IMG/VR virus record: IMGVR_UViG_3300007513_000984
Span: 1-64,000 of that record
Strand: one strand, 5' to 3'
Origin: a virus
DNA: 64,000 bases
Position 1 is the stretch's first letter. Each line of letters begins with the position of its first letter. The notes under the pieces were generated by a model, which was given only the letters and a program-made list of their open reading frames with translations, was not told where the DNA came from and made no database searches. A program made the position numbers and the translations under genes. This document shows, piece after piece, positions 1-64,000 of the stretch.

Positions 1-1554
1 GTAAATGAGAAAATTCACTACAGTGGAAATTGGATGGAAAGTAATGATGATTTGCCATTTTTTACTCCGCACTATGCTAAGTTTCAATTAGTATTCACTG
101 AGATAAGTAAATCTTATACTGCTACAAACTTTGCAGTTGGTGACTTTGATGGTGATGGTGTTCAAGATATAATAATTGTAACTAATCCTAAACAACCTGG
201 TGTTTCATGGGAATTCGTTGGACCTGGTTGCGATACTTCGGTAGGAGCCTGTTATTCAAAGCAAGGTTCAATTAGTATGTTTTTCATTGACAAAACACCA
301 GCAAAACTGAGAGACGGAGTATACACGGATGCGATGTACCATGCAATTGATGTATCTGGTTTACTCGCAACTGATAATCCTATAGAGATGGATGGAATAG
401 CCACAACTGACACACACGTTGCTGACTTTAATGGTGATGGTAAGTTAGATATATTTGCTACTGACACAGGAACTGTTGATGGTAGTTTTGCAGGTAAGAA
501 TGACCTATACTTTTTATCAAACGAAGGTCCAGGTTGGACAGAGTCCACCCCCACTCATATTACTGGATTTGGAGTTAAGAGAGGATGGGGTTTAATTAAC
601 TTTTCTCACGGCTCAACAATTGGTGATATAGATGGTGACGGTGATATTGATATTGTCGTAACGAGTGTTGACTGGCATCATTCTAAACGTGGTGAAATAT
701 TATGTTACATCAATAATGGTTCTGGTCACATGAAAGTTCGTAAATGTGGTACTCAATGGGGTAAAACTGCCGCACTTGGTGATATGGATGGTGACGGTGA
801 TTTAGACCTAGTATGGGGTTCAGAGACCATGCCTTCAATTAAAATGTGGAACAGATATGATGTCGTGTCAGGTTGTGATAGAGGAAAATCAACTAAGAAA
901 TGTACTGGTGCATTCAATGGTATTCTGTTAAATGATGGTAAGGGCAATTTCAAAGAACGTTATGTTGAATTTGAAGATGCTAAGAGTAGTACAGGTTTTT
1001 ATTATTACTCAGTTCCATCAGCAAGAGTTTCTGACTTAGATGGTGACGGTGACTTAGATGTTGTAAGAATGCACGTTGGTCATGTTTATGCCGGTGCAGG
1101 TATGACTATCGAAGAAAATCTAGGTAACGGAAAATTCAAAACTGCTTATAGTTTAGAGTTTTGTAAGACACCGACATCTAAAGACAGATGGCCAACACAA
1201 GAAGGAAACTTACTCAACTGTTGGGCTAGTGACTTTAAGTTTGGCGATTTCAATAAAGATGGACTAGTTGATATTTACATAGATGGTCATAATGCTAACA
1301 AAAGTGAAGTTGTGAAAGATGGAGCAATTCTTCTTAGTAACGGTAAGTTTAATTATGATATTAAGTTGCCATCACCAGTTAGACATCCTGGCGGTTATGA
1401 TACTATTTCAGAAGACTATCCATTGTCTGAGTTGAAAATTCTTAAGAAGAATTATGCGGCCAAGATGGCATCTTCTAAAACACAAACTCAGGAAGAAGTA
1501 GAAGCCGAGATTGCGGCTTTTGAAGCCGAGTTAGATGCAATGATAGTTAAGTAA
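1..1554 (+). CDS. FG-GAP/VCBS-repeat beta-propeller protein (probably 5'-truncated by the window edge)
   Basis: Repeated D(F/I/M/L)(D/N)GDG Ca-binding motifs (GDFDGDG, ADFNGDG, GDIDGDG, GDMDGDG, SDLDGDG, plus GDFNKDG). The frame is open from base 1 to the ATG at 34. Confidence 0.8.
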   Translation, partial: VNEKIHYSGNWMESNDDLPFFTPHYAKFQLVFTEISKSYTATNFAVGDFDGDGVQDIIIVTNPKQPGVSWEFVGPGCDTSVGACYSKQGSISMFFIDKTPAKLRDGVYTDAMYHAIDVSGLLATDNPIEMDGIATTDTHVADFNGDGKLDIFATDTGTVDGSFAGKNDLYFLSNEGPGWTESTPTHITGFGVKRGWGLINFSHGSTIGDIDGDGDIDIVVTSVDWHHSKRGEILCYINNGSGHMKVRKCGTQWGKTAALGDMDGDGDLDLVWGSETMPSIKMWNRYDVVSGCDRGKSTKKCTGAFNGILLNDGKGNFKERYVEFEDAKSSTGFYYYSVPSARVSDLDGDGDLDVVRMHVGHVYAGAGMTIEENLGNGKFKTAYSLEFCKTPTSKDRWPTQEGNLLNCWASDFKFGDFNKDGLVDIYIDGHNANKSEVVKDGAILLSNGKFNYDIKLPSPVRHPGGYDTISEDYPLSELKILKKNYAAKMASSKTQTQEEVEAEIAAFEAELDAMIVK

Positions 1555-1574
1555 TAGTTTCTAACTGTTAAATT

Positions 1575-1599
1575 AAAGCCCTCTTTATGAGGGCTTTTT
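1575..1599. terminator. Probable bidirectional intrinsic terminator
   Basis: AAAGCCCTC-tttat-GAGGGCTTT hairpin with a T-run, between two convergent genes. Confidence 0.8.
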
Positions 1600-2369
1600 T
1601 ATTGGTACCAATTAATTGTTTTTGGATATAGTATGTTGTCTACTAGATATTTGTTACCTTCTCTACTCCAGTGTCTATCTGTCTGACTTACATAAAACTC
1701 TTGTTTATCACTTTTTGAGTATTCATCGTGTATTATAAATTTTTCATCTTCTAACTTTTTAATCTCGTTCATTTCTTCATCTGATACACGTTCATGTGTT
1801 GTATAAAAAGACATAACATTAAAGTTGTGAAGTTGACTAAGAGTTTTAAGATGTTGCATAGTATGATTAACTTTTACAATAGTTTGAAATTCTTGAACTG
1901 CAACTAATTTATTTAAACTCTTAGCAAGAAATATTTCATCACCTACTGTGTTTTCTGGCTTTGGAACATTTTCTTTACCAGGTATATAATTATATGTGTG
2001 TTCCTCGTCTATCCAATATTGTACTCTTGCCTTAGATGTTATTCCAAAATAGACTGAATGTATCTTATCACTATACGAGTTACACCATTGTTGTAGAACT
2101 AACAATGAAGAATCAAGACTACCACCTGGTATTCCAATATTAAATATACCATATTCGTCAGACTTTTCTAATTTAGTTCCAAATTGAGAAGACATAGTAT
2201 CGTTGGCGTTAATGCCAGAACCATACACAAAACTGTCTCCTACAAACACTATATGCTTCTTTTGTAGTTCTTCTTTGTTTAATATACTACGAAGTTCAAG
2301 TGGTGTTGGAAAGAATTTGTAGTGGTCTATCAAATCTTGTGCTTTTGCTACTGAACTGTACTTTTTCAT
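1599..2369 (-). CDS. SGNH/GDSL-like hydrolase (putative carbohydrate esterase or acyltransferase)
   Basis: Block I VFVGDSF, block II NIGIPGGS, C-terminal DRHWSREGN. Confidence 0.65.
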   Translation of the reverse strand: MKKYSSVAKAQDLIDHYKFFPTPLELRSILNKEELQKKHIVFVGDSFVYGSGINANDTMSSQFGTKLEKSDEYGIFNIGIPGGSLDSSLLVLQQWCNSYSDKIHSVYFGITSKARVQYWIDEEHTYNYIPGKENVPKPENTVGDEIFLAKSLNKLVAVQEFQTIVKVNHTMQHLKTLSQLHNFNVMSFYTTHERVSDEEMNEIKKLEDEKFIIHDEYSKSDKQEFYVSQTDRHWSREGNKYLVDNILYPKTINWYQ

Positions 2370-2374
2370 ACATG

Positions 2375-2391
2375 TATTTATATGATAAATA
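2375..2391. promoter_or_regulatory. Back-to-back divergent late-promoter motifs (ATAAATA on both strands)
   Basis: TATTTAT at 2375-2381 and ATAAATA at 2385-2391, matching the T4 late consensus TATAAATA core that recurs upstream of structural genes here. Confidence 0.55.
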
Positions 2392-2427
2392 TAATTATAT
2401 ACAGAGTTAATAAAAGGTAGATATTAT

Positions 2428-2808
2428 ATGCATATTCGTAAACTTGACCCAGAAATCAATCCAATCACACTAAAAGATGGTAGAGGTGGAATATTCACAT
2501 ACTATCCAGAACAAGGTGACCCGATTGTAGAATGGAGTTATATTGTAACACTCAAAGGTTCACAACGTGGACATCACTATCATAAAGAGTTTGATGAATA
2601 CATTATGTTTGTAGATGGCAACGGTGTATACTTAGAGTTACAAGACGATGGCTCTGAGATACCAACGGCTGTTTCTTCGGGTGATTGTGTTTACTTACCA
2701 AAGAATGTTGCACATACATTTATTCCAATGTCAGATTGTAAGATGATTGCTATGATAACAAAGAAGTGGAATGATTGTGACGAACCTATCACTAGAGCAG
2801 GCGAGTAA
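2428..2808 (+). CDS. Cupin sugar isomerase/epimerase (FdtA/WxcM or RmlC-like)
   Basis: RGHHYHK...E cupin motif 1 and PKNVAHTF motif 2; NDP-sugar gene context. Confidence 0.7.
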   Translation: MHIRKLDPEINPITLKDGRGGIFTYYPEQGDPIVEWSYIVTLKGSQRGHHYHKEFDEYIMFVDGNGVYLELQDDGSEIPTAVSSGDCVYLPKNVAHTFIPMSDCKMIAMITKKWNDCDEPITRAGE

Positions 2809-4010
2809 TGATAATTAACATAAGAGATACCTGTAGAGTTTGCGACAGTAAACTTAAACCAGTTGTTGACTTTGGTGAAATATGTATTAACGATTTCCCT
2901 CAATCTAGTCAAGACCCTACTTCATCTGCACCAATGGTGTTAGACCAGTGTGAGAAGTGTGACTTAGTTCAACTTCGTCATACTGTTGACCCAAAAGTTT
3001 TATATGGCGAACACTACTGGTATGAAAGTGGATTAAATCCAAAACTAAAGAACAATCTAATTGACATAGCAAATATTATTAACGAACATACTGATGCTAA
3101 CGATACAGTATTAGACATTGGAGCAAACGATGGCTCTTTGTTAGAGGGAGTATCAGACGATAGAGTTAGAGTTGGTTGTGAACCAGCACCGAACTTATGG
3201 AACAAGTTAAAAGACAATTGTGATATAATGATTCCAGAAATGTGGGACCATAAATATCTTGACCAATATATCTGCACTCATCCGTCAACAGAATATATAA
3301 ACAACAAAGCAAAGGCAATCACCGCTATTGGTATGTTTTATGATATGGATAATCCAAATGATTTCATATCAAGTGTGAAAGAAGCATTAACTCACGATGG
3401 CATTTTTATTGCACAGTTAATGACACTTGCACCTATGTTAAGAATGAGAGATTTAGGCAATGTATGTCACGAACATTTAGAATATTATTCATATGCAAGT
3501 CTTGTAGAATTGTATGAACGAAACGGATTAGAGATATATCACGTTGAAGAAAATGACATACAAGGTGGAAGTTATCAATTGTGGGCAAGACATTTAGACG
3601 GTGGTAGTATTTCATATGATGAAGATATATCAACACTGAAAGATTTCTTCTCAGAGATTGAACACAATGGCAAAGTTCTAAGAGATACACTTGAAACATA
3701 TAACGACAAGAACTGTTATGTATATGGTGCAAGTACAAAAGGCAACACAATGTTACAACTATGGAAATTAGGAAAATACTTTAAGGGTGCGGCAGAAATT
3801 CATCCAGATAAAGTAGGCAGAGTTACAGTTGGAACTAATATTCCAATCGTACACGAAGATGATGCGAAACAAGATGCTGACTTATTCTTTGTTCCTAACT
3901 TTGGATTCAAAGACATGTTTGTAGAAAAAGAAAAAGAATGGATAGATAATGGAGGCACAATGGTATTCGCTATGCCTGATGTAGAAATTATAAGAGGTAA
4001 TAACAAATGA
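2808..4010 (+). CDS. NDP-hexose C-methyltransferase (TylCIII/TcaB9 family)
   Basis: N-terminal Zn site CRVC...CEKC, SAM motif VLDIGANDG, HEHLEYY and YGASTKGNT. Confidence 0.88.
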   Translation: MIINIRDTCRVCDSKLKPVVDFGEICINDFPQSSQDPTSSAPMVLDQCEKCDLVQLRHTVDPKVLYGEHYWYESGLNPKLKNNLIDIANIINEHTDANDTVLDIGANDGSLLEGVSDDRVRVGCEPAPNLWNKLKDNCDIMIPEMWDHKYLDQYICTHPSTEYINNKAKAITAIGMFYDMDNPNDFISSVKEALTHDGIFIAQLMTLAPMLRMRDLGNVCHEHLEYYSYASLVELYERNGLEIYHVEENDIQGGSYQLWARHLDGGSISYDEDISTLKDFFSEIEHNGKVLRDTLETYNDKNCYVYGASTKGNTMLQLWKLGKYFKGAAEIHPDKVGRVTVGTNIPIVHEDDAKQDADLFFVPNFGFKDMFVEKEKEWIDNGGTMVFAMPDVEIIRGNNK

Positions 4011-4921
4011 AAATAGCAATAACAGGTGGTGCAGGATATGTTGGATGTAGACTTAGTGAACACTTTCTAAAACAAGGTCACGAAGTTATATGTATTGATT
4101 GGATGCGATGGGGAGTTACTCCGATATTGAATATCATAGACCATCCCAACTTTCATCTTCACGTCATGGACATTCGCAACAAAGAAGTTGAGGCTGTAAT
4201 AAAATCAGCAGATGCAGTTATTCATCTAGCAGGCATTGTTGGTTATCCAGCGTGTGATGCCGAGCCAATACTAGCACACTCTATCAATGTTGAAGCAACG
4301 AAACGAGTCATAGATGCAACTGGTGATAAACCATTTGTGTATGCAAGTACAGGCAGTGTATATGGCGCCCTTAATAGTACTTGTACAGAAGACTCAGAAA
4401 CAAATCCAATCAGCAAGTATGCAGAATATAAATTACTGGGTGAAGAATACTCAGGAGACAATTCAGTTATTCTTAGACCAGCAACTGCGTTCGGTGTCAG
4501 TAATAGATTACGAAATGATTTACTCATCAATGACTTTGTTAATCAAGCAGTTAATGTGGGAGAACTAGTATTGTTTGAAGGTCACTTCAAAAGAACATTT
4601 CTAAGTATCAACGATTTAGTTCGAGGCTTTGCTATGGGCATAGAGAAGTATGACGAGATGAAAGGTGAAGTTTGGAACGTTGGTGATGAAACTCTTAATC
4701 ATACAAAGTTAGACATAGCAACTACTATTCAAAAATATATTGACTATGACCTTGAAGTGAACACAACATTAGAACATGATAAGGATGGAAGAAATTACTT
4801 TGTTGATTATTCTAAGATAAAAGAACGTACAGGATTTGTAGCAACAGAAACACTTGACTCTGGTATATTAAATCTTGTTACACTCTATAAGGCCAGTTCT
4901 CACAATCTTACATATAGATAG
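4007..4921 (+). CDS. NAD-dependent sugar epimerase/dehydratase (extended SDR)
   Basis: TGGAGYVG, HLAGIVG, ASTGSVYG and YxxxK (YAEYK). Confidence 0.88.
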   Translation: MKIAITGGAGYVGCRLSEHFLKQGHEVICIDWMRWGVTPILNIIDHPNFHLHVMDIRNKEVEAVIKSADAVIHLAGIVGYPACDAEPILAHSINVEATKRVIDATGDKPFVYASTGSVYGALNSTCTEDSETNPISKYAEYKLLGEEYSGDNSVILRPATAFGVSNRLRNDLLINDFVNQAVNVGELVLFEGHFKRTFLSINDLVRGFAMGIEKYDEMKGEVWNVGDETLNHTKLDIATTIQKYIDYDLEVNTTLEHDKDGRNYFVDYSKIKERTGFVATETLDSGILNLVTLYKASSHNLTYR

Positions 4922-5953
4922 TACATCTAATCTAGTCAAGTCTGCTTGCCCTGGTAAATGTAATCCCATTTTTGCTATGTAATCAGTATTAGGAGTTGGA
5001 GTTTTCCATTGACTATGAAATGGTTGGTCACATAAACTATAATATACTGCTCTGCATCCTATTCCATTTTCTCTAAGATAATTTGCTAATGCATCTCTGT
5101 TGTCAACTAATATTTCTGGATAAGTTGGCGTTGTATAAAGTAAATCAGTAGAAACAAAATCACAAACATCGTGTAAACCCTCAGTGTACGCATCATAGAT
5201 ATCTTTCTTATGTTCAACAATACTAGGCAACTTTTTCATTTGTGCAACACCGAATGCGGCTTGAATGTCTGTAAACTTAAAGTTCATACCCATTACATTG
5301 TAGACCTCACCCACAGCAACCGTTCTACCAAAGTTCTTTATGGTATGAATTTTCTTACTCAGTTCTTCATCATTGGTGATAATACAACCACCTTGTCCTG
5401 TTGTGATAATCTTCGGAGCACCAAAACTGAATATTCCAAGATGACCCATTGTACCAATATGATTTTCTTTATGCCAACTTCCTAATGCTTGGGCACTATC
5501 TTCAATTACAAATCTTCCTTCACTACGCAACTTTGCTATATGTAACCATGCATCATCTGGATATCTTCCATTGATACTTGTAACAAACACAACACGACAA
5601 TCATCGGGTATACTTTCAAAGTCAATAGTATAAGAAGACTGGTCAACGTCAACTATAACTGGTGTTGCTCCCATTAGAATAGCACCATTAGCCGTAGCGG
5701 CCTGTGTATAGGCACTTACAGCAAATCTTTCATTAGGTTTTATATCAGCAACCATCGAAGCAATTAAAAGTCCAGTTGTAGCACTTGTTACCATGTGTGC
5801 ATATTTGGCGCCAGTGTAATCACATATCATTTGTTCCATCTCTCTGGTTTTGGTGTGTTCCATTATCCACCCACCAGAGGTGATATACTCTGTTACACTT
5901 TCTATTTCTTCTTCCCCATATACTGGGTTCATATGGCTGTTAGGCGTTATCAT
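4868..5953 (-). CDS. DegT/DnrJ/EryC1/StrS PLP-dependent sugar aminotransferase (perosamine synthase-like)
   Basis: SATTGL, IEDSAQALG, FSFGAPKIITTGQGG (Schiff-base Lys) and GMNFKFTDIQAA. Confidence 0.9.
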   Translation of the reverse strand: MITPNSHMNPVYGEEEIESVTEYITSGGWIMEHTKTREMEQMICDYTGAKYAHMVTSATTGLLIASMVADIKPNERFAVSAYTQAATANGAILMGATPVIVDVDQSSYTIDFESIPDDCRVVFVTSINGRYPDDAWLHIAKLRSEGRFVIEDSAQALGSWHKENHIGTMGHLGIFSFGAPKIITTGQGGCIITNDEELSKKIHTIKNFGRTVAVGEVYNVMGMNFKFTDIQAAFGVAQMKKLPSIVEHKKDIYDAYTEGLHDVCDFVSTDLLYTTPTYPEILVDNRDALANYLRENGIGCRAVYYSLCDQPFHSQWKTPTPNTDYIAKMGLHLPGQADLTRLDVLSICKIVRTGLIECNKI

Positions 5954-6848
5954 AATACCATCCGTATGTTTCTGTTAGTGCTTCTTCTAATGTATATTTT
6001 GGTGTCCATCCTAGTTCTTTCAACCTTGAATTATCAATTGCTCTGTTTTTAATTCCTTCTGGTCTATCAGTGTTATACCACAATCTACCTTTGAATCCAC
6101 TTATTGTTTTTAATGTTTCTGCTAAAGTTCTAATAGAAGTTTCAACTCCACTAGCAACGTTAACTGTATCATATTTATTGTTGTTTAGAATTATATCCAT
6201 TGCACTTATGGCATCCTTGATATAAATCAAATCTCTACTTTGATTACCGCTTCCCCATATTTCAATCTCAGTGTGGTCTTCTTTAACTGCTGTAACAAAC
6301 TTTTGCATTAACGCACCAATTACGTGTGCGTGTTCTCCTGTTCTATCATTTGGTCCAAACATATTAGAGTTTATTGCAGTACGCCAATGTGTTCCTGCCT
6401 TTTCATTCTTTGCTCTACACTGATACATGCCCATTAACTTTGGCATTGCTGTTGGTAAATATGTCTTGTGTGGTTCACCTTCCATTAGTTGGTCTTCATT
6501 ATATGGTTGACTTCCCTCTGCTGGATAACTACAAGTGCTTCCTTGTAACAGCACTCTATCTATACCAAACTCAGAACACACATCAAATATATTATTCTGA
6601 ATAGTCAAATTCTTTATCATCAGTTCATAACTTTTATCTAAGTCTTCTTGTAGACCACCAACTGTGGCCGCATTGATGATTACGTGTGTTGGCAATCCAT
6701 ATGTTCTTCCTAATCTCATAAATTCTCTGATTGTACTAGTCAGGTCACTATAGTTAACTGTGTCTGTATTGCCACCTAGAGAATTACTAATTACATTACT
6801 GTAATGTGTTCCTACTAATCCTCTATTTCCTGCTATATAATATTTCAT
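5940..6848 (-). CDS. fcl: GDP-L-fucose synthase family epimerase/reductase with an atypical active site
   Basis: GNRGLVG, AATVGG, GSTCSYP, HVIGALM, IWGSG..SRDLIY. The YxxxK Tyr is replaced by Thr (PTAMPK). Confidence 0.8.
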   Translation of the reverse strand: MKYYIAGNRGLVGTHYSNVISNSLGGNTDTVNYSDLTSTIREFMRLGRTYGLPTHVIINAATVGGLQEDLDKSYELMIKNLTIQNNIFDVCSEFGIDRVLLQGSTCSYPAEGSQPYNEDQLMEGEPHKTYLPTAMPKLMGMYQCRAKNEKAGTHWRTAINSNMFGPNDRTGEHAHVIGALMQKFVTAVKEDHTEIEIWGSGNQSRDLIYIKDAISAMDIILNNNKYDTVNVASGVETSIRTLAETLKTISGFKGRLWYNTDRPEGIKNRAIDNSRLKELGWTPKYTLEEALTETYGWYYDNA

Positions 6849-7633
6849 TTATTAAACCTATTACTATTTGTTATTACAAAATAATCATATAATGAACGTT
6901 TCTGTGTTACTCCCCAATGACAAATCTTTTGATGCTCTCTCACTAATCTAAGTTCTTCTTTAAATCCTGGCATAGTATATGCAAATGGATACGGTTGCAT
7001 AACTGCCATACCATTTGGAGTAAGATACTTTCTTATATTTTCTATGAAAAATAAAAGTTCTTCAGTGTTATATGGAGAAAAGAATGAATGTGTTTCACCG
7101 TCTTTGTCCATAACCCAAAACTCATTTTCTAAAAGTCCTTTGTGATATCTTATTACTCTGTTTGAATTCCAAAGCATGTTTGTCTGTGTTGCTAAAATCA
7201 AATCATATTTTTTATTTAAAACAAATTCTTCTTTTGGTTTTACATGTAGGTCAATAGGTGCAACTCCCATTTCTTTCCACACAAGTTCTAGTTCATACAA
7301 ATGTTCACTTGCTTCTGTACTAGAGTTTGTACACTCTACATTAGTAAACCCATGCTCTTTAAGAAAATGTGGAATGAATCCGAATTGTGTACCCATATCA
7401 AGAATAGCAAGGTCTTTTGATGCGTCTGAAAGTTTTACATTCTCCATAATCTCTATATGATAATTCCAAAAATCTACATTTAGTTTCTCTTCAAAATTGC
7501 TTCTATGCATCTCTATTCTATTTGAACAGTTTGCTATATTTGGATAATTCTTAGAAAAATTAGTAAGATACTTTTCGAAAGACTCTTGTATATCTAATGA
7601 TAAAATTTTATAATATTTATTCGCTGATTTCAC
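6845..7633 (-). CDS. Class I SAM-dependent methyltransferase-like protein
   Basis: ILDMGTQFG motif I, KYDLIL motif, and LTPNG near the C-terminus. Confidence 0.6.
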   Translation of the reverse strand: MKSANKYYKILSLDIQESFEKYLTNFSKNYPNIANCSNRIEMHRSNFEEKLNVDFWNYHIEIMENVKLSDASKDLAILDMGTQFGFIPHFLKEHGFTNVECTNSSTEASEHLYELELVWKEMGVAPIDLHVKPKEEFVLNKKYDLILATQTNMLWNSNRVIRYHKGLLENEFWVMDKDGETHSFFSPYNTEELLFFIENIRKYLTPNGMAVMQPYPFAYTMPGFKEELRLVREHQKICHWGVTQKRSLYDYFVITNSNRFNK

Positions 7634-9482
7634 TTTCTCTCCATTTGTGTTGATGCTTATTATAAAACGGTATGTCTTCTTTAAATAACTCGGTAACTAT
7701 TTCTTCTTCTTTATCTGTTAACTTTATATGGTCTTTAAAATTCTCAATCATTGGCATACCCCAGAAATGTTTAATCAGATTCTCAAGTTTCTTTCCAATC
7801 AATAAAATATGTGGTTTGTTTTGTACATGATGACCAAATGTTGTCACTTGATATGCTATTTTATCTAAGTCTACTACACCCACTATTTTTAAGTCTTTAA
7901 CAAAATCACATTGTGATTTTCTATAACCCGAGTCTTTATATTTTTCTATCATTCCATCAAAAGTTAACGAAGTATTATATAATCTATGTTTGAAACGTTC
8001 AAGTGGACTTCTAATTGCCATGTAGGCATCTTTGGTTTCAATATCATTAATATCTTTGCGATTATGTAATTCATATCCTGTCTCAGGAGCAATCATTGTT
8101 TCAAAGTATTTAGAGTCGTTGCCTGGTATTGGCACAAATATACTATCGTCATCTTTATTATACCAAATTTTATCAATCAAGTCAACATGTTTGGCAACAA
8201 GGCTAACATCATCTGACTTACTTACAGACTTCAAAATTCTTTCACCTACTACTTGTGAATATACATCTTTGTAGTGAATGTAATTGTGTTCCAGTATTTC
8301 TTTCATTTCATCATTATATATCCAATTGTTGTGTCCATCTAATTTACAATTAAAGTTTTGTTGAATATCAAGTATAGTAGCACCTAAACTTTTAACTCTT
8401 TCATCACCAGAGCATCTATCATAATCTTCTGACCAGAATTTATCAAATGTTTTGAATCCTAATTTCTTTAAGTAATTCATATATCCCTTGTCACCCATAA
8501 CAACAAATGGTATTTTACTTAATATCGCTAATGATAGTTTTTCACTAATTTGTATGTCATCTTCAGTCGAGGTATATTCTGTAATGATTTCAAATTTTGA
8601 TTTTGCTCGATAGTTAAATAGTTCTGTTACTCTTGATATTTTACTAGAGCCTAACCATTTATCAATATCTTTGTCTTCCATTTCTAATTGTCTTCCATAA
8701 AGGTCATTAACAACTTTAAGAAAGTTACTTTTATTAATTTGATGGTCATCTACTCTTGTGGTTAACAAATCAACGAAATCTATATTATGAGATATGTCTT
8801 CTCCGATTTTCGAAGTTTTATAGTTGCCTATATACGAAAAATGCATATCATCTAAGTCTACATCACGTCTTAAACATTCTAACAATAACTTAGTTCTGTG
8901 TTCTCTTGTACGTCTGTTTAAATATATTGCTGACTTGGTTTCTACTAAATGATTGTGTGTTAGATGTTCGCAAGTGTCATACTTGAATCCTATATATCGA
9001 AGTGTACTTAGTGAAGCCGAAACAATATCTACATCACACTTAGACTTGTCTACGATTTTATATGGCGACTCGTACATTGTCCAGTATACTACATTTTTTG
9101 TACAATCTATATCTTTAAAATGTTGATTTATAATTCCATATATTGAAGTATCATCAGTTGATAATGGAGTAATCTCACTCCCAAAATCAAAAATTAATAA
9201 AGCCTTGCCTGATATTATCTCACTCATAACTTTATGATTTTTAATAGTATCTTCTACTAGTTCTTTCATAATTTCTGGATATGGTCGATTAATAACTACA
9301 TTCATCTGAGAGTCAAAGAACAACATGTCAGAGTTTACAATATAGTATTTGTCATATTGTTTGGGTCGTGGTATATGAGAGAAAATCAAATTGTATACAC
9401 GATTTACATAACGGTCGTTATTAGTTAGAAAGCATATTCTTTCATTTAGTTTCTTATCTGCTATTGCCTTATTATGAAACAC
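7617..9482 (-). CDS. Fusion of a putative glycosyltransferase (GT10-like 'SEK/TEK' domain) and a degenerate sulfotransferase-like C-terminal domain
   Basis: YLNRR..HR...EIITE...ISEKL...PFVVMG...GFKTFDKFWSEDYD; C-terminal FVPIPGNDS, AIRSPLERF and SQCDF resemble sulfotransferase PAPS-binding motifs. Confidence 0.45.
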   Translation of the reverse strand: MFHNKAIADKKLNERICFLTNNDRYVNRVYNLIFSHIPRPKQYDKYYIVNSDMLFFDSQMNVVINRPYPEIMKELVEDTIKNHKVMSEIISGKALLIFDFGSEITPLSTDDTSIYGIINQHFKDIDCTKNVVYWTMYESPYKIVDKSKCDVDIVSASLSTLRYIGFKYDTCEHLTHNHLVETKSAIYLNRRTREHRTKLLLECLRRDVDLDDMHFSYIGNYKTSKIGEDISHNIDFVDLLTTRVDDHQINKSNFLKVVNDLYGRQLEMEDKDIDKWLGSSKISRVTELFNYRAKSKFEIITEYTSTEDDIQISEKLSLAILSKIPFVVMGDKGYMNYLKKLGFKTFDKFWSEDYDRCSGDERVKSLGATILDIQQNFNCKLDGHNNWIYNDEMKEILEHNYIHYKDVYSQVVGERILKSVSKSDDVSLVAKHVDLIDKIWYNKDDDSIFVPIPGNDSKYFETMIAPETGYELHNRKDINDIETKDAYMAIRSPLERFKHRLYNTSLTFDGMIEKYKDSGYRKSQCDFVKDLKIVGVVDLDKIAYQVTTFGHHVQNKPHILLIGKKLENLIKHFWGMPMIENFKDHIKLTDKEEEIVTELFKEDIPFYNKHQHKWRESEISE

Positions 9483-10743
9483 TTGGTTGCTCCGACGGTG
9501 GGGCCGTTATACTTCTTTTTGTACTTTTTATTTCGTCATTTATGTTCTTGCCACAAAATGTACTACAAGTAAACAACTTGCCTTCTTTCGTTGTTGGCGT
9601 ATTCCATCTCTTAACGAATCCTTTTTGCATTATATCAGAATGAATTATATTTTTAATGTTATTGTCTTTACTTAATTTTATAGTATCTTCTCCATATGAG
9701 TGTACAAACTCTCTCAACTGATTAGACTCAAATCCATTATTTGCGTAATATTTGCTACCAGTGAAACAACAAGGAAGAACAAGACCAGTAGAATCAACGA
9801 ATATGCCCTGGTATTGATTATCTTTTAATTCGGGTCTAGACAAGTTATACCAAGATAACGAATCGCAAGAAATTTTACAGTCATCTAACTTTTTAATAGA
9901 TTTTTTATTTAGATTATTATAATAATACTCTGAGGGCTTATCTTGCTCAAAATACTTAAACACATCCTCTACATCTCCTTTTTTAGTAACAGATGGTTGT
10001 TCTGTATCTTTCTTAAGCAATGCTTCATTTTTCCATTCATCATCTGGAGAATATATTTTATAATCTAATTTACCATCGTGGTCTAGAACTTGTATTTCTT
10101 TTTGAAAACTATCAATAGCAACACTTTGAAATCCCATTGCCTTCTTTGCATAAAATTCTTCGATGCCAATCTCTTTTGCTAATTCTCTTGCTTCTGCTAT
10201 TTGATGTTGATTGTGTTCAAAAACTAAAAATTCCCAAACTGCTGATGAGTCTGGAACTGACTTGTAAGATAGCATCGCATTCATTACTTTACTCCAGTTC
10301 ACTCCTTTTCTATACAGATGATTAGTATCTTCTAATCCGTCTACACTAAATACCATTCTTCCATTTCTGCCTATAATTTTAGCCATGTCTTTCCAAAATT
10401 GACTATCTCTGCCACCTGCATTAGTGTTCATAGTAATTGAAATTGTTGGATTTAGTTCTCTTACATATTGTAAAATTGGAACTAACTCTGGATTTGTCAT
10501 AGGGTCACCATAATTACCACACAAAGTCAACTGGTCTAGTTGTCCAATAAAACTTCCATAGTGAATTCCATCGTCAAAATCAACAGAAAACCATTGTTTG
10601 AATTCATCTAATGTGATAAATCTTTCTATCATAATTGGATTTTTAGGTCCACCTCTAATACGCCTATTACAAACTGGACACTCTGCATTACATAAACTGC
10701 TTGGCTCTAAATGCATAGTTTTTATTTTATTATAATCATACAT
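9472..10743 (-). CDS. Radical SAM protein with C-terminal SPASM/Twitch domain (rSAM 1 of 7)
   Basis: CNAECPVC (CX3CX2C), GNYGDP; C-terminal C...VDSTGLVLPCC...CSTFCG. Confidence 0.9.
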   Translation of the reverse strand: MYDYNKIKTMHLEPSSLCNAECPVCNRRIRGGPKNPIMIERFITLDEFKQWFSVDFDDGIHYGSFIGQLDQLTLCGNYGDPMTNPELVPILQYVRELNPTISITMNTNAGGRDSQFWKDMAKIIGRNGRMVFSVDGLEDTNHLYRKGVNWSKVMNAMLSYKSVPDSSAVWEFLVFEHNQHQIAEARELAKEIGIEEFYAKKAMGFQSVAIDSFQKEIQVLDHDGKLDYKIYSPDDEWKNEALLKKDTEQPSVTKKGDVEDVFKYFEQDKPSEYYYNNLNKKSIKKLDDCKISCDSLSWYNLSRPELKDNQYQGIFVDSTGLVLPCCFTGSKYYANNGFESNQLREFVHSYGEDTIKLSKDNNIKNIIHSDIMQKGFVKRWNTPTTKEGKLFTCSTFCGKNINDEIKSTKRSITAPPSEQPSVS

Positions 10744-11935
10744 GAGTTATCTTGCCTTTAAATTCTGGTAGAAAATCTTCAATATCTTGTTTTCTTATCT
10801 CGTCTAAGTTACGTGTATATTCTTTTGCTTGTTCCCACTTTTTTGGCATATCTGGACCACTGAACATTTTCTTTAGTTCATTTAATTTCCATTTGTCAAA
10901 TACGTTATCAAATTTTTTATGAATGTCATCTCGCATCTCCTTTGGCAATACAGCAGGAGATAAAACATCTGGGTCATATACATAGTTGTGATGAACCCAA
11001 ATTCCATGCTTATTATAGAACTCATTATAAAAATCACCTAGTGTACTATAGTTCATCCATGATACAGTTTGTGTTACATCTATTTCAAAGTTCTCTTTTT
11101 TTAGACGAAGAAAGTTTTTCTCAACATCGTTCCATTTTGTGGGATAGCGGATGTAGTGGTTTCTATCTCCCAAATCATCAATGCTACAACTTATTTTTAC
11201 ATGGTCAAACTTGCGCCACAAGTCTATAACTTTTTCATTCATTAGTGTCATATTAATATTATACCACAACTTGATATCAGTTTTGCCTAACTCAACAAGT
11301 CGTTCTAAGAATGCAAAGTGTTCTTTGATTAACATCGGTTCGCCACCATTAATGTAAAAAGTTTTAACGTTATCACAATGTTGTAACAAGTCTTCCCAGA
11401 ATCCCTCTCGTTCTGGCCATCTGAATCCTTCTAGTGTGTTGTAATCTGTTAATTGAAATGTAGTTGCATTCTGTAACTTATCATAATCATTTCTCCACTT
11501 ACTACTAGAAGCAGGATTACAAGTACGACATGCAACATTACAAGTATTGCCTAGGCGTAGTTCTACAAATTCTAATTGTACATCTTTCATATAGCCTGTG
11601 CTATCTGTGACTTCTCTCGCAACGTCTACAGTATATTCTGGATAGTTTTTAATTTCTTCTATACGTTTTGAGTTCATACCCTTGGCTTCTTCTGCAAAGC
11701 AACGCAAACATGCTTTTGGTTTTTTGCCATCTAATACTTCTAGTCTTGCTTTCTTATAACTCTCACTGTTCATTGTGTCATGTACAGTGTCACGATTTAG
11801 ATTATAAAATCTATCACCGTCACGTGAACTACTCAATGCATTACGATGGTCAGCAACACAACAATGCGTGACGCCGCCATGTGGATGCGTAGCAAGATGT
11901 TGAAACAATAGTGGGCAAAAAGTATTACTCATCAA
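10736..11935 (-). CDS. N-terminal Twitch-domain radical SAM protein (rSAM 2)
   Basis: FCPLLF...GGVTHCC...CLRC, then CNVACRTC and NGGEP. Confidence 0.9.
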   Translation of the reverse strand: MMSNTFCPLLFQHLATHPHGGVTHCCVADHRNALSSSRDGDRFYNLNRDTVHDTMNSESYKKARLEVLDGKKPKACLRCFAEEAKGMNSKRIEEIKNYPEYTVDVAREVTDSTGYMKDVQLEFVELRLGNTCNVACRTCNPASSSKWRNDYDKLQNATTFQLTDYNTLEGFRWPEREGFWEDLLQHCDNVKTFYINGGEPMLIKEHFAFLERLVELGKTDIKLWYNINMTLMNEKVIDLWRKFDHVKISCSIDDLGDRNHYIRYPTKWNDVEKNFLRLKKENFEIDVTQTVSWMNYSTLGDFYNEFYNKHGIWVHHNYVYDPDVLSPAVLPKEMRDDIHKKFDNVFDKWKLNELKKMFSGPDMPKKWEQAKEYTRNLDEIRKQDIEDFLPEFKGKITHV

Positions 11936-12887
11936 TCAACTCCATATTAGTTATTGCATTGCATTTGTCCAGTTCATTCTGAACTCTTTCTTCTGTTGTG
12001 CCATTCATATCTATTTTACCCAATACAATTCTACCAAGATTGAACATAGGCAAATCTGTATCATAATATTCTTTAAGATTGTTGTCGTCAATCCATTTTC
12101 TATATCCCTGCTCATATTCAACCATTTCTTGTCTAGTTCTCCAATCATTGAACACCATTAAAAAACAAGTATGTATTGTATTTTGTTGTGATAATCCTTT
12201 TGTTTTAACTAGTTCAAAATCATTTGTATTATAACAATGATTTAAATCTTTCCCCACACGAAAGAAATCTAATACCAACGAACCCCATGGTTCGTGAATG
12301 TCGAAATTTCCATAGTCTTCATCAGTCAGTGGTAGTGTAGGAGTAGGCATCATTTTTGGATATTCACTTACACGCATTGAACAATAGAAATCTTTAAAAT
12401 CTATATATCCTCGTTCTGTCGAATGTACAATTTGATTAATGTCTTCCAGTAATTTGTAAACTCCAGGCTCATATTTTTGACCACTTTCTATGATTTTATT
12501 TGACTCATCTTCGAAATATAGATGAAGTGCATTTGTTTTGTCTGACTCTAAATCTAATGATGTAGGGTCTAACATCAATGATGTGTCAATGTTTTTTAAT
12601 GAATCTACATTGTTGTTTATTTCTGTAATAATATTATTCATTTCATGTTTCAATCTGATAAACATATCTACAGTATTCTGCTTATAGATATTGAAATTAC
12701 ATCTAAACCGTTCGTTTACACTTATGTTGTCTTTATATAAACTAATAAATTTATCAGTAGTACTGCAACCCTCGGTCATATTATACGTAATAGTGTACTC
12801 TTTATTTGATGACATTGGCAAAACAAGTTCGTCTGCAATGGCGCATCTGTTAGTTTCTCCTTGTGATAATGTTATTCGCATTTTCAT
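11925..12887 (-). CDS. Hypothetical protein inside the rSAM operon
   Basis: Long ORF. Start taken at the ATGA overlap with the upstream stop (12884-12887). No motif recognised. Confidence 0.75.
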   Translation of the reverse strand: MKMRITLSQGETNRCAIADELVLPMSSNKEYTITYNMTEGCSTTDKFISLYKDNISVNERFRCNFNIYKQNTVDMFIRLKHEMNNIITEINNNVDSLKNIDTSLMLDPTSLDLESDKTNALHLYFEDESNKIIESGQKYEPGVYKLLEDINQIVHSTERGYIDFKDFYCSMRVSEYPKMMPTPTLPLTDEDYGNFDIHEPWGSLVLDFFRVGKDLNHCYNTNDFELVKTKGLSQQNTIHTCFLMVFNDWRTRQEMVEYEQGYRKWIDDNNLKEYYDTDLPMFNLGRIVLGKIDMNGTTEERVQNELDKCNAITNMELIDE

Positions 12888-14065
12888 AGTAGTGCCTCTT
12901 CTAATTCTGGCCACAATTTTGTCCAATCTGAATCTCGAATAGTATCAAGATTGTACATATAGTCAGTCATAAGTTCAAAGTCTTTTGATTTGTCAATTTC
13001 ATTCATGTGCCCCAAAGTCGAAGTAATCAGACTTTCACATAATGATTTATACTTCGTGTTTTCTAAAAAACTTTCTAATTTTCTAGTATATATTTTCTTT
13101 ATATTTTTAGGCAATAGATGTGGATTTAGATTGTATGGCCATATCGATAGATTAAAAGAAAAATTATCTTCGTCTGTAAATTTTAACTCATCAATAAAAT
13201 ATGTTAATAGTTCAGGTAAATATCCTATGCTTAATGCTGTAACTGTAATCTGTGGAGATAAACTAACATTAGGTATATCAAATCGAACTGTATGCAAATG
13301 TTCAGATATCTTTTCCCAGTCTGTTCCGTATCGATGATACTCTGCTTGTTTACCTATCATATCTATACTAGCGGCCACTTCAACTGATTTAAAATGTGAC
13401 CAACGTTCAGCAAGGTCAATCGATTTATATTTCAATGTACTTAGGTTTGTATTGTATCGTAGTCTAATGTCTTCTGATATGTTCATTGATATCATTTGGT
13501 CAACTAACTTATAATGATATGGTGTTATCAATGGTTCACCACCTGCAAAATATACTTCTTCAATATCATCACTAATTATACTATTAATAATTTCATCTTC
13601 TGTTTTCTTTGTTATATTGACAAATTTTGTTGGAGTGCTAGTTTTATCAAACAACTCCTTTTCAATATCATACCAGTTACTACTATAAGTAGAGCCACAC
13701 ATAATACATGCCATATTACATAAATTACTACTTCGAATATCTAAATATTTAATTATCATTTTAGGAGTAACATCTTCTGACATTAAATGACCATACTTTG
13801 AATTTAAACCAGTTCGTAGACTTTGTCCTGTGTGTTTTTCTTGTAGATAACAAAACTTGCATCCTGGTTGCTTTTTGCCTTCAAGTAATTCTTTTCGAAA
13901 CTTAATAGTTTCTGAACTATTCCAAATATCTTTAATAGGCGTTGTGTTTGAGTCACCGTACACTATCTCTTGGGTACAACATGGTCGTACTAATCCACCA
14001 GTATCAATATACAAATGAGACCATGGTGCGGCGCAGATTACATCTTTGTTCTTTTCATTAATCAC
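12884..14065 (-). CDS. N-terminal Twitch-domain radical SAM protein (rSAM 3)
   Basis: ICAAPW...GLVRPCC...GCKFC, then CNMACIMC and AGGEP. Confidence 0.9.
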   Translation of the reverse strand: MINEKNKDVICAAPWSHLYIDTGGLVRPCCTQEIVYGDSNTTPIKDIWNSSETIKFRKELLEGKKQPGCKFCYLQEKHTGQSLRTGLNSKYGHLMSEDVTPKMIIKYLDIRSSNLCNMACIMCGSTYSSNWYDIEKELFDKTSTPTKFVNITKKTEDEIINSIISDDIEEVYFAGGEPLITPYHYKLVDQMISMNISEDIRLRYNTNLSTLKYKSIDLAERWSHFKSVEVAASIDMIGKQAEYHRYGTDWEKISEHLHTVRFDIPNVSLSPQITVTALSIGYLPELLTYFIDELKFTDEDNFSFNLSIWPYNLNPHLLPKNIKKIYTRKLESFLENTKYKSLCESLITSTLGHMNEIDKSKDFELMTDYMYNLDTIRDSDWTKLWPELEEALL

Positions 14066-14609
14066 TGTACAACTCCGAACTGTGAATGTATGATAATCCA
14101 GATGCTAATACGTTGTGATAAGTATCATGTATAATATCATATTCTGTATACTTGATACTTAGAGTATTTAATACACAGTCAATAATAACATGACAATTAA
14201 AATTATCTTTCATATTATCTATTCCCAACGGACGACTTCTAACACATCCAGGAAAACTGGTACCAGCAAAATATAAATCTGTAACGTTATGCGAATTTAA
14301 AAACTTTACCACTTCATCTTTATCCCAAGAGACAATGTAATTTGGATTCATAATCTTCTTACGTGGGTCTTCAGTATCAGTATAGTCACGCAATCCATCT
14401 AGTATAGTCTGGTTAGTAGTACTCCATGGATTTGTAGAGTCGGGGGTTGGGTTTGGTGTATTATATGAAGCCACTACTATAGGTATTTTGTCTATTTTAT
14501 ACATCCTACTTTTCAATCTTAACGACATCTGTTCTAATAAACTAGTGAAACGGTCATTTCCTGAATGATACTTATCCCACATATCTATAATTATTAATGC
14601 TTTACTCAT
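14058..14609 (-). CDS. Isochorismatase/cysteine-hydrolase family protein
   Basis: KALIIIDMW (catalytic Asp) and YFAGTSFPGCV (nucleophile Cys region). Confidence 0.6.
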   Translation of the reverse strand: MSKALIIIDMWDKYHSGNDRFTSLLEQMSLRLKSRMYKIDKIPIVVASYNTPNPTPDSTNPWSTTNQTILDGLRDYTDTEDPRKKIMNPNYIVSWDKDEVVKFLNSHNVTDLYFAGTSFPGCVRSRPLGIDNMKDNFNCHVIIDCVLNTLSIKYTEYDIIHDTYHNVLASGLSYIHSSELYSD

Positions 14610-15993
14610 TGCTTATCCACCATTCATATAGTTCATCATCTGCTTTGTATATGTCAGCGATTGTAATTTTTTCATCTCGAATTTCATCTAGTCTATCTTG
14701 GAATTCTTTGCCATTCTTCTTACCTTGAACAAATTGTTCTGGATATTGTTCTTCAAATGATGGTCGTTTCTTCATTTCGTGTAACGTATTTATTAGTGTA
14801 GATTGTTTGTGTGTTGCACGAGGTTCAATGTACTCAAGCAACTCATCAATCTTTCTAATAAGAATGTGTTTCGGCCAAGCGAATGGTGAGAACACAATGT
14901 CTGGATGAAATGCAAACATAATCTTTGTTTCTATTCTTACATCTAACTCTAAACTCAAATCAAATAAGTCTTTAATACTGAACATACCTGGACCAGTAAT
15001 CGTCAAGTCAAACAACATCTTGTCTTTGCCACCTGGTGCGGCAAGACCTTCTTTGAAGTTTTCTAACCATTGTTCCCATACAATTCCTTTTCGAATGAAC
15101 TCAACAATCTCGCCAGTTCCATCTATACTCGCACACATTAACCAATCTTTAAATTGTGGTAAGTAGTCAAATAGTTTTTTACCTTTTAATTCTGTTCGTG
15201 ATAGATTAGAATTATATCTTAGATAACAGTCCTTTGCAGAGCCATTCTTAATCATTTCTTCTAATGCCCACCAATGTATATCATACATTAATGGTTCACC
15301 CCCAACCCAATATATTTCTTCAACTATACCTTTTGATATTGCTTCTCTGAATTCTGGTTCAACAACTTCAGTTTGAAACGTAGTCATTTTTTTCTTAACA
15401 TCTTTCTGCATGAATGGTTGTTGTTCTACAGTCCACATGTTATTCAATTTCTTCTCTGCTTCCCAAGATGATGATAACTGTTCACCACACATACGACATT
15501 TGAAGTTACATAAGTTAGAATATCTGTAATCAAAAGATATAACTGGCATTGTTGTGTGTCCGTCATCATCTGTGTTGTCGAATGCTTCTTGTATCTTATC
15601 TCTGAATAGTACTCCAGTAAACCATTTACGATATGAAGATACACTTAGAATGTCATCATTACATACATCACATTGTGATATACGTTCTCCTGCCATTAGT
15701 TTCTTGCGAATATCTTTCATGTACGGTGAGTTCCAATGTTCTTCTAAACTGACTGGATTAAAATCATCAGCCAATGTTTTAGATTCTTTTCTTTCTCCAT
15801 ACTTTGAATCGTTAGTCGCATCAATGTACTGTTTTTGGAATGAGTGTTCTTCTCTACTTGCACAACACATTCTTCTTTCACCTTGTGGAGATATATAAGT
15901 GTGTGACCACGGTGCCATACAGAAAGTTTTGTTCTCACTTTCTTCAGCACAACTGCCATCTTTATTCCAAATTGGTACAATCTTTTTAGTCAT
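14602..15993 (-). CDS. N-terminal Twitch-domain radical SAM protein (rSAM 4)
   Basis: FCMAPW...GERRMCC...QCDVC, then CNFKCRMC and VGGEP. Confidence 0.9.
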   Translation of the reverse strand: MTKKIVPIWNKDGSCAEESENKTFCMAPWSHTYISPQGERRMCCASREEHSFQKQYIDATNDSKYGERKESKTLADDFNPVSLEEHWNSPYMKDIRKKLMAGERISQCDVCNDDILSVSSYRKWFTGVLFRDKIQEAFDNTDDDGHTTMPVISFDYRYSNLCNFKCRMCGEQLSSSWEAEKKLNNMWTVEQQPFMQKDVKKKMTTFQTEVVEPEFREAISKGIVEEIYWVGGEPLMYDIHWWALEEMIKNGSAKDCYLRYNSNLSRTELKGKKLFDYLPQFKDWLMCASIDGTGEIVEFIRKGIVWEQWLENFKEGLAAPGGKDKMLFDLTITGPGMFSIKDLFDLSLELDVRIETKIMFAFHPDIVFSPFAWPKHILIRKIDELLEYIEPRATHKQSTLINTLHEMKKRPSFEEQYPEQFVQGKKNGKEFQDRLDEIRDEKITIADIYKADDELYEWWISNE

Positions 15994-17203
15994 TTAATCC
16001 AATTCCTAAATTAGGATACTCCTTTAAAACTGTGGGTATTGAAAACTTATAATTCCACACATGGTGTCTATTACTTAAAATCTTCTTCTCAATTGATATT
16101 ATCTTCTCAGTCAACTCTTTAATGGAAATTTCACTTATTCTTTTTATTTCTTTACAGTATTCTTTGAATCTTATTTTGGGATTTTCTATTTTGTCAAATG
16201 AGTAATCAAAAATTTCATCATACAATTCAAATCCAAATGTTTTCAAATCAGAATAATATCCTGAATAATTATATTGAAATCCTACTTTTCCAAATAAGTA
16301 AGATTTCCAAGTTTTCTCAGTAATGAATTTAGTACTATAAACTGACTCAGAGTTTGTTTCAATTCCTATATCAATTAAACTATCAGACAAATAATGAAAA
16401 CTAGGAACAGATTCATAATTTCCATTAGTTCTTAAGTCTTCTGGTTCGTAATCTAATATCAATCGTTTAGTGTAATCAAATTGAGCATTTTCGTCATCTG
16501 GCTTTTCATCTAAAACTAAATTATCATTATATCCCACATTCAACCAACTTAGATGACATTTATCAATTACTTTGTCGTTATGCAAATAATTTACTAAATC
16601 AATTCGCTTCACAATTGGATTAGCATTCATACATATAAAGTGTTTTGATGGCGAAGACTTATAATCTGTTATGACATCCTCTTCTTTAAAACTCTTAAGT
16701 TTTGTTTTTGTTCTGTCTAGAATGCTAAAAGGATATGAATAATAATTATCAAATTGGTCTACGTTGCGAAAGGAAGCAGTTTTGCGAGGATTGATATCAG
16801 CATTTACTAAACTAACGGTTGTATTAACAGTCAGTTCTTTACATCTATACATTAATTGCTCTATATATCCTAAGTTTGATTGATTCAAATGTGAACCAAT
16901 TCCTGTATTTGTTTCATATAGGTCTAGTATATAAAGTTCTTTAGGTTCAGGCAAAGAAGACTTATTCAATTCAATTAAGTATTCTTCTGCTAGTTTTATC
17001 ATAAGACGAGTTTTCCACCAATTACAACTAACTATCAAAATGTTCTTATGAGGTCTTATATCTATCATTATTCCGGGGTTCTCATTCATCACTGTTGTGT
17101 ATTCATTGTCAGTTGATATAAGTAAAATATCATTCTGGCGATTTCTCTCATCGATTTCTTTCATCTCGAGGACTCGGTTAATTATATCTTTATAATCAAT
17201 CAT
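15986..17203 (-). CDS. Putative glycosyltransferase (GT10-like 'TEK' domain), paralog of the 7617-9482 N-terminal domain
   Basis: FICMN...R...IDIGIET...FITEKTWK...GFELYDEIFDYSFD. Start at the TAATG overlap at 17203. Confidence 0.45.
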   Translation of the reverse strand: MIDYKDIINRVLEMKEIDERNRQNDILLISTDNEYTTVMNENPGIMIDIRPHKNILIVSCNWWKTRLMIKLAEEYLIELNKSSLPEPKELYILDLYETNTGIGSHLNQSNLGYIEQLMYRCKELTVNTTVSLVNADINPRKTASFRNVDQFDNYYSYPFSILDRTKTKLKSFKEEDVITDYKSSPSKHFICMNANPIVKRIDLVNYLHNDKVIDKCHLSWLNVGYNDNLVLDEKPDDENAQFDYTKRLILDYEPEDLRTNGNYESVPSFHYLSDSLIDIGIETNSESVYSTKFITEKTWKSYLFGKVGFQYNYSGYYSDLKTFGFELYDEIFDYSFDKIENPKIRFKEYCKEIKRISEISIKELTEKIISIEKKILSNRHHVWNYKFSIPTVLKEYPNLGIGLND

Positions 17204-18738
17204 TACTTTCCTAACGCATCGGTGTCTGTATTCCATCCACCAACTGCTTCATGTTCATCGTCTCCGCCATCATATGCTTTGGTTGTTGCAGGGTCGACAA
17301 TGCCGCCAGTAGATTCAAGAACAAATCGTTTTTGTCTAATATCATCTTCACTAGGAACATCTGCTTCTAGTGATTTAAACCATTCTGCTAATGGACCAGG
17401 AAATGTAGACACAAAATCTTTCTCTCTACGTATATCATATTGTGAAAAGAACGACTTGAAATCATTGTATAACTTTGGAATTTCAGCAGTATTCTTATGT
17501 GGAGTCTTTACAATATCTAAGTAGTCAACTAATCTGCGAACACTTTCTTTCTCGCCTTCAGTAAACATTTCTTGTGGACGTTCATTTTTATACCATTCTT
17601 CTAATTTATTTTTATAATGAGTTTTAATTTCTTCTGGTAATATCGCCGCACTTTGAAATGATGGAAAACGCAAAATGTTTAACGTCATTGTAGGCGCACG
17701 TTGTCCATATTCTTCTCGCATATCTAACATTTCGTCCATAAACTCTGTAATAGAATTTAAACATAGAGAGTTAATAGTCATCATCATATGTAATTTTCTT
17801 ACATTTGATTCTTTTAATACTCGATGAATGTTACTCTTCCATTCTTTATATTTTAATCCATCTCGAATATATTCTGCTTGTTGTCCAATTGATTCCATAC
17901 TTGTGTATACTTCAAAGTTAGGAATATACCAAGAGTTTTCAATAAGTTTATTAAGAACTTTAGGAGTTTCAGGACACATATTTGAGTTAATAGCAAAACG
18001 CATATTGCGTCCTCTATCAGGATTCTCTCTAAACCAATCAAACAGTTTCCAAGTTCCCTTATGCATTATAGGTTCACCACCAGTAATTCGTATCTCTTCT
18101 AAACAGTCTGCTAAGTCACTATCCCACCATTTATGAAATGCTTGAATGTATGGATTATCTTCTTGATGTTTAGTTGCTGGTTCAGCCCATGGGGCATTGT
18201 CTATAAAATGTCCTCGCCCATCAGACTGTATATTTTGATATCCACCAAAATCATTAATGTCTTTAACCCATGCTGTACTAAACGCAGGATTACAATAAGA
18301 ACATTTAAAGTTACATGCTCTATCGAATGATATTTCTAATGTACGCAAATTGACATTCTTGTCCCAAGGCATATCAACTGTCTTCGCAATATCTTCATCT
18401 TTATAGATTTCAGTCTTAAATACACGGTCAGATATATGCTGTTTACCCATGTCTTCAACTTTCCAACAGTACTCACACTCAGCAGGTCTTTCACCTTCTT
18501 GCATAAGTTTACGCATTTTCTTTTTATGAATTGTATTATGAATCGCTGACGGATTATCTTTCAGTTCTTCAAGTGGAATCCAATGTCCAGGCGGATGATG
18601 ACAACTTGCAGTTTGTCCATGTCCCAGCCAAATAGTTGCATTGTACCATTTTGCGGCACAATACGATTTACTAATCGGGTCAATGATTCGTTCTTTATAT
18701 TGATGGAGAGTTTCGTCTTCTATATATCTTCTAGCCAT
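17203..18738 (-). CDS. N-terminal Twitch-like radical SAM protein (rSAM 5)
   Basis: YCAAKW...SCHHP...CEYCW, then CNFKCSYC and TGGEP. Confidence 0.9.
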   Translation of the reverse strand: MARRYIEDETLHQYKERIIDPISKSYCAAKWYNATIWLGHGQTASCHHPPGHWIPLEELKDNPSAIHNTIHKKKMRKLMQEGERPAECEYCWKVEDMGKQHISDRVFKTEIYKDEDIAKTVDMPWDKNVNLRTLEISFDRACNFKCSYCNPAFSTAWVKDINDFGGYQNIQSDGRGHFIDNAPWAEPATKHQEDNPYIQAFHKWWDSDLADCLEEIRITGGEPIMHKGTWKLFDWFRENPDRGRNMRFAINSNMCPETPKVLNKLIENSWYIPNFEVYTSMESIGQQAEYIRDGLKYKEWKSNIHRVLKESNVRKLHMMMTINSLCLNSITEFMDEMLDMREEYGQRAPTMTLNILRFPSFQSAAILPEEIKTHYKNKLEEWYKNERPQEMFTEGEKESVRRLVDYLDIVKTPHKNTAEIPKLYNDFKSFFSQYDIRREKDFVSTFPGPLAEWFKSLEADVPSEDDIRQKRFVLESTGGIVDPATTKAYDGGDDEHEAVGGWNTDTDALGK

Positions 18739-20191
18739 TTGTTTTCTCTATTTTAAATACTTTATCTGAAGCAGGGTCACCTTTTCTTTCCATTACTTCT
18801 GATTCTTCTACGGTTAAAGTGTCATACCAATCTACAATAATAGGGTCAAATGTCGCCCTAAAATCTTTACCACGTCTTGCATCATATTGTGTGTAAAACG
18901 ATTTGAAATCATTATGTCTCTTTTTTAGAACTTCTTCTGATGGTGGAGTTCGTATTGCTTTATCCATAAACTCAATAACACGAGTTACATGTACGTCTTC
19001 AATAGGACGTAAGTCTCCTTTTCTTCGGTTATACCATGCTTTTAATTTATCATTATAATGTTCTATAATGTAAGTTGGCAAGGTAGGAATACTCTGAAAT
19101 TCAGGATATAATACCAAGTTCAATGATAACATAGGTGAACGTTCTACTCCATATATATCACGCAGTGCTAACAGGTCATCCATGAAATCTGTTACTGTGC
19201 CTAAACATAGTGAGTTGATAGTCATCATTGCATAAAACTTTCGTACCTTAGGTTCATCTAATAATCTCTTAACATTATTTAACCAAACTTCATAATTCAT
19301 TCCATCACGAATATAATTTGATTGTTCTCCAGTTGATTCACAACTTGCGAACATCTCAAAGCCAGGCACATATTGTATTACCTCTAATAATTTGTCAAAC
19401 GTCTTTTCTTTTTCTGGAACAAGATTTGAGTTAATAGCAAATCTCATACTCTTTCCACGTTCTGGATTATTTTTAAACCAATCAAACAATCTCCATACAC
19501 TAGGATGCATAATAGGTTCACCACCAGTTACTCTAATACCTTCAAGTGTATCTGCTAGTCCACCTTCTTCTTCCCACCATTCCCAAAATGCTTGAATGTA
19601 TGGATTATCTTCATCTCTTTTTGTTACACTGGCAGCCCAATCAGCAGTGTCAATGAAGTGTCCTCTGCCATCTGATTGTATATTCTTATATGGTCCGTTG
19701 TCTTTAATATCTTTAACCCACGTAGTACTAAATGCAGGATTACAGTATGAACATGCAAAGTTACAGGCTCTATCAAACGATACCTCAAGTGTTCGTAAGA
19801 ATGTATTGTCATCCCATTTTGCTAAAGGTATGGCATCTAAATCTGTTTCTTCAAACATTAACGTTTTGAATACTCGTTCAGATATTCTATCTGGTCCCTC
19901 GTCTTCTACATTCCAACATTGAAAACATTCGGATGGTCTATCTCCTTCAAGCATCATCTTACGCATCTTCTTCTTATGAATTGTATTATGAATTGCTGAG
20001 GGATTACCTATTAATTCTTCTAATGGAATATCATGCATTGGTGGCTGATGACAACTAGTAGTCTGTCCATGTCCTAGCCAGATAGTTGCGTTATGCCATT
20101 TCGCACCACAAAATGAGTCACTCTTAGTGTCGATAACTCTTGCCTTATATTCGTGGAATGACTCAGAGTCACTCTTTTTCATGTGTGACAT
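18731..20191 (-). CDS. N-terminal Twitch-like radical SAM protein (rSAM 6), close paralog of rSAM 5
   Basis: FCGAKW...SCHQP...CFQCW, then CNFACSYC and TGGEP. A GAGGA SD precedes the ATG at 20191. Confidence 0.9.
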   Translation of the reverse strand: MSHMKKSDSESFHEYKARVIDTKSDSFCGAKWHNATIWLGHGQTTSCHQPPMHDIPLEELIGNPSAIHNTIHKKKMRKMMLEGDRPSECFQCWNVEDEGPDRISERVFKTLMFEETDLDAIPLAKWDDNTFLRTLEVSFDRACNFACSYCNPAFSTTWVKDIKDNGPYKNIQSDGRGHFIDTADWAASVTKRDEDNPYIQAFWEWWEEEGGLADTLEGIRVTGGEPIMHPSVWRLFDWFKNNPERGKSMRFAINSNLVPEKEKTFDKLLEVIQYVPGFEMFASCESTGEQSNYIRDGMNYEVWLNNVKRLLDEPKVRKFYAMMTINSLCLGTVTDFMDDLLALRDIYGVERSPMLSLNLVLYPEFQSIPTLPTYIIEHYNDKLKAWYNRRKGDLRPIEDVHVTRVIEFMDKAIRTPPSEEVLKKRHNDFKSFYTQYDARRGKDFRATFDPIIVDWYDTLTVEESEVMERKGDPASDKVFKIEKTNG

Positions 20192-21749
20192 ATTGTTCCT
20201 CATATTCTTCTTTTGCTTCATTCCAAAAATCAATCATCTCTGGAAATGTTTCTAAGAAATTTAAGTTTCTACGTTTATCATATTGTGTAAAATATTCATA
20301 GAATTTTATTAATTTATCACTTAGGTCTTTTGAAGACATCTTCTCACCTTCTTTTGCCCATGCTAAATCTCTTTCTAATTTTAATACTTCGTAATTCTTA
20401 AAGCCAGTATACTTTCGACCATACAAATCATTTTCTAAAACATTCTCTTTCATAAAGTCAATGTTCTCTTTCAACATATCTAACATATCACCATCTGCTA
20501 GTTGTATAGCCATCCAATCTGGATATCTAAGATATGGAGTATCAAACCAAATTCTTTGTCTTTTCTTTCGTACAAAAGGTGGATGTTTAAATCCATTTCT
20601 ATCTGGTGGTTGAATAACTTTATCTTCTTGGTTTTCATAACCAAATTCTTCACGCAAGTCTAATATCATTTGTAAGAATCCACGTAGATTAGGAATACTC
20701 AATAAGTTAAACGTGTTGATGAATGATATTTCTGTACCAGAGGTTTCACGTAGAACACGTCTACAGTTCTCGTATAGTTTATCAAAGTCAAGACCATCAC
20801 GCATGTATTCTGCTTGTTTACCTACGCCATCTACACTTACATACAAACTAAAATGTTTACATGCTGGTGCGACATACCAGTAGTTACCACTATCTGGATT
20901 AAACTTAGTCTTGTCTTCCCACACACGAACTTCTTCAATTGCTTTTAACTTATCTATAAACTTATCAAACAACGCATCTTGTGGCGGACACATATTTGAA
21001 GTTATACTTAAATCTAGTGTTGCATTTGGATTTTCATTTACATAATCTAATACCTTAAATGTATTTCTATCCATAAGTGGCTCACCACCAGTCATACGAA
21101 AAACTTTTAAATCTTGATACACATCAGGCCACCATTTCCAAAATGCTTCTACATATGGATTATCTTTACGTGCAACTTCAAGAGGCATAAGTCCAGTCTT
21201 GCGTAGATAGTCTATATCATTATGACCTGTTCCATTTGAGAATCTAAATCCTCCATGTTCTTTGACATCTTCTTCCCATGTAGTAGACAAGTGAGGTGAG
21301 CAATAGGCACATTTAAAGTTACATGCTTGGTTGAAGTTGACTTCGACATATCGTGGAGTAATGTCGTGGTCCCAAGGATTGTTTACAACTTCATCCCATG
21401 CGTCTTTTACCCACCATTCACTTGAGCGATAGTGTCTATCGCTTAATCTACCACCCTCTGGTGGATTCGGAGCATCTTCTACATTCCAACAGTACTGACA
21501 TCCTTCAGGACGAGTACCCTCTTTCATTTGTTTTCGTTCTTGTAATTTGAACTGTGTATTATGTAATGCGTTTGGATTCGCTTTTAGTTCATCTAAGGGA
21601 ATCGCATGTGTTGGCGGATGATAACAACTGTGTGTTCTTCCTTGTGGTAAGTGTAGACTTACTTGAAGCCATTTCGCCATGCACATAGACGGTGACAATG
21701 CATTTAAATTGTCCCGAGTGACAACTGCATCATCGTCATAATTTGACAT
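20169..21749 (-). CDS. N-terminal Twitch-like radical SAM protein (rSAM 7)
   Basis: MCMAKW...SCYHP...CQYCW, then CNFKCAYC and TGGEP. Confidence 0.9.
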   Translation of the reverse strand: MSNYDDDAVVTRDNLNALSPSMCMAKWLQVSLHLPQGRTHSCYHPPTHAIPLDELKANPNALHNTQFKLQERKQMKEGTRPEGCQYCWNVEDAPNPPEGGRLSDRHYRSSEWWVKDAWDEVVNNPWDHDITPRYVEVNFNQACNFKCAYCSPHLSTTWEEDVKEHGGFRFSNGTGHNDIDYLRKTGLMPLEVARKDNPYVEAFWKWWPDVYQDLKVFRMTGGEPLMDRNTFKVLDYVNENPNATLDLSITSNMCPPQDALFDKFIDKLKAIEEVRVWEDKTKFNPDSGNYWYVAPACKHFSLYVSVDGVGKQAEYMRDGLDFDKLYENCRRVLRETSGTEISFINTFNLLSIPNLRGFLQMILDLREEFGYENQEDKVIQPPDRNGFKHPPFVRKKRQRIWFDTPYLRYPDWMAIQLADGDMLDMLKENIDFMKENVLENDLYGRKYTGFKNYEVLKLERDLAWAKEGEKMSSKDLSDKLIKFYEYFTQYDKRRNLNFLETFPEMIDFWNEAKEEYEEQYVTHEKE

Positions 21750-22744
21750 TATCTATCCCAACCAGTTTGCTTTTCTGTTGCAAGTGGATTATTAACTCTA
21801 GGTGGATTTGTATAAACTCTCTTAAAGAATCTAGCCAATTCTGCTGTTGGGTCTGCAATCTCCATACCAATCTTATCTGCTAGAATATCTCCGATACGAA
21901 TTGATTCATCATACAGTTTATCATAATCCCATTCTACTCCAGTCTTAGAACATTTTTCACTACCACCAGAAAACATAGGTAAAACATCTTCTTCGAAATA
22001 AGATTTAAACCAATCAAACGATGAAATGCTTTCTAACTTATAATCTTCTACAAAATTAATATCATAACATCCTAGTCTTGCACCAAAGCAAGCCCAAATG
22101 CCATTCTCTACATCAGCACCAACATTACACCATGTTACTAGTCTTTCGTAGTTTTTTGGCCATATTCTCTTTTTAAAATCTTCAATAGGTACAGTTTTAC
22201 CTTCGTCTAAAGACATTTTAACACCTTCACGATATCCTGCACGGAATGCCTGAAATGGTGAGCCTGCGTTGTATACTTCTGAGTAGATGTTGTTCATTTG
22301 GATGTAATTCAAATCCCAACAGAAGTCTACTTTCTTTGTTTCGTCTTCTGCATTCTCGTGTGTTTTCATTTCTAACACCAAGTCTACTGGCCAACATTTG
22401 ATGCCGCCATTTCCGTATACTAATCCGTTTATCATATTCTTAGCACTCCAACTAACAATAGAGTTTGCTAAGTCTGTGTTTTCTGGAAAAGTTATCTCTA
22501 AGTCGAAAAACTTTTCATCAACGATGTTATCACCGTCAATACCAATAAATCTACTGGTTTCACTTTGTCTTGCACATTCTTTATGTGCGTTATCAAATCC
22601 TTTTACTCCATCTACTCTTTTAGCAAATGGGAATTTCATCATTAGGTTAGCCCAATGTTCTTCTTTTGCTGGTTCATCATAACTGATGTAGAATACATCT
22701 AAATCACCTATGACAACTTTTGATTCTTTCATACTTTTCTCCAC
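21749..22744 (-). CDS. Putative GT-A fold glycosyltransferase
   Basis: DVFYISYDEP...VKGFDNAH...FIGIDGDN (DxD after a hydrophobic strand). Confidence 0.55.
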   Translation of the reverse strand: MEKSMKESKVVIGDLDVFYISYDEPAKEEHWANLMMKFPFAKRVDGVKGFDNAHKECARQSETSRFIGIDGDNIVDEKFFDLEITFPENTDLANSIVSWSAKNMINGLVYGNGGIKCWPVDLVLEMKTHENAEDETKKVDFCWDLNYIQMNNIYSEVYNAGSPFQAFRAGYREGVKMSLDEGKTVPIEDFKKRIWPKNYERLVTWCNVGADVENGIWACFGARLGCYDINFVEDYKLESISSFDWFKSYFEEDVLPMFSGGSEKCSKTGVEWDYDKLYDESIRIGDILADKIGMEIADPTAELARFFKRVYTNPPRVNNPLATEKQTGWDR

Positions 22745-23301
22745 GAATACTTGTCAAAATACTTCTGTGTATAGACACTTATATTGTATTTATTAAATGC
22801 TAACTTAACATGTTTTCCAGTGGATAATAGTTCAGAAAATGGTATTTCTACTGTTTTTATTAGAAATTCTGGTCTATCTTTGTGTGTAATAAAGAATACG
22901 TGGTCTGTTTTACCAGCAACACTAACCAATTGATTTGGGTCAATATCAATACTTTCTTTCAATTTGTCGTTTGCTTCAAATACCAATCCGTCATCGTTGA
23001 ATGAAAGTAGTATATCAGCATCTTCTGTTGTTAATATCTTGTGTAGTTGATTGTCTTTATTTCTTCGTTTAATATCAACTTTTGTTTTTATAATCTCGTA
23101 TATGAGTGGATTCTTTGTTCTGCTTACTATATAATCTGAAAACTTATAACGACCATTAAGAAATGGCTCAATCTCTTTAATCTCAAACCATGCAAACAAG
23201 TTTTTTGTGTCTTCTATTTGATTTGTTATCTGTGTAATCTTATTGAAACCATCAAAATATACAGCACGACATGAATCTGTTCTATCTATAACACTTTTCA
23301 T
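22729..23301 (-). CDS. Hypothetical protein
   Basis: 190-aa ORF overlapping both neighbours. Confidence 0.7.
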   Translation of the reverse strand: MKSVIDRTDSCRAVYFDGFNKITQITNQIEDTKNLFAWFEIKEIEPFLNGRYKFSDYIVSRTKNPLIYEIIKTKVDIKRRNKDNQLHKILTTEDADILLSFNDDGLVFEANDKLKESIDIDPNQLVSVAGKTDHVFFITHKDRPEFLIKTVEIPFSELLSTGKHVKLAFNKYNISVYTQKYFDKYSWRKV

Positions 23302-24155
23302 AGTACTGCATCCTCGAGTTGTTTAATCTTATGGTCATTCATCCAATTCTTCTCTACATAATGTACAGGCAATGTTTGAGTAAAATTGCCAATCTTAACT
23401 TGTAAATCATCTCCCAACTCACTTGTTATACTTTTAGTCCAGTTACTTTCTATCATACTTTCTGGTACATTCTGCACCATACTTTTCATATGAACAAAAG
23501 TAGGAACATCTTTGATATCATAATCACATGTTTCTGCTTCGATATCTAATAGTTGAATTGCTAACGCATATGCAACATCGGCACTCATCCAATTCTGTCC
23601 AACACCAGCAAGAAACTTATCAAAGTATACATTCCAATGAACCATAATTAACTCAATCATTCTAAAGAATTCAAAAGTTAATTCGGATTTATTGAAGTAA
23701 GTGAAGTTACTGTATACGTTTGGTAGATTTAATTGAGTGAACTTCTTTCGATAGTAGTCACTTGTTACATCTTCGTTACGAAACGTTTTAACATTAGTGC
23801 AACACCAAACATCTTTCTTAGCAAGATAATCCCACCAATAGTCTACACTCTCAGTGAATATCATATCACTATCAAGTATAATAGTTTCATCATAAGGAGT
23901 CATATGTGGATATTTCCACTTATTGTGTATCTTCCACTTGTCTCCTTTAGCATCATCATTCCAAGGAATATCAACGATGGCATCAAATACTTTTTTATGT
24001 TTGTCAGTTATTAGTTTCTTCGTTTCTTCATCTACACATACACATAGATTGTTATTCTCTTGTGTTGCTTTTAAACTGAGAGCAAGAGCATACGACATTT
24101 CTAAGTAATCAATATCTTCACTATTTTGAGCAATGGTTATATATCCTCTGCTCAT
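23298..24155 (-). CDS. GT8/mannosyltransferase-like GT-A glycosyltransferase
   Basis: TPYDETIILDSD DxD motif, YALALSLK and FVHMK. Confidence 0.65.
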   Translation of the reverse strand: MSRGYITIAQNSEDIDYLEMSYALALSLKATQENNNLCVCVDEETKKLITDKHKKVFDAIVDIPWNDDAKGDKWKIHNKWKYPHMTPYDETIILDSDMIFTESVDYWWDYLAKKDVWCCTNVKTFRNEDVTSDYYRKKFTQLNLPNVYSNFTYFNKSELTFEFFRMIELIMVHWNVYFDKFLAGVGQNWMSADVAYALAIQLLDIEAETCDYDIKDVPTFVHMKSMVQNVPESMIESNWTKSITSELGDDLQVKIGNFTQTLPVHYVEKNWMNDHKIKQLEDAVL

Positions 24156-25021
24156 ACTTTCTCTCCGTTTGTTAAGAAGTCATCAATGAATCGTCCTATT
24201 GCTTTCTTATTCATAATATGTATGTCCATATTTTTAAATCTTGACAGAAGGTGATTTGTAATTCGTTCAGCATCAGCACAATACATAATAATATCATTAT
24301 GTGAATTAACTCTGTAAATATCATCAAGGTCAAAACTGTTATTCAGATAATTAAATGGTAATGATGGTACATCAAATGCAACACTTCCGTTTAATATATG
24401 TAATGCCATTGAAAATGCAAAGTCATTTCTGAATAGATTGCCACTACAATTATATAGGTAATAGTAATACTTGTAATTATATTTTATATGGCTTATGAGT
24501 GTAAACAGATTTTCAGCAAAATCAGATTTTTTAAAATAAAAAACTGTTGCCCAATACATGGGAATACTAAAGTTATCAAGATATTCTATGTTCTCTTTAT
24601 GACGTTCTGATACATCTCTGTATTTACAGTTAATCATCACATCATTTTCACTATCCCATACTTGGTCTAGCACATTGTTCATAATGAAATAATCAGCATC
24701 TATAACCAACGTTTCGTCATATGGTGATAAGTCATAAACTTCACTTCTACCCATATTCTTAAATGGGGCATATTCAGTTATATGTGTGGTATCTTTGAAT
24801 AATCGTACATTGTCTGGTTGAAAACTATCACTAACAATTACTTTATCAAAATACTTGTTAATTAGTTTCTTATTTGGTTTTAAAGTTTCGGTATTGGTAA
24901 TTAGACATATTTCATCGAATAATGAAAGATTCTTTCTGGCATATCCAGCACAGGCACAAGCCTGTTCAGCATAATTAACATACTCATTGTTCTGAGCAAA
25001 TATTATGATGCCTTTACTCAT
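24152..25021 (-). CDS. GT8-like GT-A glycosyltransferase (paralog of 23298-24155)
   Basis: SPYDETLVIDADY, FRNDFAFS and HIMNK; the N-terminus MSKGIIIFAQN matches MSRGYITIAQN. Confidence 0.65.
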   Translation of the reverse strand: MSKGIIIFAQNNEYVNYAEQACACAGYARKNLSLFDEICLITNTETLKPNKKLINKYFDKVIVSDSFQPDNVRLFKDTTHITEYAPFKNMGRSEVYDLSPYDETLVIDADYFIMNNVLDQVWDSENDVMINCKYRDVSERHKENIEYLDNFSIPMYWATVFYFKKSDFAENLFTLISHIKYNYKYYYYLYNCSGNLFRNDFAFSMALHILNGSVAFDVPSLPFNYLNNSFDLDDIYRVNSHNDIIMYCADAERITNHLLSRFKNMDIHIMNKKAIGRFIDDFLTNGEKV

Positions 25022-25022
25022 A

Positions 25023-25406
25023 TTAAATTTCTAATACTTTTTCTATTTTACGGGAACTTCTCAATTTTTGATATTCGTTATAATAGTCATTTACTACTTC
25101 AAAGTATAGACTCGATATTTCGTCAAGGAATTTCTCAGTATCTTCAATACGAATAGGTATATCGTTCTTATCAAGTAGTGATATTTCTGTTTTGCCACTT
25201 GAAACAACGAAATTCATAAAAGATATTAGTGATTGATTGACTGCGAACGAACCACCAGCCGTGCTGTAACTTAATAAGTTTTGTGTTTTGACTTTTAGAT
25301 TGTTTTTGTTTAGATTGAAAGTCTTCATTGTATTAGAAAAGTCTAATGCTTTCTCTAATCTTTCTAAGTCTTTCTCTGATGCTACATCTTTAATACTATC
25401 GGCCAT
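25023..25406 (-). CDS. Hypothetical protein, first gene of the glycan/rSAM operon
   Basis: 127-aa ORF with an AGGAG SD. Confidence 0.75.
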   Translation of the reverse strand: MADSIKDVASEKDLERLEKALDFSNTMKTFNLNKNNLKVKTQNLLSYSTAGGSFAVNQSLISFMNFVVSSGKTEISLLDKNDIPIRIEDTEKFLDEISSLYFEVVNDYYNEYQKLRSSRKIEKVLEI

Positions 25407-25431
25407 AAATTTATTCTCCTATATTACTACA

Positions 25432-25460
25432 ATAATACAGTAAAATCAACCAAAAGTCAA
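25432..25460 (-). promoter_or_regulatory. Sigma70-type promoter of the glycan/rSAM operon
   Basis: TTGACT-17 bp-TATTAT on the minus strand. Confidence 0.7.
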
Positions 25461-25463
25461 TAC

Positions 25464-26438
25464 TTAAAGTTCAGAAATATGGGAATAAATCGGTGATGAA
25501 AGCGTTACGCCATTTGGTGAATCAACTGGTCTAAGTTCATCTAATGTAACTGTTAGTATTCCTGCTACGTAGTCTGTTCCTGTCCAGGTTCCAGAAGTAC
25601 CATGCTGAGATTCAGACCAAGTGCCTGTATCAGATGGATGAACATCATCAAATGCCATCTTAATATCAATACCAGCAGTTCCTGATAGTTTTGCGTATAT
25701 GTTTATTTGGTTTCCAGCATAATCACCTGTTCCACCTTTTGTGTAAATTAGTTGATACGTGCCAGTTAAATTATTAAATCCATTGCCTGGAGTACCTACA
25801 CTTGCTGAACTTTCAGTAAGAGAATGTGATAATTTAACTGTAGCAATTGCACTTAACATTGTTTGCCAGTCAACACTTTGGGCATGTGCCGCATCAACGC
25901 CAGTTAATGTTGCGTCAAATCTAAGTTCTCCACCAGAATTAAAGAAGTGTCTGCGATTGTCTTCATCTGTGAAGGTAACTTTCGCTTCATAAAATACCTG
26001 ATTTGCACTAGTCCAAATAGGAGTACCAGGACTACCTGTTGGGTCAAAGTATTCTTTTGCTGAAGATATTAGATTTGCTGTTGCAGTCATGTATGATACA
26101 TCACTGTTTAGTTTGTTTCCTACTATGTTTGCTATATCTGTAGTTATAGTAGGAAAAATTAAATCTAGGTCGTGTTGGGGTGGCCAACTAGCATCTGAAG
26201 TGCTAGTCGGCGAATTTAATGTTGTTCCTTGATGTCTGCCTGCATAGAACATCGAGGTCAAAAGTTCATCCCACAATGGTGTTGTTACTCTATCTAGTGC
26301 CTTAGCAACAACGAGATGACTTTGACCGTATCCCGAATCGTTTGCACCAATACCGACTATATCATTGATATCGTCTGCAAATGAGTTAAAATCTGCAACG
26401 TGTAATTTCCATCTATTTAGATAGTAACTCTGTGGCAT
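25464..26438 (-). CDS. Virion structural protein
   Basis: Thr/Ser/Gly-rich; FFNSGGELRF and DYAGNQI motifs shared with the neighbouring paralog; lies in the baseplate module. Confidence 0.65.
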   Translation of the reverse strand: MPQSYYLNRWKLHVADFNSFADDINDIVGIGANDSGYGQSHLVVAKALDRVTTPLWDELLTSMFYAGRHQGTTLNSPTSTSDASWPPQHDLDLIFPTITTDIANIVGNKLNSDVSYMTATANLISSAKEYFDPTGSPGTPIWTSANQVFYEAKVTFTDEDNRRHFFNSGGELRFDATLTGVDAAHAQSVDWQTMLSAIATVKLSHSLTESSASVGTPGNGFNNLTGTYQLIYTKGGTGDYAGNQINIYAKLSGTAGIDIKMAFDDVHPSDTGTWSESQHGTSGTWTGTDYVAGILTVTLDELRPVDSPNGVTLSSPIYSHISEL

Positions 26439-26460
26439 TTACATCGTCCCATAACTTAGG

Positions 26461-27372
26461 TTACAGAGCGTCAGTAACAGTAGCCGTTGGATTCGTTAAG
26501 TTAACTGAATCAGCCGGATTTGTTAATTTCTTCGATGCAATAGTAACTACTGAATCACCTGGTACATTATCTGCACCAGTCCATGACCATCCACCACCAT
26601 AGCCAGAGCCACTGCCTGTACGGGCAACGTGAGCATCTGCTAAGTCAGTCTGTATATAAAGGTCACCACCATCTGTTTTTGCTGAAACTTGTATATAGTT
26701 TGCACTATAGTCAGAATCATCTGCATATTCTTTCTTATGAACAACATAAGAAGTTGTGATATCACCATGCTTGTATCTTGTACGTGTATCAACTGAACTT
26801 GTATCTTCTGGTCTTACTGAGTAAGTGAATGTTCCCATTTCAGCCGCAAGTTGTTCCCAAGAAGTACCTTGTTGGTTTGAACTTGTGTCATTGTGTGATG
26901 CTGAAACTCTAAGTTCGCCACCTGCGGCAAACCAAGCATTCATATTATCTGCTGAACCGAATGCAAATTTAACAATTTGAGTTCTAGTTCCGTTCCAGTC
27001 TGATGCTGTTTCTTGTGTTTCGTTCTGTACGCTTGTGTCCCAGTCTGTGTAAGACCAAGGTGCGTCAAAACGTGCAGTGATGGCTGAGTTGAACGCAACT
27101 GCAACTGCACCATAATGGTCCCAGTCGATTGTTGTGCCTGCATCTACTGCCGTAAATGTATTTGTAATGTTGTAGTAGTTTGCTATCTTTGCCGCCGCAC
27201 TATGTAATGAATCATGATATGAATCATCAATAGTATCACCAGTTGCCGGATTTGCCGCCACAGTATGAGATTGATTATAACCACCGTGGACACCAGTTCC
27301 ATTTAAGATAGTATTCATTTGGTCACGCAAACTACTTAAGTCGTTGTATGTAATTGTTGAGCCTGAAGCCAT
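26461..27372 (-). CDS. Virion structural protein (paralog of 25464-26438)
   Basis: WFAAGGELRV and DYSANYI motifs; GAGGAG SD. Confidence 0.65.
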   Translation of the reverse strand: MASGSTITYNDLSSLRDQMNTILNGTGVHGGYNQSHTVAANPATGDTIDDSYHDSLHSAAAKIANYYNITNTFTAVDAGTTIDWDHYGAVAVAFNSAITARFDAPWSYTDWDTSVQNETQETASDWNGTRTQIVKFAFGSADNMNAWFAAGGELRVSASHNDTSSNQQGTSWEQLAAEMGTFTYSVRPEDTSSVDTRTRYKHGDITTSYVVHKKEYADDSDYSANYIQVSAKTDGGDLYIQTDLADAHVARTGSGSGYGGGWSWTGADNVPGDSVVTIASKKLTNPADSVNLTNPTATVTDAL

Positions 27373-27391
27373 TGTTATACTCCTCTAAAAT

Positions 27392-28051
27392 TTAACTAAT
27401 TTGTATTGTAACTGTATAGTCAATTACAATAGTTCTATTTGCCGCCAGTAACACGGGATGGAATGTTACGTGTGTCAGCATTAAGGTTTTTGTTTTATCT
27501 AGGGCACCACTATCGGTAACCCCAGCCATGAGACCGATTTCATCAAAAGTAAATGCTTCGACCTGACTTGCAGATGCAGAACTATCACTTGATGGAATTG
27601 ATTCTCCCACAGCCGTGGCGTAGTCTGCGTGTGTTAAATCCACACTGAACTTCACTTTGGATGTGTTATTTGGTACTATTTCTCCAGCCCCCATGTCCTC
27701 ACCTGGATAATACACGGTATTTGTAGTCAACTGTTCATATTTTGGTACGTACAGTGATGAATTACTAGCCGTTATGGCTAGTTGGTCATATGTTGGGTAA
27801 ACTCTCGGAGACCGATACGAAAGTGTAGTAGTTGAGGTACTACCACCACTACCAAATTGCATCCAATTAATCAATGGTGCATTTCCTGATGAGTTTACAC
27901 TCGTTGGTTTGCCTGCCATGGCCGAAGCCATAACATATGCCATATTTCCTGGATGAATTGCGTTTTTCTTCTGTACAAGCACATCGCCACTCTCTCTATC
28001 ATAGATTTTAAGTGTGCCAATTACTTGTGATTGTATTGTGTCATTAAACAT
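27392..28051 (-). CDS. Baseplate/virion structural protein
   Basis: KKNAIH, FDEIGL, LTHVTFHPV...IDYTVTI pattern typical of baseplate proteins; two ATAAATA motifs upstream (28081-28103). Confidence 0.6.
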   Translation of the reverse strand: MFNDTIQSQVIGTLKIYDRESGDVLVQKKNAIHPGNMAYVMASAMAGKPTSVNSSGNAPLINWMQFGSGGSTSTTTLSYRSPRVYPTYDQLAITASNSSLYVPKYEQLTTNTVYYPGEDMGAGEIVPNNTSKVKFSVDLTHADYATAVGESIPSSDSSASASQVEAFTFDEIGLMAGVTDSGALDKTKTLMLTHVTFHPVLLAANRTIVIDYTVTIQIS

Positions 28052-28138
28052 GTTGTATCCGTCTCTTAGATTGTTTCTTATATTTATCTACTAATGTATT
28101 TATGCAAACAGTCATTTTAGATATACTATCACTCTATT

Positions 28139-31100
28139 TTACACTAAGTCCTGTAAAACCAATTGTAAAGGAGTTTCAAGTACATATACTAAGTCATTAT
28201 TAGCAAATGAATGCCCTAGACCTGTATATAATACTCTGTTACTAATAGTAAGTGATGTACTTGCTTTCTTATTGTACATCATAAATTCTACATCAGAAGT
28301 CCCTGCCTTTTGTACTGCTATTAATTTTTTATTATTTTTAGAGGCAGTATCAAACAATGATGCGTTATTTACCTCTAAAGTTGTTCCATCAAATGATGAT
28401 ATTGTACCTGAAGATTTAACTCCAATATTGTAACCTCTACCATACATATCATACACATAAAATTCTGTTTTATCAACGGTCTCAGAGCCAATTCCACCAG
28501 TAATATCGCCTGTGTATGTCTGCAATCTTACTATCGATGTCTCTAATGCTTTTGAGTCTACTAAGCCAGTGTCAAATCCACCCTCTTCTGCTGTTGGTGT
28601 GAATCTATTTCGCAAGAACTGTCCCTGCTCATATTCTCCATCAGCAATATCATCAAATGAACTTGGCGTTGAAGTCGCATAATCACCACCGTCTAACGTA
28701 GAGTCTAAGTATCTACTGTTATTACCAAAGTCTAAAGTAAGAGCCAACTTCTCATCAATTGTAGTAGTTGCTGTCATTGAATCAGTTGTCGAGTTTATTC
28801 TTTTGATTTCTCTTATCTTCGCATGATATGGCTTTGCTTCTCTAACATACTCTAACACATCTTCTTCACTATCTCTTTGATAAACGGTATATTGTTTCAA
28901 CTCTCTGTTATGTAAATCTAAATCAAAATAACTTGTTTTGAATAACCATGAAGGATATGTTTTTTCTGTGTAAAGATATTTAATCATAGAAAAGAATATA
29001 TCATTAATAAATGAAGTATTTGGATAATCTCTGATTAAATTCATCAACTCATGTACTTGAATTCCCACTGCATTATTATAATATGTTGTATATCCTGTCT
29101 CTGGTATTGTTGTCATATCGAAAGATACATTCAATGCACTCTTAGTTCTGTGAACTAATTGTAGTTTACCCTCATGCTCAAAGTAATATTCATCATGTGT
29201 TGGTAGTTTTAATTTAAATGACTTTATACCATTTTCATATTGTTCAATCATATCGAACTCTCTAGTAGTTGATAGATACGAGAACGAATTAATCGTTTTA
29301 TAACTGTCATCTATGTACCAATTACCTAGACTGAAAAGAATATCATCAGTATCTATGTATTGAGCATACTTAGAATACGCAGTCTGTAACATTTTATTAC
29401 TCATATTGGTGTTTATCACTGAAGCAAAGTTGTTATGAGTTTTTGAAGTATTAGTAAACCAATTGTTCTTTGTTCCTTCTACTGAGTAAACTCTTAACAC
29501 ATCTCCTACTACCATTGTGTGGTCTTTTTTAATCTTTAGATTATTGCCGTCAATACTTAGATAACTTGCTTTTACTGTTCCTGAGTTTGTAGTAACAACA
29601 ATATTATCAGTTGTTAGTCCACTCATAAAGTTGTTTCCGTATTTGTCTGTTGGTGTCGCAATTGCAAAGTTAACATCAACTAAATGAGATGCTTCTAATT
29701 CAATAGCATAAGATTTCAGTATAGTAACGTTAGAAATAGAATTTGTCAAATCATCTAAGAATCTGTTAGGTATAACAGACTTTGAATCTTCTAGTAACAT
29801 TTCCCAGTCTGAGTGTTCCTTGACCAGATGTGGTTTTTGTTGATACTCTAACGATGCACTCACAGTTTGACTATTATATGTCTTCGCATTATTACTAATG
29901 ACTATCCTTGATGTTGAAACTGGGAAGAATCTGTTCTTAGGTCCACCAGAACCAATCAACATTTTTAATTCTGTTGTATCATCATCTTCTGCCCAATAGA
30001 AATAATCAGTAACAATTTTACCAGCATTATCATCATAGTACTTTTTAGTATTATATGTCAATATAGTCTCTGGTAATGTTCTAGATTTTGTCCACTTCTT
30101 CACAACTATAGTTGAACTTGGTACTATTCCGCCCCAATACTTTCTTACGTAATCAATATCTAAATTTCCATTAGCATCACCATAATCGTTGTAACGATAG
30201 AAACGTGCTAAGTCTGTATCCCACCAAAGTTCATCAAGTCTTTCATCTAACCAAATATCATTACTTGTAGTTGTATCATATTTTGCTGGGTCTGTCCACA
30301 TAATATAATCTAATTTAGACATGATAGTGCCAGGTAGTTTTAAATTAAGTGGGTCATATACTTGATGAATTGTAGATTGTTCTCCATCTTGAATTATTAA
30401 TCTCTTTGTTAAATCTGTATCTATAACTTTTGTCTGTTTAGCATGAATTGTAAATCCACCAACTGGGTCATAGTTTAAAACTGCCCAACCAGATGAATCA
30501 TATTCATCTATCCATAACTTACTTGCACTGTTTAGTCCTAGACTAGTATTGAATTCTGTAAGTGTAGCACCGTTAACTCCGATTGTATGTCTCATTGATT
30601 TCCAAATCATTGCTTTGAAATTAGCACTTGATGTGACATTAGAATATATCAATGAGAGTCCTATCTTAGTCAACATTGCAGTAGAAGTTCCAGAGAATGT
30701 CATCTGTACACTATCGTTAGTGAATATCATTCTACCATCACTTGATACACCAACCTCAATATCAGATGCAGTATTGATTTGACTTGCAAACTCTAGTGCT
30801 GTTGGACTTGATGATTCTGTATTACTATATGTACCTGCTGTCATGCCCATATCGGCAAGAGGGTCACCAGAAAGATTACTTGTGACTATACTCTTTTCTG
30901 AACTTGTTATTTTTACTTTGTAGTCAGACTTGGTTGCGGCAACTGTTGAGCCCGAAAATACTTGAGTGTTTAAGTCAGATACTATTGTGTCTGTGGCATC
31001 AATTGCAACTGTAGTTGTTGCAAATCCTAGTCTGCTCATAGCACCCGATGTCACTTCAACTATATCTAAATTATGATTTGTACTTGATATCTTAATTGTG

Positions 31101-34100
31101 CCTGTGACAACTTCAGCAGTAACACCTAAAATAGCCATTGCGTTTATCTGTTGAACAACACTTGTCTGTGTTGGATTAGAATTAGAAAGATAAGTTCCTG
31201 CTGTTATTCCTAATTCACTTAATGCTGTTCCAGAAATAATCATTTGACTTCCTGAACTTGCTATAGTCATACGATTGTTTGTATCAACTGTAGCAGTAAT
31301 ATCAGTTATTGTAGTTAAGTCTGTTGCTAAGTTATCTAGTTTTGAATCTGTATATGAATTAGTAGTTGAAAGTCCTAAATCAATCAATGAACCACCTGTC
31401 ATGGTTAGTTGCGGAACTGATGTTGTCAGAACCAATTGATTTGATGATTGTGATGCTACTACTTCACTTGTTCCTGTGTTAATCGCAATTATAATTGCGG
31501 CTAAATCATCTGCATTATTTAATGTAATTGTATCACCATTAATTGTTAGTGGCTTCGTAGATGTCATCACTGGTGATGTAACTGTGCCTGTGACTGTTAA
31601 ATCTGCAACTGTCTTTGTAGTACCATCGATAACAACAGTGTTTCCTGTCGTTAATGTTGAACTTCTTGTTGCTGTTGTAGTTTGTGATATACTATCAGTT
31701 GAACTATAATCAACAGTCAATGATGTACCGTCAATTGTTATTTCGTCACCTTGATTTGAACTAAATGCGCCTGTTGTTTTTGCAACAGTTCCAGAGAATG
31801 TGACTGTTGTGTTTGTGCCGTTTTCAACTAGACCAGCATCATTATAAACAACAAATCTTGCTTGTTCACCTTCAGATATAATTGGGTTTACAACTGTTCC
31901 TAGTATTGTTATTCCAGTACTAGTAGTTCCAGACGGTGCGTAAGTAAACGTGTCACCATCGATTGAAATCGAATCGCCACTAGAAAACACTGGATTACTT
32001 ACTGAGCCTATTGCTTCAACACCAGAATCTGCATTAGTTGGTACAAATACACTGTTAGTAGTTGTTGAATCTATCTCAATAATTAGAGGTTCAAAATCTT
32101 CTTCAAATACTAGATACTCATGTACTGTTGTTCCATTTACTGTTTTTGTTCCGTTAGCAGATAGAAGATAATATCCACCTATTGTTGGACTTATCTCGTC
32201 AGCAGAGATTTTTAAATAAATTGGCTTATTAGTAAATTCATCAGCAATTGCATTTGCAGTTCCAACATACAATTGATTGTCTGATGTTTCTCCTACATAA
32301 CTTATTTCTGCTACTTCACTTAATCGTACAACATCCCAATCTCTATCTGTGTCTGCTTGTATCCAAGAAATATCTCCCTCGTACAATGTGCTATCTGTTA
32401 GATTAACTAGTGAATCATGAGTCGAAGTGACATAGTTTACATCTGCTTCGTCCACATATCCTGTTGTTTTTAATGCTATGTTCTTTTTATCAGAAACTTC
32501 TAAAAGTTGTTTAGTTGGGTCTGCATAATCTATTAGATATGGGTCTTTAATCATATCAGATACCGTAATATCCTTTGTCATTGTAAACTTATTAGACTCG
32601 TGACCATAGTCACTTAGTTTAACTGCCCAAACATCAGCATGTGTGATATTCTTAAAGTTACTATTGTTATTAACAATCTTGTCAATACTAGAGTTAGTTC
32701 CTTTATGAGATAAAAATCCTTTATAAAATTCTAATTGTGATTCTCTTTCAACACCATGATTTGTTAGATATGCTCTTGTAGTATATCCATAATGATTTGA
32801 TTTTAACTTATTAATAACTGAAAGACCTTGGTCAACAAGAGTATCTCTATAATAACGTGTGTCTTCAATCATTGTATCGAAGTTTGGTATTAATTGATTA
32901 TCGTTAACGATGTAACCATCTACTGCCATAGTTCCATCCCAATCAATAGTTCTATTACAGTCTATTTGCATTCTAAGATTTCTAGTATGTGTATGTGGGT
33001 CGTATATGATATCTCCATAACTGTCAGTTCTGTCAACGACAAATGCATGTTCAATATCTCTGATATCCATTTTCATTCCGTAAATAGGAACAGTGCTTTT
33101 GAATATTAATTTAGAGCCGTCTGTACGAAAACTAAGTTCAGAATTTGGTATAAGTCTACCTGCTGAATCTATTACACGATAATAATTTTTAAATGTTTCA
33201 GTAGTCGCACTTGCAACACCATAGGTTGCATCGAAACTACCACCTGTTAATAGTGGAGTAAGAGTGATAAAATCACCAATCTCGTGTATTTCTGATTGCC
33301 ATTCTAGGAACTTATATAATAGATTTTCCCAATCTATCACATCACCAAATTCACCAGAATCTGTGAATTCCCATCCTACTAATTTAAGATAATGTTGATA
33401 ACCTAATATCAAGTGAGCAACATCGTCTACTGATTCTAAAATGTCACCGTAGTTATAATTCTTTACTGTGTCATCTACTAATTCTTTATATCCAACTGCC
33501 TGAACTTTATTAACTCTAGGCCATTCTGTTACTGACTTCCAATCTTTAATGTTATCATCAAATATTGAAGTAGATGTATGATTTGTAAGACAAACATACG
33601 GAGTATCATTCCACAATATATATGAATCCATTCTATAGTATTCACCAGGTTGCCACTGTTGTAGTGTAAGTTTGTCACCTGATGTTGAGAATGCTTTTTC
33701 TCCACTTGCTTTGTCCCATCCCATTGAATAGAATGTAGGATTAATCTCATCATATCCGTGTACTCTAAAACCAAACTTATTGGTTTTGGGTTGTGATACT
33801 AATGTCCAGCCACTATAGTCAAAGAATGTTCCACTAGGAGGTGATTGCTCGTTTGTTGTTAATGATGATACTTTTCTTTTATAATATTTGCCATCATTCA
33901 AGTTCAGAACAATATCGCCCTTTATGTAAGTTGATATATCTGCAAAAGAATATGTTGGATGTTTAACGTCTAGTGATACTTTTTCTAATACAATAGCACT
34001 AAAGAATTCACTTCTATTTGGTACACCAGCATGAACAAACAAATCAAAGTTGTCTTCTGGCAGTTCAGTAAATCTACTATTTGATAATGAGTTGTTTTCT

Positions 34101-37054
34101 GTTTGTAATTTAAAGTTATTAACAAAGCCACCTAGTTTTGAACCCAACTTAAATGAATAATTGTCTTTGTCTGCGATTACTAAATCAGTATCAATGTCTT
34201 CATTTTTATTTGAGTATTCTATAATGTTTTTCATCTCAGTACGATAATCGTACATAACTTGAAATGGTTTTGTTAATAACATTAATATAAATTCAGCAAA
34301 AGCAAATTCACTACTTCTTGTCCATGCAAGTTCAACTGGAGAGTTATCTCCATATTCCCATACTTGGTCCATCAACGCAATCTCGGCCGAAGTTATTGAG
34401 TTACCGAAAAATAAAGAATTAGGAGTTTTTAAATTTCCTAAAGCATCAACTGGATTAGGAATAGTTAATGATTCTTGATTTATAAGATTATCCCACCAAT
34501 CTGATGACGTGTAACCTAATGTACCATATTTTGTATCGAAACCTGCAGGCTTTTGTGAATATTTTAGTACTTTCCATGGCTCTTGTGTTGGTCTATCTGT
34601 GCCATACGTGTGTATTAATTGTCCTCTCCAATAACCACTTGTGTTCTCGTCTTTTGCTCTGTAATTCCAAGTCTTATAATCATTTGCATCAAAATCATCA
34701 TTGTTTAGATTGTCAATGTTATTACGCATCATCCATTTCTTAAAGAACGGATACATAATATATTTCTTTTCGGCATTCGTATAATCACTGGAAGCACTAT
34801 CGTATATTCCATAATTCATGCTATCAACTTTAGAACTTGTATTGTCTGTTAAATTATTAAATATTAAAGTTTCAAATGCAAGGAGTATATTGTCAACTCT
34901 TGTTCCATATGCTGGAATTAATGAGCCATCGTGGCCTCTAATAAAGTTTACTGAACTACTGTAATTCGCATCTGTGATTGATTGTGGTTGATATGCTGGA
35001 GCAATATCCAACTTAGTTGCACTTGGTGGTATATAAGTTTCTTTTATGTTACTATAATGTCTAACAGTTATTACATCACCTGTTGACCTCGCTGTTGTAA
35101 AGTTTATTTCTGTTGCACCAGAAGATAATGTATAATCTACATTTAATCTTTGAACAACATTGTCTAAAATAACAGTTATGTCCTTATCATTTAATATTGA
35201 GTTAGTAAACGTTGGCATAACTTGTTCAGTTGCGCCATCAATAACAGAGACAGCAAGTGACTGATAGTGGGCATTTGCTTCACCAAAGTTCACCATATTA
35301 CTGTCTCTAAAGATACTTACACTCTTATGTTTTCCAAGAGAAATAGTAGTAATTGCTTCTTCTAGTATCTCTAAATCTGTCTTGCTTTCACTTGAAGTTG
35401 AATCTATAATAGATTGAACTGTTGTGAGTAATTTATTTTTATAACCATTATATGCACCTGATAAGAATTCGGTTGCTTTAATTGGATTATAATCTTCTCG
35501 TGTTAATGCAAAGTATGCCTCTTTAATATCTATTGAGTTTCTAATAAGAACACTACCTTTATCAGCAAATCTTAATTTAGCATCATTGGCATCACTTCCA
35601 ACACTAGTCGTTCTATAATTGTTGGCCGCATTTGCACTTCCTGTTAAACCCGATACAGTTTCAATTATACGAACACAGTGTTCATAAACAAGAGAATATG
35701 GCATTTCTGTATTATAATATGTTGTGTTATCTACATTATATTCTAATGATGGATTAAGTCTTTGAAACACTGTTTGTCCATCAAAAACTACTGGAGTATC
35801 AGTACAGTAATCTACATATATGTTTCCAGAAACTGCTTCTGTTAATATGATTTTCTTTGTAGTAGTGTTGTATACATAATTTCCTATTTGCTTATCACCA
35901 TCTACATATAAATCTATTCCGTTTGCGTTCTTTGGTGATTGAAGTAGTTCGATTTCTGAAATTGATATTTTATCACCTATTTCTTGTCTTAGATTTCGAT
36001 AGTCAAATGTTGAAGTTATCATCAACTTTTTATAATCTGTATTATATTTGTATGCTGATGATTCATCTAAGTCAATATTAAATACAAATTCACTCTGGTA
36101 GTCGCCTGCTTTTAGTTTAGGTTTAAATCCTAATTCTGTGTCTGTTGTATAATTAGCACCAATTACGTAATGAAATATGTTTATATCTTTTACATATGTG
36201 TTATCTGAATTGTATGATTTGAATGTTGGTATTTCTCCTTCTTTAGCCCATGCAGTACCAGTTCCAACAGGACCAGGTATTACTGCTGTAAATGTATCGC
36301 CAACTGCGTAAGTAGGCAATGGATTAATTGAATGGGTTCCTGCTATACTATTCCATTCGTTGTTCGTTGTTGTTCCGAGAGATGATATTATATATTCTGT
36401 ACCAACTACAAATGCTCCTGCAGTTACATCTACACCAACTGCGACTGCCTTATCACTCAACTCAATATCTTTGTCGAATTCAATAATTGGTCTTAGTGCT
36501 TGTGATATTTTTGTAAAGTTTGAATCTGTAATTAGTGATTTGATATCATCATAATGATACCAAGAGTTATTACTTCCCCACCATGAACCTACACCTTTGT
36601 CTATTGTGACATAATGTTTGTTGATTGAGCCAGTAATTGAAGCATCAAATCCAGGAGATACCCAATAGTACATACTGAAGTTAACAAATTTGTCTAAGTC
36701 TATTGGTAGAGAAACAGTGTCTAAAGTACTTTTAAATAATCGTCTATGGTCATTTGTTAATGCACCTTTATTATAAGTCGCATTCAGTAGGTCGTCATAG
36801 TATATGCTGTCAGTTGCATCTCTGTTTGTGAATGTTGGTTCTAAACCGTAATTATCTCTTGCATATGATTCTGATGGAAAAGAAAGATATATATCACTAG
36901 TTTTGTATATTCCTTTTTCTTTTCTACCAACAAACGCTTTTGTTTTCTCCATCTCACCAGAAGAGAAGGCGCGGTCAAGTGTTGTGTCAAATATTGTTTC
37001 TAACTCGCTATTCTTCAGGTGCCCTGGTAAAAAGTCATAAATCTTCTTTGCCAT
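28139..37054 (-). CDS. Giant (2971 aa) baseplate wedge/virion structural protein
   Basis: Directly follows gp6; beta-rich with an internal Thr/Ser-rich repeat region; C-terminal YVREAKPYHAKIRE. Confidence 0.7.
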   Translation of the reverse strand: MAKKIYDFLPGHLKNSELETIFDTTLDRAFSSGEMEKTKAFVGRKEKGIYKTSDIYLSFPSESYARDNYGLEPTFTNRDATDSIYYDDLLNATYNKGALTNDHRRLFKSTLDTVSLPIDLDKFVNFSMYYWVSPGFDASITGSINKHYVTIDKGVGSWWGSNNSWYHYDDIKSLITDSNFTKISQALRPIIEFDKDIELSDKAVAVGVDVTAGAFVVGTEYIISSLGTTTNNEWNSIAGTHSINPLPTYAVGDTFTAVIPGPVGTGTAWAKEGEIPTFKSYNSDNTYVKDINIFHYVIGANYTTDTELGFKPKLKAGDYQSEFVFNIDLDESSAYKYNTDYKKLMITSTFDYRNLRQEIGDKISISEIELLQSPKNANGIDLYVDGDKQIGNYVYNTTTKKIILTEAVSGNIYVDYCTDTPVVFDGQTVFQRLNPSLEYNVDNTTYYNTEMPYSLVYEHCVRIIETVSGLTGSANAANNYRTTSVGSDANDAKLRFADKGSVLIRNSIDIKEAYFALTREDYNPIKATEFLSGAYNGYKNKLLTTVQSIIDSTSSESKTDLEILEEAITTISLGKHKSVSIFRDSNMVNFGEANAHYQSLAVSVIDGATEQVMPTFTNSILNDKDITVILDNVVQRLNVDYTLSSGATEINFTTARSTGDVITVRHYSNIKETYIPPSATKLDIAPAYQPQSITDANYSSSVNFIRGHDGSLIPAYGTRVDNILLAFETLIFNNLTDNTSSKVDSMNYGIYDSASSDYTNAEKKYIMYPFFKKWMMRNNIDNLNNDDFDANDYKTWNYRAKDENTSGYWRGQLIHTYGTDRPTQEPWKVLKYSQKPAGFDTKYGTLGYTSSDWWDNLINQESLTIPNPVDALGNLKTPNSLFFGNSITSAEIALMDQVWEYGDNSPVELAWTRSSEFAFAEFILMLLTKPFQVMYDYRTEMKNIIEYSNKNEDIDTDLVIADKDNYSFKLGSKLGGFVNNFKLQTENNSLSNSRFTELPEDNFDLFVHAGVPNRSEFFSAIVLEKVSLDVKHPTYSFADISTYIKGDIVLNLNDGKYYKRKVSSLTTNEQSPPSGTFFDYSGWTLVSQPKTNKFGFRVHGYDEINPTFYSMGWDKASGEKAFSTSGDKLTLQQWQPGEYYRMDSYILWNDTPYVCLTNHTSTSIFDDNIKDWKSVTEWPRVNKVQAVGYKELVDDTVKNYNYGDILESVDDVAHLILGYQHYLKLVGWEFTDSGEFGDVIDWENLLYKFLEWQSEIHEIGDFITLTPLLTGGSFDATYGVASATTETFKNYYRVIDSAGRLIPNSELSFRTDGSKLIFKSTVPIYGMKMDIRDIEHAFVVDRTDSYGDIIYDPHTHTRNLRMQIDCNRTIDWDGTMAVDGYIVNDNQLIPNFDTMIEDTRYYRDTLVDQGLSVINKLKSNHYGYTTRAYLTNHGVERESQLEFYKGFLSHKGTNSSIDKIVNNNSNFKNITHADVWAVKLSDYGHESNKFTMTKDITVSDMIKDPYLIDYADPTKQLLEVSDKKNIALKTTGYVDEADVNYVTSTHDSLVNLTDSTLYEGDISWIQADTDRDWDVVRLSEVAEISYVGETSDNQLYVGTANAIADEFTNKPIYLKISADEISPTIGGYYLLSANGTKTVNGTTVHEYLVFEEDFEPLIIEIDSTTTNSVFVPTNADSGVEAIGSVSNPVFSSGDSISIDGDTFTYAPSGTTSTGITILGTVVNPIISEGEQARFVVYNDAGLVENGTNTTVTFSGTVAKTTGAFSSNQGDEITIDGTSLTVDYSSTDSISQTTTATRSSTLTTGNTVVIDGTTKTVADLTVTGTVTSPVMTSTKPLTINGDTITLNNADDLAAIIIAINTGTSEVVASQSSNQLVLTTSVPQLTMTGGSLIDLGLSTTNSYTDSKLDNLATDLTTITDITATVDTNNRMTIASSGSQMIISGTALSELGITAGTYLSNSNPTQTSVVQQINAMAILGVTAEVVTGTIKISSTNHNLDIVEVTSGAMSRLGFATTTVAIDATDTIVSDLNTQVFSGSTVAATKSDYKVKITSSEKSIVTSNLSGDPLADMGMTAGTYSNTESSSPTALEFASQINTASDIEVGVSSDGRMIFTNDSVQMTFSGTSTAMLTKIGLSLIYSNVTSSANFKAMIWKSMRHTIGVNGATLTEFNTSLGLNSASKLWIDEYDSSGWAVLNYDPVGGFTIHAKQTKVIDTDLTKRLIIQDGEQSTIHQVYDPLNLKLPGTIMSKLDYIMWTDPAKYDTTTSNDIWLDERLDELWWDTDLARFYRYNDYGDANGNLDIDYVRKYWGGIVPSSTIVVKKWTKSRTLPETILTYNTKKYYDDNAGKIVTDYFYWAEDDDTTELKMLIGSGGPKNRFFPVSTSRIVISNNAKTYNSQTVSASLEYQQKPHLVKEHSDWEMLLEDSKSVIPNRFLDDLTNSISNVTILKSYAIELEASHLVDVNFAIATPTDKYGNNFMSGLTTDNIVVTTNSGTVKASYLSIDGNNLKIKKDHTMVVGDVLRVYSVEGTKNNWFTNTSKTHNNFASVINTNMSNKMLQTAYSKYAQYIDTDDILFSLGNWYIDDSYKTINSFSYLSTTREFDMIEQYENGIKSFKLKLPTHDEYYFEHEGKLQLVHRTKSALNVSFDMTTIPETGYTTYYNNAVGIQVHELMNLIRDYPNTSFINDIFFSMIKYLYTEKTYPSWLFKTSYFDLDLHNRELKQYTVYQRDSEEDVLEYVREAKPYHAKIREIKRINSTTDSMTATTTIDEKLALTLDFGNNSRYLDSTLDGGDYATSTPSSFDDIADGEYEQGQFLRNRFTPTAEEGGFDTGLVDSKALETSIVRLQTYTGDITGGIGSETVDKTEFYVYDMYGRGYNIGVKSSGTISSFDGTTLEVNNASLFDTASKNNKKLIAVQKAGTSDVEFMMYNKKASTSLTISNRVLYTGLGHSFANNDLVYVLETPLQLVLQDLV

Positions 37055-37055
37055 G

Positions 37056-40000
37056 TTATTCGCCCACTAATTCAGATTGTGCCAATTGTGTAATTATTTT
37101 TACATCGTTTGATGTTGTCACTGCCATAAACACTTCGTTTAAGGCACATGAGATGCTTAATAAGTTTGTAAATTCATTTGAAGAATATTTTGGTGTAATT
37201 ACTACACTTGAAATATAATCTCCTAGTTCTTTATGTAAGTATGCCGCAAGTTCTGAGAAGTAGAATGTAGCACCGAAGTCCCAGTTATCAATTGCAAAAT
37301 ATTCATTTACTTTTTTAGATACTTCTGTTTTTATTTCACTATCAGTATAACCTACACCTAATCTTTTAATAACTTTAAATATTGCTTGATTCTCGTCTTC
37401 AGCATATGAACCGAACAAGTATTTAAACTCTACTGGAATATAAGCAACGTGGTCAGCGATGGCTGCCTTAGGCTCAATTGTGTCCATTATTTTTGATAAT
37501 TCAAAGTTATTAGGAGCAACTGGCATAGAAGTTGTAAAGTTGTTTGCTATCCATTTTTCTACGTTTCTTACGTAATCTGAAGTTAATACATACATGTCAA
37601 CAATGTTACTTGTACTAGGGTCTATTCGTTTGTCTACATCTGCATAATGTTCCCATCTGAAACTTGCAAAGTTATCTTCAACGAAAGTTATTCCTTCTTT
37701 TACTGAGTAAGTAACTGTGTTATATACTATATCATCACCACCTGCACTTGTATATGTGAAACTTGAATTCCAAACACCACCTATACGTTTATACCATGTA
37801 CTATTTGTTGAGTTAAACCACAATGTAGCAGTTGATGGTACTGATTCATCTGGGACTGTTGGTCCAGAATCTTGTGCGGCCGCTATTGCAACCTTTGATG
37901 CTCTTTCGTATGTTATGTTATTTTCTATATAACTTTCTAATACAATCTTCTGACTAGCAGTAATATCCAGAATACTATATGGATGGTCATCAACATTTGA
38001 TGCGAATAGTTTAACTTTTGTATTATCTTTATAACCAGCACCTGTCAAGTAATCATCATATACATATGATGCCATAGACTTATATATTGCTGTTGTTGTA
38101 TTTGTTTGTGTTGCTAAATCAAATGATGCTTTAACTCTCACTGAGTAATCTGCAATATCAGTTAATGTTGTCGGCGTACCAACAAACACGTCAATTAGGT
38201 CGCCAACTGAAATTGCATATGTCCAGAAAATAACTTTATATGTATTGCCTGAAGTATTTGTAACTGTAGTGTGGGCGGCATCAATAAATGCTCCAGTTTC
38301 CGTTCTAAGTAGTATATTACTAGTTGTAAGTGCAGTTGCACTTGTTATTGAGAATTCTCCATAAGCATACTGTTTGAAATCTATGTCATCGTCAAGTGTG
38401 TTGATTTGGAATGTTGTTTGCCAAGGTAACACAAATGTATATTCTGATATTCCTGATGCATAAGTTACTACCATATCATTTTGTTCTGCGGCATCAGAGT
38501 TGTCTCTAAAAACCCAATTGCTAGTTGCAGAAGCCGTGTTAAAATAATCTAAAGATATTTTTCCTTTAAAGCCAAAAGTAGTAAGGTCACTAGTACTGAT
38601 AGTTGTAAAAGAACTGTCTGCGTTTGCTAAAGTTTTTATATCTCCAGGTTCACCTTCATAATTTATAGTAATATTTGTCAGAGAAGTATTAGTTTCTGAA
38701 GATGCTGTAACTGGACTGTCTAATCCTATAGTACTGGATAAGGACGTTATTGTTGACAAGTCATCAATTCTTAATTGAAGTTTGTCTATGCCGTCTCCTA
38801 AATCTGTAGCATCGCCAATAATTTTACCTGATGCTGACGTTGGCGCAATTATGTGTGATGCTAGTAATGGATATTCTAATCCATCTGGCGATATCAAAGA
38901 ATGAGTATATGCTGTGCCTGAAACTCCAACTGCTGAATTTTCTGCAAACTCATATGATTCTCTTGCTCCAGTGTATTGAAACTCAGCATCAAATTCTGCA
39001 CCAACTGTATTATATACTGATGAGTTCGTTACTGGTGCTTGTCCTACAGTAATTGCGTCACCTGTTGTGGTACCAAAACCAGAACTAGTTCCACCAGTTG
39101 TTAGATAGTTTAGATATATTGCATCTCTCGTTGATAAGTTAGTTTCATTATCAATTACGTCTGTGGTGTTACCATAGAAGAACTTGACTTGGTCTCTACT
39201 TTCAAATGCTATTTTTTTACCTGTGAATGTTGCTACATATTCTGATTCATTGTCTCTAATACCAGAACTGTAGTTAAACACTACATGGCATTCTGTTGGA
39301 GTTCCTGATATCGTATGTAATTGCCATTCCCATAAATTTGTTTCACCTGTTTTTATTGCATATTTTATTGTAAATGTTTCTTCACTAACACTATCGACTT
39401 TAGTTTTTATTGATGTTATTTCTGCTTCTGTAAATTTAGTTCTCAATCCTCTTACTACGTTTACAATAGTTCCATTTTCTTGGATTGCTTTGTTTAGTGT
39501 ATAAGTAGTTCCTGAGACTTCCATAACTTTTGCCCATGTGGTTTTTCCTGATGCTGATAATAATTCAAAAATATCACCTTCATTTACAACGTTTGCAACT
39601 GTTGGTGCTAAAATCTTCATCTGATTACTAGTATCGTATGTATAGTTCCTTGCTAAAGGAACTAAAATACTAACATCTCCTCTATATTTGTGAAAAAAGG
39701 AATTTAAAAAACTTGGATGTTTTATTGCTTTAGTAAGTTCGTTTCTTATAAAGTTATCACTGTTACCTTGTAATTTATTATAACTTAATGGAATCTTTAT
39801 GGTTTCATCTTCGACAAATAATGAGCCGTCTGAACCAGTAACACTTAAGTTTGAGTGATGTCCGAGAACATCATCCATCTCATAAAAACGAGAGTTGCCT
39901 GCAAAAGAAGTATTTACCGATTTAACTTTTCTAACAATATTAGTTCCAAGAGATAATGGATATACGTTATAATCTTGTGCATTGACCATTCTATCTTGTG

Positions 40001-41282
40001 AGTAGTAACTTCTTGGAGCAGTTCTGCGTATACTTCCGTAAGTTTCGCCAGAATAGTTCTCAGTGAAATCTATAGTACTTGTTAGTGTTAAAGTTAATCT
40101 ATATGTTCTGTTGTCACTTCCTGTATATGGAATTGTTATGACTTGATTTGTAATATCATTTGCGTTTACAGTAAAGTTTTCATTGTCTACTGTTCTGTAC
40201 CATGTTCTATATACACCAGTTGCGGCATTACCAAACACACCATCTGGATATTGTAGTTCAATTCCGTTGTTCTCTATTGAGTTGACACTTACAAGGTCTC
40301 CAGAGCCAGTTCGTAAAGCATTATAAATTGCAGTTTCACGTGTATCATTATCTACTTTTACTACACTTGAAGCGTAGTCTCTTTGTGAATCTAGTTTTTG
40401 TATCCATACATCAGAGTTTGATATATTAATATCTCTAATCGATTGTGTTCTGTTTGAGATTGTTGTAGTGTAATTTTCATCTTTAGAATTTAATACTCCA
40501 GCAACTGCAAAGACAAAGAAGCCTGTTCTGTCACTAGCAGAGCCCAGATTATCATTACGATTTATAATTGTAAAATTGTTGCTTAGATTTGGTTCATCTT
40601 CATAAATCGTTGAAGATGCCACATCAATCTTTACACGAACCGCTTCGAAGTCTCTAGTTTTTCCACCTACATTAGGAGAAAATGGATAGTTTATATTTTT
40701 TGAATTTGCATCTTCGTTAATTTCATACAAAGAATGTTCTACATCTGCGATTGTTAATTTAGATGTAGGATTTTGAATTTTGGTAGTTCCAGAGAAAGAA
40801 GAATTTAAGATACTGATAAAGTTTTCATACCAGTCTATATTGTTGCTGTCGTTCCAATTAATAACTTTTCCAGCAAGAGTGACTCCTTCATTGTCTAATA
40901 CATCTTCGGTAGTTGTGACACTTGAAATCTTCATAAAGCCCTTTGCGTTAATTGGGCGTGTCTTATTATATCCTAAAGTTTTAGCCATCTGAAGAATACT
41001 TGCTCTACGTTCAGCAGTATCCATAAAGTTTTCTCTAGTGTTCATGTCTAGTCTAAATGCTAAACTGTGTCCTAGATATGCAACTAAATCTAAAATTGCA
41101 ATGAATTCTGAACTTGCTATAAAGTCATTGAATTTGTCGGGATAGGTCTTTGATGTGTATTCTAGTAAGGCCGCTCTAATCGTATCAAAGTCATATGCCT
41201 TAAGACTAACGTTAGTGAAAGCAGTATAAACTGTTGTCCAACTCTCACTTGCGAATAAATTGTCTGTACGTTCTTGGCTCAT
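37056..41282 (-). CDS. Baseplate wedge subunit, T4 gp6-like (enlarged)
   Basis: YDFDTIR...DFIASSEF...ENFMDTAERRASIL..AKTLGY, DGVFGN and YSQDRMVNAQDY. Confidence 0.88.
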   Translation of the reverse strand: MSQERTDNLFASESWTTVYTAFTNVSLKAYDFDTIRAALLEYTSKTYPDKFNDFIASSEFIAILDLVAYLGHSLAFRLDMNTRENFMDTAERRASILQMAKTLGYNKTRPINAKGFMKISSVTTTEDVLDNEGVTLAGKVINWNDSNNIDWYENFISILNSSFSGTTKIQNPTSKLTIADVEHSLYEINEDANSKNINYPFSPNVGGKTRDFEAVRVKIDVASSTIYEDEPNLSNNFTIINRNDNLGSASDRTGFFVFAVAGVLNSKDENYTTTISNRTQSIRDINISNSDVWIQKLDSQRDYASSVVKVDNDTRETAIYNALRTGSGDLVSVNSIENNGIELQYPDGVFGNAATGVYRTWYRTVDNENFTVNANDITNQVITIPYTGSDNRTYRLTLTLTSTIDFTENYSGETYGSIRRTAPRSYYSQDRMVNAQDYNVYPLSLGTNIVRKVKSVNTSFAGNSRFYEMDDVLGHHSNLSVTGSDGSLFVEDETIKIPLSYNKLQGNSDNFIRNELTKAIKHPSFLNSFFHKYRGDVSILVPLARNYTYDTSNQMKILAPTVANVVNEGDIFELLSASGKTTWAKVMEVSGTTYTLNKAIQENGTIVNVVRGLRTKFTEAEITSIKTKVDSVSEETFTIKYAIKTGETNLWEWQLHTISGTPTECHVVFNYSSGIRDNESEYVATFTGKKIAFESRDQVKFFYGNTTDVIDNETNLSTRDAIYLNYLTTGGTSSGFGTTTGDAITVGQAPVTNSSVYNTVGAEFDAEFQYTGARESYEFAENSAVGVSGTAYTHSLISPDGLEYPLLASHIIAPTSASGKIIGDATDLGDGIDKLQLRIDDLSTITSLSSTIGLDSPVTASSETNTSLTNITINYEGEPGDIKTLANADSSFTTISTSDLTTFGFKGKISLDYFNTASATSNWVFRDNSDAAEQNDMVVTYASGISEYTFVLPWQTTFQINTLDDDIDFKQYAYGEFSITSATALTTSNILLRTETGAFIDAAHTTVTNTSGNTYKVIFWTYAISVGDLIDVFVGTPTTLTDIADYSVRVKASFDLATQTNTTTAIYKSMASYVYDDYLTGAGYKDNTKVKLFASNVDDHPYSILDITASQKIVLESYIENNITYERASKVAIAAAQDSGPTVPDESVPSTATLWFNSTNSTWYKRIGGVWNSSFTYTSAGGDDIVYNTVTYSVKEGITFVEDNFASFRWEHYADVDKRIDPSTSNIVDMYVLTSDYVRNVEKWIANNFTTSMPVAPNNFELSKIMDTIEPKAAIADHVAYIPVEFKYLFGSYAEDENQAIFKVIKRLGVGYTDSEIKTEVSKKVNEYFAIDNWDFGATFYFSELAAYLHKELGDYISSVVITPKYSSNEFTNLLSISCALNEVFMAVTTSNDVKIITQLAQSELVGE

Positions 41283-41295
41283 AATATTCTCTCTG

Positions 41296-41652
41296 TTATT
41301 CTCTTGCTAAGTCTATACTCAACTCTATTGGCTCATTTGATGGCAATATTTTAAGTCGTAACATAGCATTTACTGTGTGGTCCGAGTCAGTAATGTCTAC
41401 GCTAACAAAACTACATCTCGGGTCATCATTTATAATGTCTGTTAAATCTTCTTCAATCAACTCAGTTGTTTCTTCAGTTAGCGGCTCAAACATCATATCG
41501 TGAATAATTGACCCATAAGTAGGCAACATCACTCGTTCGCCTTTTCGGGTCATGATATGATTCATAAGGTCCTCAATCACCAAGTCCTTATCATGCAACT
41601 CGTGATTTATCGCATTTGTATTTTTGGTACTAAAACCTGTGAATAGTGGCAT
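41296..41652 (-). CDS. Baseplate wedge subunit, T4 gp25-like
   Basis: TRKGERVMLPTYGS..HDMMFEP...DPR signature. Confidence 0.9.
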   Translation of the reverse strand: MPLFTGFSTKNTNAINHELHDKDLVIEDLMNHIMTRKGERVMLPTYGSIIHDMMFEPLTEETTELIEEDLTDIINDDPRCSFVSVDITDSDHTVNAMLRLKILPSNEPIELSIDLARE

Positions 41653-41673
41653 AACTTTATTTTCTCTGTAGTT

Positions 41674-41714
41674 TATTTATAAATGTATTTATCTCCTCTT
41701 AATATTCGTAGTTT
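41674..41714 (-). promoter_or_regulatory. Late promoter(s) for the baseplate operon with an upstream AAACTACG element
   Basis: Minus strand reads AAAACTACG-N14-ATAAATA-catt-TATAAATA. Confidence 0.6.
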
Positions 41715-41718
41715 TAGA

Positions 41719-41747
41719 TTGACAAATGGATGCAATTCTGTTATTAT
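41719..41747 (+). promoter_or_regulatory. Sigma70-type promoter for clpP
   Basis: TTGACA-17 bp-TATTAT with an extended TGn. Confidence 0.75.
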
Positions 41748-41790
41748 AGTACTAAATAATACTATTAATTATACTAAAGGATAATAATTT

Positions 41791-42381
41791 ATGCCAAATC
41801 TAGTACCAATGGTCGTAGACCAATCAACTAATGGAGAACGTAGTTACGATATTTTCTCTCGTTTATTAAAAGAAAGAGTCTTATTTTTGACTAATGATAT
41901 CAATGACTATCAGGCAGACTTAATCTGTGCCCAGTTATTATTCTTAGAAGCAGAAAACCAAGACAAAGATATACATTTTTACATCAATTCACCGGGTGGT
42001 GCAGTGACCTCTGGCATGGCAATTTACGATACAATGCAGTTTATTAAGTGTCCGGTAGCAACTACTGTGATGGGTCAAGCATGTTCAATGGGTTCATTAC
42101 TTGCTCAGGCTGGTGCTAAAGGAAAACGACATGTATTGCCAAACAGTCGCACTATGATACATCAACCAAGTGGTGGTGCAGGTGGACAAGCAACAGATAT
42201 GAAGATTCAAGTTGATGAGATTATGAAAATGAAGAAAAGATTAACTCAAATCTATGTAACTCATAATACTGCTGGAAAGAAATTCGATGAATTGACTGCG
42301 GCGATGGAACGTGATAATTACTTGGATGCTGAAGAAACAGTAGCATTTGGTCTAGCAGATAAAGTTATATCAAGTCGTTAA
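41791..42381 (+). CDS. clpP: ATP-dependent Clp protease proteolytic subunit
   Basis: [27 protein letters not shown] (Ser), MIHQP (His) and ERDNY (Asp). Confidence 0.97.
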
Positions 42382-43010
42382 AATCCCGGAACAAAACTAA
42401 ACAATTTAGCAGTTTTTATTTTTTGACTTGCTAGTGTTTCGTTTACTTTTCCGTTCTCTTTTATATTCTTTTGAATTTCGTCTGTTATTGAGTACCAGTC
42501 TTGTGCATTTATAAGTGCAACAATCGAACTATTTTCTATAGTGTCAATCCCCTCATTAAAGAAATGATACAATAATGCATCATAATGTGGTTGTGAAATT
42601 TTTACTTTAACGAATCTCTCTAATACATTACCAATATTTCTTAATTGTTTCTCTAAGATAAAATCTGCCATTCCTTTTGTTATCTTATTGGTTGTGATAT
42701 CTATTCTTGTAGACGAAACAGTAATATAACCATAATTTATCTCAGTATCAGATATTTTATAATTATATCCAACTATGTTATCTTTAACTGTGAGTGTGGG
42801 TTTATTATCTAATATAATTGCATCTTTGCTCATTGACGAGAATGTCAAATCTTTTATATCTACCATGTCTACTTTTACATGCGATAGTATATATGTAGGA
42901 TTACCATTCGTATGATATCCTGTTCCCAAAAATGTACCATTCTCAGTTATAACATGCAATGGTAACTGAATGTAATTTAGTAATGAACCTTTTCGTTTAT
43001 CATATATCAT
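42378..43010 (-). CDS. Degenerate GH24 lysozyme-like protein
   Basis: [21 protein letters not shown] resembles the GH24 motif VPLxQxQFDALVSFxYNxG; no catalytic Glu seen; directly downstream of the gp5-like spike. Confidence 0.5.
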
Positions 43011-43022
43011 AGTCTAATATTC

Positions 43023-44306
43023 CTATCGATGTGGATTTCCAGAAGAACTTCTGGGCATCCCTGCTCTTGCTAAGCCGTTATCACTAGCAGAATCTATTGC
43101 AAATTGGCTTGTTGATAATTTTTTAGAATGAGGTCTAACAAAAGGTTCGTGTGTTGGCATTTCAGATACAATAGTATCTTTAACTATTGTACATGCTAAA
43201 TCTTGCATATCTGGATGTTCTGTAACTAGAATAAGTTCTGATTCTGGTGCAGTTGGACCATTCAAGTGCAATTTACCACCAGTTGTTACAATACCATTAA
43301 CTCCAACATTCACATTAAGAGTTGATTCAGTCTGTAACATTGTATTGCCTTTACTTCGTAAATGTATTTCTTTATCTGAATTAACTTTAGTATTTCCTTC
43401 GATGCTCTTAATATTGACGTTTTCTTTTGCTTCAAGATTTATATTTTTATCGGCTCGAACATTGAAGTCTTTCTCGGTTCTCATATTTAACGAGCCTTCT
43501 GCATATACCATAACTTCGCCACTTGCCCCAATCTCTACCCATCCAGAACCAGAACTGTTAACAACGTAAATAAAATCATTTCCGCCATCTAATATAACTC
43601 CAGCACCCGAAGAAGTTACTATTCTTATTTGCTCAGGATGAATTGTTCCATCTTCACCGACACTTCCATCATCTATAGAAAAAGAAGACCCACCTGATGA
43701 TTTAATTCCCATAACTTTAGAATGCTGTGTTCTGTCATATGCGGCATCTCTACGAGGAGTTGTAGTTGTTGTTCCTCTTAGAGTATCACTAAATGTTCCT
43801 TGGTCAGCAATTATCTTATTTGTTGGACTGTTTGGTAATGTTTCGGCATCCAGTTCTACATCGTGTTGGTCTTCTGGTGATTTCATTGTTGGTGTGTCAG
43901 CAAAAAGACCTTCACCCAAGCCACTTCCATCAACTTTACCTTTTCCAGAAGCACCACCACTAACTATGTCAACTATATCGGTTGATGTTGCGAACCAAAA
44001 TCCCTCTGTTAAGTTACCATTATCAGCGAAGAACACAAGAATTGTAGTGCCTGTTTTGTCTGGAACATTAAACAATGCACCTGTTTGTGCATGTCTAAAA
44101 TATCTTGGCTCGTCTGGACTATCTCCTAGTGCAGGAACATATGCGGCTATAATGCCTTGTCCTGTAGGGTCAATAAATTTCTCACCAAGTGAGTTTTCCG
44201 TAATAACAACAGCCTTGTATACTCCATTTCCTAGATGGCCAAGAACTTTTGATGAGTTCTTCTCTTTGTTAAGTGCATTTACTAATGAATTTCCTCTACC
44301 TGACAT
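43023..44306 (-). CDS. Baseplate hub/central spike, gp5/VgrG-like
   Basis: N-terminal OB-fold motif DPTGQG, C-terminal 8-residue beta-helix repeats (GSLNMRTEKDFNVRADKNINLEA) and PTHEPF. Confidence 0.75.
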   Translation of the reverse strand: MSGRGNSLVNALNKEKNSSKVLGHLGNGVYKAVVITENSLGEKFIDPTGQGIIAAYVPALGDSPDEPRYFRHAQTGALFNVPDKTGTTILVFFADNGNLTEGFWFATSTDIVDIVSGGASGKGKVDGSGLGEGLFADTPTMKSPEDQHDVELDAETLPNSPTNKIIADQGTFSDTLRGTTTTTPRRDAAYDRTQHSKVMGIKSSGGSSFSIDDGSVGEDGTIHPEQIRIVTSSGAGVILDGGNDFIYVVNSSGSGWVEIGASGEVMVYAEGSLNMRTEKDFNVRADKNINLEAKENVNIKSIEGNTKVNSDKEIHLRSKGNTMLQTESTLNVNVGVNGIVTTGGKLHLNGPTAPESELILVTEHPDMQDLACTIVKDTIVSEMPTHEPFVRPHSKKLSTSQFAIDSASDNGLARAGMPRSSSGNPHR

Positions 44307-44320
44307 ATTTTTCTCCTTTA

Positions 44321-47300
44321 TTACTTGTCGATATAAAATTTATCACCTGTTAATGTTAACATAAGCGACCCATCATTATCTTTAGGAAGTTTACCATCTA
44401 TAAGTTGGCTCTTTTGTCCTGATATGATATCTGGAAATAAATCTGCAACTTTTCCCATTAAAACATTATAGTCTTTTGCATATGATGGATTTATATCATT
44501 GTATGTAGTCGTATGTATGCCAAAATATGCACTAGGATTACTAATTGTTTGTGAGACTCCATTTGCATCAGTGTATGTAATTGGTCCAATGTTACTAAAG
44601 TCTTTAACTTGAATATTCTGTCCCAAATCGTCAGTCACAGTAGTCATGTCTCCATAATCACTACTAACTAATATTTGGTATATCTTTTTAGCCTCTCTAT
44701 ATTGGTCAACCTTATCAGGATTCTGCATTGCATATCGCCAACCAACACCTCCTACATAATCCTTGGAAAATCTTGAGTTTGTTAAACTTCCCGGTAATAT
44801 AATATCCGCAGTGTTAATGTCTGTTTTCACCAAGATTGGTGCTTGGTCGACCTCAATTTGGTCAACTGGATTTTTTATTGGAATATAAGTTGTATCTCCA
44901 TTAGAATCTACCATAGTTGCCACATTAGTCATATTTTCTGCTGGTAGAGTAAGGTCCTTTATTGCCATCTGTAATTCAAGTTCTTCTAGATTTTTAATTT
45001 CTACATCTCGATGTGTACTATCAAAATAATATCCATCTAGATTTGTGTTGGATAGAGTTGCGTCTGCTGATAAGGTCGCTAATTCATGTTGAAGTTTACC
45101 AACATGTACAGCCGAAGTCAAGTCACTACGATGACTTCCATCTGTTGCTGATGAATTGATAGCATTGATATCGTTAACTAAACCAGTGGCTTTTTGATAC
45201 TCGTCATCAGTAAGTCCATCTAACATTACAGAAGAATTAATTTTGTCCGCTAACGCATTTTTTATTAAAACCTTATCTGTAACATTAAGAACTAATTCTT
45301 TAATATCTAACTGATTATTAAGCATTTCATTTGCATTATCTGTCCATAGATATTGTTCCGCAAGTAATTCGGGTATTAATCCAGCACCATGCTGGTCTCT
45401 TAATGAGCCGGCAAATATAATCTCATCAAGTTCATCAACTTTAGAATTTATTGCACTTACTTCATCATCAGTTAGAGTACCTTCTTTAATTCCTGTACAT
45501 TCTAGTCTTCTTGTATCTGGATTAAATTTTTCTTTAGGACAAGACTCGTCTGTTATTTCATTAACTTTTTCTTTAAACCAATAAGTATTTTTCCAATCGT
45601 TGTTTGAATTTGGATATCTTATTTGGTCGTCATATGCTTTTTTCTCATCCCACGTTTTAGCATCTGTATTAATATTTACATCTTCTGTTTCTTCGACATT
45701 AAGTAGCGATTCGCCAGACAAAATAGCATTGTCTAGACTTGCTCCCAATGGTAGAGAACTAAAATGATACGTTGGTGTTCTTTCGTTTGTATAATCTCTG
45801 ATTATTCGTTCTATATCTTCTGGGTCATGTCCTGTAATGTTAAGAGGAATTCCAGCAGTATGTTGCAACATTGCAACTTCATATTGACTTACGACTGCCC
45901 CACCGGCTATTGCATTATTAATCGCATTGTTCATTGTCGTTGCTGTTGATAACTTTCCTATATCATCCGTGGTTAGTCCAAACGGTGCTAATATATCATT
46001 CTTAGAATTTTCTAATTGGTCACAAACACTTTGATTTCCGCCTTCGCATTGTTTTTTTATCCCTTTAACTTTTTCCATATAATGCGCCGCCTCTGCTTGT
46101 CTAATAATTCCATCGTTAGTGTAGTTAATTACTGGAGGATTTCCTGCAACCATATTGGTGGTATTGGTTTTAATACTCTCTGTTTTGTTATCTAACTTTT
46201 CATTTTCTTTTTCAATTTGCGCCGCTCTCATTTCTCCTAATGATTTTATGATATAATCTTTAATCTTCACTATTACCGGTTCGCCACTGTGCAACCCAAT
46301 ATGTTCGTTAATTATTTTGTTCGTTTCTACGATTTCTATAGGACCGGTTGCTTCTGAATCAATGATAGGCTCTCCGTCGTGTATATTAGGATAGTTCCTA
46401 TCATCTACTTCATGCACTTTAACTTTGGTAGTCTCAGATGGAAAATGTTCTGCTTCAGGAACTTTTACCAGATGTAATGACTGTTGAAACACACCGTTGC
46501 TAAAAGTACTTGTTATTGTGGTGACTATGTATAAACTAAAAACCATAGTTCTAGTCATCATGTTTTCATTTTCGTCAACACCCTTTGCTATTCCAGATTT
46601 CAGTATTAGATGTGGGAACCCATTTATGTTAGTTACCTCATGAAACTCTTTCGAGGAACCGTTATTACCAAAAATCTTTTTCTTGCTTTGTGGTGGCGAG
46701 TTTCCTTCTAACCAAAAAGGGTCACCCTTAATAGTCATGTCTGCTTTGTTCATACTCAGTCTTCCACCTTTTGCTTCGTAATATTTCTCTCTTGCCATTG
46801 TAATATGTGCCTTATCTTCGGATGTTGTGCTAGAGGTCAAAGTTACTTGGCTTTTATTAGTGACATTATCAGCAGTATTTCCAACTAATCTTCTAAATGT
46901 AATTGGATTGCTTGCCTGTGATGCAAGTATAGTTTCGAAATCTCCATTAGATAGTTTACTAATGAAGTCTCTATCTAGATTTTCTGCAAGTATCAAGTTT
47001 TTTCCATTAGATATAACTGTCTTCATCTTAATATTCTCAAATACTGCTTGTCCTGCCTGGCTAAGTCCTGATTCAATCTTGTTATTGATTTTCGTAGCCA
47101 TTATATCATTAAGTTGGTCTGTATATTCACTTCTGCTCTCATTGAATGCAGTATCGCTTTTTTTCTGTTTTTCAGCCAACTCTGCAATCGTATCTTTCAG
47201 GCTTTCTCTATCCTTCAGCCTTGCTCCATAATTAATCTCTTTCTTCACGTCACTAAATGGGTCGGCTGCCTCTGCCTCTAGTCTGGCATTCTTTGCATCT

Positions 47301-49009
47301 CTTTCACGATTTATAACAGCCCTAGGATGTTGTGATAATTTTTTAGATTTTGTTACAACTACATCATCAATTGGGTCACCAATATATTTTAGAAGTTGGT
47401 CCAACGTCATATTTTCAACTTTTTGAGCCTCAAATCTATTCCCTTTACCAATAGCATTGATGATATCAAGCCTTAATGATTCTTCTGCATTTTTAAGGTT
47501 AGCAATAGCACTCTTACTATTATTTGAGTCTCTTTGAAATATCTCATGGTCATCTTTAAGTTCTTTCCCAACAGCATCCATCATTTTCTTTTCTTCTTCA
47601 TTTAGATTTAAGCCTTCCAATCCTCCTTTTTTGAAATATTCATAGGCATACAAATCTTCTGGTTCTGAGTATATTTTTGTTAACTCAGCATCTAGTGAGA
47701 TATTAAAATCTAATATTTGGTCATTATTTCCAGTGAATAGATAATCATATTTTTTATTTACATGTCCAGTATCAAATATTCCTTGGACTATATCCTTTGC
47801 GTTTCTCATCTTGTTGAATTTATCTGCCATGTTATGATACACTAGTTTCTTTTCATAGTCTATATAAAATAAAACATCATATGCTTGTGTTCCTTTTACT
47901 GGATTATATCCTCCAATTTTCATAGCCAAATGTGGAGTAATTTTAGGAAGTTTTGACATACTTGGCTTATTTTCTCTTGCTTCTTTTTTAAGACCCTCAG
48001 AATGAAAACATATTTCTTCTAATATCGTGTAGATATGACTACCGGCCACATTGCCCCCTACATGTCTACCTGCTTCGAATTTTGTATTTATTTTTGCCTT
48101 ATCTGTATCTGCTTTTTCAAGGTTTGCTACTCTTGATTCTATAGTTCCAACACTAGTTTTCTTATCATCCTTGGTTTTGGTGGTTTTAATATAATAAAGT
48201 CCTTCACCTTTCATACTACCTGCAGTTAATCCATCTTTTTTCATCTGTTCAGAAAATTCATAACTATATGTGTGTTTCATTTCTGATTTAAGCATTGTAT
48301 TTTTATCACCAATCTGTTTGTTTAATGCCGTAAAGAAGTTGTTTAAAGTATCCTCTAGAGTATCACCAATGGGATATTCAAAGGGATGCTCAATGAGTGA
48401 AACATCACTATCCATTACAACTTTATCAGCAGGTACTTGACCACTAAGTACTGTAGTTGTTCCTCTTGCGTCTGAAGTGGTGTTTAATTGTTGATAGTCT
48501 ATAAGTTTAAATGGTATAACTTTTGTTTGGTTGATTTTTGTTTCTACGCCATCTGCATTATGACCTACGAAATTGATTTTAATAAAATACTCAGCATTAC
48601 CAATTCCAGTAAATCCACATAGTGCAACTACGTTTTGCAAACTATCTGATAGACTTGTGTTTCCAACTTGTGTTACAGTGAAATTTACTCTGTATGCCGT
48701 TCCAGCAATCTTGCTGTAATCGCCATTGCCCACACCTACAGAATCTACTGTTAAGTCAGTTATATTGAACTCAGTGGTAACTCCAGTTTTTGCTATTGTT
48801 ATATAGTTGTCACTATCTCCTGGCCAAGCATTTGTAATAATGTCACTCATGTCAAAGGCTTCACCTAAAGAGAATTTTCTCGTTGCTTCACGGTCACATA
48901 CAAACCACTCTAAGGTGTAGGTGTAGGAATCAAATACATCAAGGGGGTTTTCAATGAATGTGTGACTATCTACGAGGTCTTTTAGGTAAGTCGTTGCAGT
49001 ATTATCCAT
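44321..49009 (-). CDS. Large baseplate hub-like protein with a long C-terminal extension
   Basis: NPLDVFDSYTY, YDYLFTG.NDQILDF, TIKGDPFWL and STFSNGVFQQSL; lies between the gp53-like and gp5-like genes. Confidence 0.55.
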   Translation of the reverse strand: MDNTATTYLKDLVDSHTFIENPLDVFDSYTYTLEWFVCDREATRKFSLGEAFDMSDIITNAWPGDSDNYITIAKTGVTTEFNITDLTVDSVGVGNGDYSKIAGTAYRVNFTVTQVGNTSLSDSLQNVVALCGFTGIGNAEYFIKINFVGHNADGVETKINQTKVIPFKLIDYQQLNTTSDARGTTTVLSGQVPADKVVMDSDVSLIEHPFEYPIGDTLEDTLNNFFTALNKQIGDKNTMLKSEMKHTYSYEFSEQMKKDGLTAGSMKGEGLYYIKTTKTKDDKKTSVGTIESRVANLEKADTDKAKINTKFEAGRHVGGNVAGSHIYTILEEICFHSEGLKKEARENKPSMSKLPKITPHLAMKIGGYNPVKGTQAYDVLFYIDYEKKLVYHNMADKFNKMRNAKDIVQGIFDTGHVNKKYDYLFTGNNDQILDFNISLDAELTKIYSEPEDLYAYEYFKKGGLEGLNLNEEEKKMMDAVGKELKDDHEIFQRDSNNSKSAIANLKNAEESLRLDIINAIGKGNRFEAQKVENMTLDQLLKYIGDPIDDVVVTKSKKLSQHPRAVINRERDAKNARLEAEAADPFSDVKKEINYGARLKDRESLKDTIAELAEKQKKSDTAFNESRSEYTDQLNDIMATKINNKIESGLSQAGQAVFENIKMKTVISNGKNLILAENLDRDFISKLSNGDFETILASQASNPITFRRLVGNTADNVTNKSQVTLTSSTTSEDKAHITMAREKYYEAKGGRLSMNKADMTIKGDPFWLEGNSPPQSKKKIFGNNGSSKEFHEVTNINGFPHLILKSGIAKGVDENENMMTRTMVFSLYIVTTITSTFSNGVFQQSLHLVKVPEAEHFPSETTKVKVHEVDDRNYPNIHDGEPIIDSEATGPIEIVETNKIINEHIGLHSGEPVIVKIKDYIIKSLGEMRAAQIEKENEKLDNKTESIKTNTTNMVAGNPPVINYTNDGIIRQAEAAHYMEKVKGIKKQCEGGNQSVCDQLENSKNDILAPFGLTTDDIGKLSTATTMNNAINNAIAGGAVVSQYEVAMLQHTAGIPLNITGHDPEDIERIIRDYTNERTPTYHFSSLPLGASLDNAILSGESLLNVEETEDVNINTDAKTWDEKKAYDDQIRYPNSNNDWKNTYWFKEKVNEITDESCPKEKFNPDTRRLECTGIKEGTLTDDEVSAINSKVDELDEIIFAGSLRDQHGAGLIPELLAEQYLWTDNANEMLNNQLDIKELVLNVTDKVLIKNALADKINSSVMLDGLTDDEYQKATGLVNDINAINSSATDGSHRSDLTSAVHVGKLQHELATLSADATLSNTNLDGYYFDSTHRDVEIKNLEELELQMAIKDLTLPAENMTNVATMVDSNGDTTYIPIKNPVDQIEVDQAPILVKTDINTADIILPGSLTNSRFSKDYVGGVGWRYAMQNPDKVDQYREAKKIYQILVSSDYGDMTTVTDDLGQNIQVKDFSNIGPITYTDANGVSQTISNPSAYFGIHTTTYNDINPSYAKDYNVLMGKVADLFPDIISGQKSQLIDGKLPKDNDGSLMLTLTGDKFYIDK

Positions 49010-49013
49010 TGTT

Positions 49014-49304
49014 TTACGCCATGTTACTAATATTATCTTTGCTTGGAATTTTTATTATTTTTCCTGCAGAAAAATCTCTAATAGGGTCAATTATAATGTC
49101 TGGATTTCTAGTAGCAAATACCCACCAATACTTTGCAGTATCATACATCTCATAACTGCACAAGTCTGGACGTTCGTCAAATTCTTGAGGTATAGTGTAA
49201 CTTTCATCGTATGGGTCTCTATAGATAAACCTCTTTTTCATTATATCTAGTACAGTATCGTCTATGATTGCTGTTCTATTCCATGGTGATTCTTCTTTAT
49301 ACAT
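49014..49304 (-). CDS. Baseplate wedge gp53-like LysM-type protein
   Basis: ERPDLCSYEMY...YWWVFA..N...IKIP. Confidence 0.8.
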   Translation of the reverse strand: MYKEESPWNRTAIIDDTVLDIMKKRFIYRDPYDESYTIPQEFDERPDLCSYEMYDTAKYWWVFATRNPDIIIDPIRDFSAGKIIKIPSKDNISNMA

Positions 49305-49318
49305 ATCTTTAGTCCTTT

Positions 49319-50035
49319 TTATACATAACCTTTATTCTTTAAGTTACCCTTAAGATAATCTTTAACACTAAAGTGTTCTCTTATACTCTTAGGTGAGTGT
49401 GTGACTTGTAATGTCAGTACAAACATATTCGTAACTGGTACTCTTATTATTTTTAATTTCTTCAGAAATTGTCCTCTTTCATCTTTAGGATTAAACCAAA
49501 ATGGTGTCGGGTCTGGTATTTCTAGATAATCTATATCTGAATCTAGGTTCCAAGTAAAGTCACGAATAACACAAGGTACATCTTCATATATTCCGTGTGC
49601 GTTAAATCGCAATATCGGTGGTGGCATACCAGGATTATCGTCTTTCAACCAGGACATTTTCATTGTACTTCTAATCCACACTGATGCTCTGTATACATAT
49701 TCGGCTTCTGCAATATCTCTCACAATCATTGGTGCGGTTATGTTGATTTCCATATTTGTATGGCTCTCAAAGGCACGTTGTTGAAAGTTACTATGAGTCA
49801 TGACATACTCTCCATAGTTTGCACTATTGATTATAGAAGTAGTGGGCGTATACGGAAAATTAAGTCTTGTTTTTCTCAACTTCTTCTTTGCTTCTTGAGT
49901 AGTATATCTACCTTGGGGACCTTCATAATCTTCGAACTTGTCTAGACGTTCTTCTGCATACGGTAAGATATTGTCGAATCTACCACTAGGGTCTTCTAAG
50001 TATACTGGTTGTTTTGTATAATATGGACTTGCCAT
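49319..50035 (-). CDS. Tail tube initiator/baseplate-tube junction protein (gp48/gp54-like)
   Basis: FPYTP, PPPILRFNAHG and VPCVIRDF; baseplate context. Confidence 0.6.
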   Translation of the reverse strand: MASPYYTKQPVYLEDPSGRFDNILPYAEERLDKFEDYEGPQGRYTTQEAKKKLRKTRLNFPYTPTTSIINSANYGEYVMTHSNFQQRAFESHTNMEINITAPMIVRDIAEAEYVYRASVWIRSTMKMSWLKDDNPGMPPPILRFNAHGIYEDVPCVIRDFTWNLDSDIDYLEIPDPTPFWFNPKDERGQFLKKLKIIRVPVTNMFVLTLQVTHSPKSIREHFSVKDYLKGNLKNKGYV

Positions 50036-50063
50036 GTCTTTTACTCCTAAATCATTATAACAG

Positions 50064-50092
50064 TATTTATCGTTGTATTATATGCGAAGTTT
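50064..50092 (-). promoter_or_regulatory. Late promoter with an upstream AAACTTCG element
   Basis: Minus strand reads AAACTTCG-N14-ATAAATA. Confidence 0.55.
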
Positions 50093-50132
50093 CTGGTCCA
50101 GTAACTTTTTACTATATATAGTGTTTATATGC

Positions 50133-50162
50133 TTGACAACCGTCAAGTTTTTATGTTATAAT
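50133..50162 (+). promoter_or_regulatory. Sigma70-type promoter of the gp55-47-46 operon
   Basis: TTGACA-18 bp-TATAAT with TGn. The -35 sits in the inverted repeat CTTGAC-aacc-GTCAAG. Confidence 0.75.
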
Positions 50163-50187
50163 TGTTGTAAGATTAGGAGAATAAACT

Positions 50188-51057
50188 ATGGCAAGACGAC
50201 AAAACTACTTAAATAACAAGGATATGTTGAAACAGATACATATCTCTAAGTCAAACTATTGTTGGTTTGAAGATAGAGATAAACATCACCAGCATGATAT
50301 GATACTGTATTCAACTAACGAAATCCCTGATGCGGTAGAACAAGCAAGACAAAATAAAGCAAAACGTTTACAGAAATTGGCTTGGGATGCTAATGAGGAT
50401 AGAAAGAAGAAACAGGTAGATTTTGAAGTTGACCCTGCTTCTTTCACGGAAGACGAGATTATATTTCGTGTAATGGGATTCGACCACATACCCGATGAAC
50501 CAGGTCGTAAAGCAAACCCAAAGACACCAGCAGACCATAAGGTAAAATTACCATTTCCTGCATTCAAACACTATACTTATGCAGACGAGAAAATCAATGA
50601 AGTGGGGATTTCACATTACAACAAAGAGAAAGAATTTGATTTAAGTGCTGGTAAAATCACAGCCGTATTGGCAACGATGTATATCAAACTAGTAGAAAGA
50701 TACTCTCAGAGGTCAAACTGGCGAGGATACACATATATTGATGAAATGAGAGGACAAGCATTGCTCCAATTAGCACAAATTGGACTACAATTTAACGAAG
50801 ACAAGAGTGATAATCCATTTGCTTACTACACAACGGTAGTAAACAATTCGTTCACTCGTGTACTTAATATAGAAAAGAAAAATCAAGGCATTCGTGATGA
50901 CTTGCTGGAAAAAGCAGGCCAGGCACCAAGTTGGACAAGACAACTTGCACACGAAATGAAATCTCAGGAGCGTTGGCAGAAAGTCGTAAAAACAAAAATT
51001 ACAGACGATGCTATTCCAACAGAAACCATTAAAGAGATTTATGCCGACAATGACTAA
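50188..51057 (+). CDS. Late-transcription sigma factor, T4 gp55-like (elongated)
   Basis: YLNNKDML, NWRGYTYIDEM and FNEDKSDNPFAYYT; upstream of gp47/gp46 as in T4-like phages. Confidence 0.85.
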   Translation: MARRQNYLNNKDMLKQIHISKSNYCWFEDRDKHHQHDMILYSTNEIPDAVEQARQNKAKRLQKLAWDANEDRKKKQVDFEVDPASFTEDEIIFRVMGFDHIPDEPGRKANPKTPADHKVKLPFPAFKHYTYADEKINEVGISHYNKEKEFDLSAGKITAVLATMYIKLVERYSQRSNWRGYTYIDEMRGQALLQLAQIGLQFNEDKSDNPFAYYTTVVNNSFTRVLNIEKKNQGIRDDLLEKAGQAPSWTRQLAHEMKSQERWQKVVKTKITDDAIPTETIKEIYADND

Positions 51058-52069
51058 TAACCTATTTAAGAAAGCCGCTTGTTTTACAGATATCCATTGG
51101 GGTATGAAGAACAACGCAAAACAACATAATGAGGATTGTTTAGATTTCATTGATTGGTTTATCGAGGACGCAAAGAAAAGAGATTGTGAAACTTGTATAT
51201 TCTTAGGCGATTGGCACCACAACAGGTCAAGTCTAAACATATCAACGATGAAATATAGTCTTGCTGGTCTACGTAGACTAAGCAAAGCATTCAATAAAGT
51301 TTATGTCATCTTGGGCAATCACGACCTATTCTACCGTGAAACACGTGATGTGAATTCTATGGAATTCATTGACGACCTTCCTAATGTGGTCTTAGTCAGA
51401 GATACACTAGTCGAGGGTAATGTTGGTATTGTTCCATGGTTAGTCGGTGACGAATGGAAGAAAATTCCCAGATTAGAATCAAAATACATCTTTGCTCATT
51501 TAGAGTTACCTACATTTCAACTCAATGCAATGATAGAAATGCCAGACACCGGTGGGTTAAAAGGCAATATGTTCAAGAATCAAGATTATGTATTCACTGG
51601 ACACTTTCATAAACGTCAAGTAAAAGATAACGTAATTTATATTGGTAATGCGTTTCCTCACAACTTCTCAGACAACTGGGATGATGATAGAGGATGGATG
51701 TACTTAGAGTGGGATAAAGAACCAGAGTTCTTCACTTGGAAAGATGCACCAAAGTACAGAACAATAGCACTATCAACGTTATTAGATGCACCAGATGAAT
51801 ATCTATTACCTAAAACAAATGTAAAGATAACACTAGATATTGATATTTCTTACGAAGAAGCAAATTTTATTAAGGATACATTTGTAGAAACATACAAGTT
51901 ACGAGATGTAACATTAGTACCACTCAAAAGCAATGAACACGAAAACGATACTGGTGCTGAAATACATTTTGAAACAATAGATGAAATTGTCGTTTCGCAG
52001 TTAGCATCATTAGATGATAATGGTAGTTTTGACAAAAATGTACTTATTGAGATTTATAATAATTTATGA
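51050..52069 (+). CDS. Recombination endonuclease subunit gp47 (Mre11/SbcD-like)
   Basis: DIHWG, LGDWHH, GNHD and GHFH metallophosphoesterase motifs. The start may be 51041 or 51050. Confidence 0.92.
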   Translation: MTNNLFKKAACFTDIHWGMKNNAKQHNEDCLDFIDWFIEDAKKRDCETCIFLGDWHHNRSSLNISTMKYSLAGLRRLSKAFNKVYVILGNHDLFYRETRDVNSMEFIDDLPNVVLVRDTLVEGNVGIVPWLVGDEWKKIPRLESKYIFAHLELPTFQLNAMIEMPDTGGLKGNMFKNQDYVFTGHFHKRQVKDNVIYIGNAFPHNFSDNWDDDRGWMYLEWDKEPEFFTWKDAPKYRTIALSTLLDAPDEYLLPKTNVKITLDIDISYEEANFIKDTFVETYKLRDVTLVPLKSNEHENDTGAEIHFETIDEIVVSQLASLDDNGSFDKNVLIEIYNNL

Positions 52070-52662
52070 AGAAGATACTAATTACAGGAAGTCGTAAGTA
52101 CGGCTTGTGTGAGGCTATGTGCAATCTGTTTGACACAATGCCTGACATCGAGTACGAAACTGCAAGTAGAAGTAATGGCTATCAGTTAGATACCAACGAT
52201 GGACAACACAAATTAGCAGAGTATTATATCAATGAAAACTTTGATGTCTTTATAAACAACTCTGCAATATGGAAATTCCAGCAAGTTATGATTGCTGAGA
52301 GCATTTTTAATGCAATGGAATTAGCAGAAAGAAAGGGACATATTATAAACATAGGGTCAACTGCTGACACTGGAGTAAAGGGAAGAAGTTGGAGATATCC
52401 AACAGAAAAGAAAGCACTCAAAGCCTATAATAGAGATTTGACTTATAAAGCAATGGGTGGTAGTAATATAAAAACAACACTAATTTCGCCAGGAAGTTTA
52501 ACAACATCAAGTGTGATGAAGAAACATCCTGACAGAAAACTGATTGATGTCGAATACATTGCAGAGTTAGTAGTATGGGCAATCAATCAACCAGAGTATA
52601 TCAATGTCAACGAATTGTCGATTGACCCGATACAACATGGAACATACGCAAGAGAGGTATAA
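52066..52662 (+). CDS. Short-chain dehydrogenase/reductase
   Basis: ILITGSRKYGL, FINNSA, IINIGS, YPTEK (YxxxK) and ISPG. Confidence 0.8.
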   Translation: MKKILITGSRKYGLCEAMCNLFDTMPDIEYETASRSNGYQLDTNDGQHKLAEYYINENFDVFINNSAIWKFQQVMIAESIFNAMELAERKGHIINIGSTADTGVKGRSWRYPTEKKALKAYNRDLTYKAMGGSNIKTTLISPGSLTTSSVMKKHPDRKLIDVEYIAELVVWAINQPEYINVNELSIDPIQHGTYAREV

Positions 52663-52664
52663 GT

Positions 52665-54446
52665 TTGCTAATAATTAAGAATATAACAATAAGAAATTTT
52701 ATGAGTGTGGGCAACGTAACCCAGGCTGTAACATTAAACCAAAATGAACTAACTTTAGTTTTGGGTAATAATGTTGATTTAGGTAGTGATGGTGCAAGAA
52801 ACGGAACTGGTAAGACCACTTTAATCAATGCGTTATCGTACGGTTTATATGGCAAAGCACTTACAAATATTAAACAGAACAATCTAATCAACAAAACCAA
52901 TGGTAAAGGTATGATGGTTACTGTTGATTTCACATACAACGGAAATGAATATAGAATTGAACGTGGTCGTTCTCCTAATGTATTTCATTTTATGCGTGAT
53001 GGTATGGAACTCGGTGATAATAACGTAGAGAATGCAGGTCAAGGAGAGATGCGATTGACTCAAGTTGAAGTTGAGAGCATTATTGGTCTTTCTCATGCAA
53101 TGTTCAAACATATTATTGCATTGAATACTTATACCGAGCCGTTCCTGGCATTACGTGCTGGTGACCAACGTGAACTTATCGAAGAACTTCTAGGAATTAC
53201 AGAACTCTCTCGTAAAGCAGAAGCACTCAAAGAGATTTCAAAGAACACAAGAGAGCAAATAAAAGAAGAAGAATACTCACTCAAAGGCAAAGAAGATACG
53301 AATGCTCGTATTCTTAAAAGCATCAAAGACATTGAACGTAGACAGAAAGTTTGGACAAATAAACAAACAACAGATTTAGTAACATTACAAACCGAACTAT
53401 CTTCATTAACACATTTAGATATAGAATCTGAACTAAAGAACCATGCTTTGTTAGTTACATATAATGAAAATATGACGGCAAAATCTACAGCAACTTCTTG
53501 GATTGATAGCATCGAGTCTGACAACTCAAAACAAAATAAACTAATAGAAAGATTAGATAACGAAATAAAATTAATTGAAGAACACAAATGTCATGCTTGT
53601 GGTCAAGAAATTCATGATGAGAAACAAGGCGAGATACTGACAAATAAAAATACACTGAGGAAGGAAGCAGTAGACCAACTTACCGTAAATCAAACTTCAT
53701 GGACTGAACACAATACTTTAATCGAGGGTATCGGAGATATTGGCGAGAAACCTGTTACTTTCTATCAGACATTATCTGATGCTTACGAACATCAAACTTC
53801 TGTAGAGAAATTAGCAGAACAAATAGAACTAAACAAGAACACTGAGGACCCATACGCAGAACAAATAGCAGATATGCGTGATAGTGCCTTAGAAGAAGTA
53901 GACTATGGACACATGAATTCATTGGTTTCTTTGCAGGAACACCAAGAATTCTTATTAAAATTACTAACTAACAAAGACAGTTTTATACGTAAAAAGATTA
54001 TAGACCAGAATTTAAGTTATTTAAATCAACGTCTAGCAAGGTACTTAGACCGACTAGGATTACCACATGATGTTGTATTCCAAAGCGATTTAACAGTAGA
54101 AATCACTGAAATGGGTCGTGATTTAGACTTTGATAACTTATCTAGAGGTGAAAGGAATCGACTTATACTAGGTTTAAGTTGGAGTTTCCGTGACATATTT
54201 GAGTCATTATACAGCACAATTAACGTGTTATTTGTTGATGAATTGATAGATAGCGGATTAGACACCAATGGTGTTGAGTCCTCACTTGCTGTTCTTAAGA
54301 AGATGGCAAGAGATGGAAATAGAAGTGTGTATTTGATATCACACAAAGACGAATTGCAAGGGCGTGTACAAAGCGTTCTAAATGTAATAAAAGAGAATGG
54401 TTTTACAAGTTTTTCTCATGAAGAGGAAACTACCACTACAATATAG
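52665..54446 (+). CDS. Recombination ATPase gp46 (Rad50/SbcC-like)
   Basis: Walker A NGTGKT, Zn-hook CHAC, signature LSRGE, Walker B LFVDE and H-loop ISH; TTG start after GAGG. Confidence 0.95.
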   Translation: MLIIKNITIRNFMSVGNVTQAVTLNQNELTLVLGNNVDLGSDGARNGTGKTTLINALSYGLYGKALTNIKQNNLINKTNGKGMMVTVDFTYNGNEYRIERGRSPNVFHFMRDGMELGDNNVENAGQGEMRLTQVEVESIIGLSHAMFKHIIALNTYTEPFLALRAGDQRELIEELLGITELSRKAEALKEISKNTREQIKEEEYSLKGKEDTNARILKSIKDIERRQKVWTNKQTTDLVTLQTELSSLTHLDIESELKNHALLVTYNENMTAKSTATSWIDSIESDNSKQNKLIERLDNEIKLIEEHKCHACGQEIHDEKQGEILTNKNTLRKEAVDQLTVNQTSWTEHNTLIEGIGDIGEKPVTFYQTLSDAYEHQTSVEKLAEQIELNKNTEDPYAEQIADMRDSALEEVDYGHMNSLVSLQEHQEFLLKLLTNKDSFIRKKIIDQNLSYLNQRLARYLDRLGLPHDVVFQSDLTVEITEMGRDLDFDNLSRGERNRLILGLSWSFRDIFESLYSTINVLFVDELIDSGLDTNGVESSLAVLKKMARDGNRSVYLISHKDELQGRVQSVLNVIKENGFTSFSHEEETTTTI

Positions 54447-54455
54447 GAGAAATAT

Positions 54456-54632
54456 ATGAGTACAAATGCAGAAATTATGGAAGCAGTTGAAACTTACCAG
54501 GCAGAAAATGCTAAGTTTGAAGAAAAGGGTGTAAAAGCCTCAGCCGCTCGTGCCAGAAAGGCATTAGGTAATCTTGGCAAACTTACAAAGGTACGTAGAA
54601 AAGAAATCCAAGAAAAAAAGAATAATATGTAA
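54456..54632 (+). CDS. Small basic histone H1-like (Hc1-type) protein, 58 aa, not in the ORF track
   Basis: AGGAGA SD; MSTNAEIMEAVETYQAENAKFEEKGVKASAARARKALGNLGKLTKVRRKEIQEKKNNM, with the KGxKAxAxRARKA motif. Confidence 0.8.
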   Translation: MSTNAEIMEAVETYQAENAKFEEKGVKASAARARKALGNLGKLTKVRRKEIQEKKNNM

Positions 54633-54650
54633 AAAAAATACTAAAACCAC

Positions 54651-54679
54651 TTGACTTTGATGGTCCAGTATGTTAGTAT
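54651..54679 (+). promoter_or_regulatory. Sigma70-type promoter
   Basis: TTGACT-17 bp-TAGTAT with TGn. Confidence 0.7.
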
Positions 54680-54685
54680 TATATA

Positions 54686-54812
54686 ATCAACGGAAGCCTA
54701 TGTCTCCTCTAAACCTCTCTCATCGACACTGGCCTCTAGTTGATACTCTATCAGAACGATAGAGGAGTTCGACAAAAGGCCCGGTACCAGAAATGGTATC
54801 GGGTTTTTTCTT
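54686..54812 (+). ncRNA. Putative ~125-nt small RNA (or attenuated leader)
   Basis: Lies between a sigma70 promoter and an intrinsic terminator; three hairpins, a CU-rich loop and no convincing ORF. Confidence 0.6.
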
Positions 54813-54816
54813 TTTT
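54780..54816 (+). terminator. Intrinsic terminator
   Basis: CCCGGTACCA-gaaa-TGGTATCGGG followed by TTTTTTCTTTTTT. Confidence 0.88.
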
Positions 54817-54840
54817 GTCTAAATACATCAACGTATCTTT

Positions 54841-55107
54841 ATGAGAGAAATCCCAATGACTAGTAAAAACTATGAAAATTTGAAATGGTTTGCGACATTT
54901 ATGTTTGTTCTTGCTGGAGTATTGATATCTCTGAATATAGAACAATCTAAATGGGCTTTTCCATTATTCGCAACAGGACATATGACTGTGCTGTTCGTAT
55001 TTTTAAGATTAAAGGATAAGCCAATGATTTTTCAGAATAGTTTCTTCTTGGCTATTGATTTCTTAGGAATATATCAGTGGTTATTGGCGCCTATATTTTT
55101 TGTTTAA
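54841..55107 (+). CDS. Small membrane protein (about 3 TM helices)
   Basis: Three hydrophobic segments. The start may be the ATG at 54856. Confidence 0.65.
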   Translation: MREIPMTSKNYENLKWFATFMFVLAGVLISLNIEQSKWAFPLFATGHMTVLFVFLRLKDKPMIFQNSFFLAIDFLGIYQWLLAPIFFV

Positions 55108-55528
55108 GGCTTTTTAGATACTCAGTAAGAATTTTTGAACTTCCCACTCGTACATTGATAATACCATTATAGTATTCATCTGTTTCTAAGACTCTTCGGT
55201 CAAATTGTTCTTTTGCTTCTAGGTAACTCATTGCACCACGACTAGGACAGTAGTGGAGTATTTCACGTGTAAATTTATCTTGGCCTAATTTTTTTACATC
55301 GGCATTTAAATAGTCAGAAGAACCCCAATAAGTTCTCCAATCACTTTCTTTATATCCACGTCTTTTGTTCTTTCTGCCTTTAAGAGGTGGTTTTGTTGTT
55401 TTAAATCGTGATAACTTCTTACCAATGTACTTACGATTATCTACAAGATTTGTAATTATATACACAAATCCCTCAACATTCTCAGGTAATTCATCTACAA
55501 CTTTATTTTTATATGTCCATTCACTCAT
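55091..55528 (-). CDS. GIY-YIG family nuclease-like protein (Seg-like)
   Basis: GFVYIITN...KYIGKK, YWGSS, FTREIL and YYN. Confidence 0.8.
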   Translation of the reverse strand: MSEWTYKNKVVDELPENVEGFVYIITNLVDNRKYIGKKLSRFKTTKPPLKGRKNKRRGYKESDWRTYWGSSDYLNADVKKLGQDKFTREILHYCPSRGAMSYLEAKEQFDRRVLETDEYYNGIINVRVGSSKILTEYLKSLKQKI

Positions 55529-55619
55529 GGTGTTCTCATTCTAATAGGTCTAAAGACCTAATATCTTCGGAAATCTTCGATTTCCTCGATATTTCTTTTT
55601 TCAATTCAATATTATTTAT

Positions 55620-56097
55620 CCGCTTGTCAGTTCGGAAGACACAATTGCCCATCCGACTGGGCAACTGCTGAGATACTTGTCAAGTTCATCAGACTCTATG
55701 TCTAAGTTAGCCACTAGCAATGGCGAGGTCGGTTGGCGATTCCCTCGTAACTTAGTATTGCGTCTTTCGACCCAACGGCACTTTGAATAATCCACATAGA
55801 ATAAAATATCATCAAAGTTGGTAGTGTTTTTAACCTACCTGCGGTTTGTACATTTCTGTACGGTAAATACTAGTCATTCAATACCTTTAGAGTATTGAAT
55901 GTTTTGATACAAACAATTTTGTGGTTAACGAGAAGCAGTGTCGGAGTTCACCCAACTTATCCGAACGTATGTAAAATATACGCCCTCAATCCCGAGTCGG
56001 CATCCCGACTAACAGTTCCACTATGTAATGCCGTATTAGTTCTTTATTAGTTCTTTGGGGATTTGTATTAGATTTGAATCGATTTATATTAGTTATG
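55620..56097 (-). ncRNA. Candidate large structured non-coding RNA (~480 nt, unassigned family)
   Basis: ORF-free; ~42% GC over 55621-56040 (hand count); about 10 helices; GAAA tetraloops and G-U pairs that form only on the minus strand; own sigma70 promoter. Confidence 0.65.
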
Positions 56098-56103
56098 TTG
56101 AAC

Positions 56104-56132
56104 ATACTAACACAAAGGAAAAGGGATGTCAA
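56104..56132 (-). promoter_or_regulatory. Sigma70-type promoter pointing into the structured non-coding region
   Basis: Minus strand TTGACA-17 bp-TAGTAT with TGn. Confidence 0.75.
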
Positions 56133-56159
56133 CCCTTTTTGTAACTTTTTTGTATTTTT

Positions 56160-56393
56160 TTATAAAATAGGTACGCCAGCCTTCTTACTCATCTCAAAAT
56201 TCTCAGAAACTATATCATTTAGATACGTTATATGATTAATAGGCATATCATGGAGTTCAGATATACTGACGCCACCACGCATATACCAAGTTAGTTTATA
56301 CAAGGATTTGTGTAGAGATTCAAGTGATTTCTTATAAGACTCTTGTTTCTCTATTACTTCAGTGTCGCTGGCAGTCTTTAACCAGCCGAGGAA
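56160..56393 (-). CDS. gp51-like baseplate hub assembly domain, probably expressed as a -1 frameshift extension of the gp26-like gene
   Basis: LTWYMRGGVSISELHDMP motif. The in-frame ATG at 56441 has only a GAGG 1 nt upstream; the ORF overlaps the gp26-like end at slippery A-AAU-UUU. Confidence 0.6.
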   Translation of the reverse strand, partial: FLGWLKTASDTEVIEKQESYKKSLESLHKSLYKLTWYMRGGVSISELHDMPINHITYLNDIVSENFEMSKKAGVPIL

Positions 56394-57226
56394 AAATTTA
56401 CAGGATTTAGTTGGAAAGTAACTTTCTCCTTGCTTTTGCATGCCTCACAAGCAAATTCAAACGTTGATATGTCTTGTAAATTTGGAGATGCAACACTTAC
56501 CGCCTTGTTTACATCGTTTACGACCTTACTTGGAACATTTTCCATAAATTCTTCAATCATTGTATTGTCAGTAACAACTTGGTCAGGTGTTTCAATTCTG
56601 TCGATAGAACTTATTAATAGGTCTATGTTCTGTTTTGATACTTTTCTGAAACTGAGAGCAAATTGTTTTGCCATAGCAATTTCATCGCTATCATCACTTT
56701 CTCCTGTTTCTTTGATTTTGTTTAATATGCGAGATTGTTCAACTTCCATTAGAGCCAGTGTTGTTAGACTGTCTAATTTTGGCGGAGTTATAAATATTTT
56801 TAAATCTTCATGTTCAATTGGAGGAATTTCAGTTATTTCTGGAAACTTTTCAAGAATATGATTGATATCTATATTGTAATCTGCCTTTTCTTTACACTCA
56901 GAGCAAGTGTGGGTATGTTGAACGTTTTTGCCATACGTTGCATATTTGATTGCTAGATATATCATTTCTGCATCAACATTGCATAAATTCCTTGGATTTG
57001 GAATCACCGGAACACAACTTTTGATGAGATTTATGAGTGCCTCGCCGTTAAGTAGTTCATCGGGATTCTGCATTGATATTTCATCAATAGCAGTCATCGG
57101 AAGTATAGGTAACTCGTCCAATACAGTTTTTTCTATTTCTGGATTAAATCTGCCACCGGTTGGAATTTGTACATATATTCCCGGTTTACGGAAATATTTT
57201 GATAATGGGTTCTCATTGGTGTTCAT
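56378..57226 (-). CDS. Baseplate hub assembly protein, T4 gp26-like
   Basis: NPLSKYFRKP, PMTAIDEI, AIKYATYG and two CxxC motifs (CSEC, CEAC). Confidence 0.8.
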   Translation of the reverse strand: MNTNENPLSKYFRKPGIYVQIPTGGRFNPEIEKTVLDELPILPMTAIDEISMQNPDELLNGEALINLIKSCVPVIPNPRNLCNVDAEMIYLAIKYATYGKNVQHTHTCSECKEKADYNIDINHILEKFPEITEIPPIEHEDLKIFITPPKLDSLTTLALMEVEQSRILNKIKETGESDDSDEIAMAKQFALSFRKVSKQNIDLLISSIDRIETPDQVVTDNTMIEEFMENVPSKVVNDVNKAVSVASPNLQDISTFEFACEACKSKEKVTFQLNPVNFSSAG

Positions 57227-57292
57227 TGTTTGTCCTTTTGATAAATACAGTATAATAAGTTAATAATTAAGTATAGACATAACTATCATAAT

Positions 57293-57322
57293 TATTTATC
57301 TTTGAGAATAACTACGTAGTTT
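57293..57322 (-). promoter_or_regulatory. Late promoter with an upstream palindromic AACTACGTAGTT element
   Basis: Minus strand reads AAACTACG-N15-ATAAATA. A divergent plus-strand ATAAATA lies at 57241. Confidence 0.55.
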
Positions 57323-57347
57323 TATAACACAATTTAGAGGGTTTTCA

Positions 57348-59378
57348 ATGGCAGACGAACAAGATGTTTTTATTACCGGTATAAGCGGCAGTCTTCAGCA
57401 ATGGTCTACTGAGGCTACAGCAACGAAAATTGCAGGAACATTAAGACAAATTTCAACACAAAACACGTCAATACTCAATTTACTCAATGCAGTAAAGGGT
57501 GGCGAACAGTTATCTGCAAAAGAACTTGCCGCAATTAAGGCTGAACTTCGTACAAATAATAGGACTGAAAGCACAAGTGCAAAATCAGAATCAACTGCAC
57601 GTGGTCAAACTCAAACTTACAGACAAAAGTTCCTTGGTGGATTACAAAGCATGGCAATGAGCGATAAAGAAGTCGCTGACCAACTGCTTAAAAATCAAAA
57701 ACAACACACTATACATACTAAAAAAATAGAAAATCTTTTGGCAGCCGGAATGTCTAGAGATGAAGCAGAAAAAGCCGTAGACGGCGAAGAGAAAAAAGCA
57801 AACTGGAAGAAAATGTCTGCTGTAGCCGCCACCGCTCTGGCGAGTATTGGCGCAGTAAAAGAAGCATCTCAAGTTGGATTTGAACAAAGATTTGATATGG
57901 CATCAGAATTACGTCAAACAGGTTTGATGGATGGAATAGGTGGCATGAATGAGGGATTCATCTCAATAGCAAAAACAATTAGTAGTACTGGATTTACCTT
58001 TGGTATGGCGGCAGAAATGACTAAAGATTTTGCAAAAACTGTTGGTATAGTGGGAGTAAAGAGTACTTTAGATTTTGTTGACAGCATGGCCAGAGGTCCA
58101 GAGGGATTAATGGATAGATTTGCTTTAGAATTTGGTCAAGTAGTTGGTATATCTGGAGAATATCTAGACTCGTTACGACTTTCAGGACAACTTCGAGGTA
58201 GGTCAGATGCAGATTTAGCCAGAGGAATGGAAAGTTTCATGTCTAACGTACAGGCAACTTCAAATGTATTAAAAGTTTCAATGGAAGAAGCGGCAACGAT
58301 ATTGAAGAACAGTCTTAGTGACGTTGAAAAAGGTATGTTATTAACTCTTCCAAAAGCAATGCAAGATTCACTGAGGGGGGCGATGTCTTTTGCAGGTGGT
58401 ATGAATAATCCGATAGGAGATTTATTAGCGGCAAGAATGGGAGCAGGTTCTGAATCGATGTTCCAACAGACTGCAATATTTCAGCAAATGTCGGGAAATG
58501 CATTAGGACAACAACTAATACAATTTGTTAATGAAGCCGCTGGACAGTTTACCCAAGGCGGAGATGCACAGTTTCAAAGTTTCATGGCAAATAATTTGCC
58601 TGGTGTTGTTCAAGGTTATATGGAACAATATGGGCAAGGCTCTTCAAGAAGTCTCGCATTTGCTAATGATGGTGAAATCTTACAATTATTGGCACAGATA
58701 AATCCTATGGCACAAAATATGGCAGAAGTCGCTCAAGGAATCAGTGGCGGCACTCGTGAAGACAAAGCAGTGGTAAACTTTAGAGACGAATTGATACAAG
58801 CACTAGCACGAGGCGAAGGTGCGATGAACTCTGTTATGGAAGGATATATTACAAATTTAGAAGCATTAACTGAATCTAATCGAGTAACATCCATTGTTCA
58901 TGCAGATACTATCGTTGCCAATGCAAATTTGATAGACGGTGCCAATAATATGGCTATAACGGTGGAGAGGGCTGGCAACATTTGGTCTAGAGGAGTATAT
59001 CAATTCGGTACCATAATGGCCAATATGTTACCTGGCAACAACGAAAACGTAGATTTCATGTCTATTGCTGGTTACACTGAAAGAGTTGACGGAAGTCTAG
59101 TGGCAGACCGAAGCGTTCATAGGTCTTTTGCGAAAGATAGTTTAAATTTAGCAGAATCTTTATATGAGCAGAAAGATAAAGGAACATTAACGAAAGATTT
59201 CCTTCAAAAGGCAACTGCTGACTATGAAATGTTAGCCAAACAATTATTAGGTACCACGAAGACCGAGTCTTGGTCTCCATGGGGTAAGAATGCTGAAGAA
59301 CAAAATGCGGCACTTCAAGCAACAATGAACAAGACAATGGCAACATTAAACGCTTTACTCGCCGAGTTTAAACAATAG
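57348..59378 (+). CDS. Tape-measure-like protein (gp29-like)
   Basis: 676 aa, Ala/Gly/Met-rich and helical, no Cys; adjacent to the gp26/gp51-like genes. Confidence 0.55.
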   Translation: MADEQDVFITGISGSLQQWSTEATATKIAGTLRQISTQNTSILNLLNAVKGGEQLSAKELAAIKAELRTNNRTESTSAKSESTARGQTQTYRQKFLGGLQSMAMSDKEVADQLLKNQKQHTIHTKKIENLLAAGMSRDEAEKAVDGEEKKANWKKMSAVAATALASIGAVKEASQVGFEQRFDMASELRQTGLMDGIGGMNEGFISIAKTISSTGFTFGMAAEMTKDFAKTVGIVGVKSTLDFVDSMARGPEGLMDRFALEFGQVVGISGEYLDSLRLSGQLRGRSDADLARGMESFMSNVQATSNVLKVSMEEAATILKNSLSDVEKGMLLTLPKAMQDSLRGAMSFAGGMNNPIGDLLAARMGAGSESMFQQTAIFQQMSGNALGQQLIQFVNEAAGQFTQGGDAQFQSFMANNLPGVVQGYMEQYGQGSSRSLAFANDGEILQLLAQINPMAQNMAEVAQGISGGTREDKAVVNFRDELIQALARGEGAMNSVMEGYITNLEALTESNRVTSIVHADTIVANANLIDGANNMAITVERAGNIWSRGVYQFGTIMANMLPGNNENVDFMSIAGYTERVDGSLVADRSVHRSFAKDSLNLAESLYEQKDKGTLTKDFLQKATADYEMLAKQLLGTTKTESWSPWGKNAEEQNAALQATMNKTMATLNALLAEFKQ

Positions 59379-59388
59379 TAGGATAGGG

Positions 59389-59422
59389 TTGACAATGAAC
59401 ATGGGATATGTTAATATAAATA
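59389..59422 (+). promoter_or_regulatory. Overlapping sigma70-type and late promoters of the portal gene
   Basis: TTGACA-17 bp-TAATAT overlapping TATAAATA (59415-59422). Confidence 0.6.
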
Positions 59423-59438
59423 GAATTAGGATAAAATT

Positions 59439-61142
59439 ATGACTTGGAAAAAGTACTTTAAAACATATGATGGTGTTCCACGCCCATCTGTAGATTCTGG
59501 ACCTGCATCAAACAATGCATCCAGTTCAAAATATAGCAGTTGGCTACCAGAAGTCTATATGGGACAACCCAATAGAGCCCAAAGATATGGTCAATATGAC
59601 CAAATGGACATGGATTCAGAGGTTAATGCGGCGTTAGATACTATCGCAGAATTTTCTACCTTGTTTAGTGAAACTACTAAACTACCATTTAACATTCAAT
59701 ACAATGATGACCCATCGTTTACTGAGAACGAAGTTCTTCAGAAATCACTACGTCAATGGTGTTCAATGAATAAAATGAACCAACGTATTTTTAGAATTTT
59801 TAGAAATACAGTCAAATATGGTGACCAATTATTCGTTAGAGACCCAGAAACATATAAACTATATTGGGTAAATCCAGCAAAAGTTGAAAAAGTTGTTGTA
59901 AATGAAGGTAAAGGTAAGAAAATTGAAGCCTATTATATCAAAGATTTAGACATCAATATGCAAAGTCTTAACATCACAGCAGACACAGTTAAATTAGCAC
60001 AGACAGGCCATCAAAAGATGGGTATTCCAAGTTCTACTGCTGGTATGCAACAAAGTTATTCTTCTGGTGCTCCAGAAGGTTCACGTTTCGCACATGATGT
60101 TACTACAACGGCGATTGATGCCAAGCATGTTATTCATGTATCTTTAAGTGAAGGTATAGACCAATACTGGCCATTTGGTACAAGTATGCTCGAACCTGTA
60201 TTTAAAGTATATAAACAAAAAGAATTATTAGAAGACTCAATTATTATCTATCGTGTACAACGTGCGCCAGAACGTAGAGTATTTTACATTGATGTTGGTG
60301 ATATGCCAACTCATAAAGCACGTCAACACTTAGAACGTATTAAGAATGAAATTCATCAACGAAGAATTCCATCTAAAACAGGTGGTGGTGCTAACGTTGT
60401 TGATAGTGCGTACAATCCACTATCAATTATGGAAGATTATTTCTTTGCTCAAACAGCCGAAGGTCGTGGTTCTAAAGTTGAAACACTGCCAGGTGGTGAA
60501 AACTTAGGTGAAATTGATGACTTGAAGTTCTTTAATGATAAACTATTAAGAGGTTTGCGTGTCCCACCAAGTTACTTGGGTGGTATGGATGCAAACGGTT
60601 CTGCATTTAACGATGGCAGAACTGGTACTGCAATGATACAAGAGTTTAGATTTACAAAATATTGTGAAAGACTACAACAACTTATTGTTGAAGAATTAGA
60701 TAAAGAATTCAAGATGTTCTTAAAACATCGTGGTGTTTTAATTGAAAGCAGTTCTTTCGACTTATCATTTAATGTTGTTCAGAACTTCGGTAAGTATCGT
60801 CAAGCAGAAGTAGACCAAGTAGCAATGAACGTCTTTACGAGTGTAGAAGCGGCTGATTATATCAGTAAACGTTTTGCAATGAAACGTTTCTTAGGATTAT
60901 CTGAAGAAGAAATCTTAGAAAATGAAGCGATGTGGAAAGAAGAACGTAATGTTGATAATCCACTTCAAGGAAGCGAAGATGGACTTAAAGGTGTTGGAGC
61001 ATCTCCAGGACCAACAGGTGGCGATTTTGATGGAGGCGATTTTGATGCAGATGACTTAGAAGAACCAGATGAAGAAGGTTCTGTTATTTCTGGTGCCGAA
61101 AATGCCGAAGCAGAAACCGAAACAGAAGACGAGAACGCATAA
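59439..61142 (+). CDS. Portal vertex protein, T4 gp20-like
   Basis: LEDSIIIYRVQRAPERRVFYIDVG, MEDYFF, GRGSKVETLPGGENLGEIDD and LRVPPS. Confidence 0.96.
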   Translation: MTWKKYFKTYDGVPRPSVDSGPASNNASSSKYSSWLPEVYMGQPNRAQRYGQYDQMDMDSEVNAALDTIAEFSTLFSETTKLPFNIQYNDDPSFTENEVLQKSLRQWCSMNKMNQRIFRIFRNTVKYGDQLFVRDPETYKLYWVNPAKVEKVVVNEGKGKKIEAYYIKDLDINMQSLNITADTVKLAQTGHQKMGIPSSTAGMQQSYSSGAPEGSRFAHDVTTTAIDAKHVIHVSLSEGIDQYWPFGTSMLEPVFKVYKQKELLEDSIIIYRVQRAPERRVFYIDVGDMPTHKARQHLERIKNEIHQRRIPSKTGGGANVVDSAYNPLSIMEDYFFAQTAEGRGSKVETLPGGENLGEIDDLKFFNDKLLRGLRVPPSYLGGMDANGSAFNDGRTGTAMIQEFRFTKYCERLQQLIVEELDKEFKMFLKHRGVLIESSSFDLSFNVVQNFGKYRQAEVDQVAMNVFTSVEAADYISKRFAMKRFLGLSEEEILENEAMWKEERNVDNPLQGSEDGLKGVGASPGPTGGDFDGGDFDADDLEEPDEEGSVISGAENAEAETETEDENA

Positions 61143-61150
61143 ATACTATT

Positions 61151-61384
61151 ATGAAATACGTAGACATAAATGAAAATTATAATCCTGAAGATGATGATTT
61201 CACGGCTATCGATTTAGAAGATACTCGTCAAACTCGATTGACTCTTGCCCATCTTTCTAAACTAAGAAAGATTAGAGAATATAGAAAGTTTCAGAAAGCA
61301 TCAGAAGATGCACAGGTCAAAAAACAATATGGACCTAAAGAGGGCTCATCATCAGGTGGTGGTGGCGGAGAATTAGAGTTATAA
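61151..61384 (+). CDS. Small head-module protein
   Basis: DTRQTRLTL..L.KLR motif; between the portal and prohead genes; ATAAATA 5 nt upstream of the ATG. Confidence 0.65.
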   Translation: MKYVDINENYNPEDDDFTAIDLEDTRQTRLTLAHLSKLRKIREYRKFQKASEDAQVKKQYGPKEGSSSGGGGGELEL

Positions 61385-61633
61385 TACTACAAATTTCATT
61401 ATATTAAGTATAGTTTTAAAAGATACAAAAACTAACTAAATATCTTATATTCGGCGAAAAAACCGAAAAAACTACTCATTTTACCGTATATTTCCTATAT
61501 ACGACCATAATCCCTATAAATACTTGTGTATGAAACCATCTTTTGCTACAATCCGTAGTATTAGATTGTTCGTTTCTATAACCCTGCCGCAATTGTAGTG
61601 GCTATGAAGAAAATATTATTAAGGAGACTTATA

Positions 61634-62488
61634 ATGTCAAGAAGTACACTAGAACAAGTGCTAGAATTGTTAATCAACGAGGAAACTGCTAAAGCCGAGT
61701 CGCTTTTACATGACTTTGTTGTTGAACAAGCACGACAAATCCATGAGGATTCTCTTAACGAAAGCGACAGCGTTGTAGAAGAAGAACTTGATGAGATTGA
61801 TGAAACAGAAGAAGTCGAATCTTTAGAAGATGATGTTCAAGAAGATTCTGACGAGATTGAAAAAGAAGAAATCTTTGATGACGAAGATGACGTTTCTGAC
61901 GAAGAGGCTATTGATGACTTAGAAATGAGTGATGAAGAAGCACCTGCTGAAGAAATTGAAGATAGAGTTGAAGATTTAGAATCAGCATTATCTGACCTAG
62001 AAGCAGAATTTGAAAAAATTATGTCTGGCGAAGAAGACGATGCTACAGATGAAGATGAAGAAGGCGAAGAAGGCGATGAAGGTGATGAAGCACCAATCGA
62101 CTTAGAGTTGGAAACTAAAGAAGAAGTTGCTCCTGAAGTTTCTGAAACTGAAGAACCAGTTGAAGAAGCAAAAGAAACAGTCGAAGAGGTTGTTGAAGAA
62201 GCAGATGATTCTGAAGAGGAAGTAAAAGAGACTTCATCTGAAGATTTAGACGAAGAATCAGAAGAAAAATTGGAAGAGTATACAATCAAAGCAACTGCTA
62301 AGCCTGGCGCAGATGGTGATAAAGATTCACCAGTTGCAAAAGACGGTGGCGCTGACGAAAAAGATGCAAAACCAGTTGGACAAGTAGATGGTAACACATC
62401 TGGTGGTTCAGCAAAAGCAGAAGATATGAAAACGGGTAATGTTAACACAGTTGGTAATAAGAAAGCACCAGCACCTAGCAAAGCCTAA
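61634..62488 (+). CDS. Highly acidic prohead core/scaffold-like protein
   Basis: Extremely Glu/Asp-rich; AAGGAG SD before the ATG at 61634; TATAAATA at 61515. Confidence 0.7.
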   Translation: MSRSTLEQVLELLINEETAKAESLLHDFVVEQARQIHEDSLNESDSVVEEELDEIDETEEVESLEDDVQEDSDEIEKEEIFDDEDDVSDEEAIDDLEMSDEEAPAEEIEDRVEDLESALSDLEAEFEKIMSGEEDDATDEDEEGEEGDEGDEAPIDLELETKEEVAPEVSETEEPVEEAKETVEEVVEEADDSEEEVKETSSEDLDEESEEKLEEYTIKATAKPGADGDKDSPVAKDGGADEKDAKPVGQVDGNTSGGSAKAEDMKTGNVNTVGNKKAPAPSKA

Positions 62489-62513
62489 GTAACAACTCTT
62501 TTTGGAGAAACCA

Positions 62514-63143
62514 ATGACCGTTCTTATTGAAAGATTATCACATAATCAAGCAAATGTAAAATCACGTATCGTTGAAAGCGATGATGGTAGCAAGAGTATG
62601 TTCATGGAAGGCATTTTCGTCCAAGGTGACGTTAAGAATGCTAACGAACGAGTATACCCGGTGAGTGAAATCAAAAGAGCCGTGGAATCAGTCCAAGCGA
62701 AAATCAAGGAAGGATTTCCAGTTCTAGGCGAGTGCGACCACCCACCTGAATTGACAGTAAACGTTGACCGTGTTTCACATATAATTGAAAACATGTGGAT
62801 GGATGGTCCGAATGGCTTTGGTAAACTCAAAATTGTTCCTACGCCAATGGGTAACATTATCAGAACACTAATCGAGTCGGGTGCCACTTTAGGTGTCTCA
62901 TCTCGTGGTTCTGGTGAAGTTGACCACGCTGGTAAAGTGAGTAATTATGAGATTATTACAGTCGATATTGTGGCACAGCCAAGTGCCCCGGAAGCATATC
63001 CAAAAGCAATATACGAAGGATTAATGAACATGCAAGGTGGATATGATACATGGAAACTTGCACAAAATGTTCAAAACGACAAATACGCACAAAAATATTT
63101 GTCAAAAGAAATAGTTAAGTTCATTAGAGAACTTAAACTTTAA
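62514..63143 (+). CDS. Prohead core protease, T4 gp21-like
   Basis: NANERVY, LGECDHP (His), GVSSRGSG (Ser) and DIVAQPSAP. Confidence 0.93.
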   Translation: MTVLIERLSHNQANVKSRIVESDDGSKSMFMEGIFVQGDVKNANERVYPVSEIKRAVESVQAKIKEGFPVLGECDHPPELTVNVDRVSHIIENMWMDGPNGFGKLKIVPTPMGNIIRTLIESGATLGVSSRGSGEVDHAGKVSNYEIITVDIVAQPSAPEAYPKAIYEGLMNMQGGYDTWKLAQNVQNDKYAQKYLSKEIVKFIRELKL

Positions 63144-63162
63144 TAAAGAAGGAGAAGTAACA

Positions 63163-64000
63163 ATGGCAAAAAATGAAATCCTTGCTGGGCTACTTGAGTC
63201 AGATGTTTTAAGTGAAGAAGTTTCACAACAAATATCAGAGGCTTGGGAAGCACAAATAAATGAAGCAAGAGAGGAGATAACAGCCGAGTTGCGTGAGGAG
63301 TTCGCACAGAAGTTTGAACACGACAAATCAGTTATTGTAGAAGCAATGGATAACATGCTTAATACTGCAATCAAAACTGAAATGGATGAGTTCAAAGCAG
63401 ACCGTGAGGCTTTAATCGCAGAACGTGTTGCATATAAGAAAGCAATTTCTGAACATGCAAAACTTCTTGAAAGATTCATTACTTCTCAACTAGCAAAAGA
63501 AGTTAAGGAACTGAGAGCCGACCGTGCAAAAGTTAACGAACATTTAGACAGAACTAAAGAGTTTGTTGTTAAACAACTTTCACGTGAACTAGCAGAATTC
63601 CATAACGATAAACGTGATTTAGTAGAAACTAAAGTACGTATGGTAACCGAAGGTAAAGAGATTCTTAATAAAACTAAGGATTCATTTATCAAACGTTCAG
63701 CAGAATTGGTTGAAAAGACAATCAATAAGGCTTTACGTTCTGAATTGGGTGTTCTTAAAGATGACATTCAATCGGCTAAAGAAAACGAGTTTGGCCGTAA
63801 AATTTTTGAAACATTCGCAGGCGAATTCATGACTTCACAATTGAGTGAAGGAACTGAAGTTGCTAAGATTACTAAGAAATTAGAAGATTCGGCTACTAAG
63901 ATTGCGAAGTTGGAAGAAACTATTACTGCAAAAGAAGAAGCCATTACAAGCGCCGAAACTGCACAGAAAGTACTAGAAGACAGAATGGACCGTAAAGAGG
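63163..64000 (+). CDS. Prohead scaffolding protein, T4 gp22-like (3'-truncated)
   Basis: AAGGAG SD; MAKNEILAGLLESDVLSEE...ELREEFAQKFEHDK coiled coil and ENEFGRKIFE; open to the window end. Confidence 0.85.
   Translation, partial: MAKNEILAGLLESDVLSEEVSQQISEAWEAQINEAREEITAELREEFAQKFEHDKSVIVEAMDNMLNTAIKTEMDEFKADREALIAERVAYKKAISEHAKLLERFITSQLAKEVKELRADRAKVNEHLDRTKEFVVKQLSRELAEFHNDKRDLVETKVRMVTEGKEILNKTKDSFIKRSAELVEKTINKALRSELGVLKDDIQSAKENEFGRKIFETFAGEFMTSQLSEGTEVAKITKKLEDSATKIAKLEETITAKEEAITSAETAQKVLEDRMDRKE

What the first reader, a model, noticed from the sequence alone, without database searches (positions are those of the whole stretch)
55545..56132. Large, ornate, promoter-driven non-coding RNA candidate upstream of a GIY-YIG nuclease
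Seen: the longest ORF-free gap in the window (~630 bp) is GC-enriched (~42% over 55621-56040) and has its own minus-strand promoter, TTGACA-17-TAGTAT (start near 56097). Helices on the minus strand: AGUCGG/CCGACU (55995-56010); 55941-55964; a perfect 10-bp stem (55875-55901); GUACA-GAAA-UGUAC (55848-55861); 55820-55839; ACUUUGA/UCAAAGU (55780-55818); GUC-GAAA-GAC (55758-55775); a three-way junction closed by CUAAGUUA/UAACUUAG (55702-55755); and a 10-bp stem (55642-55667). The two GNRA loops and the G-U pairs work only on the minus strand, matching the promoter. Long-range options: loop GUCGGA (55652-57) is complementary to UCCGAC (55940-45), and GUUCGGA (55960-66) to UCCGAAC (55630-36). Both compete with the local 55941-55964 helix, suggesting a pseudoknot or switch. 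It lacks RNase P, tmRNA and intron hallmarks. Inference: an unassigned phage RNA that could be a partner or guide for the downstream GIY-YIG protein, a ribozyme or scaffold, or an R-loop primer RNA at a replication origin.
Basis: partly seen in the sequence, partly recalled or inferred. Interest (0 to 1): 0.87.

Follow-up and report, generated by a model that had tools for sequence, protein, structure and literature searches.

The report
New knotted RNA, marine jumbo phages
The gene-free gap holds a real gene for a roughly 550-nucleotide, intricately folded non-coding RNA of an uncatalogued family kept by uncultured marine giant phages; the small DNA-cutting enzyme gene behind it is a swappable passenger, and what the RNA does is still unknown.

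Summary
Window 56132-55546 (minus strand) carries a conserved sigma-70-type promoter and a structured RNA with no Rfam 15 match. About 100 IMG/VR and metagenome contigs of related marine T4-like jumbo phages keep it at one spot, between a gp51-like gene and gp46. On 44 distinct sequences (66-93% identical), 95.8% of cells pair, against 34-44% in slid controls, and 41 pairs change on both sides.

Seen here:
- A 7-9-nt word flanks hairpin P16 twice (R1, R2). Its variable triplet (AAC, GAC, AUC or GGC) is identical in both copies in 44/44 sequences, across about 7 switches, with no complementary site in cis.
- The RNA continues through a covarying hairpin H1 and an invariant hairpin H2.
- The next gene is a GIY-YIG nuclease, a PD-(D/E)XK nuclease or a radical-SAM gene.

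The nuclease is therefore a replaceable cassette, not a demonstrated partner.

Best reading (about 40%): a stand-alone scaffold or RNP RNA that shows one word twice. Rivals are a cis leader, an R-loop primer and a ribozyme. This scan found the same family before on other DNA, with the same verdict.

The parts
56104..56132 (-). Sigma-70-type promoter, TTGACA-17-(TG)TAGTAT; transcription would start near 56097
   Evidence: Best site of the scan. Both hexamers invariant in 18 close relatives. TTGCAA or TTGATA-17-TATAAT/TATACT at the same place in distant members.
56034..56097 (-). A/U-rich leader without covarying helices; four CUAAUA repeats (56092-87, 56071-66, 56050-45, 56039-34) spaced 21, 21 and 11 nt
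   Evidence: Read. The repeats are kept in all clades, up to three perfect 11-nt tandem units in L108. The length between repeats varies through indels.
55911..56021 (-). 5' domain: P1 (56021-18/55924-21), P2 (56010-05/56000-55995), P3 (55994-90/55933-29), P4 (55985-78/55970-63), P6 (55956-51/55945-40), and pseudoknot PK2 (P6 loop GAAC 55949-46 with GUUU 55914-11)
   Evidence: P2, P4, P6 and PK2 show changes on both sides. P1 and P3 are invariant, so untested.
55875..55901 (-). P7, a 10-bp hairpin with the conserved loop CUCUAAAGG
   Evidence: 6 of 10 pairs change on both sides.
55848..55861 (-). P8, GUACA-GAAA-UGUAC; an optional peripheral hairpin
   Evidence: GUGUA-GGAA-UACAC in L023. Absent or replaced in distant clades.
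55820..55839 (-). P9 hairpin
   Evidence: GC to AU exchange in 20 of 44 sequences at one pair; 3 of 5 pairs change on both sides.
55695..55818 (-). 3' domain, the most conserved part. P10 (55818-12/55786-80), whose loop holds the 5' strand of P11 (55800-794/55701-695), giving a pseudoknot. PK1 GUUGG 55776-72 with CCAAC 55736-32. P12 GUC-GAAA-GAC (55771-62). Three-way junction P13 (55755-48/55709-02), P14 (55746-43/55728-25), P15 (55724-20/55714-10).
   Evidence: PK1's end pair G-C/A-U (26/18) is the top covarying pair of the whole alignment. P11, P12, P13 and P15 have many double changes. P10 is extended and compensated in distant clades. Model R1 finds one copy in the 89.7-kb record.
55676..55682 (-). 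R1: first copy of the twin word (UGACAAG here)
55641..55668 (-). P16 hairpin; its 3' strand GGGCAAUUGUG is nearly invariant, and G-U/U-G pairs fit the RNA strand only
   Evidence: helix 18.
55623..55629 (-). R2: second copy of the twin word (UGACAAG); last conserved letters of the core
   Evidence: Same triplet as R1 in 44/44 distinct sequences, in four variants. A tree built without these columns needs 7 switches. No complement within -200/+330 nt and none in the window.
55586..55622 (-). A/U-rich spacer, variable in length and sequence; holds a late-promoter-like AUAAAUAA (55619-12)
   Evidence: About 30 to over 100 nt in relatives. ATAAATA is present in roughly half of them, counted by eye.
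55569..55585 (-). H1 hairpin. The window carries a 19-20-nt deletion that still leaves a hairpin. Relatives have a longer stem around the conserved UGAGYGAAASGAA.
   Evidence: All 9 predicted H1 stem pairs have compensatory changes (for the deletion).
55546..55559 (-). H2, AGGUCUUUAGACCU: a 6+6 inverted repeat, sequence-invariant; the variable cassette begins within about 10-35 nt after it
   Evidence: Exactly one perfect copy per locus in 105 of the 125 loci held, many of them duplicate cuts of the same contigs. Kept with GIY-YIG, PD-(D/E)XK or radical-SAM genes downstream.
55091..55528 (-). 145-aa GIY-YIG nuclease gene (catalytic domain only); a replaceable cassette, not part of the RNA
   Evidence: PF19835 at 2e-34 and phrog_447. 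Swapped for PF24608 in other members. Mutually exclusive with PF24608 in 5 records. 80.7% aa identity to Melnitz phages.

Best explanation
This is a single-copy gene for a roughly 550-nt non-coding RNA of a new family. It is carried by a clade of uncultured marine T4-like jumbo phages. Their nearest cultured kin are the PA5oct, Atu_ph07 and Phosso types, with portal proteins about 52% identical.

Shown:
- The RNA lies on the minus strand under its own conserved sigma-70-type promoter.
- It begins with an A/U-rich leader bearing four CUAAUA repeats.
- It folds into two domains of 16 helices locked by three pseudoknots.
- It displays the same 7-9-nt word twice, as R1 and R2 on either side of hairpin P16.
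- It continues through an A/U-rich spacer into hairpins H1 (covarying) and H2 (invariant).
- The gene behind it is a swappable cassette: GIY-YIG, PD-(D/E)XK or radical-SAM.

Inferred mechanism:
- The RNA acts on its own as a compact structural or RNP RNA, in the manner of the orphan large phage RNAs GOLLD and ROOL.
- It uses the twin, identity-locked words to bind two copies (or two equivalent sites) of one partner.
- H1 and H2 serve as protein-binding or 3'-end modules.
- The downstream nuclease gene is expressed by read-through, or from a late-type promoter in the spacer.
- That nuclease gene sits there because a highly conserved, strongly transcribed RNA gene is a good landing and homing site.

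The confidence given (0.4) is for this mechanism. That it is a real structured RNA gene of a new family I hold at about 0.9.
For: Reality of the RNA:
- Fold z = -4.94.
- The gap is more conserved than the flanking genes.
- 95.8% of cells pair, against 34-44% in slid controls. 41 pairs change on both sides against 5-14. No shuffle in 500 reaches these values.
- The PK1 end pair is the top covarying pair.
- H1 has 9 of 9 compensated pairs.
- 329 of 353 indel runs are not multiples of three.

New family: no hit at Rfam gathering scores and nothing relevant at E up to 10; no tRNA or tmRNA.

Own promoter.

One copy per record, at a fixed position.

Independence from the nuclease:
- Different downstream genes follow an unchanged RNA, H1 and H2.
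- GIY-YIG and PD-(D/E)XK are mutually exclusive.
- The GIY-YIG gene occurs without the RNA in Melnitz and S-SRM01.
- It is 80.7% identical to the Melnitz protein but 44% or less in the other rows sampled down the ranking; 794 of 798 records are below 60%.

Twin words: the triplet is identical in both copies in 44/44 sequences, over 7 inferred switches.

Presence in RNA libraries: contigs of four marine RNA libraries cover the stretch, at low depth.
Against: - No function was tested, and no partner for R1/R2 was found.
- No terminator separates the RNA from the next ORF. One RNA-library contig runs from the core into the GIY-YIG gene (55286-55989). A cis role is therefore not excluded.
- Another contig crosses the promoter (55951-56224). 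The libraries may contain DNA, and contigs cannot show strand or ends.
- The phased CTAATA repeats, the A/T-rich tract and the direct repeats also fit an origin-like DNA reading.
- Every downstream gene lies on the same strand.
- A nuclease gene follows the gap in distant cultured relatives as well. A functional link to 'a nuclease' is therefore not ruled out.
Confidence: 0.4

Rival explanations
1. A giant cis-acting leader. The core senses something (a protein, an RNA such as a tRNA, or a metabolite). Through the spacer, H1 and H2 it gates expression of whatever gene sits downstream, usually a potentially toxic nuclease. T4 controls I-TevI and gene 49 in a comparable way, with hairpins in early read-through transcripts; that comparison is from my own knowledge.
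For: - No terminator lies between the RNA and the ORF.
- H2 ends 18-35 nt before the start codon of every cassette.
- All downstream genes are co-oriented.
- One RNA-library contig bridges the core and the GIY-YIG gene.
- H1 and H2 are conserved whatever the ORF.
Against: - The regulated gene is not conserved: three unrelated ORFs occupy the slot. Nothing suggests a common signal for them.
- 16 helices with three pseudoknots far exceed known leaders.
- No alternative pairing between the core and H1, H2 or the ribosome-binding site was found.
- A late-type promoter motif in the spacer of about half the members would bypass the core.
Confidence: 0.2
2. A replication-origin transcript of the ColE1 RNA II or T4 oriF/oriG type. 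The folded RNA stays hybridised to the template in the A/T-rich tract and primes DNA synthesis. R1, exposed in a loop, would pair with template DNA at R2, which would explain why the two words must be identical. The CTAATA repeats would be iterons.
For: - The layout is a promoter, then phased repeats (21, 21 and 11 bp), a structured RNA, direct repeats and an A/T-rich tract of variable sequence.
- R2 is the last conserved word before the A/T tract.
- The neighbourhood is recombination and replication genes: gp46/47 and a resolvase-like PD-(D/E)XK. Phosso has RNase HI beside the equivalent gap.
Against: - Invariant junction nucleotides and three pseudoknots go beyond what a primer is known to need.
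- H1 and H2 lie downstream of the A/T tract, yet they covary or are conserved as RNA.
- Late-type promoter motifs suggest expression throughout infection.
- GC skew here merely follows gene orientation.
- No initiator protein was identified, and no neighbouring protein column tracks R.
Confidence: 0.15
3. A large ribozyme that processes its own transcript. It might cut at R1 and R2, or shape the 5' end of the nuclease mRNA, as the lariat-capping GIR1 ribozyme does ahead of homing-endonuclease genes.
For: - Its size, pseudoknotted core and invariant junctions are ribozyme-like.
- It sits directly upstream of a homing-type nuclease gene.
- Two identical words could be two equivalent cleavage sites.
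Against: - No match to any Rfam ribozyme model, including group I, group II, GIR1, RNase P and the small self-cleavers.
- No guide complementary to R1/R2.
- No interrupted host gene: the upstream ORF ends with a stop, followed by a promoter.
Confidence: 0.08
4. One reading: a guide or partner RNA that gives the minimal, DNA-binding-domain-less GIY-YIG nuclease its target specificity.
For: - The 145-aa protein is the catalytic domain alone (PF19835 covers residues 4-124).
- The RNA carries a short variable, 'programmable' word.
- Some nuclease gene follows in most members.
Against: - The nuclease is exchanged for an unrelated fold with no change in the RNA. L068 (GIY-YIG) and L071 (PD-(D/E)XK) even share the same word, GGCAAGU.
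- In L040 a radical-SAM gene lies between the RNA and the nuclease gene.
- The same GIY-YIG family occurs in 798 phage records, and its closest homologue lacks the RNA.
- No GIY-YIG column covaries with the word.
Confidence: 0.04

Closest known systems
GOLLD and ROOL RNAs (large ornate orphan RNAs, often on phages and prophages; RNA-only homo-oligomers by cryo-EM, PMC12286853)
   Same: Several hundred nucleotides long, multi-domain, pseudoknotted, phage-borne, promoter-driven, of unknown function and with no obligatory protein gene.
   Different: No sequence or structure match. The hosts are marine T4-like jumbo phages. It has the twin identity-locked words, the CUAAUA leader and the H1/H2 tail. 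Oligomerisation was not tested.
OLE RNA (large structured RNA embedded in an operon, working as an RNP)
   Same: A large structured RNA co-oriented with, and not terminated before, the neighbouring genes.
   Different: No Rfam match. No conserved partner-protein genes lie beside it, and the neighbours are swappable.
Lariat-capping (GIR1) ribozyme and group I introns with homing-endonuclease genes
   Same: A pseudoknotted RNA directly upstream of a homing-type nuclease ORF.
   Different: No model match. It is not inside a host gene, there are no splice sites, and it has its own promoter. The nuclease is exchangeable.
ColE1 RNA II and T4 origin transcripts (from my own knowledge)
   Same: A roughly 0.5-kb folded transcript that runs into an A/T-rich tract. 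In ColE1, an upstream RNA segment identical to a downstream one can anchor the transcript to the template.
   Different: Far more elaborate and conserved tertiary architecture. Conserved RNA hairpins lie beyond the A/T tract. There is no evidence of initiation.
T-box leaders
   Same: The variable triplet is always NNC followed by A, as in specifier codons. A GA-rich, kink-turn-like hairpin is present.
   Different: No model match. There are two triplets. The base after the conserved UGG does not track the triplet (read by eye). The downstream genes are unrelated to amino acids.

Membership tests
Any Rfam 15 family (including GOLLD, ROOL, OLE, HEARO, raiA, IMES, RNase P, tmRNA, 6S, T-box, ribozymes) | Score at or above the family's covariance-model threshold | tested here: not met
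   No match at gathering scores in the whole window. At E up to 10 on 55400-56300, the only hit is a chance patAB match on the other strand, 22 bits against a cut-off of 92.
Group I intron | Interrupts a host gene, with exons on both sides | tested here: not met
   The upstream ORF ends with a stop at 56160, followed by a promoter. No downstream exon; the next gene is a complete nuclease ORF.
Group I intron | P3-P7 pseudoknot core recognised by the family model | tested here: not met
   No Intron_gpI hit at E up to 10. The three pseudoknots found have a different topology.
Lariat-capping ribozyme (GIR1) | Family model match; branching at its 3' end | tested here: not met
   No model match. Catalysis cannot be tested with these tools.
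tRNA / tmRNA | Cloverleaf or tRNA-like domain with a tag reading frame | tested here: not met
   ARAGORN finds none in the window.
T-box riboswitch | Specifier codon plus a UGGN bulge that covaries with the tRNA discriminator base; located upstream of an amino-acid gene | tested here: not met
   The triplet is NNC-A. But the base after the conserved UGG does not follow the triplet (read by eye on the alignment; no count was run). No model match. The downstream genes are nucleases or radical-SAM.
Free-standing GIY-YIG homing endonuclease (Seg-like), for the neighbouring ORF | GIY-YIG catalytic domain | tested here: met
   PF19835 SegE_GIY-YIG at 2e-34; PHROG homing-endonuclease families.
Free-standing GIY-YIG homing endonuclease (Seg-like), for the neighbouring ORF | Patchy presence or absence among close relatives, and high similarity across unrelated phages | tested here: met
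   Absent from L065, L066, L071, L080 and L090, where PF24608 takes the slot. 80.7% aa and 73.6% nt identity to Melnitz phages of another family.
Free-standing GIY-YIG homing endonuclease (Seg-like), for the neighbouring ORF | C-terminal DNA-binding domain and site-specific cleavage | tested here: inconclusive
   At 145 aa only the catalytic domain is recognised. Cleavage cannot be tested with these tools.
RNA II-type replication primer | Persistent RNA-DNA hybrid and a DNA start at the RNA's 3' end | not testable with these tools
   Only the anatomy fits: promoter, direct repeats, A/T tract.

The most novel reading that the evidence does not exclude
The twin words are a programmable recognition element. 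The RNA presents one short address (always NNC-A) twice, and evolution re-writes both copies together.

Two concrete forms:
- Codon-like words that dock the anticodon loops of two copies of one tRNA (Asn, Asp, Ile or Gly). This would make it a trans-acting phage RNA that captures or senses tRNAs.
- An upstream copy that anchors the transcript to template DNA at the downstream copy, seeding an R-loop.

Either would be a new kind of phage RNA mechanism.
Probability: 0.15. Interest if true: 0.9.

Novelty: new variant of a known kind. Interest (0 to 1): 0.74.

Why it matters
Large, intricately folded RNAs with no known function are rare, and each has opened new biology. This one is supported by strong covariation and has three pseudoknots. 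A whole clade of abundant but uncultured ocean jumbo phages keeps it once per genome at a fixed place.

It also carries a feature I know from no described RNA: two copies of a short word that are re-written together. That feature gives a concrete handle for experiments, because R1 and R2 can be mutated separately and then together.

The locus also shows how nuclease cassettes of unrelated folds replace each other behind a conserved RNA gene. This is relevant to how homing endonucleases pick their sites.

Tried and rejected
Searches that found nothing:
- Rfam at gathering and permissive thresholds: nothing.
- blastn 'distant' against 50,697 cultured phages: only the GIY-YIG gene matches.
- nhmmer and covariance model R1 on the whole genomes of PA5oct, Phosso, Melnitz and S-SRM01: no homologue. 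The syntenic gaps of PA5oct (z = -1.39) and Phosso (z = -2.74) are not shown to be RNAs. The PA5oct RNA-seq paper lists no ncRNA there (PMC7318152).

Wasted or poorly spent scans:
- One viral scan was wasted on a mis-counted gap.
- The single metagenome scan used too loose a pattern. Only 7 of 118 loci were real members, and they added no new triplet.

RNA libraries:
- Only contigs were available. Cover is low and similar over the neighbouring genes, with no ends or strand. This is no evidence for or against a discrete transcript.

Partner for R1/R2:
- No complement in cis, with G-U pairs allowed.
- No extended target in the window.
- No neighbouring-protein column tracks the word.
- Only one tRNA (Arg) in five records.
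- No reverse transcriptase in the roughly 25%-complete records.
- The unit from R1 to R2 is 50-76 nt, not a multiple of three, and has no consistently open concatemer frame, so there is no DRT2-like repeat gene.

Other ideas dropped:
- Hammerhead: CUGAUGA near R1 is not conserved and there is no model hit.
- Translational bypass: there is no conserved frame.

I stopped that step and read the coordinates by hand from the ruler.

Full report
**What the window is.** The window is a fragment of an IMG/VR virus record of 89.7 kb, with an estimated completeness of 21%. It encodes T4-type parts: portal gp20, a baseplate hub, and gp46/gp47-like SbcCD nucleases. The nearest cultured relatives by portal protein (about 52% identity) are the jumbo phages PA5oct, Atu_ph07 and Phosso.

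**The observation.** The finding covers the 631-bp ORF-free gap between a 93-aa gp51-like ORF (56160-56441) and a 145-aa GIY-YIG ORF (55091-55528), all on the minus strand.
- TTGACA-17-TAGTAT at 56132..56104 is the best promoter-like site in 3 kb. It is invariant in close relatives.
- The minus-strand RNA folds better than all shuffles, with z = -4.94.
- Rfam 15 gives no match at curated thresholds anywhere in the window. At E up to 10 in the gap it gives nothing relevant.
- ARAGORN finds no tRNA or tmRNA.

**Relatives.** A search with the hub protein and three DNA patterns brought in about 100 IMG/VR loci that hold the element. Seven metagenome loci were added later.
- The element always lies between the gp51-like gene and gp46.
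- It occurs once per locus and once in the whole 89.7-kb record.
- The gap is more conserved than the flanking genes: column identity is 0.93-0.98 against 0.78-0.92.
- There are 44 distinct sequences, 66-93% identical.
- 329 of 353 indel runs in the core are not multiples of three.

**Structure.** I drew 18 helices (102 pairs) on alignment A2 and counted them.
- 95.8% of cells form standard pairs, against 34-44% when partners are slid by 1-3 columns.
- 41 pairs change on both sides, against 5-14 in the slid controls.
- 341 compensated cells were counted, against 21-45 in the slid controls.
- None of 500 shuffles reaches these values.
- Both proposed long-range pairings fail, because relatives change one side without compensation.

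Three other pseudoknots are supported:
- PK1 pairs GUUGG (55776-72) with CCAAC (55736-32), which lies in the loop of P14. Its end pair switches G-C to A-U in 18 of 44 sequences. It is the top covarying pair of an unbiased scan.
- PK2 pairs the P6 loop GAAC with GUUU (55914-11).
- The loop of hairpin P10 holds the 5' strand of P11, whose partner lies 100 nt downstream. Both helices covary.

P1 and P3 never vary, so they are untested. Many G-U pairs fit only the minus strand.

**Twin words.** On either side of hairpin P16 the RNA carries the same 7-9-nt word: R1 at 55682-76 and R2 at 55629-23, both UGACAAG here.
- Across the family the word changes: UAUCAAG, GAACAAGU, GGCAAGU, GGCAUG and GGACAGA all occur.
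- The triplet before an invariant A is the same in both copies in all 44 distinct sequences. It is also the same in the later members.
- Only four triplets occur, and all are NNC: AAC, GAC, AUC and GGC.
- A maximum-likelihood tree built without these columns needs 7 switches, and well-supported branches force four origins of GAC. Block recombination could lower this count, but at least three concerted re-writings are needed.
- There is no complementary site within -200/+330 nt, even with G-U pairs allowed. There is no extended target in the window.
- The word is not tied to the type of nuclease: L068 and L071 share GGCAAGU.
- The word is not tied to any column of the neighbouring proteins.

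I cannot explain this identity constraint. The candidates are two binding sites for one partner, anchoring of the transcript to template DNA, or template switching.

**The 3' part.** After R2 comes an A/U-rich spacer of variable length and sequence. In about half of the members it holds a T4-late-type ATAAATA (counted by eye). Two more conserved elements follow.
- H1: all nine predicted stem pairs show compensatory changes, around a conserved UGAGYGAAASGAA.
- H2 is AGGUCUUUAGACCU (55559-46), a 6+6 inverted repeat. A perfect copy occurs exactly once in 105 of the 125 loci held, which include duplicate cuts of the same contigs.
- Both are kept whatever gene follows.

**The neighbour.** The GIY-YIG protein is a SegE-type catalytic domain only.
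- It follows the RNA in most loci.
- L065, L066, L071, L080, L090 and others carry a PD-(D/E)XK nuclease (PF24608) in the same slot.
- L040 and L055 have a radical-SAM-like ORF (CxxxCxxC motif read by eye; no family search) between the RNA and the GIY-YIG gene.
- In five 90-99-kb records the two nuclease families are mutually exclusive.
- The cassette boundary lies within about 10-35 nt after H2.
- The GIY-YIG gene is 80.7% identical in protein, and 73.6% in DNA, to a gene of the Melnitz phages, which belong to another family. Other phages sampled reach 44% or less. Melnitz and S-SRM01 have no such RNA. This is the signature of a mobile homing-type gene.
- PA5oct and Phosso keep a PD-(D/E)XK 'resolvase' in the syntenic slot, behind 1-1.5 kb of non-coding DNA. 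The PD-(D/E)XK gene may therefore be the older resident. I found no RNA homologue in those two genomes.

**Expression.** Only assembled contigs of marine RNA libraries were available. They cover the RNA and its neighbours at low depth. One contig bridges the core and the GIY-YIG gene, and one crosses the promoter. This shows presence in RNA libraries and nothing more.

**Reading.**
- It is a real structured RNA gene of a new family (about 0.9).
- How it works is inferred. Most likely it is a stand-alone scaffold or RNP RNA that shows one address twice (about 0.4).
- The rivals are a giant cis leader for the downstream cassette (0.2), an RNA II-like origin transcript (0.15), a ribozyme (0.08) and a guide for the nuclease (0.04).

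**Earlier reports of this scan.** Follow-up reports on other genomes described the same family and reached the same verdict of a real, uncatalogued RNA with unknown function. I re-derived that verdict independently. I did not see the twin words, the H1/H2 tail, the mutual exclusivity of the two nucleases or the synteny with cultured jumbo phages in the short summaries I could read.

I stopped that step and read the coordinates.

Noticed in passing
window 54841-55107 (+), overlapping the 3' end of the GIY-YIG gene: An 88-aa hydrophobic ORF on the opposite strand is conserved (60-88% aa) in most related loci. It has a weak PnuC-like (NMN transporter) Pfam hit below the curated cut-off.
   Followed up: partly
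window 54651-54809: A promoter-like site (TTGACT-17-TAGTAT, + strand), followed by a strong bidirectional terminator at 54774-54809 between the convergent gene blocks. Another first-reader note calls it an sRNA.
   Followed up: no
L040 5209-6417 (-) and L029 4243-5208 (+): The slot behind the RNA also takes metabolic cargo. One is a 402-aa radical-SAM-like ORF (CxxxCxxC) between the RNA and the GIY-YIG gene. The other is a 321-aa ORF that looks like a Glu/Leu dehydrogenase by eye, beyond the GIY-YIG gene. Neither was run against a family library.
   Followed up: partly
L117 (PA5oct) 5540-7054 and L118 (Phosso) 6229-7244: Cultured jumbo relatives have 1-1.5 kb with no convincing genes in front of a PD-(D/E)XK 'Holliday junction resolvase' at the syntenic place. 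Phosso has RNase HI next to the gap, and the gap folds with z = -2.74. There is no homology to the marine RNA.
   Followed up: partly
window 56378-56441: The hub ORF and the 93-aa ORF overlap by 64 nt in different frames. Another first-reader note proposes a -1 frameshift here.
   Followed up: no
L198 and L235 (metagenome contigs): Two members with the core and the twin words (GAC) but a different 3' tail. No H1 or H2 is recognisable in the 150 nt after R2.
   Followed up: no
L108 and L066 leaders; window 56034-56092: The CUAAUA repeats form up to three perfect 11-nt tandem units (CUAAUAUAAAU). These resemble T4 late promoters (TATAAAT-) and are spaced by about one DNA helical turn. They could be tandem late promoters, iterons or protein-binding sites on the RNA.
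   Followed up: partly
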